Both the position numbers and the translations under genes were made by a program. A stretch of DNA of 64,000 nucleotides from Azolla caroliniana (lineage: Eukaryota > Plantae > Polypodiophyta): assembly GCA_043228905.1 (NCBI GenBank), contig JBHGNT010000015.1, forward strand, positions 11,718,001 through 11,782,000, in the 5' to 3' direction. The notes under the pieces were generated by a model that was not told the origin of the DNA, made no database searches, and saw nothing but the letters and a program-made list of their open reading frames with translations. Below, one piece after another: positions 1-64,000 of the stretch (positions within the stretch are counted from its first letter, which is position 1; the number at the start of each line of letters is the position of its first letter).

Positions 1-3000
1 CGGAGGGAGATCCAGGCGGAAGGTGACATCATTAATCTTCCCCGTAATACGGAAAGGACCGAGTCGTCGATAATCCAACTTGTCGCACGGTCGAGTAGTC
101 TTGATGTGACGACGTAAGAGCCATACTCGATCTCCGATGGCAAAAGAGGAGGGAATCCGATGACGATCCGCATAAGTCTTCTGTGTGTGTTGAGCATGAC
201 GAAGGTGAGTAGAGAGATCCATCTGGATCTTGCGTAGCCTCTCCAAATGGTCCTCGGCACGAGGGTTGGTAGGTAGCTCCGGAGTGTCGATCACCGACCA
301 GCGAGGATGGAAACCGGTATAAGCGAGAAATGGGGAGACCCGAGTCGAGGAGTGAATAGCATTATTATACGCAAACTCCGCAAAGTGGAGAATCTCGGCC
401 CAATCGTCCTGTTGATAACTCAGGAAACACCGGAGATATTGCTCCAAGGTTTGGTTTGTTCGTTCCGCCTGTCCGTCAGTTTGAGGATGGTAGCCGGAGG
501 AGAGGTTGCAGGAGACCTTGAGCATCCTGAAGAGATGCTGCCAAAATTTGGAGACAAATTGCGGGCCTCGGTCACTGACAATACTGTCTGGTAGGCCATG
601 ATGCCGAAATACCTCACGCATAACAAGAGCGGCGGTTTCCTCGCTAGTGATGGCTTTAGTACATGGCACAAAATGTGCCATCTTCGTATATCGATCGACG
701 ACGGTTAGGATAGCATCGAACCCCTTCGAGACCGGCAGATCTGTAATAAAATCAAGACAAATAGACTGCCATGGCTTACTTGGAATTGGTAAAGGTTCCA
801 ACAAGCCATATGGATGGTGTCGTGGCATCTTTGCTCGGCAGCAAGCATCACAGGTCCGAACGTAGTCGTCGACAAAACGGCGCATGTGGGGCCACCAAAA
901 AGATCGCTGCACTAACTCCAACGTCTTGGTACTACCGAAATGTCCCACCGTATGGGTGTCGTGACAATGTTGGACGATTTGAAGGCGACAGGAACAATCG
1001 GGGACATATACGCGCTTTTTAAAGAATAACAAACCATCATGATATTCGAATTGTCGGTAGTCAATACCTAGTTGTTGAGACTGAGAACAGGATGCCCGAG
1101 AAGTATCAATGTGCGCCAGGATGACTTGAGCAAAACTATCTGTCTTCAAGGTTGCACGTATGTCATCGGTAATCCGTGAATCCATCGGGGTGTGAAAAAT
1201 CCGCGTCGTGTGCAATCGTGTTGGTCCCAAGATTACTTGCTTTTGATTATCAAATGTTGCGTCACCAGGACGAGGTGCAAGATATGAACGCCGTGATAGT
1301 GCATCTGCTTTTCCTTGCTGCTTCCCCGGTCGATATGTGATTTCGAAGTTGAAACGCGTGAGGAATTGCGCCCACCGAGCTTGCCGTTGATTTAGTACGC
1401 GAGCGTTCTGAAAATAAGCAAGATTTTTATGATCGCTAAAGACAATGACCTGATGTGGAGAGCCCTCTAAGAAATGCCGCCATTGTACAAATGAATCCAC
1501 GATGGCTAATAACTCCTTGTCATGTATTTCGTAGTTGATTTCTGCGACATTGAATTTGCGCGAATGGAAAGCCACCGGATGCAACTCTTCTTTATCGCCT
1601 TGTTGAGAAAGGATGCTACCGAGGGCGAAATCTGATGCGTCGGCCTCCATGATGAATGGTTTGCTTGTATCCACATGAGCTAGAATCGGTGCTGATGTAA
1701 AGGCTTTCTTAAGATGCCGAAAAGCCATATCTGCTTCGATGGACCAAAGAAATGCTTGGCCCTTCTTCGTAAGTTGTGTGAGAGGTAAAATAATCTTCGA
1801 GTAATCCTGTATAAACTTACGGTAGAAGTTAGCAAAGCCTAGAAAACATTGTACATCTCGTACCGACCGTGGAATTTGCCACTCTAGTACAGTTTGGATT
1901 TTAGCTGAATCCATGGCGATGCCCTTTGAGGAGATGACGTAGCCTAGAAATTCCACTTGCTTGCAGTCAAAGCTACATTTCTCTAGCTTGGCATAAAGAC
2001 CATTCTCGCGGAGTCGCTTTAGTACTAATAGTACATGAGAATCGTGCTCTTCCTGGGTCTTCGAATAAATCAAGAGATCATCCAGATAAATGATCAAACA
2101 GATATCCAAGAGGTCTCTGAATATATCATTTGCCATGTGTTGGAAGACTGCGGGTGCATTGGTTAGGCCAAACGGCATAACAGTATACTCGAAATGCCCA
2201 TACCGCGTGCGAAAAGCGGTCTTCCACTCATCTCCCGGTCGGATCCGCACGAGATTATACGCTCCTCGTAGGTCGATTTTAGTAAAAAACTTGGCACCAT
2301 TAACTCGCTCTAAAAGACTTGATATAAGAGGAAGTGCATACCTATTCCGGATGGTGACTTTATTCAATCCGCGGTAATCAACGACAAGACGAAGTGAGCC
2401 ATCTTTCTTCTTGACAAAGAAGATGGGTGCACCGGCCGGAGATTTCGAATGACGGATGAACCCGCTTGCCAAGTTCTCCTCTATGTAGGCTCGAAGGACT
2501 TCTAACTCGGTGGGTGACAAGTTGTAAATTGGTCCCCATGGTGGCTCGGTTCCTGGTTGTAAATCGATGGGACAGTCATAGGGACGGTGATGAGGAAGGG
2601 TACCGGCTTTTACCTTGTCAAATACATCGGCATAAGGATGATATTTTGCCGGAAGTTGTATTGAGGAGTCCTTCTTAATAGTGCTAGAAGGATGTACTGA
2701 TATGGCAAATAGGAACATTGCCTCCTTGGGTCCTTCTTCGCGTAGTTGATGGAGTGAAATGGTCGAAACTCGGTGAGTTGATTCTTGGGGTGGTCGATAT
2801 CGGACTTCTCTTGTTCTCCAATCTATGGCTGGATTATGTAATTCAAGCCAAGGTAATCCTAGGACAATGGGATGCTCTGGACTACTAATTATATTAAATG
2901 ATATTATACACACAAAACTACCTAGGACAACTTGAATGGGTTCTGATTCTTCTACAATATTCCCGGAAGCAATGGGACGACCATCAATGACCACTACAGA

Positions 3001-3246
3001 TGCGGGACAAGGAAGTTTTCTTAAGGATATCTGAGAAGCTTGGGCAAAATTTCGATCCATGAAACAGGAATTAGCTCCGGAATCTAAAAGTGCTAGGACG
3101 GGTACTGGGGGAGTACTTTTAGTACTAACAATGACTTGGGCTAGGAACACATTGCTAACTTGCTTGGAAGGAATGGAACCACTAATGGGCTGTACAGATC
3201 TAGGGCTGCTGTCCAACCAAATGGCTCCTATTTTGGCTGGACTCAA
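1..3246 (-). CDS. pol: Pol polyprotein (protease, reverse transcriptase, RNase H, integrase), open to the window edge
   Basis: LLDSGANSCFMD (~3055-3090), IYLDDLLIYS (~2062-2091), EADASDFALG (~1620-1650), GPF motif near 50. Frame is -1 relative to gag. The ORF track shows no stop-bounded fragments in this frame, consistent with an unbroken ORF. Confidence 0.88.
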   Translation of the reverse strand, partial: MSPAKIGAIWLDSSPRSVQPISGSIPSKQVSNVFLAQVIVSTKSTPPVPVLALLDSGANSCFMDRNFAQASQISLRKLPCPASVVVIDGRPIASGNIVEESEPIQVVLGSFVCIISFNIISSPEHPIVLGLPWLELHNPAIDWRTREVRYRPPQESTHRVSTISLHQLREEGPKEAMFLFAISVHPSSTIKKDSSIQLPAKYHPYADVFDKVKAGTLPHHRPYDCPIDLQPGTEPPWGPIYNLSPTELEVLRAYIEENLASGFIRHSKSPAGAPIFFVKKKDGSLRLVVDYRGLNKVTIRNRYALPLISSLLERVNGAKFFTKIDLRGAYNLVRIRPGDEWKTAFRTRYGHFEYTVMPFGLTNAPAVFQHMANDIFRDLLDICLIIYLDDLLIYSKTQEEHDSHVLLVLKRLRENGLYAKLEKCSFDCKQVEFLGYVISSKGIAMDSAKIQTVLEWQIPRSVRDVQCFLGFANFYRKFIQDYSKIILPLTQLTKKGQAFLWSIEADMAFRHLKKAFTSAPILAHVDTSKPFIMEADASDFALGSILSQQGDKEELHPVAFHSRKFNVAEINYEIHDKELLAIVDSFVQWRHFLEGSPHQVIVFSDHKNLAYFQNARVLNQRQARWAQFLTRFNFEITYRPGKQQGKADALSRRSYLAPRPGDATFDNQKQVILGPTRLHTTRIFHTPMDSRITDDIRATLKTDSFAQVILAHIDTSRASCSQSQQLGIDYRQFEYHDGLLFFKKRVYVPDCSCRLQIVQHCHDTHTVGHFGSTKTLELVQRSFWWPHMRRFVDDYVRTCDACCRAKMPRHHPYGLLEPLPIPSKPWQSICLDFITDLPVSKGFDAILTVVDRYTKMAHFVPCTKAITSEETAALVMREVFRHHGLPDSIVSDRGPQFVSKFWQHLFRMLKVSCNLSSGYHPQTDGQAERTNQTLEQYLRCFLSYQQDDWAEILHFAEFAYNNAIHSSTRVSPFLAYTGFHPRWSVIDTPELPTNPRAEDHLERLRKIQMDLSTHLRHAQHTQKTYADRHRIPSSFAIGDRVWLLRRHIKTTRPCDKLDYRRLGPFRITGKINDVTFRLDLPP

Positions 3247-4400
3247 TCATTTAACTCTTCATCTAATTGACTAAGGATTTCAAATTTATTTGAGATACTT
3301 GGGCTATTAGTACTATGAATACTATCTGACACTCTATTAGTACTATTAATACTATCAGACACTCCAAAGGGAAGAATTGACTCGGGTTTAGTACAGGCGA
3401 CGATTTGATTTACCTGTCTTCTTGGCCTATGGGGACAATTGATGGCGATATGTCCTGGTCCACCGCAATAAAGACATAATCGATTGGCACGTCGTCGTTG
3501 CTTTTCTTCTTCCGATAACGGGCCGCGTCGACGCATGGTATCGATCTCCATCGGTGTCGAAGTATTTGCTTGAGGTGTGTCTCGTGCAAACGGTTTAGCC
3601 GCGACTGCGGCGTAAGTGGGCTCTGGCCTAGAGCGTGGTATCTGTAATTGACGTTCTGAACGCCGTTCAAAAAGGCGGTTGTCACATCGAACTGCTCGAC
3701 TGATTGCCTCCGTAAGAGACTTTGGTTCTTCCGGGAAAGTTAGAAGTAGATCTTTGACATCGTTTCGCAAGCCATAGCGAAACTGCTCCATTAGTGCTTG
3801 ATCATCCCAGGGTATATCTGAAGCAAGTAGGCGGAAATCCGCCGCGTAGGCAGAGGCTGGACGATCGCCTTGACGCAATCGCCGGATCTTGTTGATCGCC
3901 GTCCTGATGCTGTCGGTGTCTCCAAAGCAGGCTTTAAACTCACCAATAAAATCTTCAAAGTTATTAAGTAAGGGTGATTGTTTTTCTAGAAGCGGAGCAA
4001 ACCATGCCAAGGCTGAGCCGCTAAGTAGCGTGCCTATTAGGCCGACTCGAGATGCATCAGTGGGATATCGGGAAGGATGCATCTGGATGACTAAGCGTAC
4101 CTGATTAAGGAATCCCCGGAATTGCGAACGCGTTCCATCAAATTTCACAGGAAGTCCAATCTTGGGCTCTTTATGAAATCCTTGGGGACTAGATCCTTGT
4201 TGTTGCAACGCTGCTTCGAGTTGTTGTACCCGTAACGCTAACTCCCCATGTTGTTGTTGCGTTTGTTGTTTTTCTAGAGCGATTTGTTGCAGATCCCCTA
4301 TCAGCCGTTGGTTTTCTTGTTCCAGGGCAACAAACTTTTCTTTTAGGCACTGTAGCTCGGAGAAAACGGATTGGTATTCTTGGGCGCTAACAGTAGCCAT
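3243..4400 (-). CDS. gag: Gag (N-terminal coiled coil, Ty3-type capsid, CCHC knuckle)
   Basis: 385-aa ORF with KFDGTRSQFRGFL, LSGSALAWF, LRQGDRPASAYAADF, PMEID and CLYCGGPGHIAINC. Confidence 0.93.
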   Translation of the reverse strand: MATVSAQEYQSVFSELQCLKEKFVALEQENQRLIGDLQQIALEKQQTQQQHGELALRVQQLEAALQQQGSSPQGFHKEPKIGLPVKFDGTRSQFRGFLNQVRLVIQMHPSRYPTDASRVGLIGTLLSGSALAWFAPLLEKQSPLLNNFEDFIGEFKACFGDTDSIRTAINKIRRLRQGDRPASAYAADFRLLASDIPWDDQALMEQFRYGLRNDVKDLLLTFPEEPKSLTEAISRAVRCDNRLFERRSERQLQIPRSRPEPTYAAVAAKPFARDTPQANTSTPMEIDTMRRRGPLSEEEKQRRRANRLCLYCGGPGHIAINCPHRPRRQVNQIVACTKPESILPFGVSDSINSTNRVSDSIHSTNSPSISNKFEILSQLDEELND

Positions 4401-4469
4401 AGTATAGGGAAAAGGGTAGGAGGATGAGGGAGAGTGACAAGTAGGCTAGAGGGACCAATTGGTTCAAAC

Positions 4470-4890
4470 TGTCAGGAATAGTACTAAAGCAGAGATGGAA
4501 TTAGTACTAAGAAGAGTAGTACTATTAGTACTAAGAAGACAGGACTGCGTAAGATTCCCGAGAGAGAGGAAGTGAGAAGAGGAGAGAGAGAGAAATAGGA
4601 TGATGACAGCAGCTCTTATATTATATGAAAGATAAGTACAAATCGGCTAAGAGGCTTAAGACTGGTGTTGAACCAATTTGGTTCAAAACAATGCCTTGTG
4701 CCTCCTTTTATAGTGTTTTTAGGAATAATCTTGAAGCTTCTAGAATGTTCCAGAGAGATCTGGAATATACATCAATTTTCTATGATAAAGCATAAATGAA
4801 AATAATATTCTACAAAATACAATTCCTAATCTAATGGTAAGAGCTCGACCCATGTAGCATAAAGTCATGGGTTCGAGTCTTGCCATGACA
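4470..4890 (-). repeat. 5' LTR (421 bp) of the gypsy element
   Basis: TG...CA termini with 5-bp inverted ends; TATAAAA on the minus strand at 4706-4712; directly upstream of gag. Confidence 0.85.
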
Positions 4891-4895
4891 CTACC

Positions 4896-5610
4896 AGTGG
4901 AATGGTAGAACATCGGTTAGAGTGGCCGAACTGGACAAACGAATGACGCTGAACGACTAAGATGGAGATGACAAGAGACGTAGAGTGACGGAGACGATAG
5001 CCGAAATGCACAGCCATGGCAACAGAAATGGAAACGGAGCCAGATGGACAGGCACCAGACAAGATCGGATAGCTGAAGAGCGGTCAAACAAATGGACGAT
5101 GCGGATAGAGATGACTGGGCAAACAGAAAAAGGGTAGGACAAAAGACCGAACACAGATGGCTGGAATGACCGGGCAGTAGCCAGACTGGCCGAACCGACA
5201 ACCAGAATGCACAAAGGCAGCTAGAAACCTTCAATGGCGGCGATTGCCAGACAACAGATAGGCGAACAACGACCAAGCACATAGATGGAGATGGAGATGC
5301 CTGAAAGATGCGGTTGGACAAGCAGTTAGAATGGACCGGAAGACTTCGGACAATGGGACAGATAATTAATAAAGTTCTATTTTCTTATCTCTGTGTATTG
5401 ATTACTGTTCTGTGCTAATTACTTTCTATCTTACGCATGTATTAAGATTAATGATATGTTGCTTAAGTAACCGATTAAGGTCCGATTAATCGTCGGTCTA
5501 ACTCTGTTTCACCGTAACACCCTTTGGTGAAGTGTCTTCTATAGACACCTTGTGTTAGGCTATTGTCCGGCCCTAAGGAGTAACACAGTTTTTGGCGACC
5601 ACGATGGGAT
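4896..5610 (+). mobile_element. Fragment of another LTR element (LTR end plus primer-binding site)
   Basis: ...GTAACACA at ~5587 is followed by TGGCGACCACGATGGGA, a tRNA-Arg-type PBS pattern. No coding domain follows. Confidence 0.45.
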
Positions 5611-5819
5611 AGGACAAGCACGATAGCAGCGGTCGAAGATGGCCACGGCGGGAGTTGGAGACGGATGAGCAGCCGAAGTGGCCGGAATAGCCGAATAGTG
5701 GCCGGAGTGGCCAGATGGGCTAGACAGATGACCAACCACGACAACCAAAACAAAGACAACGTTGAGAAGAAAGATGCAGGCATGCAGAAAATAAGAAGAT
5801 TAGAGAAGGGAAATGCATA

Positions 5820-5856
5820 GAAGAAGAAGAAGAAGAAGAAGAAGAAGAAGAAGAAG
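5820..5856. repeat. (GAA)n microsatellite
   Basis: About 12 consecutive GAA units. Confidence 0.95.
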
Positions 5857-6631
5857 CGGAAGGAGACGTAGCCATTGATGAACAGAGAAGGAAGAGAAAG
5901 AAGAATTCATGGAAGAAGAAAAGGGCATGGACAGACGGACACGAGCAGGAGAGACAAAAGCAAATAGAATAAAGAGAGAGGGAAAAAAGGAGATGAGGGC
6001 ATCCATGAAATTTTAAAACATTTAAGGGGTGTCAAGCATAACTTTAAAAACATAAGGGTACATGATAGAATTTTAAAAACCAAAGGGCACCTACGGAATT
6101 TCGAAAACTCATGAACCTAAAAGAAATGAATGTGATCCACACACAACTCACAAAATCAACAACAGGAAGATATACATACACACAACGTTTTTAAGGACCC
6201 AAAAGAGGATACCAAAGTTCGTAAGTCGATAGAATGAGAATGTTCGTGTCGCGGAAGATTCGCTAACTGACGGAGATGTTCGAGTCAAGCGCTCCGATCG
6301 AGAGAGTCGATCGTTGAGAGGATCGATGGAAATTCCAGTCGACGAAAGATTATGTTCAAGGCATGTGGGATCGAGTGGAAGGCACTCTCCCACGAGCGTG
6401 CCATATTGTGTTACCGTACGAGATGTACGAGTGATTGATAAGTGAGGGTGAAAGATGTAATGTATGTGTAATCTTATACGATTATGAGTGTGAATGTAAG
6501 TGTGAGTGTGGTGGATACAAAGAGGTGTGAGTGAGTGACTAGGTGTGAATGCCCAAGGGGCTTGCACCCTTGTGTATCTACCCTTTTGTACCTATTTAAC
6601 CCCTTATGGGGAATGAATGAATAGAATGATC

Positions 6632-6668
<37 letters not shown>

Positions 6669-7059
6669 CTAACGTTGAACCCCCTTGGGAGGGGGGTGGA
6701 GCCATTCTAGGCACCACCCCCCACCCCGCAATGCTTGTCAATGCTTGTCAACATCTTCATGATCTCTCTCACCATCATACTCTCCATCATCTTCATTATT
6801 ACACCATGTCTATCTTCATCATCGATAATGATCATTACCATTAACCCTAACCCTAAAACCTACAACAATATTCTCTTAACAAAGTATATATCTTTTATTA
6901 TCATCATTCTCTCTCTCTCTCTCTCTCTTTCCTTCTCTCGAGAGCTCTACACCTCCCTTAGTACTAACCCTCATCTTTTAGCACTAATTTCTTCTCTATC
7001 GTAGTGTTGTTCTTGGCAGCGCTTCTGTGTCTTAGTACTATTCCTGACACCTACCAGCA

Positions 7060-10000
7060 AGGCCTGGTGTACAACTAACCATTGTAGATGCAATATTTTG
7101 TGTGGCTATTTTCTTGCCCATAAGATAACCTAGAACTTTGCAAGGAACTAGGGAGTAATACCTTGTTGATTCAAATATTGAGATGCAATCAGCAACACAT
7201 CACATCTGAGATACTCAACATAATGTTTGGGGTTAGGTTTATTATGAAGCAAACCAAGTAATACTTGTTTCCATGTTGACAATAATGTCCCAATAAATTT
7301 GTCTTCCCATCTATTGGCTGAAGGTACTTGAAAATTTTCCTTAAATATCCAATTTACATCCTTCTACCAAGGGGGCACCTAAACGAGGAGAGCAATCTGA
7401 ACATCGGTCAAGCAATAATACTTTCCATATCTCTTGCCCCGACATAAACCCTCTAACAAGCAACTTACTTAACAATGCTCTTGATTGATCTACTGGATCA
7501 ATAATACCTAATCCTCCTTTAGAACGAGGTAAGGTAATAACATCCCATATCACTTTAGACTGAGCATTGCCTTCCGTTTTATCCGACCACAAGAAATTAC
7601 GAATCAGTCTACGTATTTTCAAAATGCATGAGTTGGAGAATATCCAACATGACAGAACAAACCATGTTGAAGCCAATAAAACCTGATTAGCAACTACAAT
7701 CCTGACATAATAATAACTTTTTCCGTAGTGACAATAGGAGGGGTGCCACTTGACTTTCTCCATAATCAGATTGCGGGTGTGGATTCCATAGAGGAGGCTC
7801 TACATCCCCCACCTAAAATGCAAAGGACTTGTTCCAATTGACTAGTGCACCTGAAGCCTTACAAAATGTGGATATGGCCAATTCTGTTTTTTGCAAATTT
7901 TCCAAATCACCTTTTAAGTATAGGGCAGTGTCATCTGCAAACTCATCATCCCTTACTTGTATATGTGAGAATGGGTCTCGTAGTCCCCGTATACCAATAT
8001 CACCAACATTTAGAAAAGAGATCATTGTCTCAACAAAAAACAAAAACAGGAAAGGAGCCAAAGGACAACCTTGCCGAACTAATCGAGAAATAGAAAACAA
8101 AGGTCCATAATTCCTAGCTAGTAAGACTCAGCTTTGTGCCAAATTATATAATGAAGAAATACCTATTATCCGTTCTTTCGAGAAACCAAAATGAGCCAAT
8201 ACACCTTGTAAAAATTCCCAATCAACACGGTCGTAAGCTTTCTCAAAATCAAGCATAACATGGCCAAGTTTTGATTAGATTTGGCTGCCAAAGCTGCAAA
8301 TTCCTAAAATGTATAAACATTATCCAAAATGCTCCTTTCCCGAATGAATCCTATTTGTGACGAATGTATAACTTTAGGCATTATAGTAATAAGTCATATA
8401 CTAATTGCTTTAGCTAAAATTTTATACATCGTATTTAATAATGTAATCGGGCGTCTAGTGAAGGACCTTTTGATTTAGGGATAATGTAAATTAGTCCTTC
8501 TGTAAAATATGGAGGCATATTACCCTCTCGAAGAATTTGTTGGAATGTTGTACATAAATATGCTTTGAACAAATCCCAATATTTAATGAAGAATGTTGGG
8601 GTTAAACCATCCATACCTGGACATCAATTTTTAGGCAAAGCTTGGAGTGCTTCACTCAATTCCCCAGAAGTAAAAACATATTGGAGTCTGACATTCATAT
8701 CTTGTGTTATTCTTGAACTCAATTTATTCCATACACAAGACCGACTTATTAAATCCTCATCGGAGAAGGAAACAACTGATAGTAGGTCAGAATAGTATGG
8801 TGTGCCTATTTCTCTCATCACTTGAGGGTCAGATGAGATAGTTCCATTCTCATGTTGTAGTTGTTTGAGTGAAACCGCATTATGATTTGGTCTCATGGCA
8901 TGAAAAAATTCAGTTGTGTATTTATCACCCATTTGGGTCCAATTAGTTGCCCTATGATGATATTGAAATTCTGCACATTTTTCTAATAGTATAGCAAGTT
9001 CTTGTCTTGTGATGACGTTCTTGTAATCGTTGTAGAGAAACAAGAGAAGTATGTGACCATTTCTCCTTTTCTTGTATCATAGAAAACCTCTCCTTCGATT
9101 TATCCCTGAAGTTTTTTGAAATACATCGTAAGCCATTAGCTGCCTGCATAGCCATTGATTCCTATACAACATCTTTTTGAGACCATAATCCAGCCACTTG
9201 TAAGGAAAAGCTATTGTCTAGCAAGAAATGTTCAAGAATCTTCAGATTGGTGAATTCCTTAAAGTTTTGGGTCGAAATTCATAGGATAACTGGAGCATGA
9301 TCAAAGAAAGTAGTTCCTAGCATTATATGTATTGTACCAGTTGCTGAAATAAAAATTTCCAGATACGTAGAATCTATCCAATCGAGCTAAATTAGTACCA
9401 TTTACACGCCTATCTGATCTTGAAAACAAAAGAGAGGTGTTTGTATGAACCATCAAAGGAGTGTGCCAAGCATCTAATATTTGTAAGGAAAAAACCAATT
9501 GTTCCCATATTGTTAATTCATGGCCATGTATCGTGATTGAGCTACCTCCCATTCTATCAATGGGGTCTTCAAGCATGTTGAAATCACCAATGATACACCA
9601 ATGATCAAAGGGAGGCAAATTATGTAATAACTCTTTCCAAAATTGTTGTCCTGCAGAGGCAATATTGGGAGCATATATATTCAAGAGTCCCCATGTAATA
9701 TCTCCCTCTTGCATAATAACATATTGAGCCCTTCCAAGAATGACCACTTGTTTTTGGATAATGTATGGAATCCACCTCTGAGAAATAGCCATACAAACCC
9801 CACCACGGACTTTTGTGTTTCCTACTGTGGGGGACCAAAACATGTCCCAGTTTCTAGATAGAATAGAACCATAACGAGAAATTCTAAAAGTATTTAAATG
9901 ATGTTCTTGTATTAAAATAAAATCTACGCATTTGTTAATCTCTTGACGGAGACAATATTTGTACCTTCTAAATAAGGGGTCCCCTAACCCTTGAACATTC

Positions 10001-11714
10001 CATGAAAGCACACGAATTTAAGGAAACTTGGGTGGTTGTGATGCCATTTTCATGTTTTTTGCTAATGGCTCCAGATTGGCCTCATTGCCCTCTTGCTCAC
10101 CTCTTATCGAACATGATAAAGGTATCGCATTGCGTAACATTCTATAATGATGACGAGTTTTAGGTAATACTTGACCTTCTGATAATCCATCTTCATGAAT
10201 ATAGGTATATCCACAATTTGGAAGGATCTCAAAATCTAAGGAGACAACCACTTGACTTCGTCCCATCACATCAGACACTGGCAAAAGTTGTATAGTTGCT
10301 GCCTCAAGTCCCCTTAATAATACTTCCCCAAAATTGTCACAATTAACATATTTTGCCAAGTGTAATATTTGTTGTCTAATAGCCAATCAAACATCTACTA
10401 TCACCCATGTTTGTTTATCTTAACCACAAAAGGAAAAGAAAATCCTACAAGAGATTGCATAGTCTTGAAAAGAACATGAATGCGTATTAATGCAATGCCA
10501 TTATCAACCATGTCTCCCAACAATTTCAAAAACTCAAACCCATATGTGGCATTCCATCGAGTGACTACAAAATCACAAGTATTTTCAACTTGAGATTTTA
10601 TTGGGATTGTGCGAATGAAGTTCACATTTAACCCTCTCAAGCTAGATGATCGTTTTATAGATCTGTGAAGGGGTCGCAATGCATTACTCAAGTTCAAATG
10701 TTGTTTACTTAGTACCTTTGTTGTTTTACTCTGAGTGGCCATAACAAGTTTATTGATTGATTCAGTCTCTTCTCCACTAGGAGTAGCTTGTTCAGAAACA
10801 TTAGTAATTTGGCATATATCTGAACATCACTTTGAGACAAAGAGTAACCTATTTCCTGTATGGCAACATAGCAAGCTATACTTACGTGATCACCCATAGA
10901 TTATGTGCATTTATTGGGTATTGAATGTCGCTTTTCAATTGGTCTCAATATCTCCTCCTTGGATGGTTGAATACTTTTCCCCTTTTCATCCTTGGAGGGC
11001 TGAACATTTTTCCCTTTCTCAGTTCCCTCAACTAGTTGTGAATGTGGACTCTTATCCATGTTAACATGGTTAACATTTGTATGCACATTACTTGTACCAT
11101 TTTGGGTTCTTACTCTTCTTTTTCTTTGGGCAATCTTTCAGTACATGGCCTTGTTGTTTAAAATAAAAACATTGTCCAAGCATACCTAGATACTCAAATT
11201 TTTGTATGAATATCGACTTCCCGGCGAGTGATGGTAGAAGTACCTGAGTAGGTAAATTTTCGATTGAGGGAGGTAATATTCGAATTGATGGATATCTTAT
11301 TAGCTTCATTCTAATGCCTCCTCCCGAGGAGGAAGAACCGTGCCAATTCTTGCTACGATTGATGGGAGTACAACCATGTATTCCTCAGGGATTCTCGGGA
11401 AAACCACAGAAATCGGGGTCAGATGATGCCCCAAATTCAACATTTCAACGGGATCAAAGCCTAGTTTCCATGGCACAAAACAAGCAATTGAATTTCGTAT
11501 ATTGATCATATTTGCATTCGACAATTTTTCCTATCCTATGTTGGAAAACCGCTTGGAGGAGATCTCTCCAATCTCCTCTATTCGGCCTTAAACCTATAAC
11601 CCTACACACTATTGAGTAGGAAAGTAGAAGACTTACCTCTCTTTTCAATATCGCTTCTTCTTCCGCTGTGAGGACGACAGTGAAGGTTGACCGTGGATGA
11701 GTTGTCGGGGGTGC
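7060..11714 (-). mobile_element. Degenerate L1-clade LINE (ORF1 plus endonuclease-RT ORF2), 5' end cut by the gypsy insertion at 11715
   Basis: ORF1 remnants with a zinc knuckle (QCFYFKQQGHVLKDCP). Endonuclease motifs LSWNVQGL, IQEHH, NIYAPN, GDFN, RLDRFY, SDHAPV. RT motifs LDFEKAYDRVDW, RQGCPLAPFLF, FADDT. Many stops and frameshifts. Left boundary approximate. Confidence 0.9.
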
Positions 11715-12156
11715 TGTTGTCTGCCGGAATAGAAACCGACGGACAAGACCGCAAGAAAACGGAATAGTACAATATTGTAACGCATGTAATGGTTCACGCA
11801 GGAAGCATGAACGGCTAAAAGACCCTGCGTATATAAAGGGAAGAAAACCTCTGATAGAGGTAGCGTGTAATTTTGGAATGTAAGAGGCGTATTGTAATAG
11901 AGTTCTATCTTCTCTGATATCTGTGTGTAGCTACGGCTAATCTACTATGTGTCTGTAACACTTGAGAGCGTAGGAGTAAGTAACGGTGTGTGCGCTATCA
12001 AAGGAGCTCGGTTGTAGCCGTCTCCTTTATACGCCGCTAGAGAACGGGGAATATCCCACTAAGTATTACGCAGAGACGCTACCATTCGTTGTCACACAGT
12101 CCCTTGGAGGTCTAGGTCGAAGGACTGACCTTACACCGTGTTCCTAGTCGGTAACA
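11715..12156 (+). repeat. 5' LTR (442 bp) of Athila/Tat-like copy 1
   Basis: TGTTG...TAACA; TATATAAA at ~11830; followed by the PBS; homologous to the reverse complement of 60468-60907. Confidence 0.85.
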
Positions 12157-15100
12157 CTTTTGGCACGCTTGGTGATTTGTGTTTTATCACAAACGAACAA
12201 CGATGAATGGATGTTTAGCCGCAGACGCCCAAGAGAACCAACACGACTAGACCGGTCAATCACAAGGTCCATCACACGCCAGGCAGAGGAACGCGCACGG
12301 CAAAAGCCTCACCTCAGCGACCTCAGCACTACCTGTCAGGACCACAAAGGTGATTTCCCGCTCTCCAAATACCTCAACGATATGCGGGAAGCACGCTCAC
12401 CACACCAACACTGTGGTCTTTCCCTGCCCGTCGTAGCCCCCAGCATGGCCTTTGCCTTTCCGCTTTAATGGCGAAACCAACGCCGCAACCCACATTCGCC
12501 TGTTCCTCAATGTCTGAAATGCAAACCACATGGCGCAGAGCCTTTCTAAGGTAGTAGCGCACTAGTCCAAAATGACGGAGTTCGGGTTAACATTGGATGG
12601 GTGAGCGGCGTTTTGGCATTCACAGATGGATCTACTAGCAATCACGACATTCGACCAGCTACAGTCCGCCTTTTTGCGATTCTTCCATCGGAGGGTTCCA
12701 CAACGTGAAATCCTTGGACAGTTCTATAAAATTAAGCAGCTGCCGACCGAGACGATCGCGGATTTCAGCTTACGTTTCCAAAATTTACGGCGAAAACTAG
12801 AACAGGGAGGATGAGGCTCGAGAGACATTTCTGGCGGCATTACGCCGACCAATACGGACCACGCTCAACAACAATAGCGTGAAAGGGGAAACGGCCGATA
12901 TGGTCATCAAACGAGCATTACATCTCGAGCTGGATGACGAAGAGGAAAGGTTTTCTATGTCCTCATTACGACAAGCATTACCTCAGGATGAGGAACGACA
13001 TTTTCGTCAAGCAATCCAGTGCACGATTTGCTTGAATTCGGGGCATTCCGCGGTGGAGTGCAACATGCGAATCCACTGCCCAATCTGTCACTCGAAGGCT
13101 CACACAGTTGAGCAATGCGAATACAATATGCTGAACAAAGCCGCTCCCACAGTATGCAACATGGACACACAACGTCCCCCACACCGTACTGAACAGAGGA
13201 AAGAAGATCGACCACGGTATATGGATCGCAACCCACGTGACGACCGGCACTACCGGAATCACCAGAATCACAACTATTCCGAGGAAGATGAGCTAGAGGA
13301 TGAGGACTACCGTGGTCCCCCCAGATATGCTAAAGGGGGCCGGCGCTATGAGAATCATTGGCCGACAAACAAACGTGGCGGCTTCAATGGACCTCGTGGA
13401 AAGCAGTGGCAATATTGGGACCACAGGCGATATGACGAAAGCTCAGACGATGACCGGCACCAAGAACCACGCCGGGACCAACAGCAACCACCGCGTACGC
13501 TCCGACAAACGAAGCCGGACCGTGAGGAGCAAGTCACATCGAGGGGTCGGCACACACCACCACGGGCCAAGAAGGGCGAATCTAGCATCCATTGTTTTGT
13601 TTGTCAACAGCCCGGACATTATGCCACACAATGCCCAGTACGTAAGGACAAGGGGCCTGCTGTCAATATGATTACGGCAGAAGTGCAGCAAGTCACGACA
13701 CGTCAGCAAACAAAAACGACAGATTGGGCCGCGCAAGATGAGATACGACAAACAGCCTAGGCATGGGTTGAGAAAGCAAATGCGACAAATACAGAACGCA
13801 TGCAAAAGGAATCCGCAAAATTGATGGAGCTAGTGGAGGACGAAGGACCGGCCCCGGACCCCATTTGGATCGCATTGGCAAGCTGCGAGATAACGTTAAC
13901 CATGGAGAAGCTGTTGCAACTAGTCCCACGCTTCGACCAGACCGTGGAAGAGCGGGTGACGGGCATACCCGGGGTGAGCGTCGCTACGAATTTCACGGAC
14001 ATTAGTGATGGACCGTCTGTAGTGGATCACCACAACCCGGCTATTACGTTGATATTACATGGTCAGGAAATCCCGGGATGCGTAATCGATGGCAGCTCGG
14101 GCGTTAATGTCATTAACGCGAAAACATGCGAGCAGTTAGGAATTTCAGAATGGAAGGCTTGCCCGTTCTGGCTCCGTATGGCAGATACCCGCTCAGTACA
14201 ACCATTGGGGTTGATACGCAAGGTAGGCATTATCGTGGGAGGACATCGCTTCGACATCTCGGTGGTAGTCCTCGTCCTGGACGCCCCAGGGGCGTACCCT
14301 ATGCTGTTGGGCAGACTGTGGCTTCGTGCAACGAATATCAAGCAGAGCTGGCAACACAAGTGTATAAGTTTTCGACATGGATGCACCAAGGTTCGCATAC
14401 CAACGGAGGAAAGGGCGACACAATCCAAGGGTATAACACCATGATACGTGGAAGATATAAATATGTTGGCTGGGGTGGATGATATAGAATTAGAGGCATA
14501 CCTAGACGAGCACCCTCTGATTATTCTGCTATTCGAAATCGACGTCATCGCAACCGCGGCAGAATATGCCACAGCCACTACTCTCCATGACAAGGCTTAC
14601 GAACCAAACCCGGAGTCAATATTAGAACTAAGCCGAGCACGAGCAACGTTCGAGAGGGAAATGGAAATTTCACGACGAGTCACCGCCTCAGCCCTGGAAG
14701 AAGTAAACATGGGTACAACGTCAGAACCTCGTTTCCTCTCCATCACAAAAGAGTTAAGGCCGAACCAGAGAGACGCGATGATCGAACTACTCAAGAAATA
14801 TAAAGATGTGCTCGCCTTGGCTCACGAGCACATGAAGGGGTTAGATCTGAAGTTCTATCAACATAAGATTAATTTAGCAACCGAAACAAAACCAGTCCAG
14901 CAATGTCACTACCGCATGAACCCGAACTACGCGACCCGCGTAAAAGAAGAAATTGACAAACTTCTAAAGTCAGGATTCATACGGCCAGTTAAACAAGGCA
15001 CGTGGTTAAGTCCGATAGTAGTCGTTCCAAAGAAAAACAGCAAAATACAAGTATGCGTGGATTACCGAAAATTAAACGTCGTAACCATTACGGACGCATT

Positions 15101-15437
15101 CCCTTTACCATTCACCGATAGCGTATTGGACGTCGTTGTAGGGCATGACATGTACAATTTTTCAGATGGCTTTAGTGGATACAACCAGGTACACATGCAT
15201 CCCGATGACCAAGAGAAGACGACATTTGTCACGGACTGGGGAGTCTATGTGGCAGTCGTCATGATGTTCGGGCTAAAGATGGCGCCGGCGACATTTCAAT
15301 GGACAATCATGAAGATCTTTGGGGAATATATTCTAGCATTCATGCAAGTTTTTTTAGATGATTTTGCAGTATATGGGAAAACAACCGACCATTTTACGCA
15401 TCTGCAACTGTGCCTGGAACGTTGCCGCACCACACGC

Positions 15438-16246
15438 TGTCGTGAAGAAAACCGTCCATAAGCGGAATCGGCAGACCAAGGCGTGGGAACCGGTTCCTCA
15501 CGCGCGCACGCTCCAAGTCGAACATAGAAGCGAGTTAGGAGGATATTCGGCAGGAACGGGCCCTAACACGAGTGGAGACAAAGACCGCGCGAACAGTCTT
15601 TTCGGTCGTGCGCGCGAGCTAAGGGACGGCACGAGTCGGCGGCGTAACTACGCGTATGCGTGAAGAACGGAGCGGATCCCTGTTCGAAAGGGACAGGGGA
15701 TAAAGCTGACATGACGGCCTGCTCGTCGAGATATATAAGGAACAGGAAAGAGCTGTAAAAGAGACATCGCGCGGAGAGGACGAAGTGCTGCCGGACCGTT
15801 TCTGGACGCTTCTCTCTCTCTGTTTCCTTCCTTCTTGAGCTCCATAGCTTTCTGTGCAGGGTTCCGAGGAGGCTCGCGCTGTTTCGAGGAACGCCCGAGT
15901 GCTTCCGGCAGCACCTCCAACCTGCTACCCCCCCCCCCTTGCCCTGTTTTGTGCCTCGAAGCGAGCAGGCATCGGCATCTGTTCGCCGGCCTGTTCGGTT
16001 GTAACCAACCTGTGCCCCATCGAGGGTTGTAGTAGTGTTAGCCATTTTCTTAATATACATATTAAGTCATTCGCATCTGTCTGTGTCGGTGTCTGTTCGC
16101 GTTCTCCGTGCTGAAGGGCCGTGTCCCTGTGTATCCCCGGTCCTGCGTAGCCGGTTCTCTCTCTTTCTCCTCCCTCGCTTGCTCTTTGGTTCGAGACCCC
16201 CGCGGTCCCGCCTCGATTCCACACGCACTTGCGTAATACCTCGACA
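15438..16246. mobile_element. Solo LTR (809 bp) inserted in the RT domain
   Basis: TGTCG...CGACA termini flanked by ACGC on both sides. Removing it restores ERCRTTR-LSLNPVKC. Confidence 0.9.
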
Positions 16247-17622
16247 ACGCTTAAGCCTGAATCCCGTAAAATGTGCCTTCGGTGTTACCAGCGGGGCTCT
16301 CCTAGGCCATATAGTCAAGAAGGAAGGGATAGCGGTCGATCCGAACAAAATCTCCGCGATTACTCAAGCTAAAACTCCGACAAATGTGAAATCACTTAGC
16401 CGGTTTTTAGGACAAATACGATGGCATAGTCGGATGATACGATACTTTGCGGACTTCGCCACGTCGTTACAGGCTGCCGTGCATCGGACTCCCTTCCAAT
16501 GGACTGCAATGGAAGACAAGGCCTATGATGCGCTCAAGATAATGCTCACGCAGGCACCCATTGTATAGCCACCAGTTTGGGCGAAGCCATTCCATGTGTT
16601 CGTAGACACCTCGCACATAACAATAGGAAGTGCACTAATGCAACTCACTGAACCGAATTGGTACCGGCCAGTGTACTATGCTAGTCGCAAATTATCAACA
16701 GCGGAGCATAACTATTCCACAACGCAGCGTGAGGCATTGGGGATGATCTATAACATCAATAAATTCCGGCATTATCTACTAGGGAGGAAGTTCACGTTCC
16801 ACGTGGATCATTCGACACTGCTGTATTTGGTCGAGAAACAAGCACTGACGGGGAAATTGGCACGATGGATGCTGCTGCTTCAAGAATTTGATTTTGTAAT
16901 TCAATACAGCTTGGGTACGCAACACGTAGTGGCAGATTTTTTTAGCAGACTCGATAATGGAGAAATGGCGCAGAAGGACGACGACGACTTTCTAGACGCA
17001 GACATTCTGCGGGTAGCAGCACTAGCTGGAAGAACGGAAATGACCTTTCCGGACCAGTGGCTCATGGAAATGTCATACTTTTTTACTACGAGACTGCCTC
17101 CACCACAATTACGCACGGACGAGAAGAAACGATTAGCCGTCCGGAGCCGTAACTTCTGCCTGGTAGAAGGAATCTTATATCACAAAGGTAGTGATGGCAT
17201 TTGGCGACGCGGAGTACGCCAGGATGAGAAAGAAGCGGTCTTACGGGAGGCTCACTACAGCACGATAGGCGGAAACTACGCAGGCGATGTTACGTCCCGG
17301 AAAATATGGCAAGCAGGCCTATGGTGGCCGACTACACAGAAGGACGCATACAAGTATTGTAGAAAGTGCAATTTGTGTCAATGGATGGGCCAACCCACGG
17401 AGGGTGCAAAAATGTCACACCAGCTCGTATTACCGTTAGATCCCTTTCAAAAGTTGGGATTGGATTTTGTGGGCCCCTTCACACCGCCGGCAGCGAAGTG
17501 GGTAAAAGCAAAGGCACTACGAGAGAATACGGCGGCCGTCACAGCGAGATTCCTTTACGAACACATCTAGTGTCGGTTCGGTTGTCTGATTGAGCTTATC
17601 GGTGATCAGGGGAGCCACTTTC

Positions 17623-20600
17623 TGTTGGGATTTCGGTCCCTTCGGATGGGATGGTCGGATGTCGGAGACGAATGCCGACAAGCCCGGTTTCGGTTTCGGA
17701 TCCGGATGACGAAGACCCCGGCTTCGGTGCCGGATGACGAATGTACCCGGAGAGCGATCCGGATGCAGGGACATATCCGTGAATATGTTCGCTATGGGCC
17801 CCTGAGGCCACAGTTGTAAATAGCCCCAAAGTCATATGTGTATAAATATGACTTAGGGCAAACTGTTTTGTTGTTGCTAATTATTTTTCTGTTTTTCCAC
17901 TCAAGAGGAGTGAAGAGGGAGCAGCCGTGAGAGAGAGAGAGAGAGATAGAGCGCGAGAGAGGAAGAGGTAGACGCCTCTGTGTATTTCCGCCGCCTGTGG
18001 CGAGGACAGCGACCTCAAGGTCGTCGCCTTGGAGCTCGTCATTGTATACTTCTCTTTGTATAGTGTTGTTTGGAGTCTTGTACTCCCGTGGTTTTTCCCG
18101 TCTAGGGTTTTCCACGTTAATCCCTGTGTACTCGCGTTTTGATTCTCCGTGTGGTTCCTATTTTCTGCTGCATTGATCCGCGATTACTCGGTTGTGGCCG
18201 AGGGAAGAAGGGGAATCGAAGCGCTGTTTTCCCAACAAACTGGTATCAGAGCGACTGTTGCAGAAAATGGAAGGCGGCGGCAGCGGGCAGCCGATGATGA
18301 TGGTGCTGAATGCACAGAATTACGCCGACTGGAAGATCAAGATGGAGGATCTTCTGATTGTTCAGGACCTGTACGAACCGATTGACAGGTCGGAAATACC
18401 GAAGGGGGTACTTGAGTCGGAGTGGAAGCTCCTGAACCGGAAAGCCGTAGCGACGATCCGACAATATGTCGATGTAAGCGTCCTACAACATGTGGCGAAC
18501 GACACCAACGCATATGAGATGTGGAAGAAGCTGTCGGGCCTCTACGAGAGGAAGAATGCGTTGAACCGGACCTCTCTGATGAGGAAGATAGTGAACCTCA
18601 AGTATCGGGACGGCGAGAGTATGGTTGAACACGTAAGCACGTTCATGGGATTCGTGAATCAGCTTGCGGCGATCAAGTTCCCGTTGGAGGATGCAATGCA
18701 AGCCATCATCCTGATGTGTACATTGCCGGAAAGCTGGGAGAACTTGGTGGTGACTCTCAGCACCTCCTGCACAGAAGATAACTTGTCCTTGCAAACGGTA
18801 AAGACAAGTATTTTGAATGAAGAAGCGCGTCGGAGAGATAAGGAACCGACCTCCGACCCGAAGATGTTGTTTACCGAATCGGATCGGGGAAGACAATGGA
18901 ACCGGAGTCCGCAAAGACGGGAGAAGTCGGGGACCCGGTCGCAGTCAAGAGGAAGACCCACATGCTTCCACTGTGGGAAGCCGGGGCACTTCCGAAAGAA
19001 TTGTCGGCATTACCGAAAAGACAACGGAGCCGACGACACCGATTCGAAGAAGTCACCGGAGAGAAACGGTGCATACCGGGGAGCCACGGACCGAAGAGGT
19101 TCGGATCGGCGAGGGCAGGACCGGAAAGGAACAACGGCACTCGCGGGAAGTGAGGAAGAAATCATGCTCATCACCGAAGAAGGTGAGCTAAACGTTGCCG
19201 GCGATGAGACGACCTGGGTGGTCGATTCCGGAGCATCGTTCCACCTGACCCCGGAGAGAAGATACTTCTCATCCTACACAGCCGGTGAGCATGGCTGTGT
19301 TCGGATGGGAAATGAAGGTACGTGCCGGATTGCCGGCATAGGTGACGTGTGGTTGACAACCCCGACTGGATGCAAAATGCTGCTGAAGGATGTCCGACAC
19401 GTTCCGGAGGTTCGATTGAACCTGATTTCGGCCGGGAGGCTAGACGATGAAGGCTACACAGGTAGCATCCGGAACGGCGTAATGAAGTTCAGCAAGGGGA
19501 GCCTGATAGTGGCTCGGGCCCGGAAAGACAACACACTGTACCTGATGAATGCCCGGTTATGTCCGGAAGAGTTGAATGTGGCAGCCGACACTGCCGGTGA
19601 GCTGTGGCACAAAAGACTGTGCCACATGAGTGAGAAGGGGATGAAGAGGCTTGCAGAAGACAACCTCATCCCAGTGAAGCATGTGCACCTGGAGAAGTGC
19701 ACCGATTGCCTGGCCGGTAAGCAGAACCGAACCTCCTTCCACTCAAGGCCACCGACGAGACGTAGCGCACCATTGGAGTTGGTGCACACTGACGTGTGTC
19801 AGGTAGAGACGAAGTCACATGGCGGAGCCCAGTACTTCGTAACATTCATCGATGATCATAGCCGAAAACTGTGGACGGCACCTATGAAGACAAAGGACCA
19901 AGTGTTGTGCGTCTTCAAAGAACTCCACGCGAGAGTGGAAAGGGAATCCGGCAAGAAGCTGAAAGCGATACGAGCGGATAACGGAGGGGAATACCGAGGG
20001 CAGTTCCAGGAGTACTGTCGCTCGAAGGGAATCCGACATACGTGATAAACAGATCACCCTCAGTACCTTTGGACGGAGACACGCCGCAGAAAGTGTGGAC
20101 CGGTAAGGAAGTGTCCTACCGGCATCTGAAGGTGTTCGGGTGTCTCGCATACGTGCATGTGGCAAAGGACCGGAGAGGAAAGCTAGATCCAAAGACCCGG
20201 CCATGCATATTCCTCGGTTACGGCGATGACGAGTTCGGCTACCGAGTATGGGACCCGGTCGACAAGAAGATATTCAGGAGTCGAGACATCATCTTCATGG
20301 AGGACAAGACACTCGCCGACTGGGAGTCGGAGAAGAAGGTGAAGAGCTCCAAGTCGACCGGTAATGATCAACTCTACGAGGAGCAGTCCCGACCGGCAAG
20401 GGACCGGTTAGCACTCGAGGATCCGGCCGAAGACGGTGAAGAAACAGAACCGGCCGAAGAAGATGAAAACGATACCGGAACCGGCCCCGATCCCGAAATG
20501 GATTCGGATGAAGAAGAATCGGAAGAACCGGTTACCGAAGCTCCGGAACGGAGATATCCTCTAAGAGAGAGAAGGGCCCCCCGGAGATTTCCGGAACCAG

Positions 20601-22823
20601 AGCACGTGCTGCTAACCGACGAGGGGGAGCCGGAGAGCTTTGAAGAAGCAAAGCATGACACCCAGAGCCGCAGGTGGTTGAGTGCCATGCAGGACGAGAT
20701 GGATTCCCTGCATGAGAACCACACATATGAACTTGTGGAGTTGCCGAAAGGAAAGCGGGCACTTCGAAACAAGTGGGTGTTCAAGCTGAAACCGGGAGAT
20801 GCCGGAAACCCCCCGAGATACAAAGCCAGGATCGTGGTGAAGGGGTTTCAGCAAAAGAAGGGCGTCGACTTCGACGAGATATTTGCCCCGGTAGTGAAGA
20901 TGACCTCCATCCGGACGGTGCTGAGCATAGCGGCAAGCATGGACCTCGAGGTAGAACAGATGGACGTGAAGACGGCATTCCTTCACGGTGACCTCGATGA
21001 AGAGATCTACATGCAGCAACCGGAAGGATTCGAGAAGAAAGGGAAGGAGCACCTGGTATGCCGGTTAAAGAAGAGCCTTTACGGACTGAAGCAGGCTCCC
21101 CGGCAATGGTACCGGAAGTTCGACTCCTTCATGACCGACGAAGGGTACCTCAAAACGCAGTCCGACCACTGCGTGTTTGTGAAGAAATTCGAAGGAGGAG
21201 ACTTTCTAATACTCCTCCTGTACGTGGACGACATGTTGATCGTCGGACGGGACCAGGTCAAGATACGGATGCTGAAGAAGGCTCTTCACCGAACCTTCTC
21301 AATGAAGGACCTGGGTCCGGCGAGGCAAATACTAGGGATGCACATCATCCGGGACCGAAAGAGGAAGCAGTTGTGGCTGTCACAGGAGAAGTACGTGACG
21401 AAGGTGCTTCACCGGTTCAACATGTCGGAAGCAAGACCGGTCGGATCGACCCTCCCGACAAACTGCAAGCTGTCCAAAAAGCAAAGTCCCAAGACAAAGG
21501 CTGAAAAGGAGGATATGATGAAAGTGCCATATGCCTCAGCCGTCGGGAGCTTGATGTACGCCATGGTGTGTACGAGACCGGACATCGGATATGCAGTCGG
21601 AGTGGTGAGCCGGTACATGAGCAATCCCGGCAAGGAGCATTGGAACGCGGCCAAGTGGATACTCCGATACCTGAAGGGCACGGCAAACGTGTGCCTCCGA
21701 TTCGGCTCCGGTAAGCCCGAACTCGACGGCTTCACCGATTCGGATATGTCGGCTGATGCAGATACCAGCCGGTCCACATCAGGGTATGTGATGACGTATG
21801 CAGGGGGAGCTGTTTCATGGCAGTCGAGGCTGCAGAAGACGGTTGCGTTGTCAACCACGGAGGCGGAGTACATGGCGGCTGTTGAAGCCGGCAAGGAAGT
21901 AATATGGATGAAGGACTTCATTAGAGAGCTCGGTATCCGGCAGGAGGAGTACCAACTCTACTGTGACAGTCAGAGTGCAATCCACCTTGCGAAGAACGCG
22001 GCCTATCACTCCCGGACGAAGCACATCCAGCGAAAATATCACTGGATCCGGGAAAGGATAGAAGACAAGGAGTTCGTGCTGACAAAGATCCACACGGACG
22101 AGAACGGGTCGGATATGCTGACCAAGGTCCTCACACCCGACAAGCTGGAAGCATGCCGGAAGAGGATCGGACTGGAAAGACATCCCATGCCGAAGTGAAG
22201 GGGGAGTTTGTTGGGATTTCGGTCCCTTCGGATGGGATGGTCGGATGTCGGAGACGAATGCCGACAAGCCCGGTTTCGGTTTCGGATCCGGATGACGAAG
22301 ACCCCGGCTTCGGTGCCGGATGACGAATGTACCCAGAGAGCGATCCGGATGCAGGGACATATCCGTGAATATGTTCGCTATGGGCCCCTGAGGCCACAGT
22401 TGTAAATAGCCCCAAAGTCATATGTGTATAAATATGACTTAGGGCAAACTGTTTTGTTGTTGCTAATTATTTTTCTGTTTTTCCACTCAAGAGGAGTGAA
22501 GAGGGAGCAGCCGTGAGAGAGAGAGAGAGAGATAGAGCGCGAGAGAGGAAGAGGTAGACGCCTCTGTGTATTTCCGCCGCCTGTGGCGAGGACAGCGAGC
22601 TCAAGGTCGTCGCCTTGGAGCTCGTCATTGTATACTTCTCTTTGTATAGTGTTGTTTGGAGTCTTGTACTCCCGTGGTTTTTCCCGTCTAGGGTTTTCCA
22701 CGTTAATCCCTGTGTACTCGCGTTTTGATTCTCCGTGTGGTTCCTATTTTCTGCTGCATTGATCCGCGATTACTCGGTTGTGGCCGAGGGAAGAAGGGGA
22801 ATCGAAGCGCTGTTTTCCCAACA
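17623..22823 (+). mobile_element. Young Ty1/copia LTR retrotransposon inserted in the host element's integrase
   Basis: 615-bp LTRs at 17623-18237 and 22209-22823, two substitutions by eye. TSD CTTTC, PBS TGGTATCAGAGC (initiator tRNA-Met) at 18241, PPT GAAGGGGGAG before the 3' LTR. Confidence 0.97.
18267..22198 (+). pseudogene. Copia gag-PR-INT-RT-RH polyprotein broken by one frameshifting deletion in the integrase core
   Basis: ORF 18267-20045 (CFHCGKPGHFRKNC, VVDSGAS, WHKRLCH, LVHTDVC, IRADNGGEY) and ORF 20042-22198 (YKARIV, QMDVKTAF, LYVDDML, DSDMS). The usual TPQxNGVAERxNRT segment is absent at the junction. Confidence 0.92.
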
Positions 22824-23675
22824 CTTTCTCAATATGGTCGTTCGTGAACTAACACATCATTACGCCGTAGTCCACAAGAAAAGTACGCCATATTATCCAT
22901 AGGCGAATGGGTTGGCGGAGTCCACCAACAAGACGTTGCAAACCATATTAAAGAAAATCGTCAATGAAAATAGAACATATTGGGATACCAAATTACATAG
23001 TGCGTTATGGGTGTATAAAACCAGCTACAAAACAAGCATACAGTCAACACCGTTTCGACTAGCGTTTGGGCTAGAGGCTATTATGCCGGTAGAGTTTTAG
23101 ATACCCAGTTTACGGATTCAAGTACGGGACCGACTATCGGAAGCCAAGTCGGAGGAAGTACGGCTCCACCAGCTACTCGAACTCGGTGAAACATGCGTAC
23201 ACAGCATGGCTGTGTTGGAGTAGGAACAACAACGGCGTAAAGCGATTGTGGATCGACATCGGAATGTACGAGAAAAGGATTTCGCGGTCGGTAGAGCGGT
23301 ACTGGTTTTCCAAACCCGCATGGGCCATATGCTAGGAAAGTTACGATTCCGCTAGACAAGCCCGTACTGGATAATAGGAGCGGAACAAGGCACGTTCCAA
23401 CTAGGCACGTTGGCCGGGGAAGTCTTACGACAAAAGGTGAATGGGTTTCGCCTTAAACCTTATCTGGGACCTACGCCACCTAACCCATTCCCCGCCAGAT
23501 AGGACAAAGCCGAAGAACCCGCGGCGTAAGCGGACGGCCCTACTTGTAGCATAGTGTAAAAATAGGCTTGTATGTAACTGTTACGAAAAAAAAAGAAAAA
23601 GAGAAGATAACAATGCTATTAAAAAAGGACTGAATGCATGCACAAACTTCTAGACCAAGAACACGCGACACCACG

Positions 23676-26125
23676 ATGGCTCACCGCCCAATGAACCCTA
23701 GGCCACAAAAAGAAGGAAATAGAAGGTCTTCTTCACAATACAGAAATCCACCTCCTAACTCTCAGCGCTCTCATCGCTCCCCTCTCTCACCTTCTCCTCC
23801 ATCCTATCACAGAGCTCAAACCCACCGCAACCAACAATCTCCCCCCCACGAGCCTACTGTGACTATGCCGATATTTATCTCTACCGTCTTACGTCGATGG
23901 CTCGTGGAGAAACGCTTGGATGGGTACATCAAGGTCGCAGAGGCACCTCCACACCCGGATGCATTTGACATCGCCAGAAAGTGCAACATCGACACGGTCA
24001 CCAACTCATCCATCCAGAAAAAGTTAGACCTGTCATCCCTAGGGGAAAGGCATTTCGAAATCCCTCCTCCGGAGTCACTGCAGAGATATTTCGGTCCATA
24101 TTCGTCCTTCGCCAAGGCATATAGGATGAAGGAGATCCTGGATCCCTTTTACGCGAAGTTGCCAAGTTCCTATTAGAGGTTAGATGCGTACATGTAAACG
24201 CATATGGCATGCCCAAGCAGAAGGTAGGTATCATTATTGATACCTTTAAAGGGTGTACGGTCAATTGGGGGGTCATCACAGGGCCAACGTTAAGGGAAGG
24301 CCTGCACGCGTATCAAGGAGGCAAGAAGCTCAGGCCTATCATACAACAGTACTTGACGTTACTATTCCCACCCCAAGGCCTGCCGGCACCGTAGCCCAGG
24401 AGGCCCACGTCGCCGCCTCGATCCGCGAAGCGCAGGTTAGCGGAGTTAGCCACCACAGAGTGGGAGGATAAACCCCAACCCGTCCATCCGGACACACGGA
24501 CAGTGCCGGAAGAGCAGGCGCTCCGAGGAAGCGGCACCAGAGCTAGACGCCGAACCTCGACAGGAAAGCCCTAGGCCGAAATAGCAGAGGCTGGACAGGA
24601 AAGATGGGCGAGGATTAGTTAAATTCGTACTCCTGGCAGTGGAGACCACGACCGCAGGCGACGACTCCGCAACTACGGAGCCAAACACCACCTTCGAAAT
24701 AATCCGGGAGACACGGCTGATCATTACGGCCCAGTCACAACGAGGGAAAGCCGTATTGACGACGGAAAGCGAGGTCTTGGCATACCTGGATATCCCGGAC
24801 ATGGCCCATGAGTTCAACGCACTATTACAGTTCGAAACCTCTTTTGATCTCATGGAATTCTTGGCAACGCAACAGATAAAGGTCTCATAACGAATGGCCT
24901 AGGAGCACGCGGAGCGCCAAATGATCGAGCCAACCTTAACACAAACGGCGGAGAGTGACGATGAGGACCAGTTAGCCAGAGTCGGCAAACGGAGGAACGC
25001 CAATATACACCGAATGGGGATGGAACTACCCCCATTAAACACGACCCTAGTTGAAGTTCATAGGGAACTGGCAAAGGTCAGCATGGGCGCCAAGGAGATG
25101 GCCATTAAAAATAAGAATGTCTGGAAGAAGGTTAAATTGACCCAAGGCGAACTGCAAAAAGCCAACGAACGCATCGCGGAGTTGGAAAATAACGCAACTA
25201 TGGCACAACGGGCAGCTCCACCACCAAACAACGCCATCAAAGCCTTGAAGGAAGAGATTGAGGCTCAGACCTCCATTGCCTCAAAAGCAAAACAGGTCGT
25301 ACAACTAGCGGAATCAGAAATTGACCGCCTCTGCGCTGAACTTTGCCAGTCCTTAGACAGGGAAAAGGACATCTGGGCCAACGGCCGAAAAGCAGTAAAA
25401 ACCCTTGAAGAGAAACTTTTTGCGGAGACAACACAGCATACACGGACAAAAGAAGAAAACGCCCAATTACGGGAGGAAGCGAAAAAATCGGAGGCGGAAA
25501 CCGCGGGACTCTGGGCCTTATTGGAGAAAAAGAAGGCATGGTTCGACAAGCAGCTGGTGGGCGAATAGGAAAGAAGGCATTAGCTCGAAATCCGCCTGAA
25601 CAATGAAATGGGAAAACTAGAAGAACTACATGCGAAGGAATCCTAGCTGTGGGTGGGTATGAAGAGCACGTATGAAGAAGCGGCGGCAGTTAGTTAGCAA
25701 GAAATTGCAAACCTCAAGAAGTCTGTGGAAGAAGCATGCAACCGTTGCCAGGCCATCACAGACAACGTGCGTATCCTCCTACAAACGAATCGGGAGAGGT
25801 TTACGACGCAATTGAAAACGGCGCTAGACAAAGGATGGATGGCGTGGGCGGCACAAGGAGTGGAATTGCACGCGTATCGAGCGGACTGGGAGAACCGGAG
25901 AAAAGATGACAGAGGCTTCTATAAACTCAATAAGGAAAGCATTGCGGCGGTATGCGAGGACCTAACGCAAGACTATCGTACGCTAGCGGACCAACATTCT
26001 GAAGAACTCGCGCAGCTATTAGATGATTTTGGTGAAAGTTAGGAGGATCTCTTTGACCAGATCACGCAAGCCGGTAGCACGCGAACAAACGGGGAATCCA
26101 TCGCGATACCAATTCCGGATACCGT
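23676..26125 (+). pseudogene. Extra 3' ORF of the Athila/Tat-like element (Pro/Ser-rich N-terminus, globular region, long coiled coil), disrupted
   Basis: Colinear and highly similar in amino acids to minus-strand ORFs 62738-63841, 62012-62725 and 61730-61963 (e.g. MAHRPMNP, RRWLVEKRLDGYI, KEMAIKNKNVWKKVKL). Confidence 0.8.
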
Positions 26126-27012
26126 TGTCGTAGTGTAATTCGCACACTACGTGAAAAATTACATTTTTGGTCTCTCCGGATAGGACATGGAGTACCCGGT
26201 GAGAACCGGAAGGACCGAAACCGGTAAGGAGAGCTGGATGAAGAAGGCCGGTGAGAGTCGGTGAGAAACGGACGAAGAGATCGGTAAGGAGGTCCTGGTA
26301 AGAACCGGACAAAGAAAACTAGCAAGCACCGGATGAAGCAGAACCGGAAATAGCCGGATGAAGAAGGCCGGTGAGAGTCTCTCATCGGATGAAGAGACAT
26401 ATTTGTAAATAGAAGAAAGTATAAAAATATATATATTACATGCATAGGGCAAGATTCCAACCTTGCACCTCTATGTTAATAATGTTAAGCCTTATCATTA
26501 TACTAGCGTATTATGAATTTTAAAGTTATACTAAACTTTATCCCATGTAAAATTTCTAGACATGCATGGTACAAAAAGTTATTCATGCATAGACACTTGA
26601 GTTAAAAGAAAAGATGAGATAGAAAGCTAATCATGCACATGCAGTGTGCATGAAAACTAAAGATAGAAAAAGCATGATGCTTGCATGTGAAAAACTTAGA
26701 CTCTTCCAATACTATATAAGGAAGAGAGAAAGATGTATAGAGGTTGTTGATTATTTTTACAAGGGTTGATTAATATAATATAATTGTGGGATCCACGAGT
26801 TTGTTAACTATTTTTCTCTCTTAAATTAAGTACTCACTAATACACTATACTCGTGGGATTCATGAGTTTTTCATATCTTTCTTTCTTACAATATAATTCA
26901 TATTCTTAATTGTCTTAGAATTTTCTTCTCTCCTAGTGGATACCAAGGTGAACATTGCCGACAGCCTCACCATGCCTCTCCCAGATCTACACTTCAATGC
27001 ACTAAGACGACA
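26126..27012 (+). mobile_element. Solo LTR-like sequence without a target-site duplication
   Basis: TGTCGT...ACGACA termini, TATATATAA at ~26712, internal GGATGAAGAAGGCCGGTGAGAGTC repeats. Flanks ACCGT and TATGG differ. Confidence 0.6.
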
Positions 27013-27569
27013 TATGGGACTTACAAGTGAGCGATCAAAGAGGAGCCGAACAAAGGAGTAGAAGGTAAGTCGAAGAATGACACAACTAGACAACTCGAAA
27101 CGACAAAGTTGAAGGAGCCGGACAGCCTGAAGGCTACAGACACAATTGAGTGCGAGGAAACCGAAAGGATAGGAGAGAATCGAAGGTTGAATGGAACCGA
27201 AAACCGATCGATGATCCATCGGAGAGCACAAGAATCAACGCGCGTAGAGAACCGATGGCCTAGAGGCCAAAAGTTGAATTGGTCATTAGTGAGCCAATAA
27301 ACTTGTAACATATGTATAGTTGATTCAGTTTAAGATGTAAGTTGAGCTTATGAGGGAGATAAGCCCATCACATTGTATGTAAAACAAAGTAGTCCTTTTA
27401 CAGGGGAGTTTGTTGGGATAAAAGTCCCACTTCGCCCACCTTGTATCTCTAGTGTGAACACAGTTAACCTAACTATATAAGTAGGGAACCGTTCTTGTAA
27501 AGGATGTTTGAAGGTGAATGGAAGACAATCTTCTTTCAGCACATCTCTCTCTCTCTCTCTCTCTCTCTC

Positions 27570-28167
27570 TAGAATTGCATGGGACGCAAGCAAAAATATC
27601 CAAAAGACGCATAAAAGCAAAATTTTGTGTTCCGGTTGAATGCAAGACACTTGATTAATGATGCATCGCTAGATTCCTCAATAAATGAGGCCTTTTTGCA
27701 ACGCCAATGTATCATGATATGGGAAAAATGTGGAAGCTCACGCTTCACACATTATACTACACATGTTGCACCTAACTATAAAACCATATTCTTTGTGAAA
27801 CGGGGAAATTGTACACATCAATACATGTTAGAGCCCATCCCGTTATCTTCCATTCGAACCATTGCTTCCATGCGACTTAGCTCACATCCATTGCGATGTG
27901 AGACAGGGCATTGGGGCACAAATTATGAGAGTGGCAGGCTAAGTATCACACTTTTATACAATACTCTGCCTTTGATCATATTCGACCATGCTTTCCACAT
28001 CTCTTCGACCAAGCCCAATCCTTGCACGAAATTTCTCTCACAACCACAATGTACAGTCTTGATTGCAACATTCATTGGTAAAGTTCTTGAACATTGAGAG
28101 TCGCTACTCACGTGAAATGTAATATTTTTGGTCTCATAGGTCATATTTGACCTCCGAAGACGATAAT

Positions 28168-28205
<38 letters not shown>

Positions 28206-28606
28206 ACCCTCTTGTTTGTCTACTCCTCTACTTGTTTGTTAGACTAACTAGCAGGTTCTCAATCATCTTCCACATCATCATCATCATCATTAACTTCATA
28301 TCTAACACCCACGCTCACCAACTCTATTTGATGCATTGATGAATTGGAAGAAATGCTTGCCAAGTTGGTAAAGGAAGAAGGCGTTGAAGAAGTTGCAATT
28401 GGGAATGTTGTTATCATGCTTTTGCTATATGTGGATGATGTAGTGATTTTTGGTCTCATCAAGAGTCACTACTCAGTTTGACACGTATCACGTGAAATGT
28501 AATATTTTTGGTCTCATAGGCCATATTTGACCTCCAAAGACGATAATATAATCTATCTATCTATCTATCTATCTATCTGTTTATCTATCTATCTATCTAT
28601 CTATCT
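27570..28606 (+). mobile_element. Two truncated LINE 3' fragments with microsatellite tails
   Basis: MRLSSHPLRCETG C-terminal motif and an RT fragment LLYVDDVVIF (~28420). The same 3' end (CACGTGAAATGTAATATTTTTGGTCTCATAGG...GACGATAATATAATC) occurs twice, followed by (CT)n and (CTAT)n. Confidence 0.7.
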
Positions 28607-30408
28607 CTTCATAGTTATTAGCTTATCTAGTTGTTACACTACAAGCATTGTGTATTGGGTCGAACCCAATTTTCACACCTCTCTATTACTTCATACATAT
28701 CTCTTAATTTATTAGATGTCTTTGTGGAATGTAGGTCTCTATTGGGCAACCTTACTAACTAAGCTCTCTTTCTCTTTCTTTATTTTTAATCTTTCTTCCC
28801 CCCTCTTCATCCCCATTTCCCCCTCTTTTTCGTCTTCTTTTAATAAAACAAATGCATTGTTTTATGACGCATTTGTTTTAGTGTCACTAAATTTCCAGCG
28901 ATGCATTTTTATGCATCACATAGTGATGCTATTTTTCTTAAGTGTGCCACTATGCAACACATTTTAATTAGTCACTTAATAATAGTTAGTGACACAATTA
29001 GCCATGCATTTTACCAAAAAATGGGGTGTTGCTAATGCCCATTCTATTGTAGTGGTTTCACATACACACACGTATTTTCACGACAATGCATCATGATAAC
29101 TATCACACAAAGAATGTTGTAATAATGTGAAAACTACAATACATATCATCCCACTCCATAGATGATGAATTCCACAAATCATGATGCACAAACTAGGACT
29201 TGACCTATCAATATTCTCTATATATTGTTCCCCAAGTCTGATGTAACATAGCTGGTTGTGCATGACTTCACAATCCAAATGTAATTACCCTTGTATTCTA
29301 GTCCATTGACAACATAAAATATAAGGGCAAGGAGGAACAACATGATTTGGAATGGTATTAGAAGCAAAAGGTTCAATAAACTAAAATATGGGACATGATG
29401 AAGGTACATATGTGAAGTGAGATGTGTACAAAATGTAACACCATTGACTAGGCTAGAGATCATAAATGGACCACGGTGTTGGTAATCTAGCTTATCTCAT
29501 GGTTTGCTAGTTTTCACATTACGTTTATTTACTATATTTCCCTCCAACTTGAAACTTGGGTTTTGCATATGAAGAATAGACACGGTTATGATTTACAACT
29601 AACTTTTGGAGTGAATTGAGCACTAGGGGAATGGGAGAAAGCTAGACTCGCAACTGCTTGAGTCCAATTTGATGTTCCTTAGTAATAGGATTCTTAAACT
29701 CTTATGATTACTCAAGCATTATATTGTGAGAATCAAGATCTATGTTTGTGAAGAATGAAGTATGACTCATAGAAGTATGTATTGAATCATTGTAAGGAAA
29801 GTTAAACCAATCATCCAATTGGTAGGTAGGTAACAATTTGACACTTACTTTGTATGGCATTGCTTGGTTTGGCAAATGATTTTGAGATGTTTTCTAGCCC
29901 ACAATCACAGATAATGTTATTGGGAGAAACATACTACTTAGAAACTCTTAAGTAGCTTGAGCAAAGGCGTAAAAAAATCAAGATGTCATCTTGACTACAC
30001 TCATCGATAAGGTCACCAAGAGAATCATGATGCTTAAATACATCTTATATAACAAGATTTATTGTATCTTTGTTATTCTTGATGCATGGAAGAAAACATG
30101 TCATCTTAGTGAAATAACATAAAAAACTTTGAAAATAGGAGTTTTAAATCCAAAGGAGTAGATTTTCTTAGTTCCTTTACAACTGAGAATGGCGACAACC
30201 ACCCATGCATGTGACGTCTAGGCATCTTAGACAAACTACATATATAGCAAATGCAAACTTAGTCCTCAATAAATGTGTTGATTATCATTGACACATAGTA
30301 GATTTAGTGTTTATTTAACATTGTATAATCACTTATCATTTGCTTAATACACTATATTTGCTAATCTCGTGTATTCTCCGTCTTCCTCTTCCACTCCTTC
30401 TCCCTCTC

Positions 30409-30411
<3 letters not shown>

Positions 30412-30489
<78 letters not shown>
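30412..30489. repeat. (CT)n microsatellite
   Basis: About 38 CT units. Confidence 0.95.
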
Positions 30490-30492
<3 letters not shown>

Positions 30493-31769
30493 CTCACATA
30501 AGCTACTTACCTTTGTTGCATAAACATGTTTGCTTTACAAAACTTATACCTTAGTCATTTACGTTCTTACAATCATGCTTATGTAGCATAAAATAGGTTC
30601 AATTGTCGATATCATGGTAAAATATCATCGTCGCTTAAAGAATTATGCCTCAAATTATTAACTAATAGATACAACTTACCCACCTACTTAATGAAAATTA
30701 TACAATATAATTCATTGAATAAACACTAACCAAATTTGTTTTCACAACTCGTATAATGATTACACAAAAATACAAGAATTAACTCCAATATCATATTCAA
30801 ACTAGTATTTTCAACCATCCTTATATCGATGTAAAACCATTAAGATTTGCATAAGGGTACTTCATGAGAGATACATTTCTTCTATTATGTTATTCCTTAT
30901 TTGGAATTTGAACATCCTAGCTTATGAAGTTCTAATGTGTGGATATGTTCGTTTGAGTCTAAGTTAGATTCTCACTACAGTAATATGCACTTATTTATAG
31001 CTACTAACCTGATTTGTCACTACTATATTTCCAATTGTCACTAAAGTAGAGTTGCCATTCTATCCAATGTTGTGATGTGTCGACACTATGCTAATGATAA
31101 TAGAAATATTTGTTTTCAACATTGTGCATTTTTTATCAAACATGTTTACGTGCATCCTCTTATTTTGGAATAATATTTAACACCCCCATGGAGCAAGAAA
31201 TTTTGAATGATGGAAACGCAACTTTAACAAGTACATGCAAATTCAGAGGGTTTCCATGTAATCCGCAATTTGACTTCTATTTCGGGTTTGTTCACCCATT
31301 CTACTTCACAATGTATGAAAAAGAAAGATAATAACTGGAATTCATATTACATTTAAGTCATGATGAAACAAGCATATCACCTATGGGATTTTCAAAGTGA
31401 TCAAATGAACTGTTATGTTCATAGGCACATAATTTGCATTATAGTTAGGACGGTTAGTTTCCATCTCCCCATGTCTTCTTCTAATGATGAGATAGATCAA
31501 TGAAGGTTAAGTAATCTTGAGGATAAAGTGACTACATATTCTTGTCCGACAACATTACCTGTATGAAATTTGAATGATTAAGTGAAGTGAGCTAGTCTTC
31601 AGTCCTTCACCAAACAACGCACGTAGACGGCTCTCCCTCCCATGTACATACATACATACTACTCCCAAATATTTCTCTTCATTAACAGATTTGTCCGGAC
31701 AATGTTACATAAACAAATACATACACCACAGAAACGATTCCATCCATCTCTCGAGAAAAACAGCAACCC

Positions 31770-31928
31770 CAAAACGCAAAACGCAAAATGGTAAAACGCA
31801 AACGCAAACGCAAACGCAGGGAGCCTGCGCTCTGCCTGTCTCTCTCTCTATATATATATTTCCAAAGACATTCAATGGGAGATACGCACTTGCAGAAGAA
31901 GAAGAAGCAGAAACCAGGGAAAACAAGC

Positions 31929-31962
<34 letters not shown>
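31770..31962 (+). promoter_or_regulatory. Probable core promoter and 5' UTR of the GDSL gene
   Basis: (AAACGC)n repeats at 31772-31817, a TATATATATA tract at ~31849-31859, and a (GA)n leader just before the ATG. Confidence 0.5.
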
Positions 31963-31967
<5 letters not shown>

Positions 31968-33256
31968 GAAAGAAGGAAGAGGATTAAGAGGGAGTTGCAT
32001 ACTCGTCGTGGCCTGCAGACAGGTGGCGCTGCTAATTGTGGCAGTGCTGCTGCTTCATATATGTGGTAGATGTGAGGGAAGAGAGCTGATGGACATCCAC
32101 AAGAGCAAGGCGCAGCAAGAGATTCCCACGTACGTATACGCATTTGGAGACTCCATCACGGACACGGGCAACAGCCCCATCGCGGACCCAACGTTGGCAG
32201 GCATAGTGATGAGCCTGCCCTACGGATTGACATGGTTCGGCCATGGCTCCAACCGCTGGTCCGATGGCCGGCTCATCGTGGACTGGCTGTGCATCCGGGC
32301 CTATGGGAGCGGCTGCTCTCCTGGAGCCGGCGGGCTCTTGCCGCCACATCTCGCAATAGTTGCCGATGAGGAGGAGGTGGGGCAAGTGTTGCCAAGGAGC
32401 CAGAATTATGCGGTGGCCGGGGCAACTGCGCTCAGCCCCGATGCGCTCAAGCAAGCCGCGGGCGGATGTGGACACCATCACACCCGACTCCCTGGACGTC
32501 CAGGTGGGCTGGTTTCTACATGATGTGATGAATGCCTCTTCTGTAGGTGGTGGTCCAGCAGGAAGAGGCACTACTCTGATTCACCTAGGGGAGATCGGGG
32601 GAGACGATGTGAACTACGCCCTGCGTGGCCGCATGTCGCCCCTGGACATACGGGAGCGGATCGTACCCCGTGTCATCTCCACAGTCTCCCAGCAGCTCGA
32701 CCGCATCCTGTCCGTCCCTCTGGCCCCGGCGACCATCACACAGGTGGTGATCCAAGGCCAGTTCCCCATGGGCTGCATGCCGGTCTATGTCCTGGAAGTG
32801 AGTGCCAATGCCAGTGCCAATAGCTCATTGGCCCCCGAACTCGATGACTTGGGTTGCGTCTCTGCCGTGAATGCCATTAGCGACCTCCAGAATGAGCTGC
32901 TCAGGTCGTCCGTCATCCCGTCCATAGCCGCAAAGTACCCCCACATATCCTTTGTCTTCCTCGACACGTCCGCCGCCTACCGCCACATCCTCGCCCATGC
33001 CCCCGACTTCGGCTTCTCCAACCTCAACGACCGCATGTGCGACATCAACACCTACATCCTTTATGGCACTCTCGACCAGACAGCACCCCCCCAGTATTGC
33101 TCCGACCCTTCGACATTCGTGAGCTGGGACGGCATCCACCTCACCGATGCCATGGCTGGAGCCCTCGTCGAACTCTTCCTCCGAGGGGACGGCCAAGGAC
33201 ACCACTTCTCCCACCCCTTCCCAAGCTTCCTCAGTGCTTTGGCATCAGATTCATGA
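31963..33256 (+). CDS. GDSL (SGNH) esterase/lipase with signal-peptide-like N-terminus; intronless; one frameshift near 32460 (pseudogene or sequencing error)
   Basis: Block I FGDSITDTGN, then PYG, NRWSDGRLIVDWL and block II NYAVAGATAL in ORF 31963-32523. SLDVQVGWF, block III GEIGGDDVN, PMGCMP and block V WDGIHLT in ORF 32360-33256. Confidence 0.92.
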
Positions 33257-35514
33257 GTCTCTTACTTAGTCTCATATGAAACCATCTATGTATCCATCTA
33301 TCTTTCTATATTTACCTCTGCATTCTGCTCTAGTGAATTAGTGTAGTCAAATATTAAGATTATGTTGCACTCCCAATGCATATAACTATTCCTAAGCAGT
33401 AGAACACTTCTCACTAACACGTCTCTTTATACTCATGGAATTTGTTGTTCATCATTTGGTTGGAGACTTCTCATGTAATTGAAGTCCATGTTGTATTTTA
33501 CTACTACTTCTTGTCATATTTAGTCTTTATATATGAGCTTCTTTTTAGCGTAAGCTTTGAAAATCGACAACTTATTTAGTACTTATCATCGCTACACTTT
33601 GTATCAGCTTTTTATAGTACAAGTTTTGAACCCCATGACTTTTCTCTTCGACAATCTGTACTTAATAAAAGTGTTCTCTTTTATCTACACAATTCTATCC
33701 TTCTTTTTTAGAAGCTCTTGGCCCTTAGTGCTCGTGAGACCCTATATAACGACATCTCATCTTATATACGACAGAAAAAAGAAGCATCCTATGTGCAAGG
33801 GAGACTATAAGAACAATGTGGCTTGCATATTCTCAAAATGAGGGTAAACAATGAGGTGTAACTTAATACTTCAATAAATAATATTAAGTTTGCTTTCATC
33901 ATATATGTGTTGTGCAACTATTCAATTAATTTAATCTAATCTAATCTTGCTTGAAGTTTCTGGGCTCAAGACCTATTTTCACAAACAAAAAGTCTTTAAA
34001 AAATCTTTACTAACGATCTTTTTTTTCCTCAATCACCACTTATGGATGGTGGCCCAATGCTTGATCATTCTCCACTAGGTTTTCATTACATATGTTGTAT
34101 ATCTCCATATTTCAGTGATGATGCCATGATCCTACCTCAACACATAATTTGTGTTAGCATGTTCTGAAGAAGTATTAAGGTTGTCCAAGGGCCAAGGTTG
34201 ATGGGGGTAGTTAGATGCTATTTGGTACGTCCTAAGGTTTCTAACTTCTGTTGGGGCCAACATTGGGGGTTACTAATTTGCCATGTAATTTTCCAAATGT
34301 GTCATTAGAGCATCGTGCAACTTCATCCTTAACGCCCCTAGCACTAGCATCACATGAAAGTTTCAATATATAAATCTTTTACGCAACATTTTTTAAATCA
34401 TTTCATCATGCCAAGGAACTAGCAAACGAGAGAATTTTACTATTATTAGTTTTTTGTACCTTACATCCTATATTCCAAGCTTGTTTTGGCAAAACCTTTG
34501 ATGGAGCATATTCTTGCCTTTTGTGATATACTTGTATAGCCTTTGCATGGCTAGTACCTATATAGGCCAATCACAGTTAATTTGTAATAGCATGATCAAA
34601 TAGGATGTTGAGGATTTTACCAACAATTTTCTACATAAGAACAAATTTGAGATTTCCTTTATTTCATTACATGCACTAAGTGAGATAGTGACATCCCACA
34701 CTTCCACTCTATAAGCAATAATTGGACCACCATAACATCGAATAACATCAATCTCACATCTCCTCTTCGAGTGTCACTTCAGTTGCATTGAGTTTAAAAC
34801 ATATAATAGCTATTCAAACCCTCTTGAAGTCTAGATTCATAGCATACATTAAGAGTAAGCAACTGTTCAGCTCAAGCCTGAACTAATTCGTTAAACTGTT
34901 GGTAAATAGTTTGGCAGATCGGTTCAACACGGATCTTGTGTGATCTTGCATAACTGGTTTGAACTCGGTTCGGTTTGACTTGAGCCCTAATTAATCGGCT
35001 CAAACAAGTTTAGCCATTGATATACTTTTCAACTGATAGAGAGAGAGAGAGAGAGAGAAGAGAAAACTAAAGGTGTTGTAGAAAGAACAACATGTGGAAG
35101 CAACAGAAAGCAGAACGTAGGAAAACACAAGTTTAATGGAGAGCTTGAACATACACACAGTACGTAGGAAAGAGAGAGAGGGGTGAAAGCATGCGAGTGG
35201 AAACAATTAGCTATGTCCTTGACATAGCTAATTAGCTATGCAAAAAGCTACCATTGATAAATAGTCATTTTAGTAAAAAGCCATCATTAATAAATTAAGT
35301 ATGCAAAAAACTACCATTGAAAATACTAGAGTGTTTTAATTACATATGTAAATGAGTGCCATAAATGTGCACCATAAATGTGTACCATAAATTATATATC
35401 GAATTCCTAGGTCCATTATGCATGATCCTTTGCCACATCACGTAGGCCATCTCTAGTTGAGTACTGTGGGTTAGTTGCTACCACTGTTGCTAAACCCTAT
35501 CGAGTCCACCTGCC

Positions 35515-36290
35515 GCCACTCTACACTGAGGGGCCGCTACTGTGCGTTCCAAGCATCATCAAAGAGCTGCTCAATCTGACGGGGTTCTCTTCTCTATGAC
35601 ACTCTACACTCAGGGGCCACTACTGTGCATTCCAAGCATCATCAAAGAGCTGTTCAATCTGACGGGGTTCTCTTCTCTGTGCCACTCTACACTCAGGGGC
35701 CATTACTGTGCGTTCCAAGCATCATCAAAGAGCTGTTCAATCTGAGGGGGTTCTCTTCTCTGTGCCACTCTACACTCAGGGGCCATTACTGTGCGTTCCA
35801 GGCATCATCAAAGAGCTGTTCAATCTGAGGGGGTTCTCTTCTCTGTGCCACTCTACATTCAGGGGCCGCTGCTGTGCGTTCCAAGCATCATCAAAGAGCT
35901 GTTCAATCTGACGGGGTTCTCTTCTCTTTGCCACTCTACACTCAGGGGTTGCTACTGTGCGTTCCAAGCATAATCAAAGAGCTATTCAATCTGACGGGGT
36001 TCTCTTCTCTTTTCCACTCTCACTCAGGGGACGCTACTGTGCGTTTCAAGCATCATTGGTAACTGTTCAATCTGACGGGGTTCTCTTCTCTTTTCCACTC
36101 TCACTCAGGGGCCGCTACTGTGCGTTTCAAGCATCATTGGTAACTGTTCAATCTGACGGGGTTCTCTTCTCTATGCCACTCTATTCTCAAGTGCCTTCTA
36201 TGTGCGTTTCAAGCATCATCGGTAACTGTTCAATCTGACGGGGTTCTCTCCTCCATTGCCATCATTCTATACTCAGTTGCCACTACTGTC
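35515..36290. repeat. 83-bp tandem minisatellite (about 9 copies) upstream of the transposase
   Basis: Unit GCCACTCTACACTCAGGGGCCAYTACTGTGCGTTCCAAGCATCATCAAAGAGCTGTTCAATCTGACGGGGTTCTCTTCTCTGT. The ORF track repeats at 83-bp offsets (35542, 35625, 35708...). Confidence 0.95.
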
Positions 36291-36584
36291 CAGTCCCGGA
36301 TTGCTTCCACATTTCGATTTGACGGAGTTCACTCATCCAACGGCAACATTCTACACTCAGTTGTTGCCATTGGTCGGTCTTGGATCGCCTCCTCAACTGT
36401 TGGATCCAACAGAGTGAAATCCTCTACTGTTCGGTCTTGGATTGCAATAACTTTTCTGTCTATTGATTATCTTGTGTATTGTTGTGTCTAATCTTGTGTA
36501 TTGTGTGGAATATTTTTGTGTATTGTTGTTGCCCATAGCCATCTTTAATACTTGTTTTTTTTTCTGGAAATTTAGGGTTTTAAC

Positions 36585-39500
36585 ATGTCTAGCCAAATGG
36601 AAGGGGAAGAAGGGTGTTTAGAATTACCCCTCAATGATCATAAGGATAGGGATGATGTTATCAGGACACAACAAGCCATACGAAACTATTGGGCAGAAAA
36701 AAAAAGGAAACATCGTCAATTGTTGAAGGATACGAAAGCCACACTCAGTAAAGGTAAGGATAGTTTAGCTGAGAATGTAAGTAATGCGACTACCATCATA
36801 GAGAGAAAGGTTGTAGACTATTTCAATGTTCAAACCAAGCACATCAGCAATGAAGAAAAGAAGGTAGTACTTTATGGAATATGTAATGATCCATCGATAA
36901 AGGACTTAGTTGATTGTGATGGTCTTAATGCAAACATATCATCTATTTTAGTAAATAATCTTCGTAATAGTTTCGTATCCATGAGCAGGTCAGAAGATGA
37001 TCTTGTCTTAAAAAGGTCTAGTCTAATGATGTTACTTAATAGTGATGTTGACGATATAAACATCAGTGAGCTATCTAAGGTAATTGGTGTTAGTAGAAAA
37101 ACAGTGTACAATACAATGAACCGTATAATTTCCTCGGGTGAAGGAACTAGTCTACTAAAGCTAACTACAAGATGTAAGCCAATGACACCCATAACATTTG
37201 AAATCAAGGATGTAATCACAATGTTTTGGACTAATGAGAGTAGGGTTTCACCCAATAAAAAGGATTTATGCAGGAAACGTGTTGGAAGAAATCAATACGA
37301 GGAGCATCCCATTCATCTTCTTGATGTACCTCAGGTATTTACATTTATCTCAACATTTGTTTTGACTCTACTCGGAAAGTTAATTAGCTCAGTTAGCAGA
37401 AAAGCTAATTAGCTTATCAGTTACATTTACCTCAGTTAGCTACTAGGATCGCTACTACATAGGTAACTAGCTACTCTCAATAGTTACTACCATGATAGCT
37501 AATTAGCTATTCTCAATAGCTAATTTAGGTACTACCAGATAATTAGCTGTACTGCTAGCTAGTTAGCTATCATGGTAACTAGTTAGCTATTTCGTTATTA
37601 CCAGCTAATTAGCTACTAGGAAAGCTAATTAGCTACCATGATAGCTAATTAGCTACTATGATAGCTACTACATAGGTAACTGGCTACTCTCAATAGCTAC
37701 TACCATGATAGCTAATTAGTTAGGATAGCTAATTAGCCACCATTATAGCTAATTAGCTACTAGACCAGCTAATTAGCTACCATGATAGCTAATTAGTTAC
37801 TAGGACAGCTAATTAGCCACCGTGATAGCTAATTAGCTACCATGATAGCTAATTAGTTACTAGGAAAGCTAATCAGCCACCATTATAGCTAATTAGCTAC
37901 TAGACCAGCTAATTAGCTACCACGATAGCTAATTAGCTACTAGACCAGCTAATTAGCTACCATGATAGCTAATTAGTTACTAGGAAAGCTAATTAGCCAC
38001 CATGATAGCTAATTAGCTACTAGACAAGCTAATTAGCTACCATGATAGCTAATTAGTTACTAGGAAAGCTAATTAGCCACCATGATAGCTAATTAGCTAC
38101 TAGAGCAGCTAATTAGCTACCATGATAGCTAATTAGCTACTAGGACAACTAATTAGCTACCATGATAGCTAATTAGCTACTACGACAGCTAATTAGCTAC
38201 CATGATAGCTAATTAGCTACTAGAATAGCTAATTAGCTACCATGATAGCTAATTAGCTACTACGACAGCTAATTAGCTACCATGATAGCTAATTAGCTAC
38301 TAGGACAACCAATTAGCTACTAGGACAGCTAATTAGCTACCATGATAGCTAATTAGCTACTACGACAGCTAATTAGCTACCATGATAGCTAATTAGCTAC
38401 TAGAATAGCTAATTAGCTACTACAATAGCTAATTAGCTACCATGATAGCTAATTAGCTACTACGACAGTTAATTAGCTACCATGATAGCTAATTAGCTAC
38501 TAGGACAACCAATTAGCTACTAGGACAGCTAATTAGCTACCATGATAGCTAATTAGCTACTAGAATAGCTAACTAGCTACTAGAATAGCTAACTAGCTAC
38601 TAGAATAGCTAATTAGCTACTAGGATAGTTAGCTAGTTACGAGAATAACTAATTCCCCTTTATTACGCAGGTCGATTTATTTATTAGGTTCAAACGAATG
38701 CATCCAACTATCAAATTTCAACTACGAACATTCGAGTCTCTTAAGCCACACTTTGTGAGACGCTTAAAGGATCGATACACATGTTGTTGCATTTACCATG
38801 TACAGATGGGTTTTCTGAAGGACTCTGTTAATCTACTACGTCACCATAGCGCATCCCTAACTAATACAGTTTGCACATGTGGGTGCCCAATCTGTCGATC
38901 AAGCCCGCAAGAGGAGTGTAAATCATCTGAGCACGTTATCTCTTCCATGAGTTATTTATTAGATTCAATATTGTGTCCGAGAGAATCTGACGCTATCTTC
39001 CATATTCATAAATGTGTCATGGGTTTATGTCAAGATTGTGGCCCTACTAGATTTAGGTGGTGTCCAAATGAATTGAGTAGCGAAATATTGATCTCTGTGA
39101 AGTTATTTGAGTCAGTGAACACCAATTTCGAAGGAAAGGTGTGTAAAAGAAAGGATCTAGTTCGGAAGATGCTTAAACCAAGGGATTTGGTGTCTCTGTT
39201 TGTAGTATCTCTAGGAAAGTTCATTAAACACAACTTCATTTATTCATGGCAGGCCCATCAGTTTAAGACTTGCATATCTGATTTCCCAAATGATGTAGTA
39301 GTCTCAGTAGTAGATTTCGCAGAGAATTATACTTTCAAGCAGCAGAATGAAATTCAATCTATGCATTGGTGTTCAGTTCAGGTAACCATTTTTGTGCACA
39401 TAACATATTTTCGAGTTTCAGGTGATGTTAAAAAAGTAATTCATTTCTTTATTTCCGATGATAAGAAGCATGATACCTTGTTCGTCCAACACTGTTTTAA

Positions 39501-40512
39501 GTTACATTGGCAGTGGTTATTAGCTCAACGTTTGGAGCTTACTCAACATTGGGTCTGGTCTGACGGAGCTGCGTCACAATTCAAGGCTCGACGTCCATTT
39601 TATTTTGTGGGGAGGTATCCTGCTATAACAGGTTTGGAGATGAGATGGAATTTTTTTGGGTCTGGCCATGGTAAAGGTGAACATGATGGTGCAGGGGCTG
39701 TTATAAAGCGGGCACTTACCCATGAACAACTAAAGACAGATGGTGTGCACATGAATTGTGCATCACATGTAGTTGAATTTTTAAGAACAAATATGTCGAC
39801 GAGTGCCACAGGTGTTTATTCCTCGCAAGTTCGAGATATCAAACGTGAATTTTGGGAAGTGAAGATAGATGAAGTAAATAGGGAGAAGACCTGGGAGTGC
39901 CAAGGAATTCCCGAATTGCGATCTCTGCATGCTGTTCGCGGTTATTCCAGGTTGGATGGTCATTGTATTGCGGTTAGAGAATTGACTTGTTTTTGCTTCC
40001 ATTGTGTGCAGGGAAATTGGAGATATTGTCTAAACAAAGCATACATTCAGAATTGGGAGTATCACACTCTGAATGATAAGGAAGCAGTTGATGGAGAAAC
40101 AGGGCAGAATGCTGACTTCACATATGAGGGACTTGGAGATACTTTGAGTGATGTCCTGAACGTTGGGGATAACTTCGCTGTAAATGCTGAAGAAGGCAAT
40201 TCAGAGGGTGCTGATTTCTATATATTAAAGTGCACGGTTAGTAAACAGTGTGCAAGGCAGAATATTGTAGATGCATGGGGAAATTTTGTATCTCCCGGGA
40301 CATTCTACATCGAAGGCATTTTTTATGCAAAACTAGATGACTACGAATATGTGTACAGGCTGTTAGAAGACAAACCAGCGGCGTATATGTACTCTCATTT
40401 GGTCAGATGCATCAACGTCCCAATGTCAGAATACAATAGCTGCTCCGGTTTATACACTGTTGGTGCTAATGTGTATGAATGTATTTACAATAGCATGCCA
40501 TGGAATTTGTAG
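36585..40512 (+). CDS. Spliced DDD/E transposase (Sola2-like), about 863 aa; exons 36585-37334 and 38671-40512
   Basis: Phase-0 intron CAG|GTATTT...TACGCAG|GTC joins LLDVPQ to VDLFIRFKRMHP in frame. HTH-like ISELSKVIGVSRKTVYN, Cys-rich segments, and motifs VDFAENY, EIQSMHW, SDDKKHD, WSDGAASQFK, WNFFGSGHGKGEHDGAG. No stops. Confidence 0.88.
37380..38652. repeat. Array of the palindrome TAGCTAATTAGCTA (20-bp period in the core) filling the transposase intron
   Basis: Regular units from ~37720 to 38620 with 6-bp linkers CCATGA, CTAGGA, CTAGAC, CTACGA, CTAGAA; more degenerate at the edges. Confidence 0.97.
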
Positions 40513-40990
40513 CTACAAGTAGCACTTACCATGTTCTCTTGTAAAACAAACATGTATTTCGCGAAAACAGATCAATAAATTCGTTTGGAATCAATTTCTT
40601 GTATACAGTCTGCTTTCTGTGCTTCTTTCTCAATAAAATCATGTCTTTTTTGTTAAGTTTTAAGTTATAAGTTATAGCGAAATAGTCATCAGTAGCTAAT
40701 TAGCTGTACAAATGCAGCTAATTAGCTGTACAAATGTATTTACAATAGTATGCCATGGAATTTGTAGCTACAAGTAGCACTTACCATGTTCTCTTGTAAA
40801 ACAAACATGTATTTCGCGAAAACAGATCAATAAATTCGTTTGGAATCAATTTCTTGTATACAGTCTGCTTTCTGTGCTTCTTTCTCAATAAAATCATGTC
40901 TTTTTTGTTAAGTTTTAAGTTATAAGTTATAGCGAAATAGTCATCAGTAGCTAATTAGCTGTACAAATGCAGCTAATTAGCTGTACAAAT
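40478..40990. repeat. 255-bp tandem duplication spanning the transposase stop codon and 3' UTR
   Basis: GTATTTACAATAG(C/T)ATGCCATGGAATTTGTAG starts at both 40481 and 40736, and the following sequence is near-identical, including AATAAA motifs. Confidence 0.93.
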
Positions 40991-41136
40991 GCAGCTAATT
41001 AGCTGTCAATAGCTAAATAGTCATCAATAGAATGAAATCAACAATCTGCAACATATTCCTCAAATTACACAGTAGATAAGTACAGTGGGAACAAGTAATT
41101 AAATTCTTCATTGAATAATGTCATCTCTTTACATAT

Positions 41137-42191
41137 TTATAAATTACCATTGGAAATGTCTACAAATCTCCTATAAACAGCTAAGCTCTTGCTAGTCAGT
41201 GGAACGAGTCTACATATATTATCCGCATATTGAGCTCGGTATGGAGTCCACAACCATGCACCTAGTTGGCAGCTCACTGTTTGCACCAGGTACTGTTCAG
41301 GCATTTCCTCGGGTAGAATGAGACAGCATCTCCGAATATTGAAGTAGTGTCGGAAATGTTCTGTATCCAAAATCAATGTATTGTCAGCATTATATTCAGG
41401 CCAAGTAGCCCAAAAATCAGAAAGTCTCTTGAATCTTGCAGCTTCCATCTGCTCACAATTTTCTCGTGCCCATTGACCTTTAAAACGACTTCGCCATTTT
41501 GGGAAGAATCTTGCCAAACACTTCCACACATCTAATTTTGGTTTTTCACTCCAAATAAACAAATCAAAGTACTCCACAGCCCACTCTAGAAACTGATTTG
41601 CGTCCCTCCTTGGCTGCATATATCTCACACTCATCAAGACTTTATCCAGCTCCAAGATCAAGGCTCTTCTTTCGACTTCTAGTGGTTTAGGTTTCCATTC
41701 CTGAAACTGAGCCGCTGTTACACCATTTTCTGGTAGGATACGATCAATCTCAATCAGCTCAGGTTCGGCTGACACAACTAGTGTCCTTTTCCTCTTTAAA
41801 CCCCTAGTCGACTGTGTTGGGCCTAGCTTCACATTCTGGTGCTCTTGTTTTGTCGACTTAGTTATCAATCCTTGGATTACCTCAGTGCATGTAGCTACTG
41901 TTCTGCTCGATATCAGTCCACTGGTATCACATGCTGCATCTACCTGCAACACCAAGTCATCCGTGCTACATGCTGCATCTACCTGCAACACCAAGTCATC
42001 CGTGCTACATGCTGCATCTACCTGCAACACCAAGTCATCCGTGCTACATGCTTGATCAACTTGTGTGACCAGATCACTTGTGTCAGTTGCTACATCTACT
42101 TTCAAGATGGGGCCCTTTAAACATGCCGCAACATCAACAGTATCCACACTGCCATTGGCCTTACGAGCAATAGAATCAAACCCTTTAGACT
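41137..42191 (-). CDS. Terminal exon/ORF encoding 13-aa repeats plus an FCP1/SCP (NIF) HAD-phosphatase-like domain with a degenerate active site
   Basis: ALILELDKVL, RRDANQFLEWAVEYFDLFIWS, FKRLSDFW and YNADNTLILDTE follow the FCP1-homology pattern. (VDAACSTDDLVLQ)n repeats; NLS-like LKRKR; candidate acceptor GTTGCAG| at 42192. The upstream exon is uncertain. Confidence 0.7.
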
Positions 42192-42440
42192 CTGCAACAT
42201 CAGAAAACACCAACATATTCACACTCACAAAGTAACTAATAGTCTCACAAAACAATATCCTGAACATCAAAGAGTTTCAGTCATAGAACAACACTCTTCA
42301 AATTATCTTGGAAAAACATCATAGAGTTCCATTACATAATGTGGATCAAGCAACAACCAATCTGAGGTTTTACTTGTCCAACAGGATAGTAAAACTTCAT
42401 AAAACCCTAGCAAAATCCCTAAGCTAACAATCATATCCAA

Positions 42441-45400
42441 CTAAACAGTATTTCGCTCCACTACGTCTAGGCCCCTTGACCGAGTAACTGGTCTTGTTCC
42501 CGATCGTGGCCCCTTCTTCAGCCTTTTTCTGGTTGGTTCCCCATTTAGCCTTGCTTCTAGGACCCAATGCGCAAGTGTGTCCTCCTCCGACAACCTTCCC
42601 ATCGCCTCAGCAACTAATTGCACATCAGCCGTTTCTTGAACTAGCTTTTCAAGTACAGAGGGATCTGTTTGGACATTTTCAGTAGTTGGGCTCGGTGGGG
42701 TGGAATCAAGGTCTTGAGACTCGAAGAAATGTTGCATCAAGTGTTCATAAACACTGTTGTTGTGAACCTCAGTTTTACATGTTGTTTCCACTATTTCATG
42801 GCATTTCACATCGTTGCCTAATTCAGTACACTGTTCCAAAAGAATAGGGTGCAGCTGATCTGAAGGAGATGTGATAGCAGGACTCTTACTTTACTCAACT
42901 AATTAGGATAGCTAATTAGGTACTTTACTCAACTAGTTAGGATAGCTAATTAGGTACTTTACTCAACTATGGTAGTAGTTAGGATAGCTTATTAGCTACT
43001 AGGACAGCTAATTAGCTGCCAGTAGCTAATTAGCTACTAGGATAGCTAATTAGCTGCCAGTAGCTAATTAGCTACTAGGATAGCTTATTAGCTACTTTAC
43101 ACAACTATGGCAGTAGCTACTAGGATAGCTAATTCGCTAGGATAGCTAATTCGCTAGTAGGATAGCTAATTAGTTGCCAGCAGCTAATTAGCTAGTAGGA
43201 TAGCTAATTAGCTAGTAGGATAGCTAATTAGCTACTAGGATAGCTAATTAGTTGCCAGTAGCTAATTAGCTAGTAGGATAGCTAATTAGGTACTTTACTC
43301 AACTATGGTAGTAGCTAATTAGCTAGTAGGATAGCTAATTAGGTACTTTACTCAACTATGGTAGTAGCTAATTAGCTAGTAGGATAGCTAATTAGCTACT
43401 AGGATAGCTAATTAGCTGCTAGTAGCTAATTAGCTACTAGGATAGCTTATTAGCTACTTTACACAACTATGGCAGTAGCTAATTAGTTACTAGGATAGCT
43501 AATTAGTTGCCAGTGGCTAATTAGCTAGTAGGATACCTAATTAGCTTTTTTACACAACTATAGTACTAGCTAATTAGCTAGTACCATAGCTAATTACCTA
43601 CTAGGATAGCTAATTAGCTAGTAGGATAGCTTATTAGCTACTTTACACAACTATAGTAGTAGCTAGGATAGCTAATTAGCTACTATGGTAGCTAATTAGC
43701 TACTTTACTCAACTATGGTAGTAGCTAGGATAGCTAATTAGCTACTTTACTAACTATGGTAGTAGCTAGGATAGCTAATTAGCTACTTGACTAACTATGG
43801 TGGTAGCTAGGATAGCTAATTAGCTACAATGAAAGCTAATTAGCTACTTTCTCAACTATGTAGTAGCTAGGATAGCTTATTAGCTACTAGGACAGCTAAT
43901 TAGCTGCCAGTAGCTAATTAGCTACTAGGATAGCTAATTAGCTGCCAGTAGCTAATTAGCTACTAGGATAGCTTATTAGCTACTTTACACAACTATGTCA
44001 GTAGCTAATTAGCTACTATGATAGCTAATTAACTAGTAGGATAGCTAATTAGCTAGTAGGATAGCTAATTAGTTGCCAGTAGCTAATTAGCTAGTAGGAT
44101 AGCTAATTAGCTATTTTACACAACTATGCTACTAGCTAATTAGCTAGTACCATAGCTAACTAGCTACTAGGATAGCTTATTAGCTACTTTACACAACTAT
44201 GTCAGTAGCTAATTAGCTACTATGATAGCTAATTAGCTAGTAGGATAGCTAATTAGCTAGTAGGATAGCTAATTAGTTGCCAGTAGCTAATTAGCTAGTA
44301 GGATAGCTAATTAGCTTTTTTACACAACTATGGTACTAGCTAATTAGCTAGTACCATAGCTAACTAGCTACTAGGATAGCTTATTAGCTACTTTACACAA
44401 CTATGGCAGTAGCTAATTAGTTACTAGGATAGCTAATTAGTTGCCAGTGGCTAATTAGCTAGTAGGATAGCTATTTAGCTTTTTTACACAACTATGGTAC
44501 TAGCTAATTAGCTAGTACCATAGCTAATTAGCTACTAGGATAGCTAATTAGCTAGTAGCTCATTAGCTGCCAGTAGCTAATTAGCTAGTAGGATAGCTAA
44601 TTAGAAAAGACTAAGCTTATTAGCTACAGTATGGTATACCTGTTTGTTTTCTCCACTCATTTGGTAGAGTTGTACTGCAATCTCCCAAACAGAATGCAGC
44701 AATTCAACAGGCATGTTGAAAACAAAGCAGATGGTATGTGTGGTTGCATGGTTGTAGGTGAACCAACAAAGACGCAGTTTTGTCCTCCACACCTAACCTG
44801 CAAGCGATGCAACGTGCTTGAACTGTCAATAAATCATTTTTTGGTTCTACTTCATTTGGTAAGGGAGCAAGAATGTTCAGGTCCAAATCCTGTCTGGTCC
44901 TTACCATTCCCTCCACAAAATGTAGCTTCTTCTTAAGGCAGCTAACTACCTGTTCTTGATGAATGTATTGTTCCTTCAACGCAACAGAGAAATTTACCGA
45001 TTAATTATTCTTGTTGTTGAAAGATACACCAACTTTGCTCAGGAATCGTTAACTTACTTGAAGCTTATCCAAATTGTAATCTGCAACAGTATTTACACCT
45101 AGAAGGTCCAGGTTCATTGAAAGAACCTGGATCTCTATTTGCAGTTCTATTTTACGCTGGGGATCCAGTGGCCCCTCTAATTCAAGCTCCTGTTGCGCAA
45201 CCTATTCCAGATAATGCTTGATTAGCACATTTTACCCGTTATTTATAACACAATCACATACCAGCAAAACAATAGTTACCTGAATCTTATTTCTAATTGT
45301 TGTAACAGCAGAAGTAACTTTGCTCTCCATTGCAGAAGCCATTGTGGCTTTCTCTAAATCAGTCTTAAAAAATGCCAATGTCTCACAGGCTTCATGGACA

Positions 45401-46258
45401 TTTTTTAGCATATAGCTAACCAATGTCTCACCTGTATCATCGACATTGGCTTTCCTTGGGTGACATATGCCCCCGGTCTTGCTGGGAGTCGGCAGTTGCA
45501 TCAACAGCTGCCATGCTCCAAAATCTGTCTATTTTTTGTGCCAAGGTCCCCATCTTTCGGCATCTTTTTACCGATGCCTCACCATAGACTGCCCAAGCTA
45601 CCCTATACATTTCAGGGTCTCTAGATTCCTTCGCTGTTTTGCAGTACTCATATGCAAATGCTCTAGCAAATGAAACTAACAACTCATTGTTGACTGGGAT
45701 CTCCTGATGAACTTTCTGGTGCAGTCTCATGCAGTCATCGTACAAGTCGGCTCGTACATGCTTCAGCTTGACCTTGCCTTTGACTCTAGGCACTGTATAT
45801 ACTGTCATCCAGTCTATATCACTGATCAATTTATCACTTAGGACAGCAGGGTCAACACCCTCGAGTGACAGACCATAGGTGTTGTGGAAGTCCTCCTTTG
45901 TCTCGCAAAATTTTGCGAAGTTTAGCACTCTCGTATACGGAGGAACGAGCCATCTGAAATATCATTTCAGAAATCAGAAATAGTGCAAAATCAGAATATG
46001 TGAGAATCAAAAACCCCAATCAACAACAACAAAAATGGTGCAAAATCTTTAACTTAGCAAATCAGAAACCCTAATCATAATTTGTAATCAAATTTCTAAT
46101 TTGTAATCAAAATTTGTAACCAGAAACCCTATTCAGAAATTTCAATCACAAACCCTAATCAGAAATTTCAATCACAAACCCTAATCACTAAAGACAGGAT
46201 TAAACACAAAAAAAGTAATATAAACACACCTGTTGCTACTCCCCGATTTGCGAGACAT
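42441..46258 (-). pseudogene. Five-exon gene for a RING-finger protein; one frameshift and one in-frame TGA
   Basis: Predicted exons 46258-46230, 45953-45280, 45201-45058, 44973-44640 and 42859-42441, all GT-AG with matching phases. RING-H2-like CIAC...PCNHTYHLLC...FCLGDC. TGA at 44704, frameshift near 45520, basic C-terminus RKRLKK. Confidence 0.72.
42890..44628. repeat. Second TAGCTAATTAGCTA array, filling the last intron of the RING gene
   Basis: Same palindrome with linkers such as CTAGGA, GTAGGA, (G)CCAG and the longer CTTTACACAACTATGG(C/T)AG, arranged in higher-order blocks. Confidence 0.97.
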
Positions 46259-46735
46259 CCTTGTATGGGACTCCAAGGACTTCGCCCTATTCGATTTTGG
46301 GGAAATATGAATCGGCACCAAAGTTCAGACAGTAGTCAAAAAGAAAAAACAAATGTTTGGGGTTTCTATAACTGAAACATACCTGGACGATGATCGAGCG
46401 GGTTCTGTGTTGTAGCTCTCAATCTGCAATGTCGATTTTTTGCTGTTGCGGGAGCTACGTCTGCGTTCGTGCTCTGAGTACTCCATCTGCGATCAAAATC
46501 AGACTTAGGCTAAACAGGAAATTGATGACATTGAAGTCGACCTTAGATGATGGTGATATTCCCCAAGTTCCACTACGTCTGAAACAGAAGTTCAAATATT
46601 TGAGTTTTTTCATAAATTAGTTTTTCAAATATTTGATTTTCCCACAAGAAAGACTAGCTAAACAAATAGCTAATTAGCTATGGCCATTTTAGTAGCTAAT
46701 TAGCTATAATAGTGTTTCCACTCGCATGCTTTTAC

Positions 46736-46780
<45 letters not shown>

Positions 46781-49700
46781 ATACACACAACTCTATTAAA
46801 AAATAATACTCAATCTGTACATAGAATGTGCTCAGCGAGCACTTTTATACAAGTCCATACGGACTGACAGAAATGTTGACACGTACTTCAATGCTCATAA
46901 ATGAGGTCTACACTAACTCTCAAAATATATTCCTACACGGAATATCTATCCAATGGCCTTGCGGTTTACGCACTGCTATGGCTTCTTGTTGCGCACCAGT
47001 TTACACACCCGGTTTACGCACCAGTCCGGCCTAATCGATCAGTCCCAACCGATCCGGTTCTCGGCTTGTACATCCGAGTCGGCCAATGTTGAGCTTGTAT
47101 CTCAACACTCCCCCTCAAGCTCAACTTGGGGCTCTTTTGGTTCTTCTGGATCACCACTCCGGTTTCTTCTAGCTTCACGCCTCGCTCGCAGTCCTCGACT
47201 TGTTCGATTCCGCGCGCCTCGACCCTTCCGATCGGCGTGTGTGCTCGTACGACCCTTCTCAGCTCCCTTGTTGTCGCAGTATTGGCGCATTTTCGGCTGT
47301 CCTTTCTTCTGCTTGGCCCTCGGTTGATTCGGCGTCTCCGAATCAAACATCCGTACTGAATTGGCTTCCTCCGATCGGTTTTCGTTCTCATCCGAGTTGG
47401 CTTCATCTCCCCCACACGTGGCTGGCTTCGGCTCTTTCACGGATCAGCCCTCAGCTTCTTCAGCCGACCCGAAATCGAATTCTTCATCCGACTCGGCATC
47501 ACGGTCTCTTCCCCTCCTTTCCTGCTCCTTTCCGTGGTCTTTCGGGACTTCTCTCCGCCTCAAGTTCGGCACATTGAGGTGTAGCAACCCAAGCACACCC
47601 GAGAATTGGCGCAACTTGTTGAGACCAAGGGGCTTGGTGAAAATGTCGGCGGTCTGCCGATCCGTCGGAACATACTGAAGTTCGACTTCACTGGAGAGGA
47701 CACGCTCAGAGACAAAGTGGTAGTGCACCTCAATGTGCTTAGTCCGGGCATGGAAGACAGGGTTCTTCGCTAACTGGATGCTCCTGAGGTTGTCGCAGTA
47801 GATCGTCGTCGGATGGACACCTCCACCTACAGATCCTCAAGTAGCCGTTTCAGCCAGATGGCTTCGCATGTTGCGATAGCCGCTCCCTATACTCAGCTTC
47901 AGTGCTCGACACTGCAATTGTCGGCTACTTATTGCTACTCCACGCGATCGTAACGCTCCCAAGAGAGAACGCGAATATGGAGGTGGATCGGTAATCGCCG
48001 GCGTTTCCGACCCAATCAGCATCGGTGTAACCGACTAACTGCGCGACAATATCGGTCCGATATAGTAGCCCCTGGTCCTTAGTGCCACTAACATACCAGA
48101 GTACGCGTTGTGCGCACTGAAGGTGCTCCTTGATTGGCCGCGCCATGAACTGACTAATCACACCAATTGGGTAACTGAGGTCTGGTCGAGTGATAGTCAA
48201 GTAGATGAGGCTTTCCACAATCTGTCGGAACCTCTTCGGGTCGCAAACCTTTCCGGAGTCGGGGCGAAGCTTGACAGTTCTATCTAGAGGAGTCGAGACG
48301 GACTTACAATCTGCCATCCCGAACTTGAAGAGCATACCTAGCACGTAATGTCGTTGGCTGATCAATATGCCTTCGGGGGTATGGATCACTTTAATCATGA
48401 GGTAGTAATGAAGGTCCCCCAGGTCCATCATGTCAAATGATGCCACGAATTGGAGGTTTACGCGCTCGATTTCACCTAGGTTGGTGCCGGTGATGTCCAA
48501 GTCATCAACATAAAGTAAAATACAAACCGGCCCGAGTGGACCTTTCCAAATGAACAGTGAAGAGTCCGATTTGGACGTTGCAAATCCCATCCGACGCAAT
48601 CACTGCGTGATTTTCGCATTCCAAGCACGCGGGGCTTGCTTTAGTCCGTAAAGGGACTTCTTCAACCGGCAAATCGGCGAGGTGTTCATTCTGGAGTGAA
48701 ATCTGAGGGGTTGTACCATGTACACCTATTCCTCAAGCTCGCCTTGCAGGAACGCATTCTTGACATCCATCTGATGTAAATGCCACCCCTTCGCCGCTGC
48801 TACGGCTATTAGAACAAGCACGGTAGTCATCTTCGCGACAAGCGCGAAGATCTCGTCGTAGTCCACGCTATGCTTCTGCGCGTAGCCTTTCACTACTAAC
48901 CGGGCCTATTATCAATTGACCGAGCGCATGTCTTCCTCCATTGCGGTGCGTCAACTAGGTCCCAGGTTTCATTCTCCGCCAATGCACGCATCTCTTCTTC
49001 CATTGCAGCATGCCAATTTGCATCCTTCGCCGCTTTTGTGTAGCACTCCGGCTCACGCACTTCCGCTACACGCGTCATGTACGCATAGTGATGCGCCATG
49101 TACTCGTTCTATCCGAACCGCACAACAGGGTTCTTCTAGCAGGTAGATCGGCGTAACTGCTCATTAGCCGATGTTGAGGCTTTCTTGGCTGACGTAGACT
49201 TCGCTCTCGAAGGCCCATCATTGCTCTTCTTGTAGTCGGATTCGCGTCGATCCGACTCGCCCTAATCCGTGTCGTACTCTGGCATCTTCTTCTTCCCTTT
49301 TTCCTTGCGCGTAAATCGTCTCCTCGGCTTCCTGTGCAGGGAATGCACGGCCGAGTCTCCACTACGCCCCAACTCTTCTGCGAATTGGCCAAACCAACCC
49401 AGTCGCTCGTTCGGTCCACTTAGCCGAAATGAAATCGGACTCTCATCGAGAGTCTTGATTTCGCGGTCATCTAGAGGCATTTCAGCCTCGCTGACCTCAT
49501 CGTCAGAACTCAGGTCCGGAGATCCGGAGTTGGAGTTGAGGTCTGGAGTCGGAGGCAAGTACTAGGACGCGGACTCATCAAACATAACATTGCGGCTCAC
49601 ATGAGCTTGTTTGGTTCAGGGGTTATAACATTTATAACCCTTCTAATCGTTCGAATAGCCGACCAAGATACGCTTCTCGGCTTTCGCGTCCAACTTCCTC

Positions 49701-52025
49701 CGTTTCTCCTTCGGCACATGCACATACGCAATGCTACCGAAGACTCTCAAGTGTTGTATATTCGGCTTTCTTCCGAAATACAGCTCATGTGCCGACACTT
49801 TGTCTCCGATCCGATTCTGAATGTTGACCGCGGTTCGTACCGCTTCGGTTCAGTAGAACTTGGGCAAGCTCTTTTCTTCCAGCATTGCTTGCGCCGCTTC
49901 CACAACCGACCGATTTTTCCTTTCGGCTACGCCATTTTGCTCCCCGTTGTAACTGAATTCGCACCGAATTCCCATTTGTTGTAGATAACTGTTGAATTGG
50001 CCAGAAAAATGCTCTTTTCCGCCATCCGACTGTAGGCACTTGATTTTTCTCCCTGTTTCCCTTTCTACAAAGCTTTTGAGGTTCCAGAAACACTCGAAGA
50101 TTTCACTCTGCTTTTCAATGAGATAGATCCACGTGTGCCGCGTGTAGTCGTCAATGAAGGAAACAAAATATCGACTCCCACCAAGATTAACGTTCTGCGT
50201 TGGTCCCCATACATCCGAATGTATCAAGTCGAGCTTGTCCCGGCTCCGGTTACGCTCGTTGGGGAAAGGAAGTCGGTGTTGCCTCCCTAGTTGGTAGGCT
50301 TCACAAATTTGGGCCTTCCGGCCACTGAATTTGGGCAATCCAAACACAACTTGTTTCGATTGCAAGTCCCTAAGCCTTTGATAGTTGACGTGGCCTATCC
50401 TCTTGTGCCACAAGTCGATATCCGACGTGACATTTTGTCCTTTTGTGAACATTGTGGTGCCAACTTCGTTGGTGTCAAGGATGAACATCCTCCCATCTCT
50501 GCGCCCTTGCGCAATAACTTGGCCTTCCTCCTCGATGAAGCACCCGAGATGCGTGAACCGGACTTGCATCCCCTGGTCGACAATCTGCCCAACCAACACC
50601 AGATTCTTCATGATTGTCGGGACGTGTAACACATTCATGAGTTTCTGTTTTTGCCCGACATGGCTCAAGGGAACTTCACAGACATTCTCGATCAGATGCG
50701 AAGTGTCGTCTCCTGGTGCAACTACTCCCGGTTGCATCGGTTTCTCAAGGTATGAGAACCACTCCTTATGGTTCGTCATGTGGTTTGACACGCCGGAGTC
50801 AACGTACCACACCTCTTCATGTGATTTCGGGGTGGTATTCTTCATCGAGTTCGCCTCGTGTCTCATCACGAAGGTTGCCCCCTTTCCGACTTTTTTGGAT
50901 CCTTGGGCGTAGTGCGATCACTGTCGATTTCCTTTGTCGGTTTGTTCGGATCCGGATCCAATTTTCTCCAAATTGGCGCGCTTCTTCCAACACTCGCTCT
51001 CCTTGTGGCATTTCTTACCACATTACTAGCATTCCATGATGGGTTTCCCTTGTCGGTTCTCATCGCCTCGACTCCCCCTATTTTCGGAGGGTCCGGAATT
51101 TCTGTTGACATCATTTCAGGGTCTTCTTCCTTGATCCCGTTGGCCGCCTCCATTGCGCACCGACTCACCTCGTCCGCTACGACCACGGGGCCTATCTCCC
51201 TCCGTGTATATCATCTTGCTATCGGTGTTCGTACTCGTCGAAGCACCCGTGTGGTTCTCCTCTATAAGGAGCATTGACTGTAGGTCGAAAAATGATGGCA
51301 TATTCTCCCGTGTGCACACAGCAGTTCGGAATGCTCCAAACTTCGATGCCAGTTCCTCGAGACAAATTTGCACCATCTCGCCTTCCTCGACATTCACATC
51401 GATGGAGGCTAAGGTGCCGCATATATCTTTGATCTTCGAGGTGTAATCAGCCACCGACAAATCGCGTTGTCGCAAGTTGCTCAACTCCTATCGGAGTTGG
51501 AGCTTTCTAGCTGTGGTGCTTCTGGCGAAAATCCTTTTAAGATTTCCCCAAACATCCTTTGGCGTTTTCGCATCCCGATTATAGATTAGAAGTTGTTTGC
51601 CCACACAAGACGCGAAGCAGTAGAGAACTTTGCTCGCCGACTGTTCCCATGCCGGGAAGTCTTTGTGTGTCGAATCGGGTGCTGTGTCATTTGCTCCATC
51701 GACATAGATCCAATATCCATGCTCGAGTAGGTACTGGTGCATCTTGTACGACCAAGATGCGTAGTTGTTTCTTTCGAGCTTCTCGGTCGGAAGCGAGCTA
51801 GCCATGCCTCTATCCATTTTGTTTTCCTTGTTCTTTACAAAGGTTAGGTTTTCTTCTCGAGTTAAGGTCGACTGCAGAGGTTCTCAACCCTCGCGCTCTG
51901 ATACCATGTAGAAAGAACAAGGTGCGGAAGCAACAGAAAGCAGAACGTAGGAAAACACAGGTTTAATGGAGAGCTTGAACACACACAGAGTATGTCGGAG
52001 AGAGCGAGAGAGAGAGAGGAGAGAC

Positions 52026-52200
52026 TAGGTGGTCATGGGTTCAACCTCTACATTCCACCATGGCATCTAGTGAATTAAGAGATATATATGAAGTATATAA
52101 TAGAGAGAAGTGAGAAAATTCGGTTTCGAACCCAAGATGTGGTACTTGTAGTGTTAACAACATACCACTAGGGTAAGCTAATTACAATAATAATAATAAA
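52026..52200. mobile_element. About 175-bp insertion with tRNA-like boxes in the (GA)n tract of the copia 5' LTR
   Basis: Absent from the partner LTR. Contains GGGTTCAACC on + and TAGTGGTA...GGGTTCGAAACC on -; ends in (AAT)n. Confidence 0.55.
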
Positions 52201-53321
52201 AGAGAGAGAGAGAGAGAGAGAGTCAATACACACAACTCTATTAAAAAATAATACTCAATTTGTACATAGAATGTGCTCAGTGAGCCCTTTTATACAAGTC
52301 CATATGGACTGACAGAAGTACTGACACGTACTTCAATGCTCATAAATGAGCTCTACACTAACTCTCAAAATATATTCCTACGCGGAATATCTTTCCAACG
52401 GCCTCGCGGTTTACACACCGCTACAACTTCTTGTTGTGCACCAGGTTTACACACCGGTCCTGCCTAACTGATCGGTCCCAACCGATCCGGTTGTCGGCTT
52501 GCACAGTCGATCCGACCAATGTTGAGCTTGTATCTCAATAGGTGTGACATCCTTACCGTCCTAAAAATTGAGAGAGAACAAATGACTCCCAACTAGCTCA
52601 AAACAACGTGTGGAGGAAGTCACCCAATTAAATGATTGACTAGATATCAAAATTATATAACTTCACAAAAGAGCAAAGGATCTCGACTAAGTACAAACAA
52701 AATTTGGCCCACTAAAAGATAAGATCTGATGCCTTGAGACCACATTGGAGGCAAATATATAAATAAAGCAAACTCCTTCTTGAAGGTGCATGTGCAAAGA
52801 GGGAAAAGGTAGAAAGAAATTACCAAGCTACGCACAGAGAGACAAGTCCTTGACAAGAACTTCGTGAATGCGAAATCTTCCACTTGAACAAGAGGAACAT
52901 TTGACAAAACTCACCGCGAGCCAACCTAACACAATACAACCCATACAATGTATGTGAACACAACATTATATCTCACAACCCATACAATGTAAGTCTCTAG
53001 TCATTTTAGAATAAACGAAGCAGGCTCTCCTGGTTTGTTAGCCACAAAGAAAGTATTCTATGAAAATGACCAATCAGCAATCATGCAATGGGCAAAGTTC
53101 ATTAATGGTATGGTTGTACTGCAGACAACAATCATTCCCAACATGGACATCATCGACCTTGTATATTTTTCGCCTACGCAAATGACATGACCATGTTGGA
53201 GGGTAAGGAACAACTGAAGAACCTCTTCACTGCTCTTGGAAAGCTACACGCAATTGCTTGAGATTTGTCAAAGCCATACCTGAGAGGAAAGATGGTTGCT
53301 ATCACTAATAAGTTTCAACCG

Positions 53322-54294
53322 TGTTAGAGTTATGTTCTAAAGTAAGCATGAGATAAGTATATATTTGATATAAAATAAGAGAGGAGAGAGAGAAAGAAGG
53401 GTGTCGATCCACCCAACCACCCTTGAGCGAAGGGATCGAGACGGACTCGAGCCTCGATCGGCGTCCCATACCATCGTCGTGGCGTCGAGTCGTACCTACT
53501 ATTGGCGTGCTCGCTACAAGAGTTGACCCACCACAAGAATGAAGTTTCGACGTAGCCAAGAGATAATCGAATGAGGGTAGCTTGACCTCATATTTATAGC
53601 TAGACCCAAGGACCCCAGGCAAGTTCACACTTGGCCTAATGGGTTGTCTCAATCCCGAGGATTATTAAAAGTAATCCTTCCCCTCTTTACACTCTTGTTT
53701 AACCCTCACACCTTATCCACGTGTATAGAATACTACGGTAAATTCGCACATGCCTGTAACATACTCCCCCCTCTTTAAAACATTGCACTCTTGCAATGAA
53801 AAGTTAGGGAAGTTAATTCTAAGACTATTTTCGCGTTCCCATGTGACATCTTTATAGACTCATCCATCCATTTAATTTTAAATTCTCGGATTATTTTAAA
53901 ACACAAACTTTTTGTTTTAACATGGAGAATTCTTTCTGGTACATGTGGTTTAGAAGATAATTCTTCAGAAGTAACCAGAGTTTCAGGTGTCACTATATTG
54001 TCACCAAAACCAAGAAGTTCTTTTAAACGACTTACATGAAAAACTGGATGAATGTCAATGCCATCCGGAAGAGCGAGACGATAGGTTGATGAACCAATCC
54101 GTTTGAGGACTGTAAAAGGTCCACAAAACCGTGGGGCTAACTTAGCGCACTTACTCGTAGACAATGTCTTAGCATTGTGAGGTACACGTAAAAATACCTT
54201 CTGTAAAGGGTTGAATAAACGAGGTTACCTATTATGATCTGCATAAAAAAGCGCTCTATCTGGAGCTATTTTTATATTATCTCGTGCAATATCC
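53322..54294 (-). mobile_element. Chromovirus remnant: integrase C-terminus/chromodomain, PPT and 3' LTR (53322-53761)
   Basis: KLAPRFCGPFTVLKRIG, IHPVFHVSRLK, PERIL...IKW. Purine tract (CTCCCCCCTCTT on +) next to a TGTTA...TAACA LTR. Confidence 0.85.
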
Positions 54295-54695
54295 CATTGT
54301 TGTTAAAAAACACGTACTTTATAGATAGAGTACGTTTTAGAATACCCACACGTATTCTAAACGTATTCAACCTTTTGGAACTGTCATTTTTTCTAAGCGT
54401 AAATTTGTAAATAATTTAAAAATTAATTTTCTAGGGTTTCTTTTAGTAGAGAAAAAGAAAATAATTATGTAAATATTGAAACACCATTTATCCATGGGCA
54501 ATAAAGATAATTGGTATTTACTATATAGTATTCAAATTCCAAGTATCTTTGCATTCAACATCAATGGTGTTCAAGTATTCGATGTATTCAACAACCTATT
54601 CAACGTATTGAAAATGTATTCAATGTATTCTAAGAATTTATAAAAAAATTTAGAATACTTATAAAAGACGTAGCATACGTATTGTACGCATATGG
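54295..54695. mobile_element. Partial non-autonomous DNA transposon (hAT/MITE-like)
   Basis: Starts CATTGTTGTTAAAA where the integrase similarity stops; AT-rich with repeated ACGTATTC-type motifs; second end not seen. Confidence 0.4.
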
Positions 54696-55183
54696 TGTCG
54701 TGCCTGTTGGCGCCAGATCGTTGCGTGAGTCGGGTGGGAACCACTGGGGTTTTGGACTAGGAGGAGGAAGAATTTGAGATGAGTCTAGTTATGAATAGAT
54801 TATTAGAAAGAGAGATAGAAACTTGTGAATCCCACAAGTATAGTTGTTTTAGTTTACCTTAATCGTAGTAATAAATTGAAATAGTTTAGAATAGATTAGA
54901 GTAGATTGAGAAAAGGGATCAAAACTTGTGAATCCCACAAGTATTATATTAATCAATATTTATGTAAGAATATGAATGTAGATTGAAAGAGAAGGAGATA
55001 GAAACCTCGTGAATTCCACGAGTATAGTTTATGTCGTGAATCCCACGAATATAATTTATTAATTTGTGTTTTTAGAAATATATCCAATTTCCAAAGTTTT
55101 CACACTCCTATTACATTGTGCTCCCCATCCTTATATAGTGATGAGAGAGTCTTAGCAATCCATGCTTTTTTTTTCTAACAAGG
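54696..55183 (-). mobile_element. Partial LTR, interrupted at 55184
   Basis: TGTCGTG terminus and repeated GTGAATCCCAC(A/G)AG motifs resembling the reverse complement of motifs in 26126-27012. Confidence 0.5.
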
Positions 55184-55811
55184 TGTCAAGGCCTTAGCTT
55201 GACAAAACAAGATTGAACAAGAGAAGAAAAGAAAGAGAGAACAATGACTATATTTTTATTATAATAGGAAAATATACAAGAGCAAGAACTAGAATATATG
55301 CCAAAGACTGGTGTTCAACTAGAATGGTTCTAACAATACAATATGTCCTACTTATATAGGAGTAGTATGTGCCCCTTGGATGCTTGTAGGGTCATGATAC
55401 CCTTTGGGATGTTGTAGGGTCATGATACCCTTTGGGATATTGAAGGGTCATGGCACCCTTTGGGATATTGAAGGGTCAAGGCACCCTTTGGATATTTATA
55501 GGGTTACATTATCAATATTATAATAAAGTAAATTATAATATCTTTAATCTTTACGTAAAACATATATAACCTAATGGCTAGAGTTGAGTGCACCTCCTTA
55601 GGAGGTCACAGGTTCAAATCACCCTAAACCTCATGGGGTTTCATCTACTCATGACACCATCTCCCTCCTTCGATGATGAGTTCCACGAGTCGTAATGCAT
55701 GAATTGGGGCTTGGCTTATTTGGATATTGACGATGAAATTCAGCTACCAAATTGGAGGCCTTGTCAAGGTTCTTGGCCGGTTCCCAAGTACGATCATTAG
55801 GTGTATAACCT
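55184..55811 (-). mobile_element. 3' LTR (55184-55656), PPT and chromodomain end of a second Tcn1/sushi-like gypsy element
   Basis: TGTCA...TGACA LTR with ~27-bp internal tandem repeats; PPT AAGGAGGGAGATGG; chromodomain tail GYTPNDRTWEPAKNL...VAEFHRQYPNKP. Confidence 0.85.
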
Positions 55812-58800
55812 TGTAAAGAATCAATGGTGATTCTTGTGTAGCGGGAGAGATGTGTGTTATGTGTATGTGTGAGAGGAAAGAGGAGAGGAGAGAAACACAA
55901 GATGGATAAGAGACAAAATGAAGTACTCAAGAAGAAGGAGAATATGATAAATGAAAATGTAGCATTACAAGGAGTCACAACCGACTTAGTATGAAGTATG
56001 AGGAGGGTGCTTTATTTAGAGTCACCCTCTCTCTTCATTAACTAACTACAACAACCACTCTCTCTCTTGGGGAATGTGAAGACTCATAGTCATGGGGAAT
56101 ATGTAACTCATTAGTTATGTGTCATAGAATATGATTCTATGACACATAGTTAATGTGTAGAGAGTAGTACTGTGACTTTTTACTTTTGAGTAATCATAGA
56201 TTCTCAAAAGGTGTGTTCACACGTTGTGCTATGTTGAGGTTGATTCTCAACACGCCTCCTCAGGCTCAACTCGGGTTGGTTCCTTTCGATTGATGTCTGC
56301 TTCGGTTGGTATCCGGTTCGGACGATCTCCGGTGTCCACTTCGGCTCGTACCCGGTTCAGACGGTATCCGGTTCTCGCTTATACTCCCCCTCAAGCTTGG
56401 CAAGTCAGGGATCGTCAATACAAGGTCTGACATGAATTGCCGAAGCTTGTCGGCTCCTAAGGCTTTGGTGAAGATGTCGACCGTCTGAAGATTTGTGTTG
56501 ATGTGTTGAAGGTCGACATCTCCCGCTTGTACGTGCTCTCGAATGAAGTGATATTGTACTTCGATGTGCTTTGTGCGCGCGTGGAACACCGGGTTTCGAG
56601 CCAGATATATACTACTCATATTGTCGCAGTAAATGGGAGTAAGATCCTTGATGGGGACACCCAGATCCTTCAAAATCCTCTTGAGCGATATGACTTCACA
56701 TACAGCTATAATAGTGCCCCTGTATTCGACCTTTGTACTCGAAAGTGCACAGTAGGCTGCTTCTTACTACTCCAAGATATTGCTCTGCTACCGAGCGAAA
56801 AGACAAATCCGGAGGTCGATCGTCGATCGGCTTTGTAGCCTGCCCAGTCCGCGTTTGTGTACCCTTCGAGTTGTATTGGTGTGGCCGATGCATAGAGAAC
56901 GTTGTAATCCATTGTGCCGCTCACGCATCATAATACTCGCTTAACACAATCGAAATGGATATCTCGCGGAGTTTGCATGAATTGGCTAAGGAGTCCGACT
57001 AGATAGCTAAGGTCGGGTCGAGTGATCGTGAGATAGATGGGGCTCCCAATTAGTTGACGATATTGGGTCGGCTCGCACTCATCTGTGCCGGATTCAACAT
57101 CTAGTTTGAGGTTTCGATCGAGAGGCATAGCGACCGATTTGCACTCCATCATCTCGAACTTGTATAACAAGTTGAGGATGTAGTGTTGTTGAGAGATCAT
57201 AATGCCGGTCAGAATCTGAATTACTTCGATGCCAAGGAAGTAATGGAGCTCCTTCATGTCCGTCATCTTGAATTTTCCGAAGAGGAAGGACTTGACCTTG
57301 TTGATGTCGACTAGACTTTCATCTCCAATGACCAGATCATCCACGTATAGGATGAATCAGATGACAATTAGGCTTCTAGAGTCATGTCGTATGTAGAGGG
57401 AGTTATCGGATTTCGACATTCGAAAGCCGATTTGATGAAGATAGTGTGTAATCTTTTAATGCCAAGCACGCAATGCTTGCTTGAGACTGTAGAGAGGCTT
57501 CTTGAGTTGGCATACGGCTTTTGGATGAATGCGCGATTCGAAGCTGGGTGGTTGTACCATGGACACCTCCTCGTCTAATTCGCCCTAAAGAAAGGCGTTC
57601 TTGACGTCCATTTGGTGGAGGTGCCACCCTTTTGCTGTTGCAAGTGCGATCACGGTCCGCACCGTTGTCATCTTTGCCACTGGGGCAAAGGTCTCTGACG
57701 GGAACTCCTAGCTCCTTATGCGCAACGCTCGGCCACAACCGAGCTTCTTTTCATACACAGAAAACGGGAAATAAAACACGACACAAAGAGGAGAAATGGT
57801 ACACAGGAGGTTAACGTGGAAAACCCCAACCTAAGGGAAAAACCACGGCAGCCCACAGGCTGCAAACTATCACTATGTAGGAATATACAACAGTGAGTTC
57901 ACTGAGGCAACGACCTCGTGCTCACAAATCTTCCCCACAGGCGGCGGTTACAACAGAGGCAACGACCTCGTCTCTCTCTCTCTCTCTCTGTACAGTTACA
58001 CACTATCTCTTCTTCTTGCACCAACAAGAAGATTAACGACAACATCATTAGTTTTGCCCTAAGTCATATTTATACTTATATGACTTTTCGGCTATTTACA
58101 AATATAGCCACAATGGGCTCTCAGAAACATATTTACGAATATGTCTCTTCCTCCGGTTCATACCGGGTCTGCACCATCCGGCTCTCCGTAGCCGGGTACT
58201 CCTCATCCGGCATCCGGCTCTCCGTAGCCGGGTAGTCCTCATCCGGTTCATACCAGGCCTGCACCTTCCGGCTCTCCGTAGCCGGGTACTCCTCATCCGG
58301 TTCATACCGGGCCTGCACCATCCGGCTCTCCGTAGCCGGGTAGTCCTCATCCAGTTCGTACCGGGCCTGCACCATCTGGCTCTCCGTAGCCGGGTACTCC
58401 TCATACCGGATGGGACTGTTCTTCTCCCTTCACATCCGGAGGGACTTCTCTCCCAACAGTCTCTTCATAGTCAACTCCATGTGTTTGTGTGTATCATTTT
58501 GCTACGAGTCGAGCTTTGTAGCGGTTGATGGAGCCGTCGGCGTCATACTTCACCTTGTTGATCCATCTGTAGCCAAATTCCTTGTTGTGCGTTGAGTGGG
58601 GAATGAGATCCCATGTCTCGTTCTTGCGTAGTGCATGCATCTCCTCGTTCATTGCTTCCATCCATCGTGGGTCCTTCGTGGCTTCGGAAAACGTTTTTGG
58701 CTCCTGTAGTGTTGTTACCTTCATCGTAAAAGCGTAATGGTACGCCATATAATCATTGTAGCCAAATCGGCTTACGGGGTTCTTTTCACGGGTGGATCGG

Positions 58801-60467
58801 CAGAGCTTCTCATTTGTGGATACTACGGCTTTCTCCGCTCCATTTGTCCGGATCTCAAGGCCTTCGAACTCACTATCGAGGGAGTGAGTCGATTCGTTGC
58901 CGTCGAAGTGATTGTCTTCATACTCTGGCATTTTGGCCTTCCCTTTGTCTAGCTTCGAACTTGGTCGAGATGTGCTTTGATCACTAGGAGGCTCTTGTGG
59001 TCCACTCAGTCGGGTCGTGATTGGACTTTCTTCAAACATGCGCGTGATGCGATCTTCATCTTCCAGCTCTTGTTCGGCGTATTCCGGGTCAAGCGGAATC
59101 GGAGTCGAAGTTGTCTCTAGTGCGTACTAGGATGTGGACTCGTCAAAAACAACGGACTCTCGACTTACGAGAACTTTTCGAGTTGAGAGGTTGTAGCACT
59201 TGTACCCCTTTTCCTCCAGTGAATATCCGATGAGGATACATTTCTCCGACTTCGGGTCGAGCTTTTGTTGCTTTTCGTCGGGGATGTGCACATACGCCAT
59301 GGAGCTGAATATCCGAACATGCGATAGGTTCGGCTTCTTTCCCAAAAACTTCTCGTGCGGCGGGAGGTCATGCACGCAGGATGTCGTACACCGATTCATG
59401 AGTTGTCGGCTAGTGGAAGCCGATTCACGTATCTTCTTTCTGCATTCTTCTTCGTGGTGACCGATTTTTCGGCAATATCCGCATTGGACCGATCTTTGTC
59501 GGTTCAGACCGGAATGGAAGCTCCCCCTTGTTCTGAAGGTTCCTCGATTGCTTCCATCTTGATGCCAAATTGCGAGTTGTTTTCATAAATCGGGCCTTGT
59601 CCGCCACGTCCTTGGCCGAATCGGCCTCTTCTTGCACGGCCGCGTCCTTTTCCTCCGTCCGAATGTGTGTAGAGCACTTGGCCTTCTGAGGCATTGTTCC
59701 TTGTTCGAATATGATTTTCTTCAACCAACAACATGGATTGAAGGTCGAAGAAGGAGGGCGGATTCTCCCGTGCTAGTACGGTGGTCCGCATCGCGCCGAA
59801 CCATGGTGGCCGTCAAGGCATATTTGCGCCATCTCGTCATCCTCCACGTTTATGCTTATCGAGCCGAGTGAGTCACAAAGCTCCTTGATCTTCAAAGTGT
59901 AGCTTGTGACTAACATATCCCTTTGTTGGATATTATTCAACTCTTGGCGGAGTTGAAGCTTCCTCGCGGTCGTGTTGGCGACGAAAATCATTCGTAGATT
60001 CTCCCACGTTTCCTTTGACGTCTTAGATTCTCGAATGTACCCAAGCATGTGGTCGTCAATACATGTCACCAAGCAATACATCACTCGGCTTGCCGCTTGC
60101 TCCCACGTTGCATAGTTGGCGTCTTCTGGGTTGGGCCGATTTTCTTGATGTAGTTCCAATAGCCTTGGCCGACAAGGTATAAGTGCATCTTGTACTCCCA
60201 AGATGCAAAGTTATTGCGATCCAACTTCTTGCTAGGGAGAGCGCTCCCCATTTGAGTATGCATTGTTGATGTAGATTTCTTCCTTCTTTTCTTTCCCTTC
60301 TCTCTTGAACACGAGCTATGTAGTCGCACTACGATAGCAATGAGCCGGGTTTTTTTAACTTCGGCGTAGAGCACAACATAGGATCATGATGAGGCGAGTG
60401 GGCTAGATCAAGTTACCAAATCGCTCTAATACCATGTAAAGAATGAATGTTGATTCTTGTGTAGTGG
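55812..60467 (-). mobile_element. Decayed, internally deleted Ty1/copia element; 5' LTR interrupted at 60468
   Basis: 3' LTR at 55812-56252; matching LTR end at 60435-60467 next to the PBS (60423-60434). Gag, RT and RH remnants present. Protease and integrase core are missing near 59400-59430. Confidence 0.88.
57696..58458 (-). mobile_element. Solo copia-type LTR (763 bp) with internal ~60-bp tandem repeats
   Basis: TG...CA termini, TSD GTCTC. Shares GGCCACAACCGAG, TTAACGTGGAAAACCC and GGGAAAAACCACGG motifs with the reverse complement of LTR 17623-18237. Confidence 0.88.
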
Positions 60468-63400
60468 TGTTGCCTCTTAGGAACACGGTCCATGGTCAGT
60501 CCGTCGACCTAGACCCCAAGGTGAGTGGGAACAACGAACAGAGCTTAAGCGTACTGCGTAAGAAGAGAACCGTTGTGGTTCCTCCGTGTGTAAGGGGAGA
60601 CGGCTACAACCGACTCCTTATCACAGGTTGCGCTTACGTACTACTACGCTTACGTATCCGAGACACAGACACTGAATTAGTCGTAGCTATACATAGAAAC
60701 TCAGAGAAGATAGTATTCTATTATCAGGCGTTCTTTTACAATTCTCAAAATTTACACGCACCTCCTTAAGAGGTTTTCTGCCCTTTATATATGCAGGGTC
60801 TAATTAGCCGTTCACGCGGGGAAGCGTGAACCGTTACATACGTTACGCTTTATATAGTTTCTTATTCCTACGCTTTTGGCCGTCGGTTACTATTCCGGCG
60901 GACAACACCTGGCACGCTTGTGGGACAGTGCCTTTGCACGTCGGACCCATCCCGTTAATCTTCTTCCAAAATGCCCCAAATGTTTGGCTCTGTTGTGGTG
61001 TCCTCGGCCGGAGTTGATGTAGGGCACGTATGTGTATCGTGGTGCGGCTCCTCTGCTTGGTCATCCTGGTTTCTCCCGGAGTCGCCTTCGCCGTGTGCGG
61101 GTGGTCCAGGTACGGTGGGCTCTTCTTGAGTTAGTGGGCTGGCCTCCGCCGGTAGCGTGCTTGCAGTCGGTTGTTGCTCCGCCTCTATTGTTACATCCTC
61201 CGTGTTGTTGGCCGTTTTTGTGTGTCCCTGGGTGTGGGGCGGGGATTCCGCTTGGTCCGCACTATTTTCCGCGTTTTCTGAAGATGGTGTGGGCTGGACC
61301 TTTTGTTGGTTAATGGTTTCGATGTCTGGTCTTGTGGGTGACTCCGCTCGTTCGTCCCCGCTATTCTCCCCCGTTGTCCTCGCTGGTGATCGGGCCTGAG
61401 GTTCCTCTTCTTCGGATGTGACCGGAATTGGTGTCCCATTGGGTTCCTCGTTTGTGTGCGTGTTGCCGGTTTGTGTGATCTGGTGAAATAGCTCCTCCTG
61501 ACTTTCACCAAAATCATCTAGGAGTTGTGCGAGTTCTTCGGAGTGTTGGTCTGCTAACGCGCGATAGTCTTGCGCAATGCTCTCCTCGCTTAGCTTATAA
61601 AACCCTCGGCCGTCTTTCCGCTGCTTGGGTTGCCCATGCCATCCATCCTTTGTCCAGCGCCGTTTTCAATTGCGCTGTGAACCTTTCCCGGTTGGTTTGG
61701 AGAAGGATGCACACGTTATCCGTGATGGCCTAGCAGCGGTTGCATGCGTCTTCCATCGACTTCTGGAGATTTGCGATTTCTTGCTGTTTAACGGCTATCG
61801 CTTCCTCATACGTGGCCTTCAGGCCCACCCACAACTGGGATTCCTTTTCATGCTGTTTTTCTAATTTCCCCATTTCATTGTTTAGGCGGATTTCGAGTTG
61901 ATGCCTTCTGTCTTGTTCGACTACCAACTGTTCATCGAACCATACCTTCTTTTTTTCTAACAAGGCCCGAAGTCCCGCTATTGCCGCCTCTGATTTCTTC
62001 TCGTCCTCTCGTTATTGGGCGTTGTCATCTTTTGTCCGGATGTGCTGAGCCACCTCCGTAGCCAATTTCTCTTCAAGCGTTTTTACGGCTTTTTGTCCGT
62101 TAGCCCGTATCTCCTTTTCTCTGTCGGAGGATTGGCGTAGTTCTGCTCGAAGACGGTCAATTTCGGATTCCGCTAGCTGCACGGCTCTTTTTGCTTTTGA
62201 GGCGATGGCGGTCTGAGCCTCGATTTCTTCTTTGAGAGCGTTGATAACGTGGTTCGGTGGCGGGGTTTCGTGTTGCGCCGTAGTCGTGTGAGCTTCGAAC
62301 TCCGCGATGCGTGCGTTGGCCTTTTGTAATTCGGCTTCGACCAGTTTAACCTTCTTCCAGACATTCTTATTTTTTATGGCCATCTCCTTGGCGCCCGTAC
62401 TGACCTTTGCTAGTTCCCGATGGACTTCAACTAGGGCCGTGTTTAAGGGTGGTATCTCCATCCCTACTCGTCGTACCCCGACGTTCCTCTGTCTGCCGAC
62501 CCTGGCTAGCCGGTCCTCATCATCGCTCTCTGTTGTTTGTGTTAGGGCGCGCTCTATTATCTGACGTTCTGCATGCTCCTCGGCCATTCGTTGGGCGGCT
62601 TTGACCTGTTGTGTTGCTAGGAACTCCATGAGCTCGAAAGAGGTACCGAACTGCAAGAGGGCGCTGAATTCGTGGGCCGTATCCAGAATATCCAGATATG
62701 CCAAAACCTCGCTTTCCGCCGTCAATACTGCTTTCCCTCACTGGAACTGAGTCGTAATAATCGGTCGCAGCTCCCGGATGATTTCGAAGGTAGTATTCGG
62801 CTCTGCTATTGCGGGGCCTTCGCCTGCTGTCGGTGCCTCCGGATCCGTGGGGGCGTTTTTTACCAACCCCCGCCCATCTTTTCTGTCCAATCTATGCCGT
62901 TTTGGTCTAGGGCTTTCCCCCCGTGCTTCGGTGTCTGGTTCTGGGGCTACCTCCATGGGGTGTCTCGGCTGTTCCTCCTGCGTCACCCGTGTATCCGGTT
63001 GGTCGGTAGGAGGTGTTGTCCTTGGGCCTGGTTGGGCCAGTTGGGGTTCCTCCTCCCACTCTCGGGCCGCTAACTCCGCTAACCTGCATTTCACGGAGCG
63101 GGGCGGAGCCGTGGGTTGGCTGGGTTGTGGTGCTGGTAGGCCTCGGGGTGGAAACAGTACTGTAAGGTATTGTTGGATGATTAGCCTGTGCTTTTTGCCT
63201 ACTTGGTACACATGCAAGCCTTCCCTTAACCCTGGCCCTATGATGACCCCCCAGTCGACTGTACGCCCCTCAAAGGTGTCGATAATGATGGCCACCTTCT
63301 GTTTAGGCATCCTGTAAGCGTTGACATGGACGCAGCCTACTTCCAGTAGGAACTTGGCAAATTCACGGAAGAAGGGATCCGGAATCTGTTTTGTTCTATA

Positions 63401-64000
63401 GGCTTTGGCGGAGGATGAGTATGGACCAAAATACCGCTGCAGCGCCTCTGTAGGAGGTTTTTCGAAATGTCTTTCGCCTAGTGAGGATAGGTCTAACTTC
63501 TTCCGAATGGAAGAGTTGGTGACCGTGTCGATGTTAAGCCGCCTGGCGATGTCCATGGCGTCCGGGTGCGGAGGTGCTTCTGCGAACCGAATGTAACCAT
63601 CCAGACGCTTCTCCACGAGCCATCGGCGTAGGGCAGTAGAGATGAAGATCGACATCGCCAAAGTAGGTTCGTGGAGAGGAGACGGGTAGCAGTGGTGAGT
63701 TGGAGCTCTGAGATGTGATGGGGAAGAAGGTGAGGAGGAGCGATGGGAGCGTTGATAGCTAGACGCTGTGTTTCTGCTTTGTGCAGAAAACCTTCTATTT
63801 CCTTCTTTTTGTGGCTTAGGGTTCATTGGGCGGTGAGCCATCGTGGTGCCGCGTGTTCTTGAACTAGGAGTTTGTGCATGCCTTTACTCGTTTTAATAGT
63901 CGCTATCTTCTCTTCTTCTTCTTCTTTTTTTTCATAACGGTTAGTTACCCCCTATTTTTACATTAAAGTACAATTGGGCCTGTCCCTTTTATGCTGCGGG
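60468..64000 (-). mobile_element. Athila/Tat-like gypsy element, copy 2: 3' LTR (60468-60907) and extra 3' ORF; the rest is outside the window
   Basis: The LTR is the reverse-complement homolog of 11715-12156. The interior is colinear with 23580-26120. Confidence 0.9.
60950..63841 (-). pseudogene. Extra 3' ORF of copy 2 (roughly 900-950 codons when intact)
   Basis: Consecutive ORF pieces from the ATG at 63841 separated by single stops; homologous to 23676-26125. C-terminal end uncertain. Confidence 0.78.

Follow-up and report, generated by a model that had tools for sequence, protein, structure and literature searches.

As yet, few cases of sequence-specific anti-silencing by transposons have been reported (PMC12973397). 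In VANDAL21, rapidly evolving tandem repeats of the VANC21 motif lie upstream of the transposase and within introns of two genes, and VANC21 binds such arrays in introns (PMC5735166). No description of the structure of VANC21 was found in the literature searched. For Spm/TnpA and the AtMu1 transposase, binding and demethylation were described at clustered, family-specific motifs near the termini; TnpA targeting needs dense motif clusters, and a transposase acting by itself is able to switch on copies of its own element (bioRxiv 10.64898/2026.08.24.746577). A large Sola element of Ectocarpus, Sola1-1_Ec32, carries an accessory gene on the opposite strand, a ParB and methyltransferase fusion, which was proposed to bind and modify the element's own DNA (PMC12477816).

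We analysed a 64-kb stretch of DNA (the window), which contains an 11.6-kb element (35181-46737) bounded by 25-bp terminal inverted repeats (TIRs) and carrying two convergent genes. The element resembles the VANDAL/VANC system of Arabidopsis MULEs (PMC5735166, PMC10398659) in being a multi-gene DNA transposon whose short motif, a different one in each family, has built up fast-evolving tandem arrays in its introns, between its genes and in terminal non-coding DNA. Unlike in VANDAL/VANC, the transposase is of Sola2 type and not of MULE type (VANA), the element has TIRs with abutting motif, the motif is palindromic (12-14 bp) and forms arrays of kb length, its cores covering about half of each array-bearing intron, no DUF1985 or DUF287 was detected in the second gene, and an anti-silencing activity would here be an inferred one. 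Clustered motifs and a putative element-encoded binder are shared with Spm/TnpA and AtMu1; in contrast to their terminal sites, most sites of the element are internal and lie in introns. Sola1-1_Ec32 is similar in size class and in its opposite-strand gene and differs in belonging to Sola1 and in the type of that gene; the accessible part of its account makes no mention of palindrome arrays (0 matches for 'palindrom'; PMC12477816). The view of the sequence-only reading that no such layout had been described was thus wrong, since VANDAL21 has it (PMC5735166). Judged from the sequences, what appears to be new is its convergent occurrence in another superfamily, without a detectable VANC-like protein.

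The element and its two genes

The features of the element are as follows.

35181..35205, forward strand: left TIR, 25 bp, 24/25 identical to the reverse-complemented right TIR (46713-46737)
35205..35238, no strand: left subterminal module with 13-bp arms and a 3-bp spacer (35205-35233), from sequence comparison
35515..36289, forward strand: 83-bp unit in 9.3 tandem copies, free of the motif and lying upstream of the transposase (repeat analysis)
36585..37334, forward strand: transposase exon 1, 250 codons from the start codon, helix-turn-helix near residues 146-185 (Pfam HTH_11, E 5.6e-05, which falls below the curated Pfam cut-off)
37335..38670, forward strand: transposase intron with array 1, 56 cores (≤2 mismatches), 20-bp period (sequence analysis)
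38671..40512, forward strand: transposase exon 2, encoding 613 aa with the Sola2-type DDE core and, at the C-terminus, a predicted BAH-like domain (alignment motifs, fold comparison)
40694..41004, no strand: five 12-bp motif cores between the gene 3' ends, partly within a 255-bp tandem duplication (40478-40991)
41137..42200, reverse strand: predicted last exon of the second gene, NIF/FCP1-like domain (Pfam NIF, E 7.3e-07), 5' boundary uncertain
42441..42859, reverse strand: predicted second-gene exon after array 2, 3' splice donor uncertain
42860..44639, reverse strand: predicted second-gene intron with array 2, 73 cores (≤2 mismatches) at 18-, 20- and 33-bp spacings, from GT..AG and reading phase only
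44640..46258, reverse strand: 5' coding exons of the second gene, with an N-domain of unmatched fold, a helical region and a RING finger; introns partly from X19 contigs
46667..46706, no strand: pair of full motifs lying between 46620, where a spliced second-gene contig reaches furthest upstream, and the right TIR
46713..46737, reverse strand: right TIR, pairing with the left TIR

By its sequence the element is a Sola2-type DNA transposon, an assignment made by comparing the catalytic motifs by eye with a published Sola2 alignment. It shares with Sola2 the motifs DFAENY..Q.EIQS.HW, ISDD..HD, SDGA.SQFK and W.FF..GHGK...DG.G..KR as well as TIRs, and its length of 11.6 kb exceeds the usual 2-9 kb while lying inside the reported range (PMC3627910, PMC10741241). 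In the Sola literature searched, mostly open-access papers, we found no description for Sola2 of a conserved convergent accessory gene, a BAH-like C-terminus or motif arrays; the family may have an entry in Repbase.

The first transposase intron is well supported (GT..AG, same position in the closest relatives), and it is missing from 12 of 30 testable homologous loci. Fold comparison of exon 2 gave an integrase-type fold for the DDE core (Z 10.4, rmsd 2.9 over 142 residues) and a BAH fold for the predicted BAH-like domain (Z 6.2-7.3), and D215, D298 and D339 are invariant among 42 homologues. Exon 2 matched no Pfam family (E up to 1), the transposase profile had no match among PDB sequences, and no relative was found in the viral and prokaryotic collections. 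Searches with the array and TIR patterns in viral contigs found nothing; the array pattern had one isolated cyanobacterial match, and an Rfam search of 35100-52600 gave no match.

In the window copy, a frameshift near 45465 and a stop codon (44704-44706) disrupt the second gene. Contigs of run X19 skip introns 46229-45954 and 45279-45202, as read from depth and record lengths. Contigs from two runs guessed to be RNA cover the predicted last exon; contigs of such runs gave no coverage at either side of junction 42860 and none bridges the array-2 intron, the RNA status being a guess, with none of the listed runs recorded as RNA. The array-2 intron had been taken for the last intron of the RING gene, which is probably wrong because homologues have a downstream NIF-like domain in the same protein. 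This domain lacks the canonical DxDxT motif. The N-domain was modelled with confidence (pLDDT 92), its best fold match reaching Z 2.4; Pfam, Atlas and fold searches gave no match, which does not prove a new fold, and an HMM of the domain found only weak matches in the other loci (best E 0.001-0.002). We considered a VANC or PMD relationship, which was unsupported: Pfam found neither DUF1985 nor DUF287 in the second-gene exons or in 46 homologues, and comparison of the N-domain, folded alone, with VANC21 gave E 7.7 and TM 0.17.

AGAG flanks the element on both sides, where Sola2 elements have a 4-bp target site duplication (TSD), but it stands within an AG tract, so that any even TSD length fits this single complete copy. 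Targeting of (AG)n as a general rule was rejected, as the related element L002 begins inside a LINE reading frame and L007 after a T-run; one X19 contig running from the TIR into non-AG sequence also contradicts it. The family is present in very many copies and strongly amplified in two organisms; near-identical contigs reach a depth of >8000 versus 33-68 for the divergent contigs listed, which is not a copy number.

Distribution of the palindromic motif

Allowing one mismatch, TAGCTAATTAGCTA has 108 matches in the window (shuffles: mean 0.01, largest 1), all of them inside the element and none in coding exons or flank, which bears out the earlier description of palindrome arrays in two introns and beside both TIRs that spare the coding exons. 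Of the 57 exact copies, array 1 (37335-38670) contains 22 and array 2 (42860-44639) 32; the remaining three are single copies at 35225, 46667 and 46693. For the 12-bp core AGCTAATTAGCT (≤1 mismatch), array 1 has 51 copies and array 2 has 72, with five more at 40694-40993, one at the left end of the element and two at the right; the coding exons and 52.4 kb of flank have none. The other 79 loci, many of them probably from other hosts, gave no match to the motif in 697 kb of sequence. Since the motif has a stop codon in all three frames and, being palindromic, on both strands, its absence from exons needs no special cause. Between the gene 3' ends, where copies had also been claimed, they are indeed present, though as the 12-bp core only and in part through the 255-bp duplication.

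At the left end, the subterminal module consists of a partial motif and TGTC-n3-GACA and passes into a full motif at 35225-35238. L002 and L007 have the TGTC-n3-GACA core at their 5' ends too, between flanks that are particular to each family. The element also has unrelated tandem repeats of 83, 255 and 39 bp.

Within array 1, spacing is exactly 20 bp in 48 of 55 cases. Its linkers contain CATG or CTAG in 38 of 48 cases, as had been noticed, but only the 18 with CATG sit on the dyad axis; dyads at 10 bp arise from any row of palindromes. Arrays 1 and 2 have only 3 of 888 26-mers in common, indicating that they were amplified separately around the same core.

Words of related families

In related families, this conserved intron holds words that differ from one family to the next. 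In a quick tree of the window and 33 of 80 loci (34 rows, the loci picked so that duplicates were avoided), the clade of the window comprises eight rows (support 100), all of which have a repeated word in the intron or 3' intergenic region; sister rows share words. In the sibling L001, whose exons are 97-98% identical to the window, the intron has 0 of 1053 40-mers in common with it, yet core and 20-bp period are kept, so that the array recurs in a sibling element. TAATTA is common to the window and L002, the nearest distinct family, while unrelated words occur in L007, L006/L008 and L048. The HTH recognition region varies by family and is most alike between the window and L002, the two with a TAATTA core (read by eye). 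In one branch with an 89-92-bp intron 1, a word of its own, TTAGTACTAA, sits in a different intron instead. Among 18 homologous loci with the intron, six have a clearly repeated word, six a short intron and six a longer intron without array.

Intron-derived words were enriched after the transposase stop in five of seven families (0/500 shuffles each), L007 and L013 lacking their own word there, and in none of the seven families' own coding exons. Off-diagonal matches were seen for L008 with L004 words, L013 with L006 words and the window with L002 words. The same word was found at the element end in all three families with an end available, in one weakly; the ends of L002 and L007 were inferred from 5' similarity without a matching 3' end. 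The longest intron-repeated word in the first 100 bases measured 15 nt (left) and 18 nt (right) in the window (0/300 shuffles each), 12 nt in L002 (0/300) and 10 nt in L007 (11/300), in a test that was designed after seeing earlier results and covers these three families only. At each end, the longest match came from that end's own family. A first test gave no enrichment at the L002 end (149/500 shuffles). Words thus change in step by family across intron, 3' intergenic region and element end, the check that the sequence-only reading had proposed for its view of the motif as a binding site of an element protein. The outcome supports the view of a putative binding site that is used at the ends and multiplied inside.

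Possible roles of the arrays

Because related families repeat the layout with their own words, the word is likely the place where a protein of the element itself docks. Our leaning, on balance, is that the palindrome would be a family-specific binding site of an element protein and the intron arrays platforms that keep the genes active. As a matter of judgement and not of result, the putative binder is likely the transposase, for which we see somewhat better than even chances, with the second protein a serious second candidate and a host factor an unlikely one. The transposase would bind through its N-terminal helix-turn-helix, and the intron arrays would act as high-density landing platforms by which both element genes stay active against host silencing. 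At each end, one or two sites may be used for recognition of the end and for the pair of promoters that face inwards. Wherever extra DNA is tolerated, slippage or unequal exchange would multiply the site, selection would favour arrays that bind more protein, and protein and word would drift jointly from family to family. A chromatin-side activity could come from the predicted BAH domain and the second protein with its unmatched fold, RING and NIF-like domains. Against this explanation stand the limited spread of arrays among the intron-bearing homologous loci, the words missing after the stop in L007 and L013, the first result at the L002 end, the off-diagonal matches, the words that kin have in common by descent, and the fact that purely mutational spread of an end motif predicts much the same pattern.

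Such a spread is a possible, if rather improbable, account of the whole: the word would be the transposase end site, and the arrays neutral, seeded by template switching in gap repair and expanded by slippage where harmless. Stops in all frames simply explain the absence from exons, and fast array turnover, the many relatives without array and the unrelated tandem repeats also fit. However, the same core was kept in two separately amplified arrays while linkers diverged, each of the eight clade rows has its own repeated word, and one branch rebuilt the array in another intron.

We consider it unlikely that the arrays titrate the transposase or block intron transcription as a negative self-regulation limiting host damage. 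Some 125 internal sites versus three full terminal ones and the great abundance of the family (read from contig depth) would suit a sink, but strong amplification in two organisms does not, and by analogy the known dense-motif precedents activate rather than repress.

Still less probable are introns that form long RNA stems cut to small RNAs silencing or regulating the family. Both window arrays do fold far above shuffles (z -22.9 and -13.4; z -29 for the window array in the comparison with L002), as do the introns of L004 (z -18.0) and L007 (z -10.6), but palindromes fold automatically, perfect stems in the folded part of array 1 reach 14 bp at most, and the presence of the word next to the TIRs speaks more naturally for a role as DNA. 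Moreover, the L002 array is non-palindromic, with 18 copies forward and none in reverse, and shows no folding (z -0.9), and the L005 word is likewise one-directional. Hairpin RNA is therefore not the conserved feature, contrary to the earlier proposal of intronic hairpins. Recruitment of a host transcription factor is the most improbable reading: TAATTA, which we take to resemble a homeodomain site, is shared by the window and L002, but the unrelated words of L007, L006/L008 and L048 are better fitted by an element-encoded, co-evolving binder.

Extending the preferred reading of a self-encoded binding site, we tentatively suggest, from sequence comparison and with clear reservations, that a Sola2 clade of seed-free plants may have independently evolved VANDAL-like self-addressing. 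An HTH and BAH transposase, or the conserved accessory protein (unmatched fold, RING, phosphatase-like), would bind a family-private word in kb-long intron arrays and relieve silencing for no family but its own, and word and protein would change jointly. The N-terminal domain of the second protein, confidently modelled and yet unmatched, deserves study in its own right. The several families, each of which has a word and a candidate binder of its own, form a ready specificity matrix, and protein-motif co-evolution is therefore directly testable; new programmable DNA-binding or epigenome tools could result. If true, the proposal would add a convergent example from another superfamily and from seed-free plants, and anti-silencing would be a recurring solution.

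Motif arrays in the Sola2-type element

The element (35181-46737) has 25-bp TIRs with 24 matching bases. It lies in an AG tract within one LTR of a Copia-like retroelement (partner LTR at about 51907-52538), and because of this insertion into an AG tract its TSD is unreadable. The AG tract of the partner LTR holds an additional stretch of about 175 bp (52025-52200) at the site matching the Sola insertion point; this stretch, possibly a SINE, had no match in Rfam and by eye contains a word resembling a tRNA B-box. A GDSL lipase-like host gene (by eye) was seen at 31795-33256, about 2 kb upstream of the element. Contigs from two DNA runs and two organisms covered all 30 bins. Near-identical contigs exceeded a depth of 8000, compared to 33-68 for divergent contigs listed in the same run; the family is many-copy, these depths giving no copy number.

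At up to one mismatch, the window contains 108 matches to the palindrome TAGCTAATTAGCTA (0.01 expected), all of them within 35225-46706. At the same tolerance, the 12-bp core occurs five times between the gene ends, three times beside the termini and in two intronic arrays:

37335-38670, plus strand: array 1, transposase intron, 51 cores
42860-44639, minus strand: array 2, predicted intron of the convergent second gene, 72 cores

The element's coding exons and 52.4 kb of flank contained no core. The sequence-only reading had also stated that the motif spares coding exons; this is correct, and the stop codon present in every frame of the motif is sufficient explanation alone. Array 1 keeps a strict period of 20 bp (48 of 55 spacings), and array 2 mixes spacings of 18, 20 and 33 bp. 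Only 3 of 888 26-mers are common to both, indicating separate growth of the two arrays around one shared core. The dyads described about every 10 bp in array 1 arise in part automatically, and CATG lies on the axis in only 18 of 48 linkers.

CG is nearly missing from both arrays (observed/expected 0.26 and 0.04, respectively; exon 2, 0.64), and nearly all of their cytosines are in CHH context. An 83-bp tandem repeat (9.3 copies, 35515-36289), unrelated to the motif, precedes the transposase; relatives carry tandem repeats at the corresponding position (L031, 63 bp; L035, 53 bp; L046, TGATTA x108).

Family-specific words in related elements

A metagenome scan yielded 80 homologous loci (L numbers). 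Among the 30 with both exons, the intron was missing in 12 and present at the same place in 18, six of these with a clearly repeated short motif (word), six with an intron of 89-92 bp and six with a longer intron lacking an array. The window's clade comprised eight rows (support 100, quick tree), each of which repeats a word in its intron or 3' intergenic region.

Repeated words by locus
Window and L001: AGCTAATTAGCT
L002: AGTGGTAATTAG and ACTAATAGTGCT
L004: ATGCTAGTTAGCAT
L005: TTAACTAGCATAC
L006 and L008: TTTGGTACT
L007: AGGTGAAAATTTCACCT

L001 is identical to the window at 731/747 and 1780/1842 exon positions, yet no intron 40-mer is in common. In the short-intron branch, TTAGTACTAA arrays occupy a different intron and in L077 also follow the stop. 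The L002 second-gene region contained only a few degenerate copies, and arrays in both genes are therefore shown only for the window family.

Of 7 families, 5 (all but L007 and L013) showed enrichment, downstream of the transposase stop, of words chosen from the intron alone; none of the seven showed it in its own coding exon. Off-diagonal matches were L006/L008, L008 with L004, L013 with L006, and the window with L002. In two relatives the 5' end is included; it starts like the window TIR, and a TGTC-n3-GACA core is retained there between family-specific flanks. Two end tests covered three families. The first found enrichment for the window and L007 (0/500) and none for the L002 word (149/500). 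In the second, designed after the first, the longest of the intron-repeated words present at an end always belonged to that end's own family (0, 0, 0 and 11 of 300 shuffles); among 20 cross comparisons, a single one gave 6 of 300. The change of motif in step at ends and introns, raised by the sequence-only reading, is seen among relatives, weakly in one of the three families with an end. Words like GGGTGAAAGCATG occur upstream of the transposase in distant loci (L002:1790, L007:39, L027:5462, L071:986), where they may mark 5' ends.

Two element-encoded proteins

The transposase, 863 aa long, is the product of the plus-strand gene, which has two exons. The HTH match in exon 1 is weak; exon 2 models as an integrase-type fold and, compared by eye, contains the Sola2 motifs aligned in supplementary file S10 part 1 of PMC3627910. 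The last 120 residues resemble BAH domains in 9 of the best 50 structure matches, at middling Z values of 6.2-7.3 (best, DNMT1 BAH1, rmsd 2.8 over 86 residues). All listed matches to this C-terminal region are BAH-bearing proteins; six are so titled. Judged from its model, the domain may read chromatin and so serve in target choice or in self-regulation. Named homologues came from mosses, liverworts, ferns and conifers, then animals, and Sola elements are described as abundant in one fern genome in an excerpt of PMC6786969.

~40130-40480, plus strand: BAH-like C-terminal domain, transposase residues 486-603 (structure model)
45470-45955, minus strand: second-gene N-domain
46382-46287, 46229-45954 and 45279-45202, minus strand: three predicted second-gene introns

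The second gene runs from 46258 through an N-terminal domain, a helical region and a RING finger; past array 2 follow a linker and a NIF/FCP1-like domain without DxDxT, the canonical motif of this domain type. Three homologues (P0247, P0278, P0297) unite these parts in one protein, and the first reading, which placed array 2 in the last intron of a RING gene, is therefore probably wrong. A NIF-like gene has the same convergent position in L004 and L007. The N-domain has 127 relatives among 50% representatives and a confident model (pLDDT 92); a fold search gave no match (best Z 2.4). Some of these relatives have retrotransposon gag domains in the same records. The L013 convergent gene has a stretch resembling the N-domain by eye, where the HMM detected none.

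Two defects break the gene in the window copy, a frameshift (near 45465) and a stop (44704-44706). The stop is missing from >99% of the depth there in both DNA runs; position 45465 is covered by a single contig of run X3, with 8 more bases than the window. In run X19, RNA by guess and from another organism, contig depth and record lengths fit exact skips of the three predicted GT..AG introns, as computed from tables with no joint listed, which points to transcription and splicing of the gene in a relative. Among contigs of the runs guessed as RNA, none bridged array 2. The last exon holds an in-frame 39-bp tandem repeat (3.2 copies, 41929-42052); tandem peptide repeats also occur in VANC proteins, according to part of PMC5735166.

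A putative binding site and its parallels

The word abuts both TIRs, recurs between the genes, underwent amplification twice and, from one family to another, gives way to a different word in all compartments at once. For a word with these features, the best reading is a site bound by a protein that the element encodes. The likelier binder would be the transposase, because the sites touch the TIRs and its HTH region varies with the word (by eye), with the second protein as an alternative. Such a protein would dock on the word at the ends and in the arrays, and we lean toward the arrays acting as an activating, anti-silencing platform.

Neutral expansion of the arrays is a less probable account, and a role as a sink seems improbable. 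The intronic hairpin RNA proposed from the sequence holds for the window copy, in which both arrays fold (z -22.9 and -13.4), but the hairpins are not conserved: the L002 array is one-directional (z -0.9), and we consider hairpin RNA quite unlikely as the role of the arrays. Binding of a host factor is the least credible reading.

The layout, for which the sequence-only reading knew no described system, is known in kind. In PMC5735166, VANC21 binds a 9-bp motif whose tandem repeats, which change fast, pile up in the introns of VANDAL21 as well as upstream of its transposase; the motif used by VANC6 is a different one. Escape from RdDM is the driver proposed for this in PMC10398659. Further, extracts of a preprint (bioRxiv 10.64898/2026.08.24.746577) report that TnpA requires dense motif clusters and that AtMu1 transposase alone activates its own copies. 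For Ectocarpus, PMC12477816 proposes a Sola1 element whose accessory gene is self-marking. The Sola2 literature covered by our search, with most subscription papers and Repbase outside it, describes neither arrays nor this accessory gene nor the BAH-like tail.

We conclude that the motif-array observation is real, family-linked and comparatively supported. By analogy, the element resembles VANDAL/VANC in layout without being a member: its transposase is of another type, and no VANC domain could be detected.

Follow-up and report, generated by a model that had tools for sequence, protein, structure and literature searches.

In current teaching, LTR retroelements cannot do without the polypurine tract (PPT) as the primer of their plus strand, and it counts as a hallmark of retroviruses and LTR elements; Ty1 also has one. 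The locus described here raises the question of what starts the plus strand of a retrotransposon in which the place next to the 3' LTR is taken by a tRNA site in inverted orientation. An earlier note on this DNA had offered three readings: that a tRNA primes both strands, that a CCA-ending tRNA mimic in the element's own RNA serves as the plus-strand primer or pairs with the primer-binding site (PBS), or that the element replicates from the transcript of either strand. Throughout, the window is the whole stretch of 64,000 nucleotides that was analysed, and positions refer to it.

Two broken copies of one Ty3/gypsy family

A single Ty3/gypsy family is represented in the window by two copies, both of them broken: copy 1 lies on the + strand and copy 2 on the − strand (Table 1). 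The LTRs at 60468-60907 and 11715-12156 are inverted homologues (72.6%), and so are the segments 61422-64000 and 23518-26118 (75.8% over 2.6 kb), the copy-1 part of which comes after the integrase. Copy 2 begins at the window edge (64000) with the end of pol, followed by the extra ORF and then by the LTR: since this order is colinear with copy 1, the LTR at 60468-60907 is a true 3' LTR and there is no rearrangement. A PBS was looked for past the far end of this LTR, and none was found. The extra ORF of copy 1 is cut at 26118, and copy 1 is therefore without a 3' LTR here; the two ends of the family in the window belong to different copies that are 73-76% alike, and neither copy is full-length.

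The copy-1 gag-pol is split by a copia element (17623-22823) and by a further insert at ~15.5-16.2 kb. The latter (15445-16290, in the RT gene) is bounded by TG...CA and is perhaps a solo LTR of another family. The copia element sits in the copy-1 integrase and has 615-bp LTRs that are 99.7% identical, a tRNA-Met-type PBS and a normal PPT; its insertion is recent. Elsewhere in the window there are a further gypsy element, whose pol is long and open and which has an SH3 domain of the Tf2 type (1-4445, − strand), and, at 37.5-38.7, 42.9-44.5 and 35.4-36.3 kb, palindromic 20-bp TAGCTA-rich satellite arrays and an 83-bp tandem repeat. The extra ORF has no match in Pfam, and an Atlas match to the plant mobile domain (0.81) is a lead only. 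Although fast-evolving, this ORF retains ahead of the tRNA unit (60958-60990) a C-terminal motif of the type EPxILxIFxD-stop, which a pattern written post hoc recovered in sense in 45 of 89 sequences and in antisense in 0 of 89.

Table 1. Positions of the features of copies 1 and 2 in the window.
Feature	Position	Strand	Remarks
5' LTR, copy 1	11715..12156	+	TG...CA ends; inverted homologue of the copy-2 LTR
5' PBS, copy 1	12161..12174	+	14 nt, 4-nt spacer; matches the 18-nt tRNA form
Predicted 6-bp hairpin after the copy-1 PBS	12176..12193	+	T12177-A12192 pair is C-G in most copies
CGAAC box, copy 1	12194..12198	+	complement of tRNA T-loop 53-57
gag-pol, copy 1	12449..23520	+	gag, RT, RNase H, integrase; broken
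Extra ORF, copy 1	23634..26118	+	sense; cut before its 3' end
3' LTR, copy 2	60468..60907	-	TG...CA, 440 bp; CAACA at 60903-60907
Spacer, tRNA CCA equivalent to LTR start	60908..60909	.	2 nt, CC
Inverted tRNA site	60910..60926	+	17 nt, TGGCACGCTTGTGGGAC; occupies the PPT position
4-bp hairpin	60928..60939	.	interrupts the tRNA sequence between positions 59 and 58; covarying from family to family
Complement of the tRNA-Arg T-arm 5' half (58-49)	60941..60950	+	two wobble positions in this copy
Extra ORF 3' end, copy 2	60955..61665	-	sense; terminates in EPNIWGILEED-stop just before the tRNA unit
Extra ORF 5' part, copy 2	62012..63883	-	broken; no Pfam family

The order RT-RNase H-integrase after gag, the TG...CA ends of the LTRs (read from two different copies) and the tRNA PBS after the 5' LTR are all Ty3/gypsy traits; the usual Ty3/gypsy PPT before the 3' LTR is absent, and the PPT is not a classifying trait. 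No chromodomain was found after the integrase in the copy-1 gag-pol or in the Pfam labels of P0031 and P0145-P0147, and there is no archaeal-type RNase H (PF13456/PF00075) in the frames of the window or in P0145-P0147, so that the element does not belong to Tat. The nearest named integrases (~40% identity) come from Riccia, pine and angiosperms and are of non-chromovirus types. In a quick integrase tree of 95 of 125 rows (21 aRH rows and 9 of insufficient length omitted; no REXdb references or true outgroup), the lineage lies outside the 100-supported angiosperm clade that holds the Athila-ORF1 row and outside the aRH-bearing clade, and groups loosely with liverwort and unnamed rows (SH-aLRT 89-93). 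By these sequence traits the element is a non-chromovirus Ty3/gypsy retrotransposon.

The inverted site and the split tRNA-Arg unit

The stop codon of the copy-2 extra ORF (60955-60957) is separated from the 3' LTR by 47 nt, the final 19 of which are the reverse complement of CC-TGGCACGCTTGTGGGAC. There is no purine run in these 47 nt: the last 15 nt ahead of the LTR are CACAAGCGTGCCAGG, whereas the corresponding place in the window's copia element is taken by an ordinary PPT, AGTGAAGGGGGAGTT. The + strand at 60910-60926, which is the minus strand of the element, complements positions 76-59 of tRNA-Arg with one tRNA base unmatched, and is one G short of the 18-nt form found in true PBSs of other families (L005 and others). 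The absence of a PPT and the inverted tRNA site 2 nt outside the LTR had both been claimed in the earlier note, and both are borne out by these observations. Its further claim of an exact match to the copy-1 PBS stands only in part: the 11-mer common to the two sites has exact matches in the window at these two places only (the shuffle control allowed 2 mismatches and is uninformative), but the match depends on the T at 60918. Most copies have C at this position (83-98% of depth in all four runs considered below; 77 of 92 metagenome loci), and since the T is thus a minority allele the 11-nt identity is partly coincidental.

The assignment to tRNA-Arg made in the note holds as well. The D-loop motif together with GTCCCAC has 22 matches in viral and prokaryote collections, 12 of which are tRNAs according to ARAGORN; all 12 are (non-plant) tRNA-Arg and bear the T-arm seen in the unit, and L138 has the C that is missing from the element's site. 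A tRNA gene with the exact D-loop and acceptor end was found in neither of two scans, and looser scans gave non-plant tRNA-Arg only; the 3' end assumed for the host's tRNA-Arg derives from 18-nt PBSs found in other elements together with tRNA-Arg genes of non-plant origin.

The conservation of the junction was studied, independently of any motif pattern, with contigs of four public runs from four studies mapped on 60780-61080 (1484, 1262, 1410 and 257 contigs, respectively). Depth runs unbroken from the LTR through the site, and contigs that span the junction with at least 31 nt on either side are present in three runs (X1, X2, X4); the loose end listed at the copy-2 LTR start has no common sequence (agreement 0.39). 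As no loose end is listed at the copy-1 LTR start, this direct view of the 3' site does not extend to the copy-1 subfamily. Between 60880 and 60949, the variants listed are at 60909 (spacer), 60918, 60933 and 60935 (hairpin loop).

When metagenome contigs were scanned for the pattern of the site, 120 loci were obtained, 92 of which combine the 2-nt spacer with the 17-nt form, with C at position 9 in 77 and T in 15; these 92 were chosen by motif, 91 of them belong to one assembly series, and one (L090, on a 688-kb contig and without T-arm) is likely a chance match. The 17-nt form is present at 97 loci, 92 of which have the 2-nt spacer; in 24 of these 97 the extra ORF is on the strand opposite the site, and gag or pol of this lineage was found downstream of the site on the same strand in none. 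The flanks of the site-bearing loci form 27 clusters. Nine contigs carry the site, the LTR and the sense PBS on a single LTR; they may be assembly collapses across the LTR, and they show that the two junctions go with the same LTR families. The 18-nt form at L005 and L069 is the true PBS of a different family. An LRR receptor kinase on L048 indicates that the hosts of these loci are land plants, probably seed-free ones, and viral contigs scanned for the junction motif, the extra ORF and the RNase H-integrase protein gave no match.

Two further groups of loci can be recognized. L017, L023, L045 and the 14- and 5-member clusters have short LTRs, a weak PBS (8-10 nt) and an intact 3' unit, with neither a CGAAC box nor a coding match to the lineage, and are possibly non-autonomous partners. 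L008, L026, L030, L043, L050, L081, L097, L098 and L109, all on long contigs, show LTR-end-AAT followed by an 18-nt tRNA-Arg PBS; none matches a gypsy or copia query, and they represent an unrelated element group.

The earlier note described the site incompletely: it included neither an upstream T-arm half nor a hairpin that covaries, and the like construction of the 5' PBS had escaped it. In element sense the order is tRNA-Arg 49-58 (5' strand of the T-stem plus T-loop), the hairpin, tRNA-Arg 59-76 with the CCA and with one C missing, 2 nt, and the LTR. The T-arm 5' half (49-58) lay outside the scan pattern, and yet in 70 of 73 sequences at least 7 of its 10 positions agree with tRNA-Arg. By an anchored count the hairpin is 92% paired, versus 78% (maximum 84%) in 2000 partner shuffles, one spacer length having been fitted and the identical fit applied to the shuffles; one of its pairs is found as T-A, G-C, C-G and A-T, and the next as G-C and A-T. 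In the raw MAFFT alignment A1 (for which 5 of the 92 loci were dropped as too short, 14 as identical to another, and L090), the hairpin of one family is moved by a column and 72.5% are paired; the covariation score, a statistic that ignores relatedness, was reached in 0 of 500 shuffles. With the majority letters at 60933 and 60935 the hairpin at 60928-60939 becomes fully self-complementary, as in L119, L071 and the largest cluster, and a role in dimerisation is possible.

Two clusters also retain the D-loop: L067 and L032/L066 have CTAATGGATAA at 89-98 nt from the CCA, and in L067:44-160 and L032:941-1050 the D-loop and part of the tRNA-Arg acceptor 5' strand persist upstream. These remnants are the best trace of a whole captured tRNA. 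A candidate acceptor 5' strand upstream in one cluster (ACGCCT) was rejected: this sequence belongs to the last part of the extra ORF, and the clusters do not have it in common.

A parallel design can be recognized at the 5' end. In ten PBS regions the tRNA match is 8-14 nt long; GTG is present at PBS positions 12-14 in six, as in the 18-nt form, and the spelling of the 3' site at position 12 in none. CGAAC occurs at PBS position 32-34 in seven regions (five distinct sequences; chance 0.6% per 12-nt span), after a predicted hairpin in six of the seven, and is missing from the other three. This box stays CGAAC whatever the 3' variant of the family (ATTCG, GTACG, GTCCG). Pairing with U5 was considered as a reason for CGAAC and is unsupported outside the window's family: among nine regions folded, only copy 1 has the complement core TTCG in U5. 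As CGAAC tracks neither the family's own 3' variant nor U5, its partner would be an outside one, the host tRNA, as for the boxes of Ty1. The spacers differ, with 4-5 nt at the PBS versus 2 nt at the 3' site, and the T at 12169 may be the majority letter (no variant at this position among those listed). Judged by their matches to the tRNA, the 5' PBS region and the 3' site have a similar split layout, each on the strand that would be the template in its priming event.

Candidate primers for the plus strand

According to the sections of PMC13191261 and PMC5371799 drawn on here, the plus-strand primer, with its 3' end, sets the left edge of the LTR, so that some primer must end at the CCA or within 2 nt of it. 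Two candidates would fit, one being a tRNA-Arg of the host, on the minus-strand DNA, and the other a tRNA-like RNA of the element itself. Taking the two together, we consider it probable that this lineage, which is without a PPT, initiates each of its DNA strands at the 3' end of a tRNA, on split tRNA-Arg sites that mirror one another, the first in the RNA and the second in the minus-strand DNA, be it with a host tRNA or with a captured copy. As to the identity of the primer we lean, with some reserve, towards a second host tRNA-Arg that would anneal to the inverted split site on the new minus-strand DNA and prime the plus strand. Priming of both strands by a tRNA is thus the best supported of the three options of the earlier note, with the priming itself inferred from sequence.

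The proposed course of events is as follows. Once RNase H has cleared the RNA, tRNA-Arg would pair through its acceptor 3' strand over ~10-11 nt, as on a short 5' PBS, and through its T-arm to either side of the hairpin, which would be looped out, in the way that the tRNA of Ty1 pairs with the extra boxes. RT would extend from the CCA, RNase H would remove the tRNA with the same cut as for the minus-strand primer, and integrase would trim the 2 extra nt. As for the origin of the unit, one may speculate that a template switch between the inverted LTR termini (TGTTG/CAACA) put a copy of the primer tRNA before U3.

The changes found in the unit bear on the choice between the two candidates. In the majority sequences of the six clusters with at least two members, six of the changes at 49-57 would form wobble pairs with a tRNA on the minus strand and one would be a mismatch; wobble-type changes occur at 49, 53, 55 and 57, and A49 and A53 break the T-stem of the RNA. 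Over all 27 clusters the tally is 24 wobble versus 17 mismatch, a weak one because transitions at G and T are wobble-compatible by default. Position 58 changes in three of the six clusters with at least two members; in tRNA this position is m1A (PMC13191261, in the section covered). In the largest cluster, with 24 of the 73 sequences, position 53 is A, so that in the sense RNA the pair that closes the T-stem is broken. In one cluster a T opposite position 55 is a mismatch to the tRNA. Against a host tRNA, the missing base would bulge one tRNA residue, with no obvious reason for it to be kept, and the minus strand can self-fold over the T-arm complement (T-stem probability >0.5 in 42 of 73), which would compete with the tRNA. 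The hairpin G:U and A:C counts (15 vs 18) give no strand signal, and constrained folds do not tell RNA from minus-strand DNA.

That the element's own RNA primes the plus strand is the main alternative, which we regard as rather unlikely. Once the minus strand is made, the T-arm-like part would refold and escape RNase H, the DNA would retain the 10-nt tail in the manner of a short PBS with its tRNA, and the cut by RNase H would come behind the CCA. The unit in sense reads indeed as the 3' half of a tRNA ending in CCA, the missing base costs nothing, no second tRNA is needed in the particle, the cis-primer logic of the PPT is kept, and the D-loop remnants of L067 and L032/L066 point to the capture of a whole tRNA copy. 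If the last 10 nt are fixed on a partner, folding gives the T-stem in 60 of 73 sequences and both stems in 39; the free RNA, however, forms the mimic in only 19 and the T-stem in only 29 of 73, and for the copy in the window the fold does not surpass that of shuffled sequences (z +1.16). A53 of the largest cluster and A49 (7 of 27 clusters) are mismatches in the RNA T-stem, position 58, which the T-loop requires, varies, and neither ARAGORN on 31 loci nor Rfam on 12 loci recognizes a tRNA or its cloverleaf in the unit. The like design at the 5' PBS is also left unexplained by a primer of this kind. It is more doubtful still that the 3' copy pairs with the element's own PBS, with the RNA circularised (cf. 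CYC5/CYC3 of Ty1) or the minus strand self-primed, and with the plus strand started from an ordinary RNase H fragment at the site. The predicted duplex between the 3' site and the copy-1 PBS region, LTR termini included, has −31.3 kcal/mol, Ty1 requires 5'-3' pairing near its PBS (PMC3592414, in the part consulted), and such pairing could coexist with either priming model; but the precise LTR edge is left unexplained, and the covariation of the 5' and 3' sites across families that the earlier note had proposed as a check is absent from the ten PBS regions. The 5' box is fixed as CGAAC, and the PBS keeps the G that is missing from the 3' site, i.e. the spelling of the tRNA and not that of the family's 3' site, which weakens the idea of a mimic that pairs with the PBS.

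Replication from transcripts of either strand, with one PBS each, finds no support and is highly improbable. A TGGCAC site does follow both LTR ends, each on its own strand; all coding, however, is on one strand, the two sites are unlike in spacer and length, so that ORFs, spacers and site lengths are all polar, and an antisense genome would still require a plus-strand primer. We give equally little credit to the idea that the copy is an isolated rearrangement or chimera, or that the match arose by chance. The two window ends do come from different copies, with no full-length element between them, but the colinearity of copy 2 with copy 1 and the junction-spanning contigs of X1, X2 and X4 contradict the chimera with an inverted LTR-PBS that the earlier note had considered, and the site recurs in the 27 flank clusters and, with LTR and PBS on one LTR, in the nine contigs.

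Relation to known elements

These results can be compared with what is known of other elements. In the sections of PMC5371799 and PMC13191261 that cover it, Ty3, as a canonical Ty3/gypsy element, shares with the present lineage the gag-PR-RT-RH-INT order, TG...CA LTRs, a tRNA-primed minus strand and a short PBS, which in Ty3 is not refreshed from the tRNA, a feature that fits the drifting PBSs seen here. Unlike the present lineage, Ty3 uses a purine PPT of 12 nt to start its plus strand; the second segment by which it binds the tRNA is located in U3 and acts on RNA for the minus-strand primer (PMC5371799, PMC13191261, same sections), whereas the site described here is outside the LTR, of opposite polarity, and in place of the PPT. 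The extended PBS of Ty1 consists of a 10-nt PBS with Box 0, Box 1 and Box 2.1, plus CYC5/CYC3 (PMC3592414, in the part consulted): the likeness lies in a short acceptor-stem PBS with nearby boxes for other tRNA segments and in a possible 5'-3' pairing, the difference in that Ty1 belongs to the copia superfamily and uses tRNA-iMet, on RNA only and for minus-strand priming only.

Among plant elements, Athila, Tat/Ogre/Retand, Phygy and Selgy are likewise without a chromodomain, a tRNA-Arg PBS is used in non-chromoviruses, and OTA elements have a sense 3' extra ORF as here (PMC6317226, in the passages covered). Tat differs from the present lineage by its archaeal RNase H, and Phygy and Selgy, by their descriptions in the same passages, are set apart from it by its greater length and long extra ORF (PMC6317226). 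In the portion of Neumann et al. (2019; PMC6317226) considered here, most plant non-chromovirus Ty3/gypsy elements have a PPT and no inverted site is described; the PBS strings were not found in the part of the supplement text covered. Tf1/Sushi and Tcn1 self-prime, so that, as with a primer from the element's own RNA, a cis-supplied primer replaces the canonical one; in Tf1 and Tcn1 it is the 5' end of the RNA that replaces the minus-strand tRNA, while here it is the PPT that is replaced (PMC6317226, as far as covered). Capture of CCA-ending tRNA copies in a gypsy element is known from Culex cqgypsy_1, where, in the part of PMC3286476 consulted, the tRNA dimer is at the 5' end (PBS region) of one family, is read as an insertion and is not linked to plus-strand priming.

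Full-text literature searches, with subscription papers outside their coverage, turned up no description of an element in which a tRNA site stands in for the PPT. C. elegans Cer7 (BEL/Pao) reportedly has near its 3' end a tRNA-like primer that matches its PBS, proposed for minus-strand priming; if Cer7 is also without a PPT, it could lower the novelty of the present case. Overall, the inverted site is real, conserved and undescribed in the literature searched; the element is of a known kind, and its replication step looks new.

A successful lineage of several families without a PPT would mean that plus-strand priming can be rewired, and would provide a natural system for studying how RT and RNase H pick an RNA primer on a DNA template. 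LTR finders that depend on the PPT may miss or mis-orient such elements. If the proposed priming is true, both priming steps hang on one host tRNA, and the lineage would be exposed at both to tRNA fragments.
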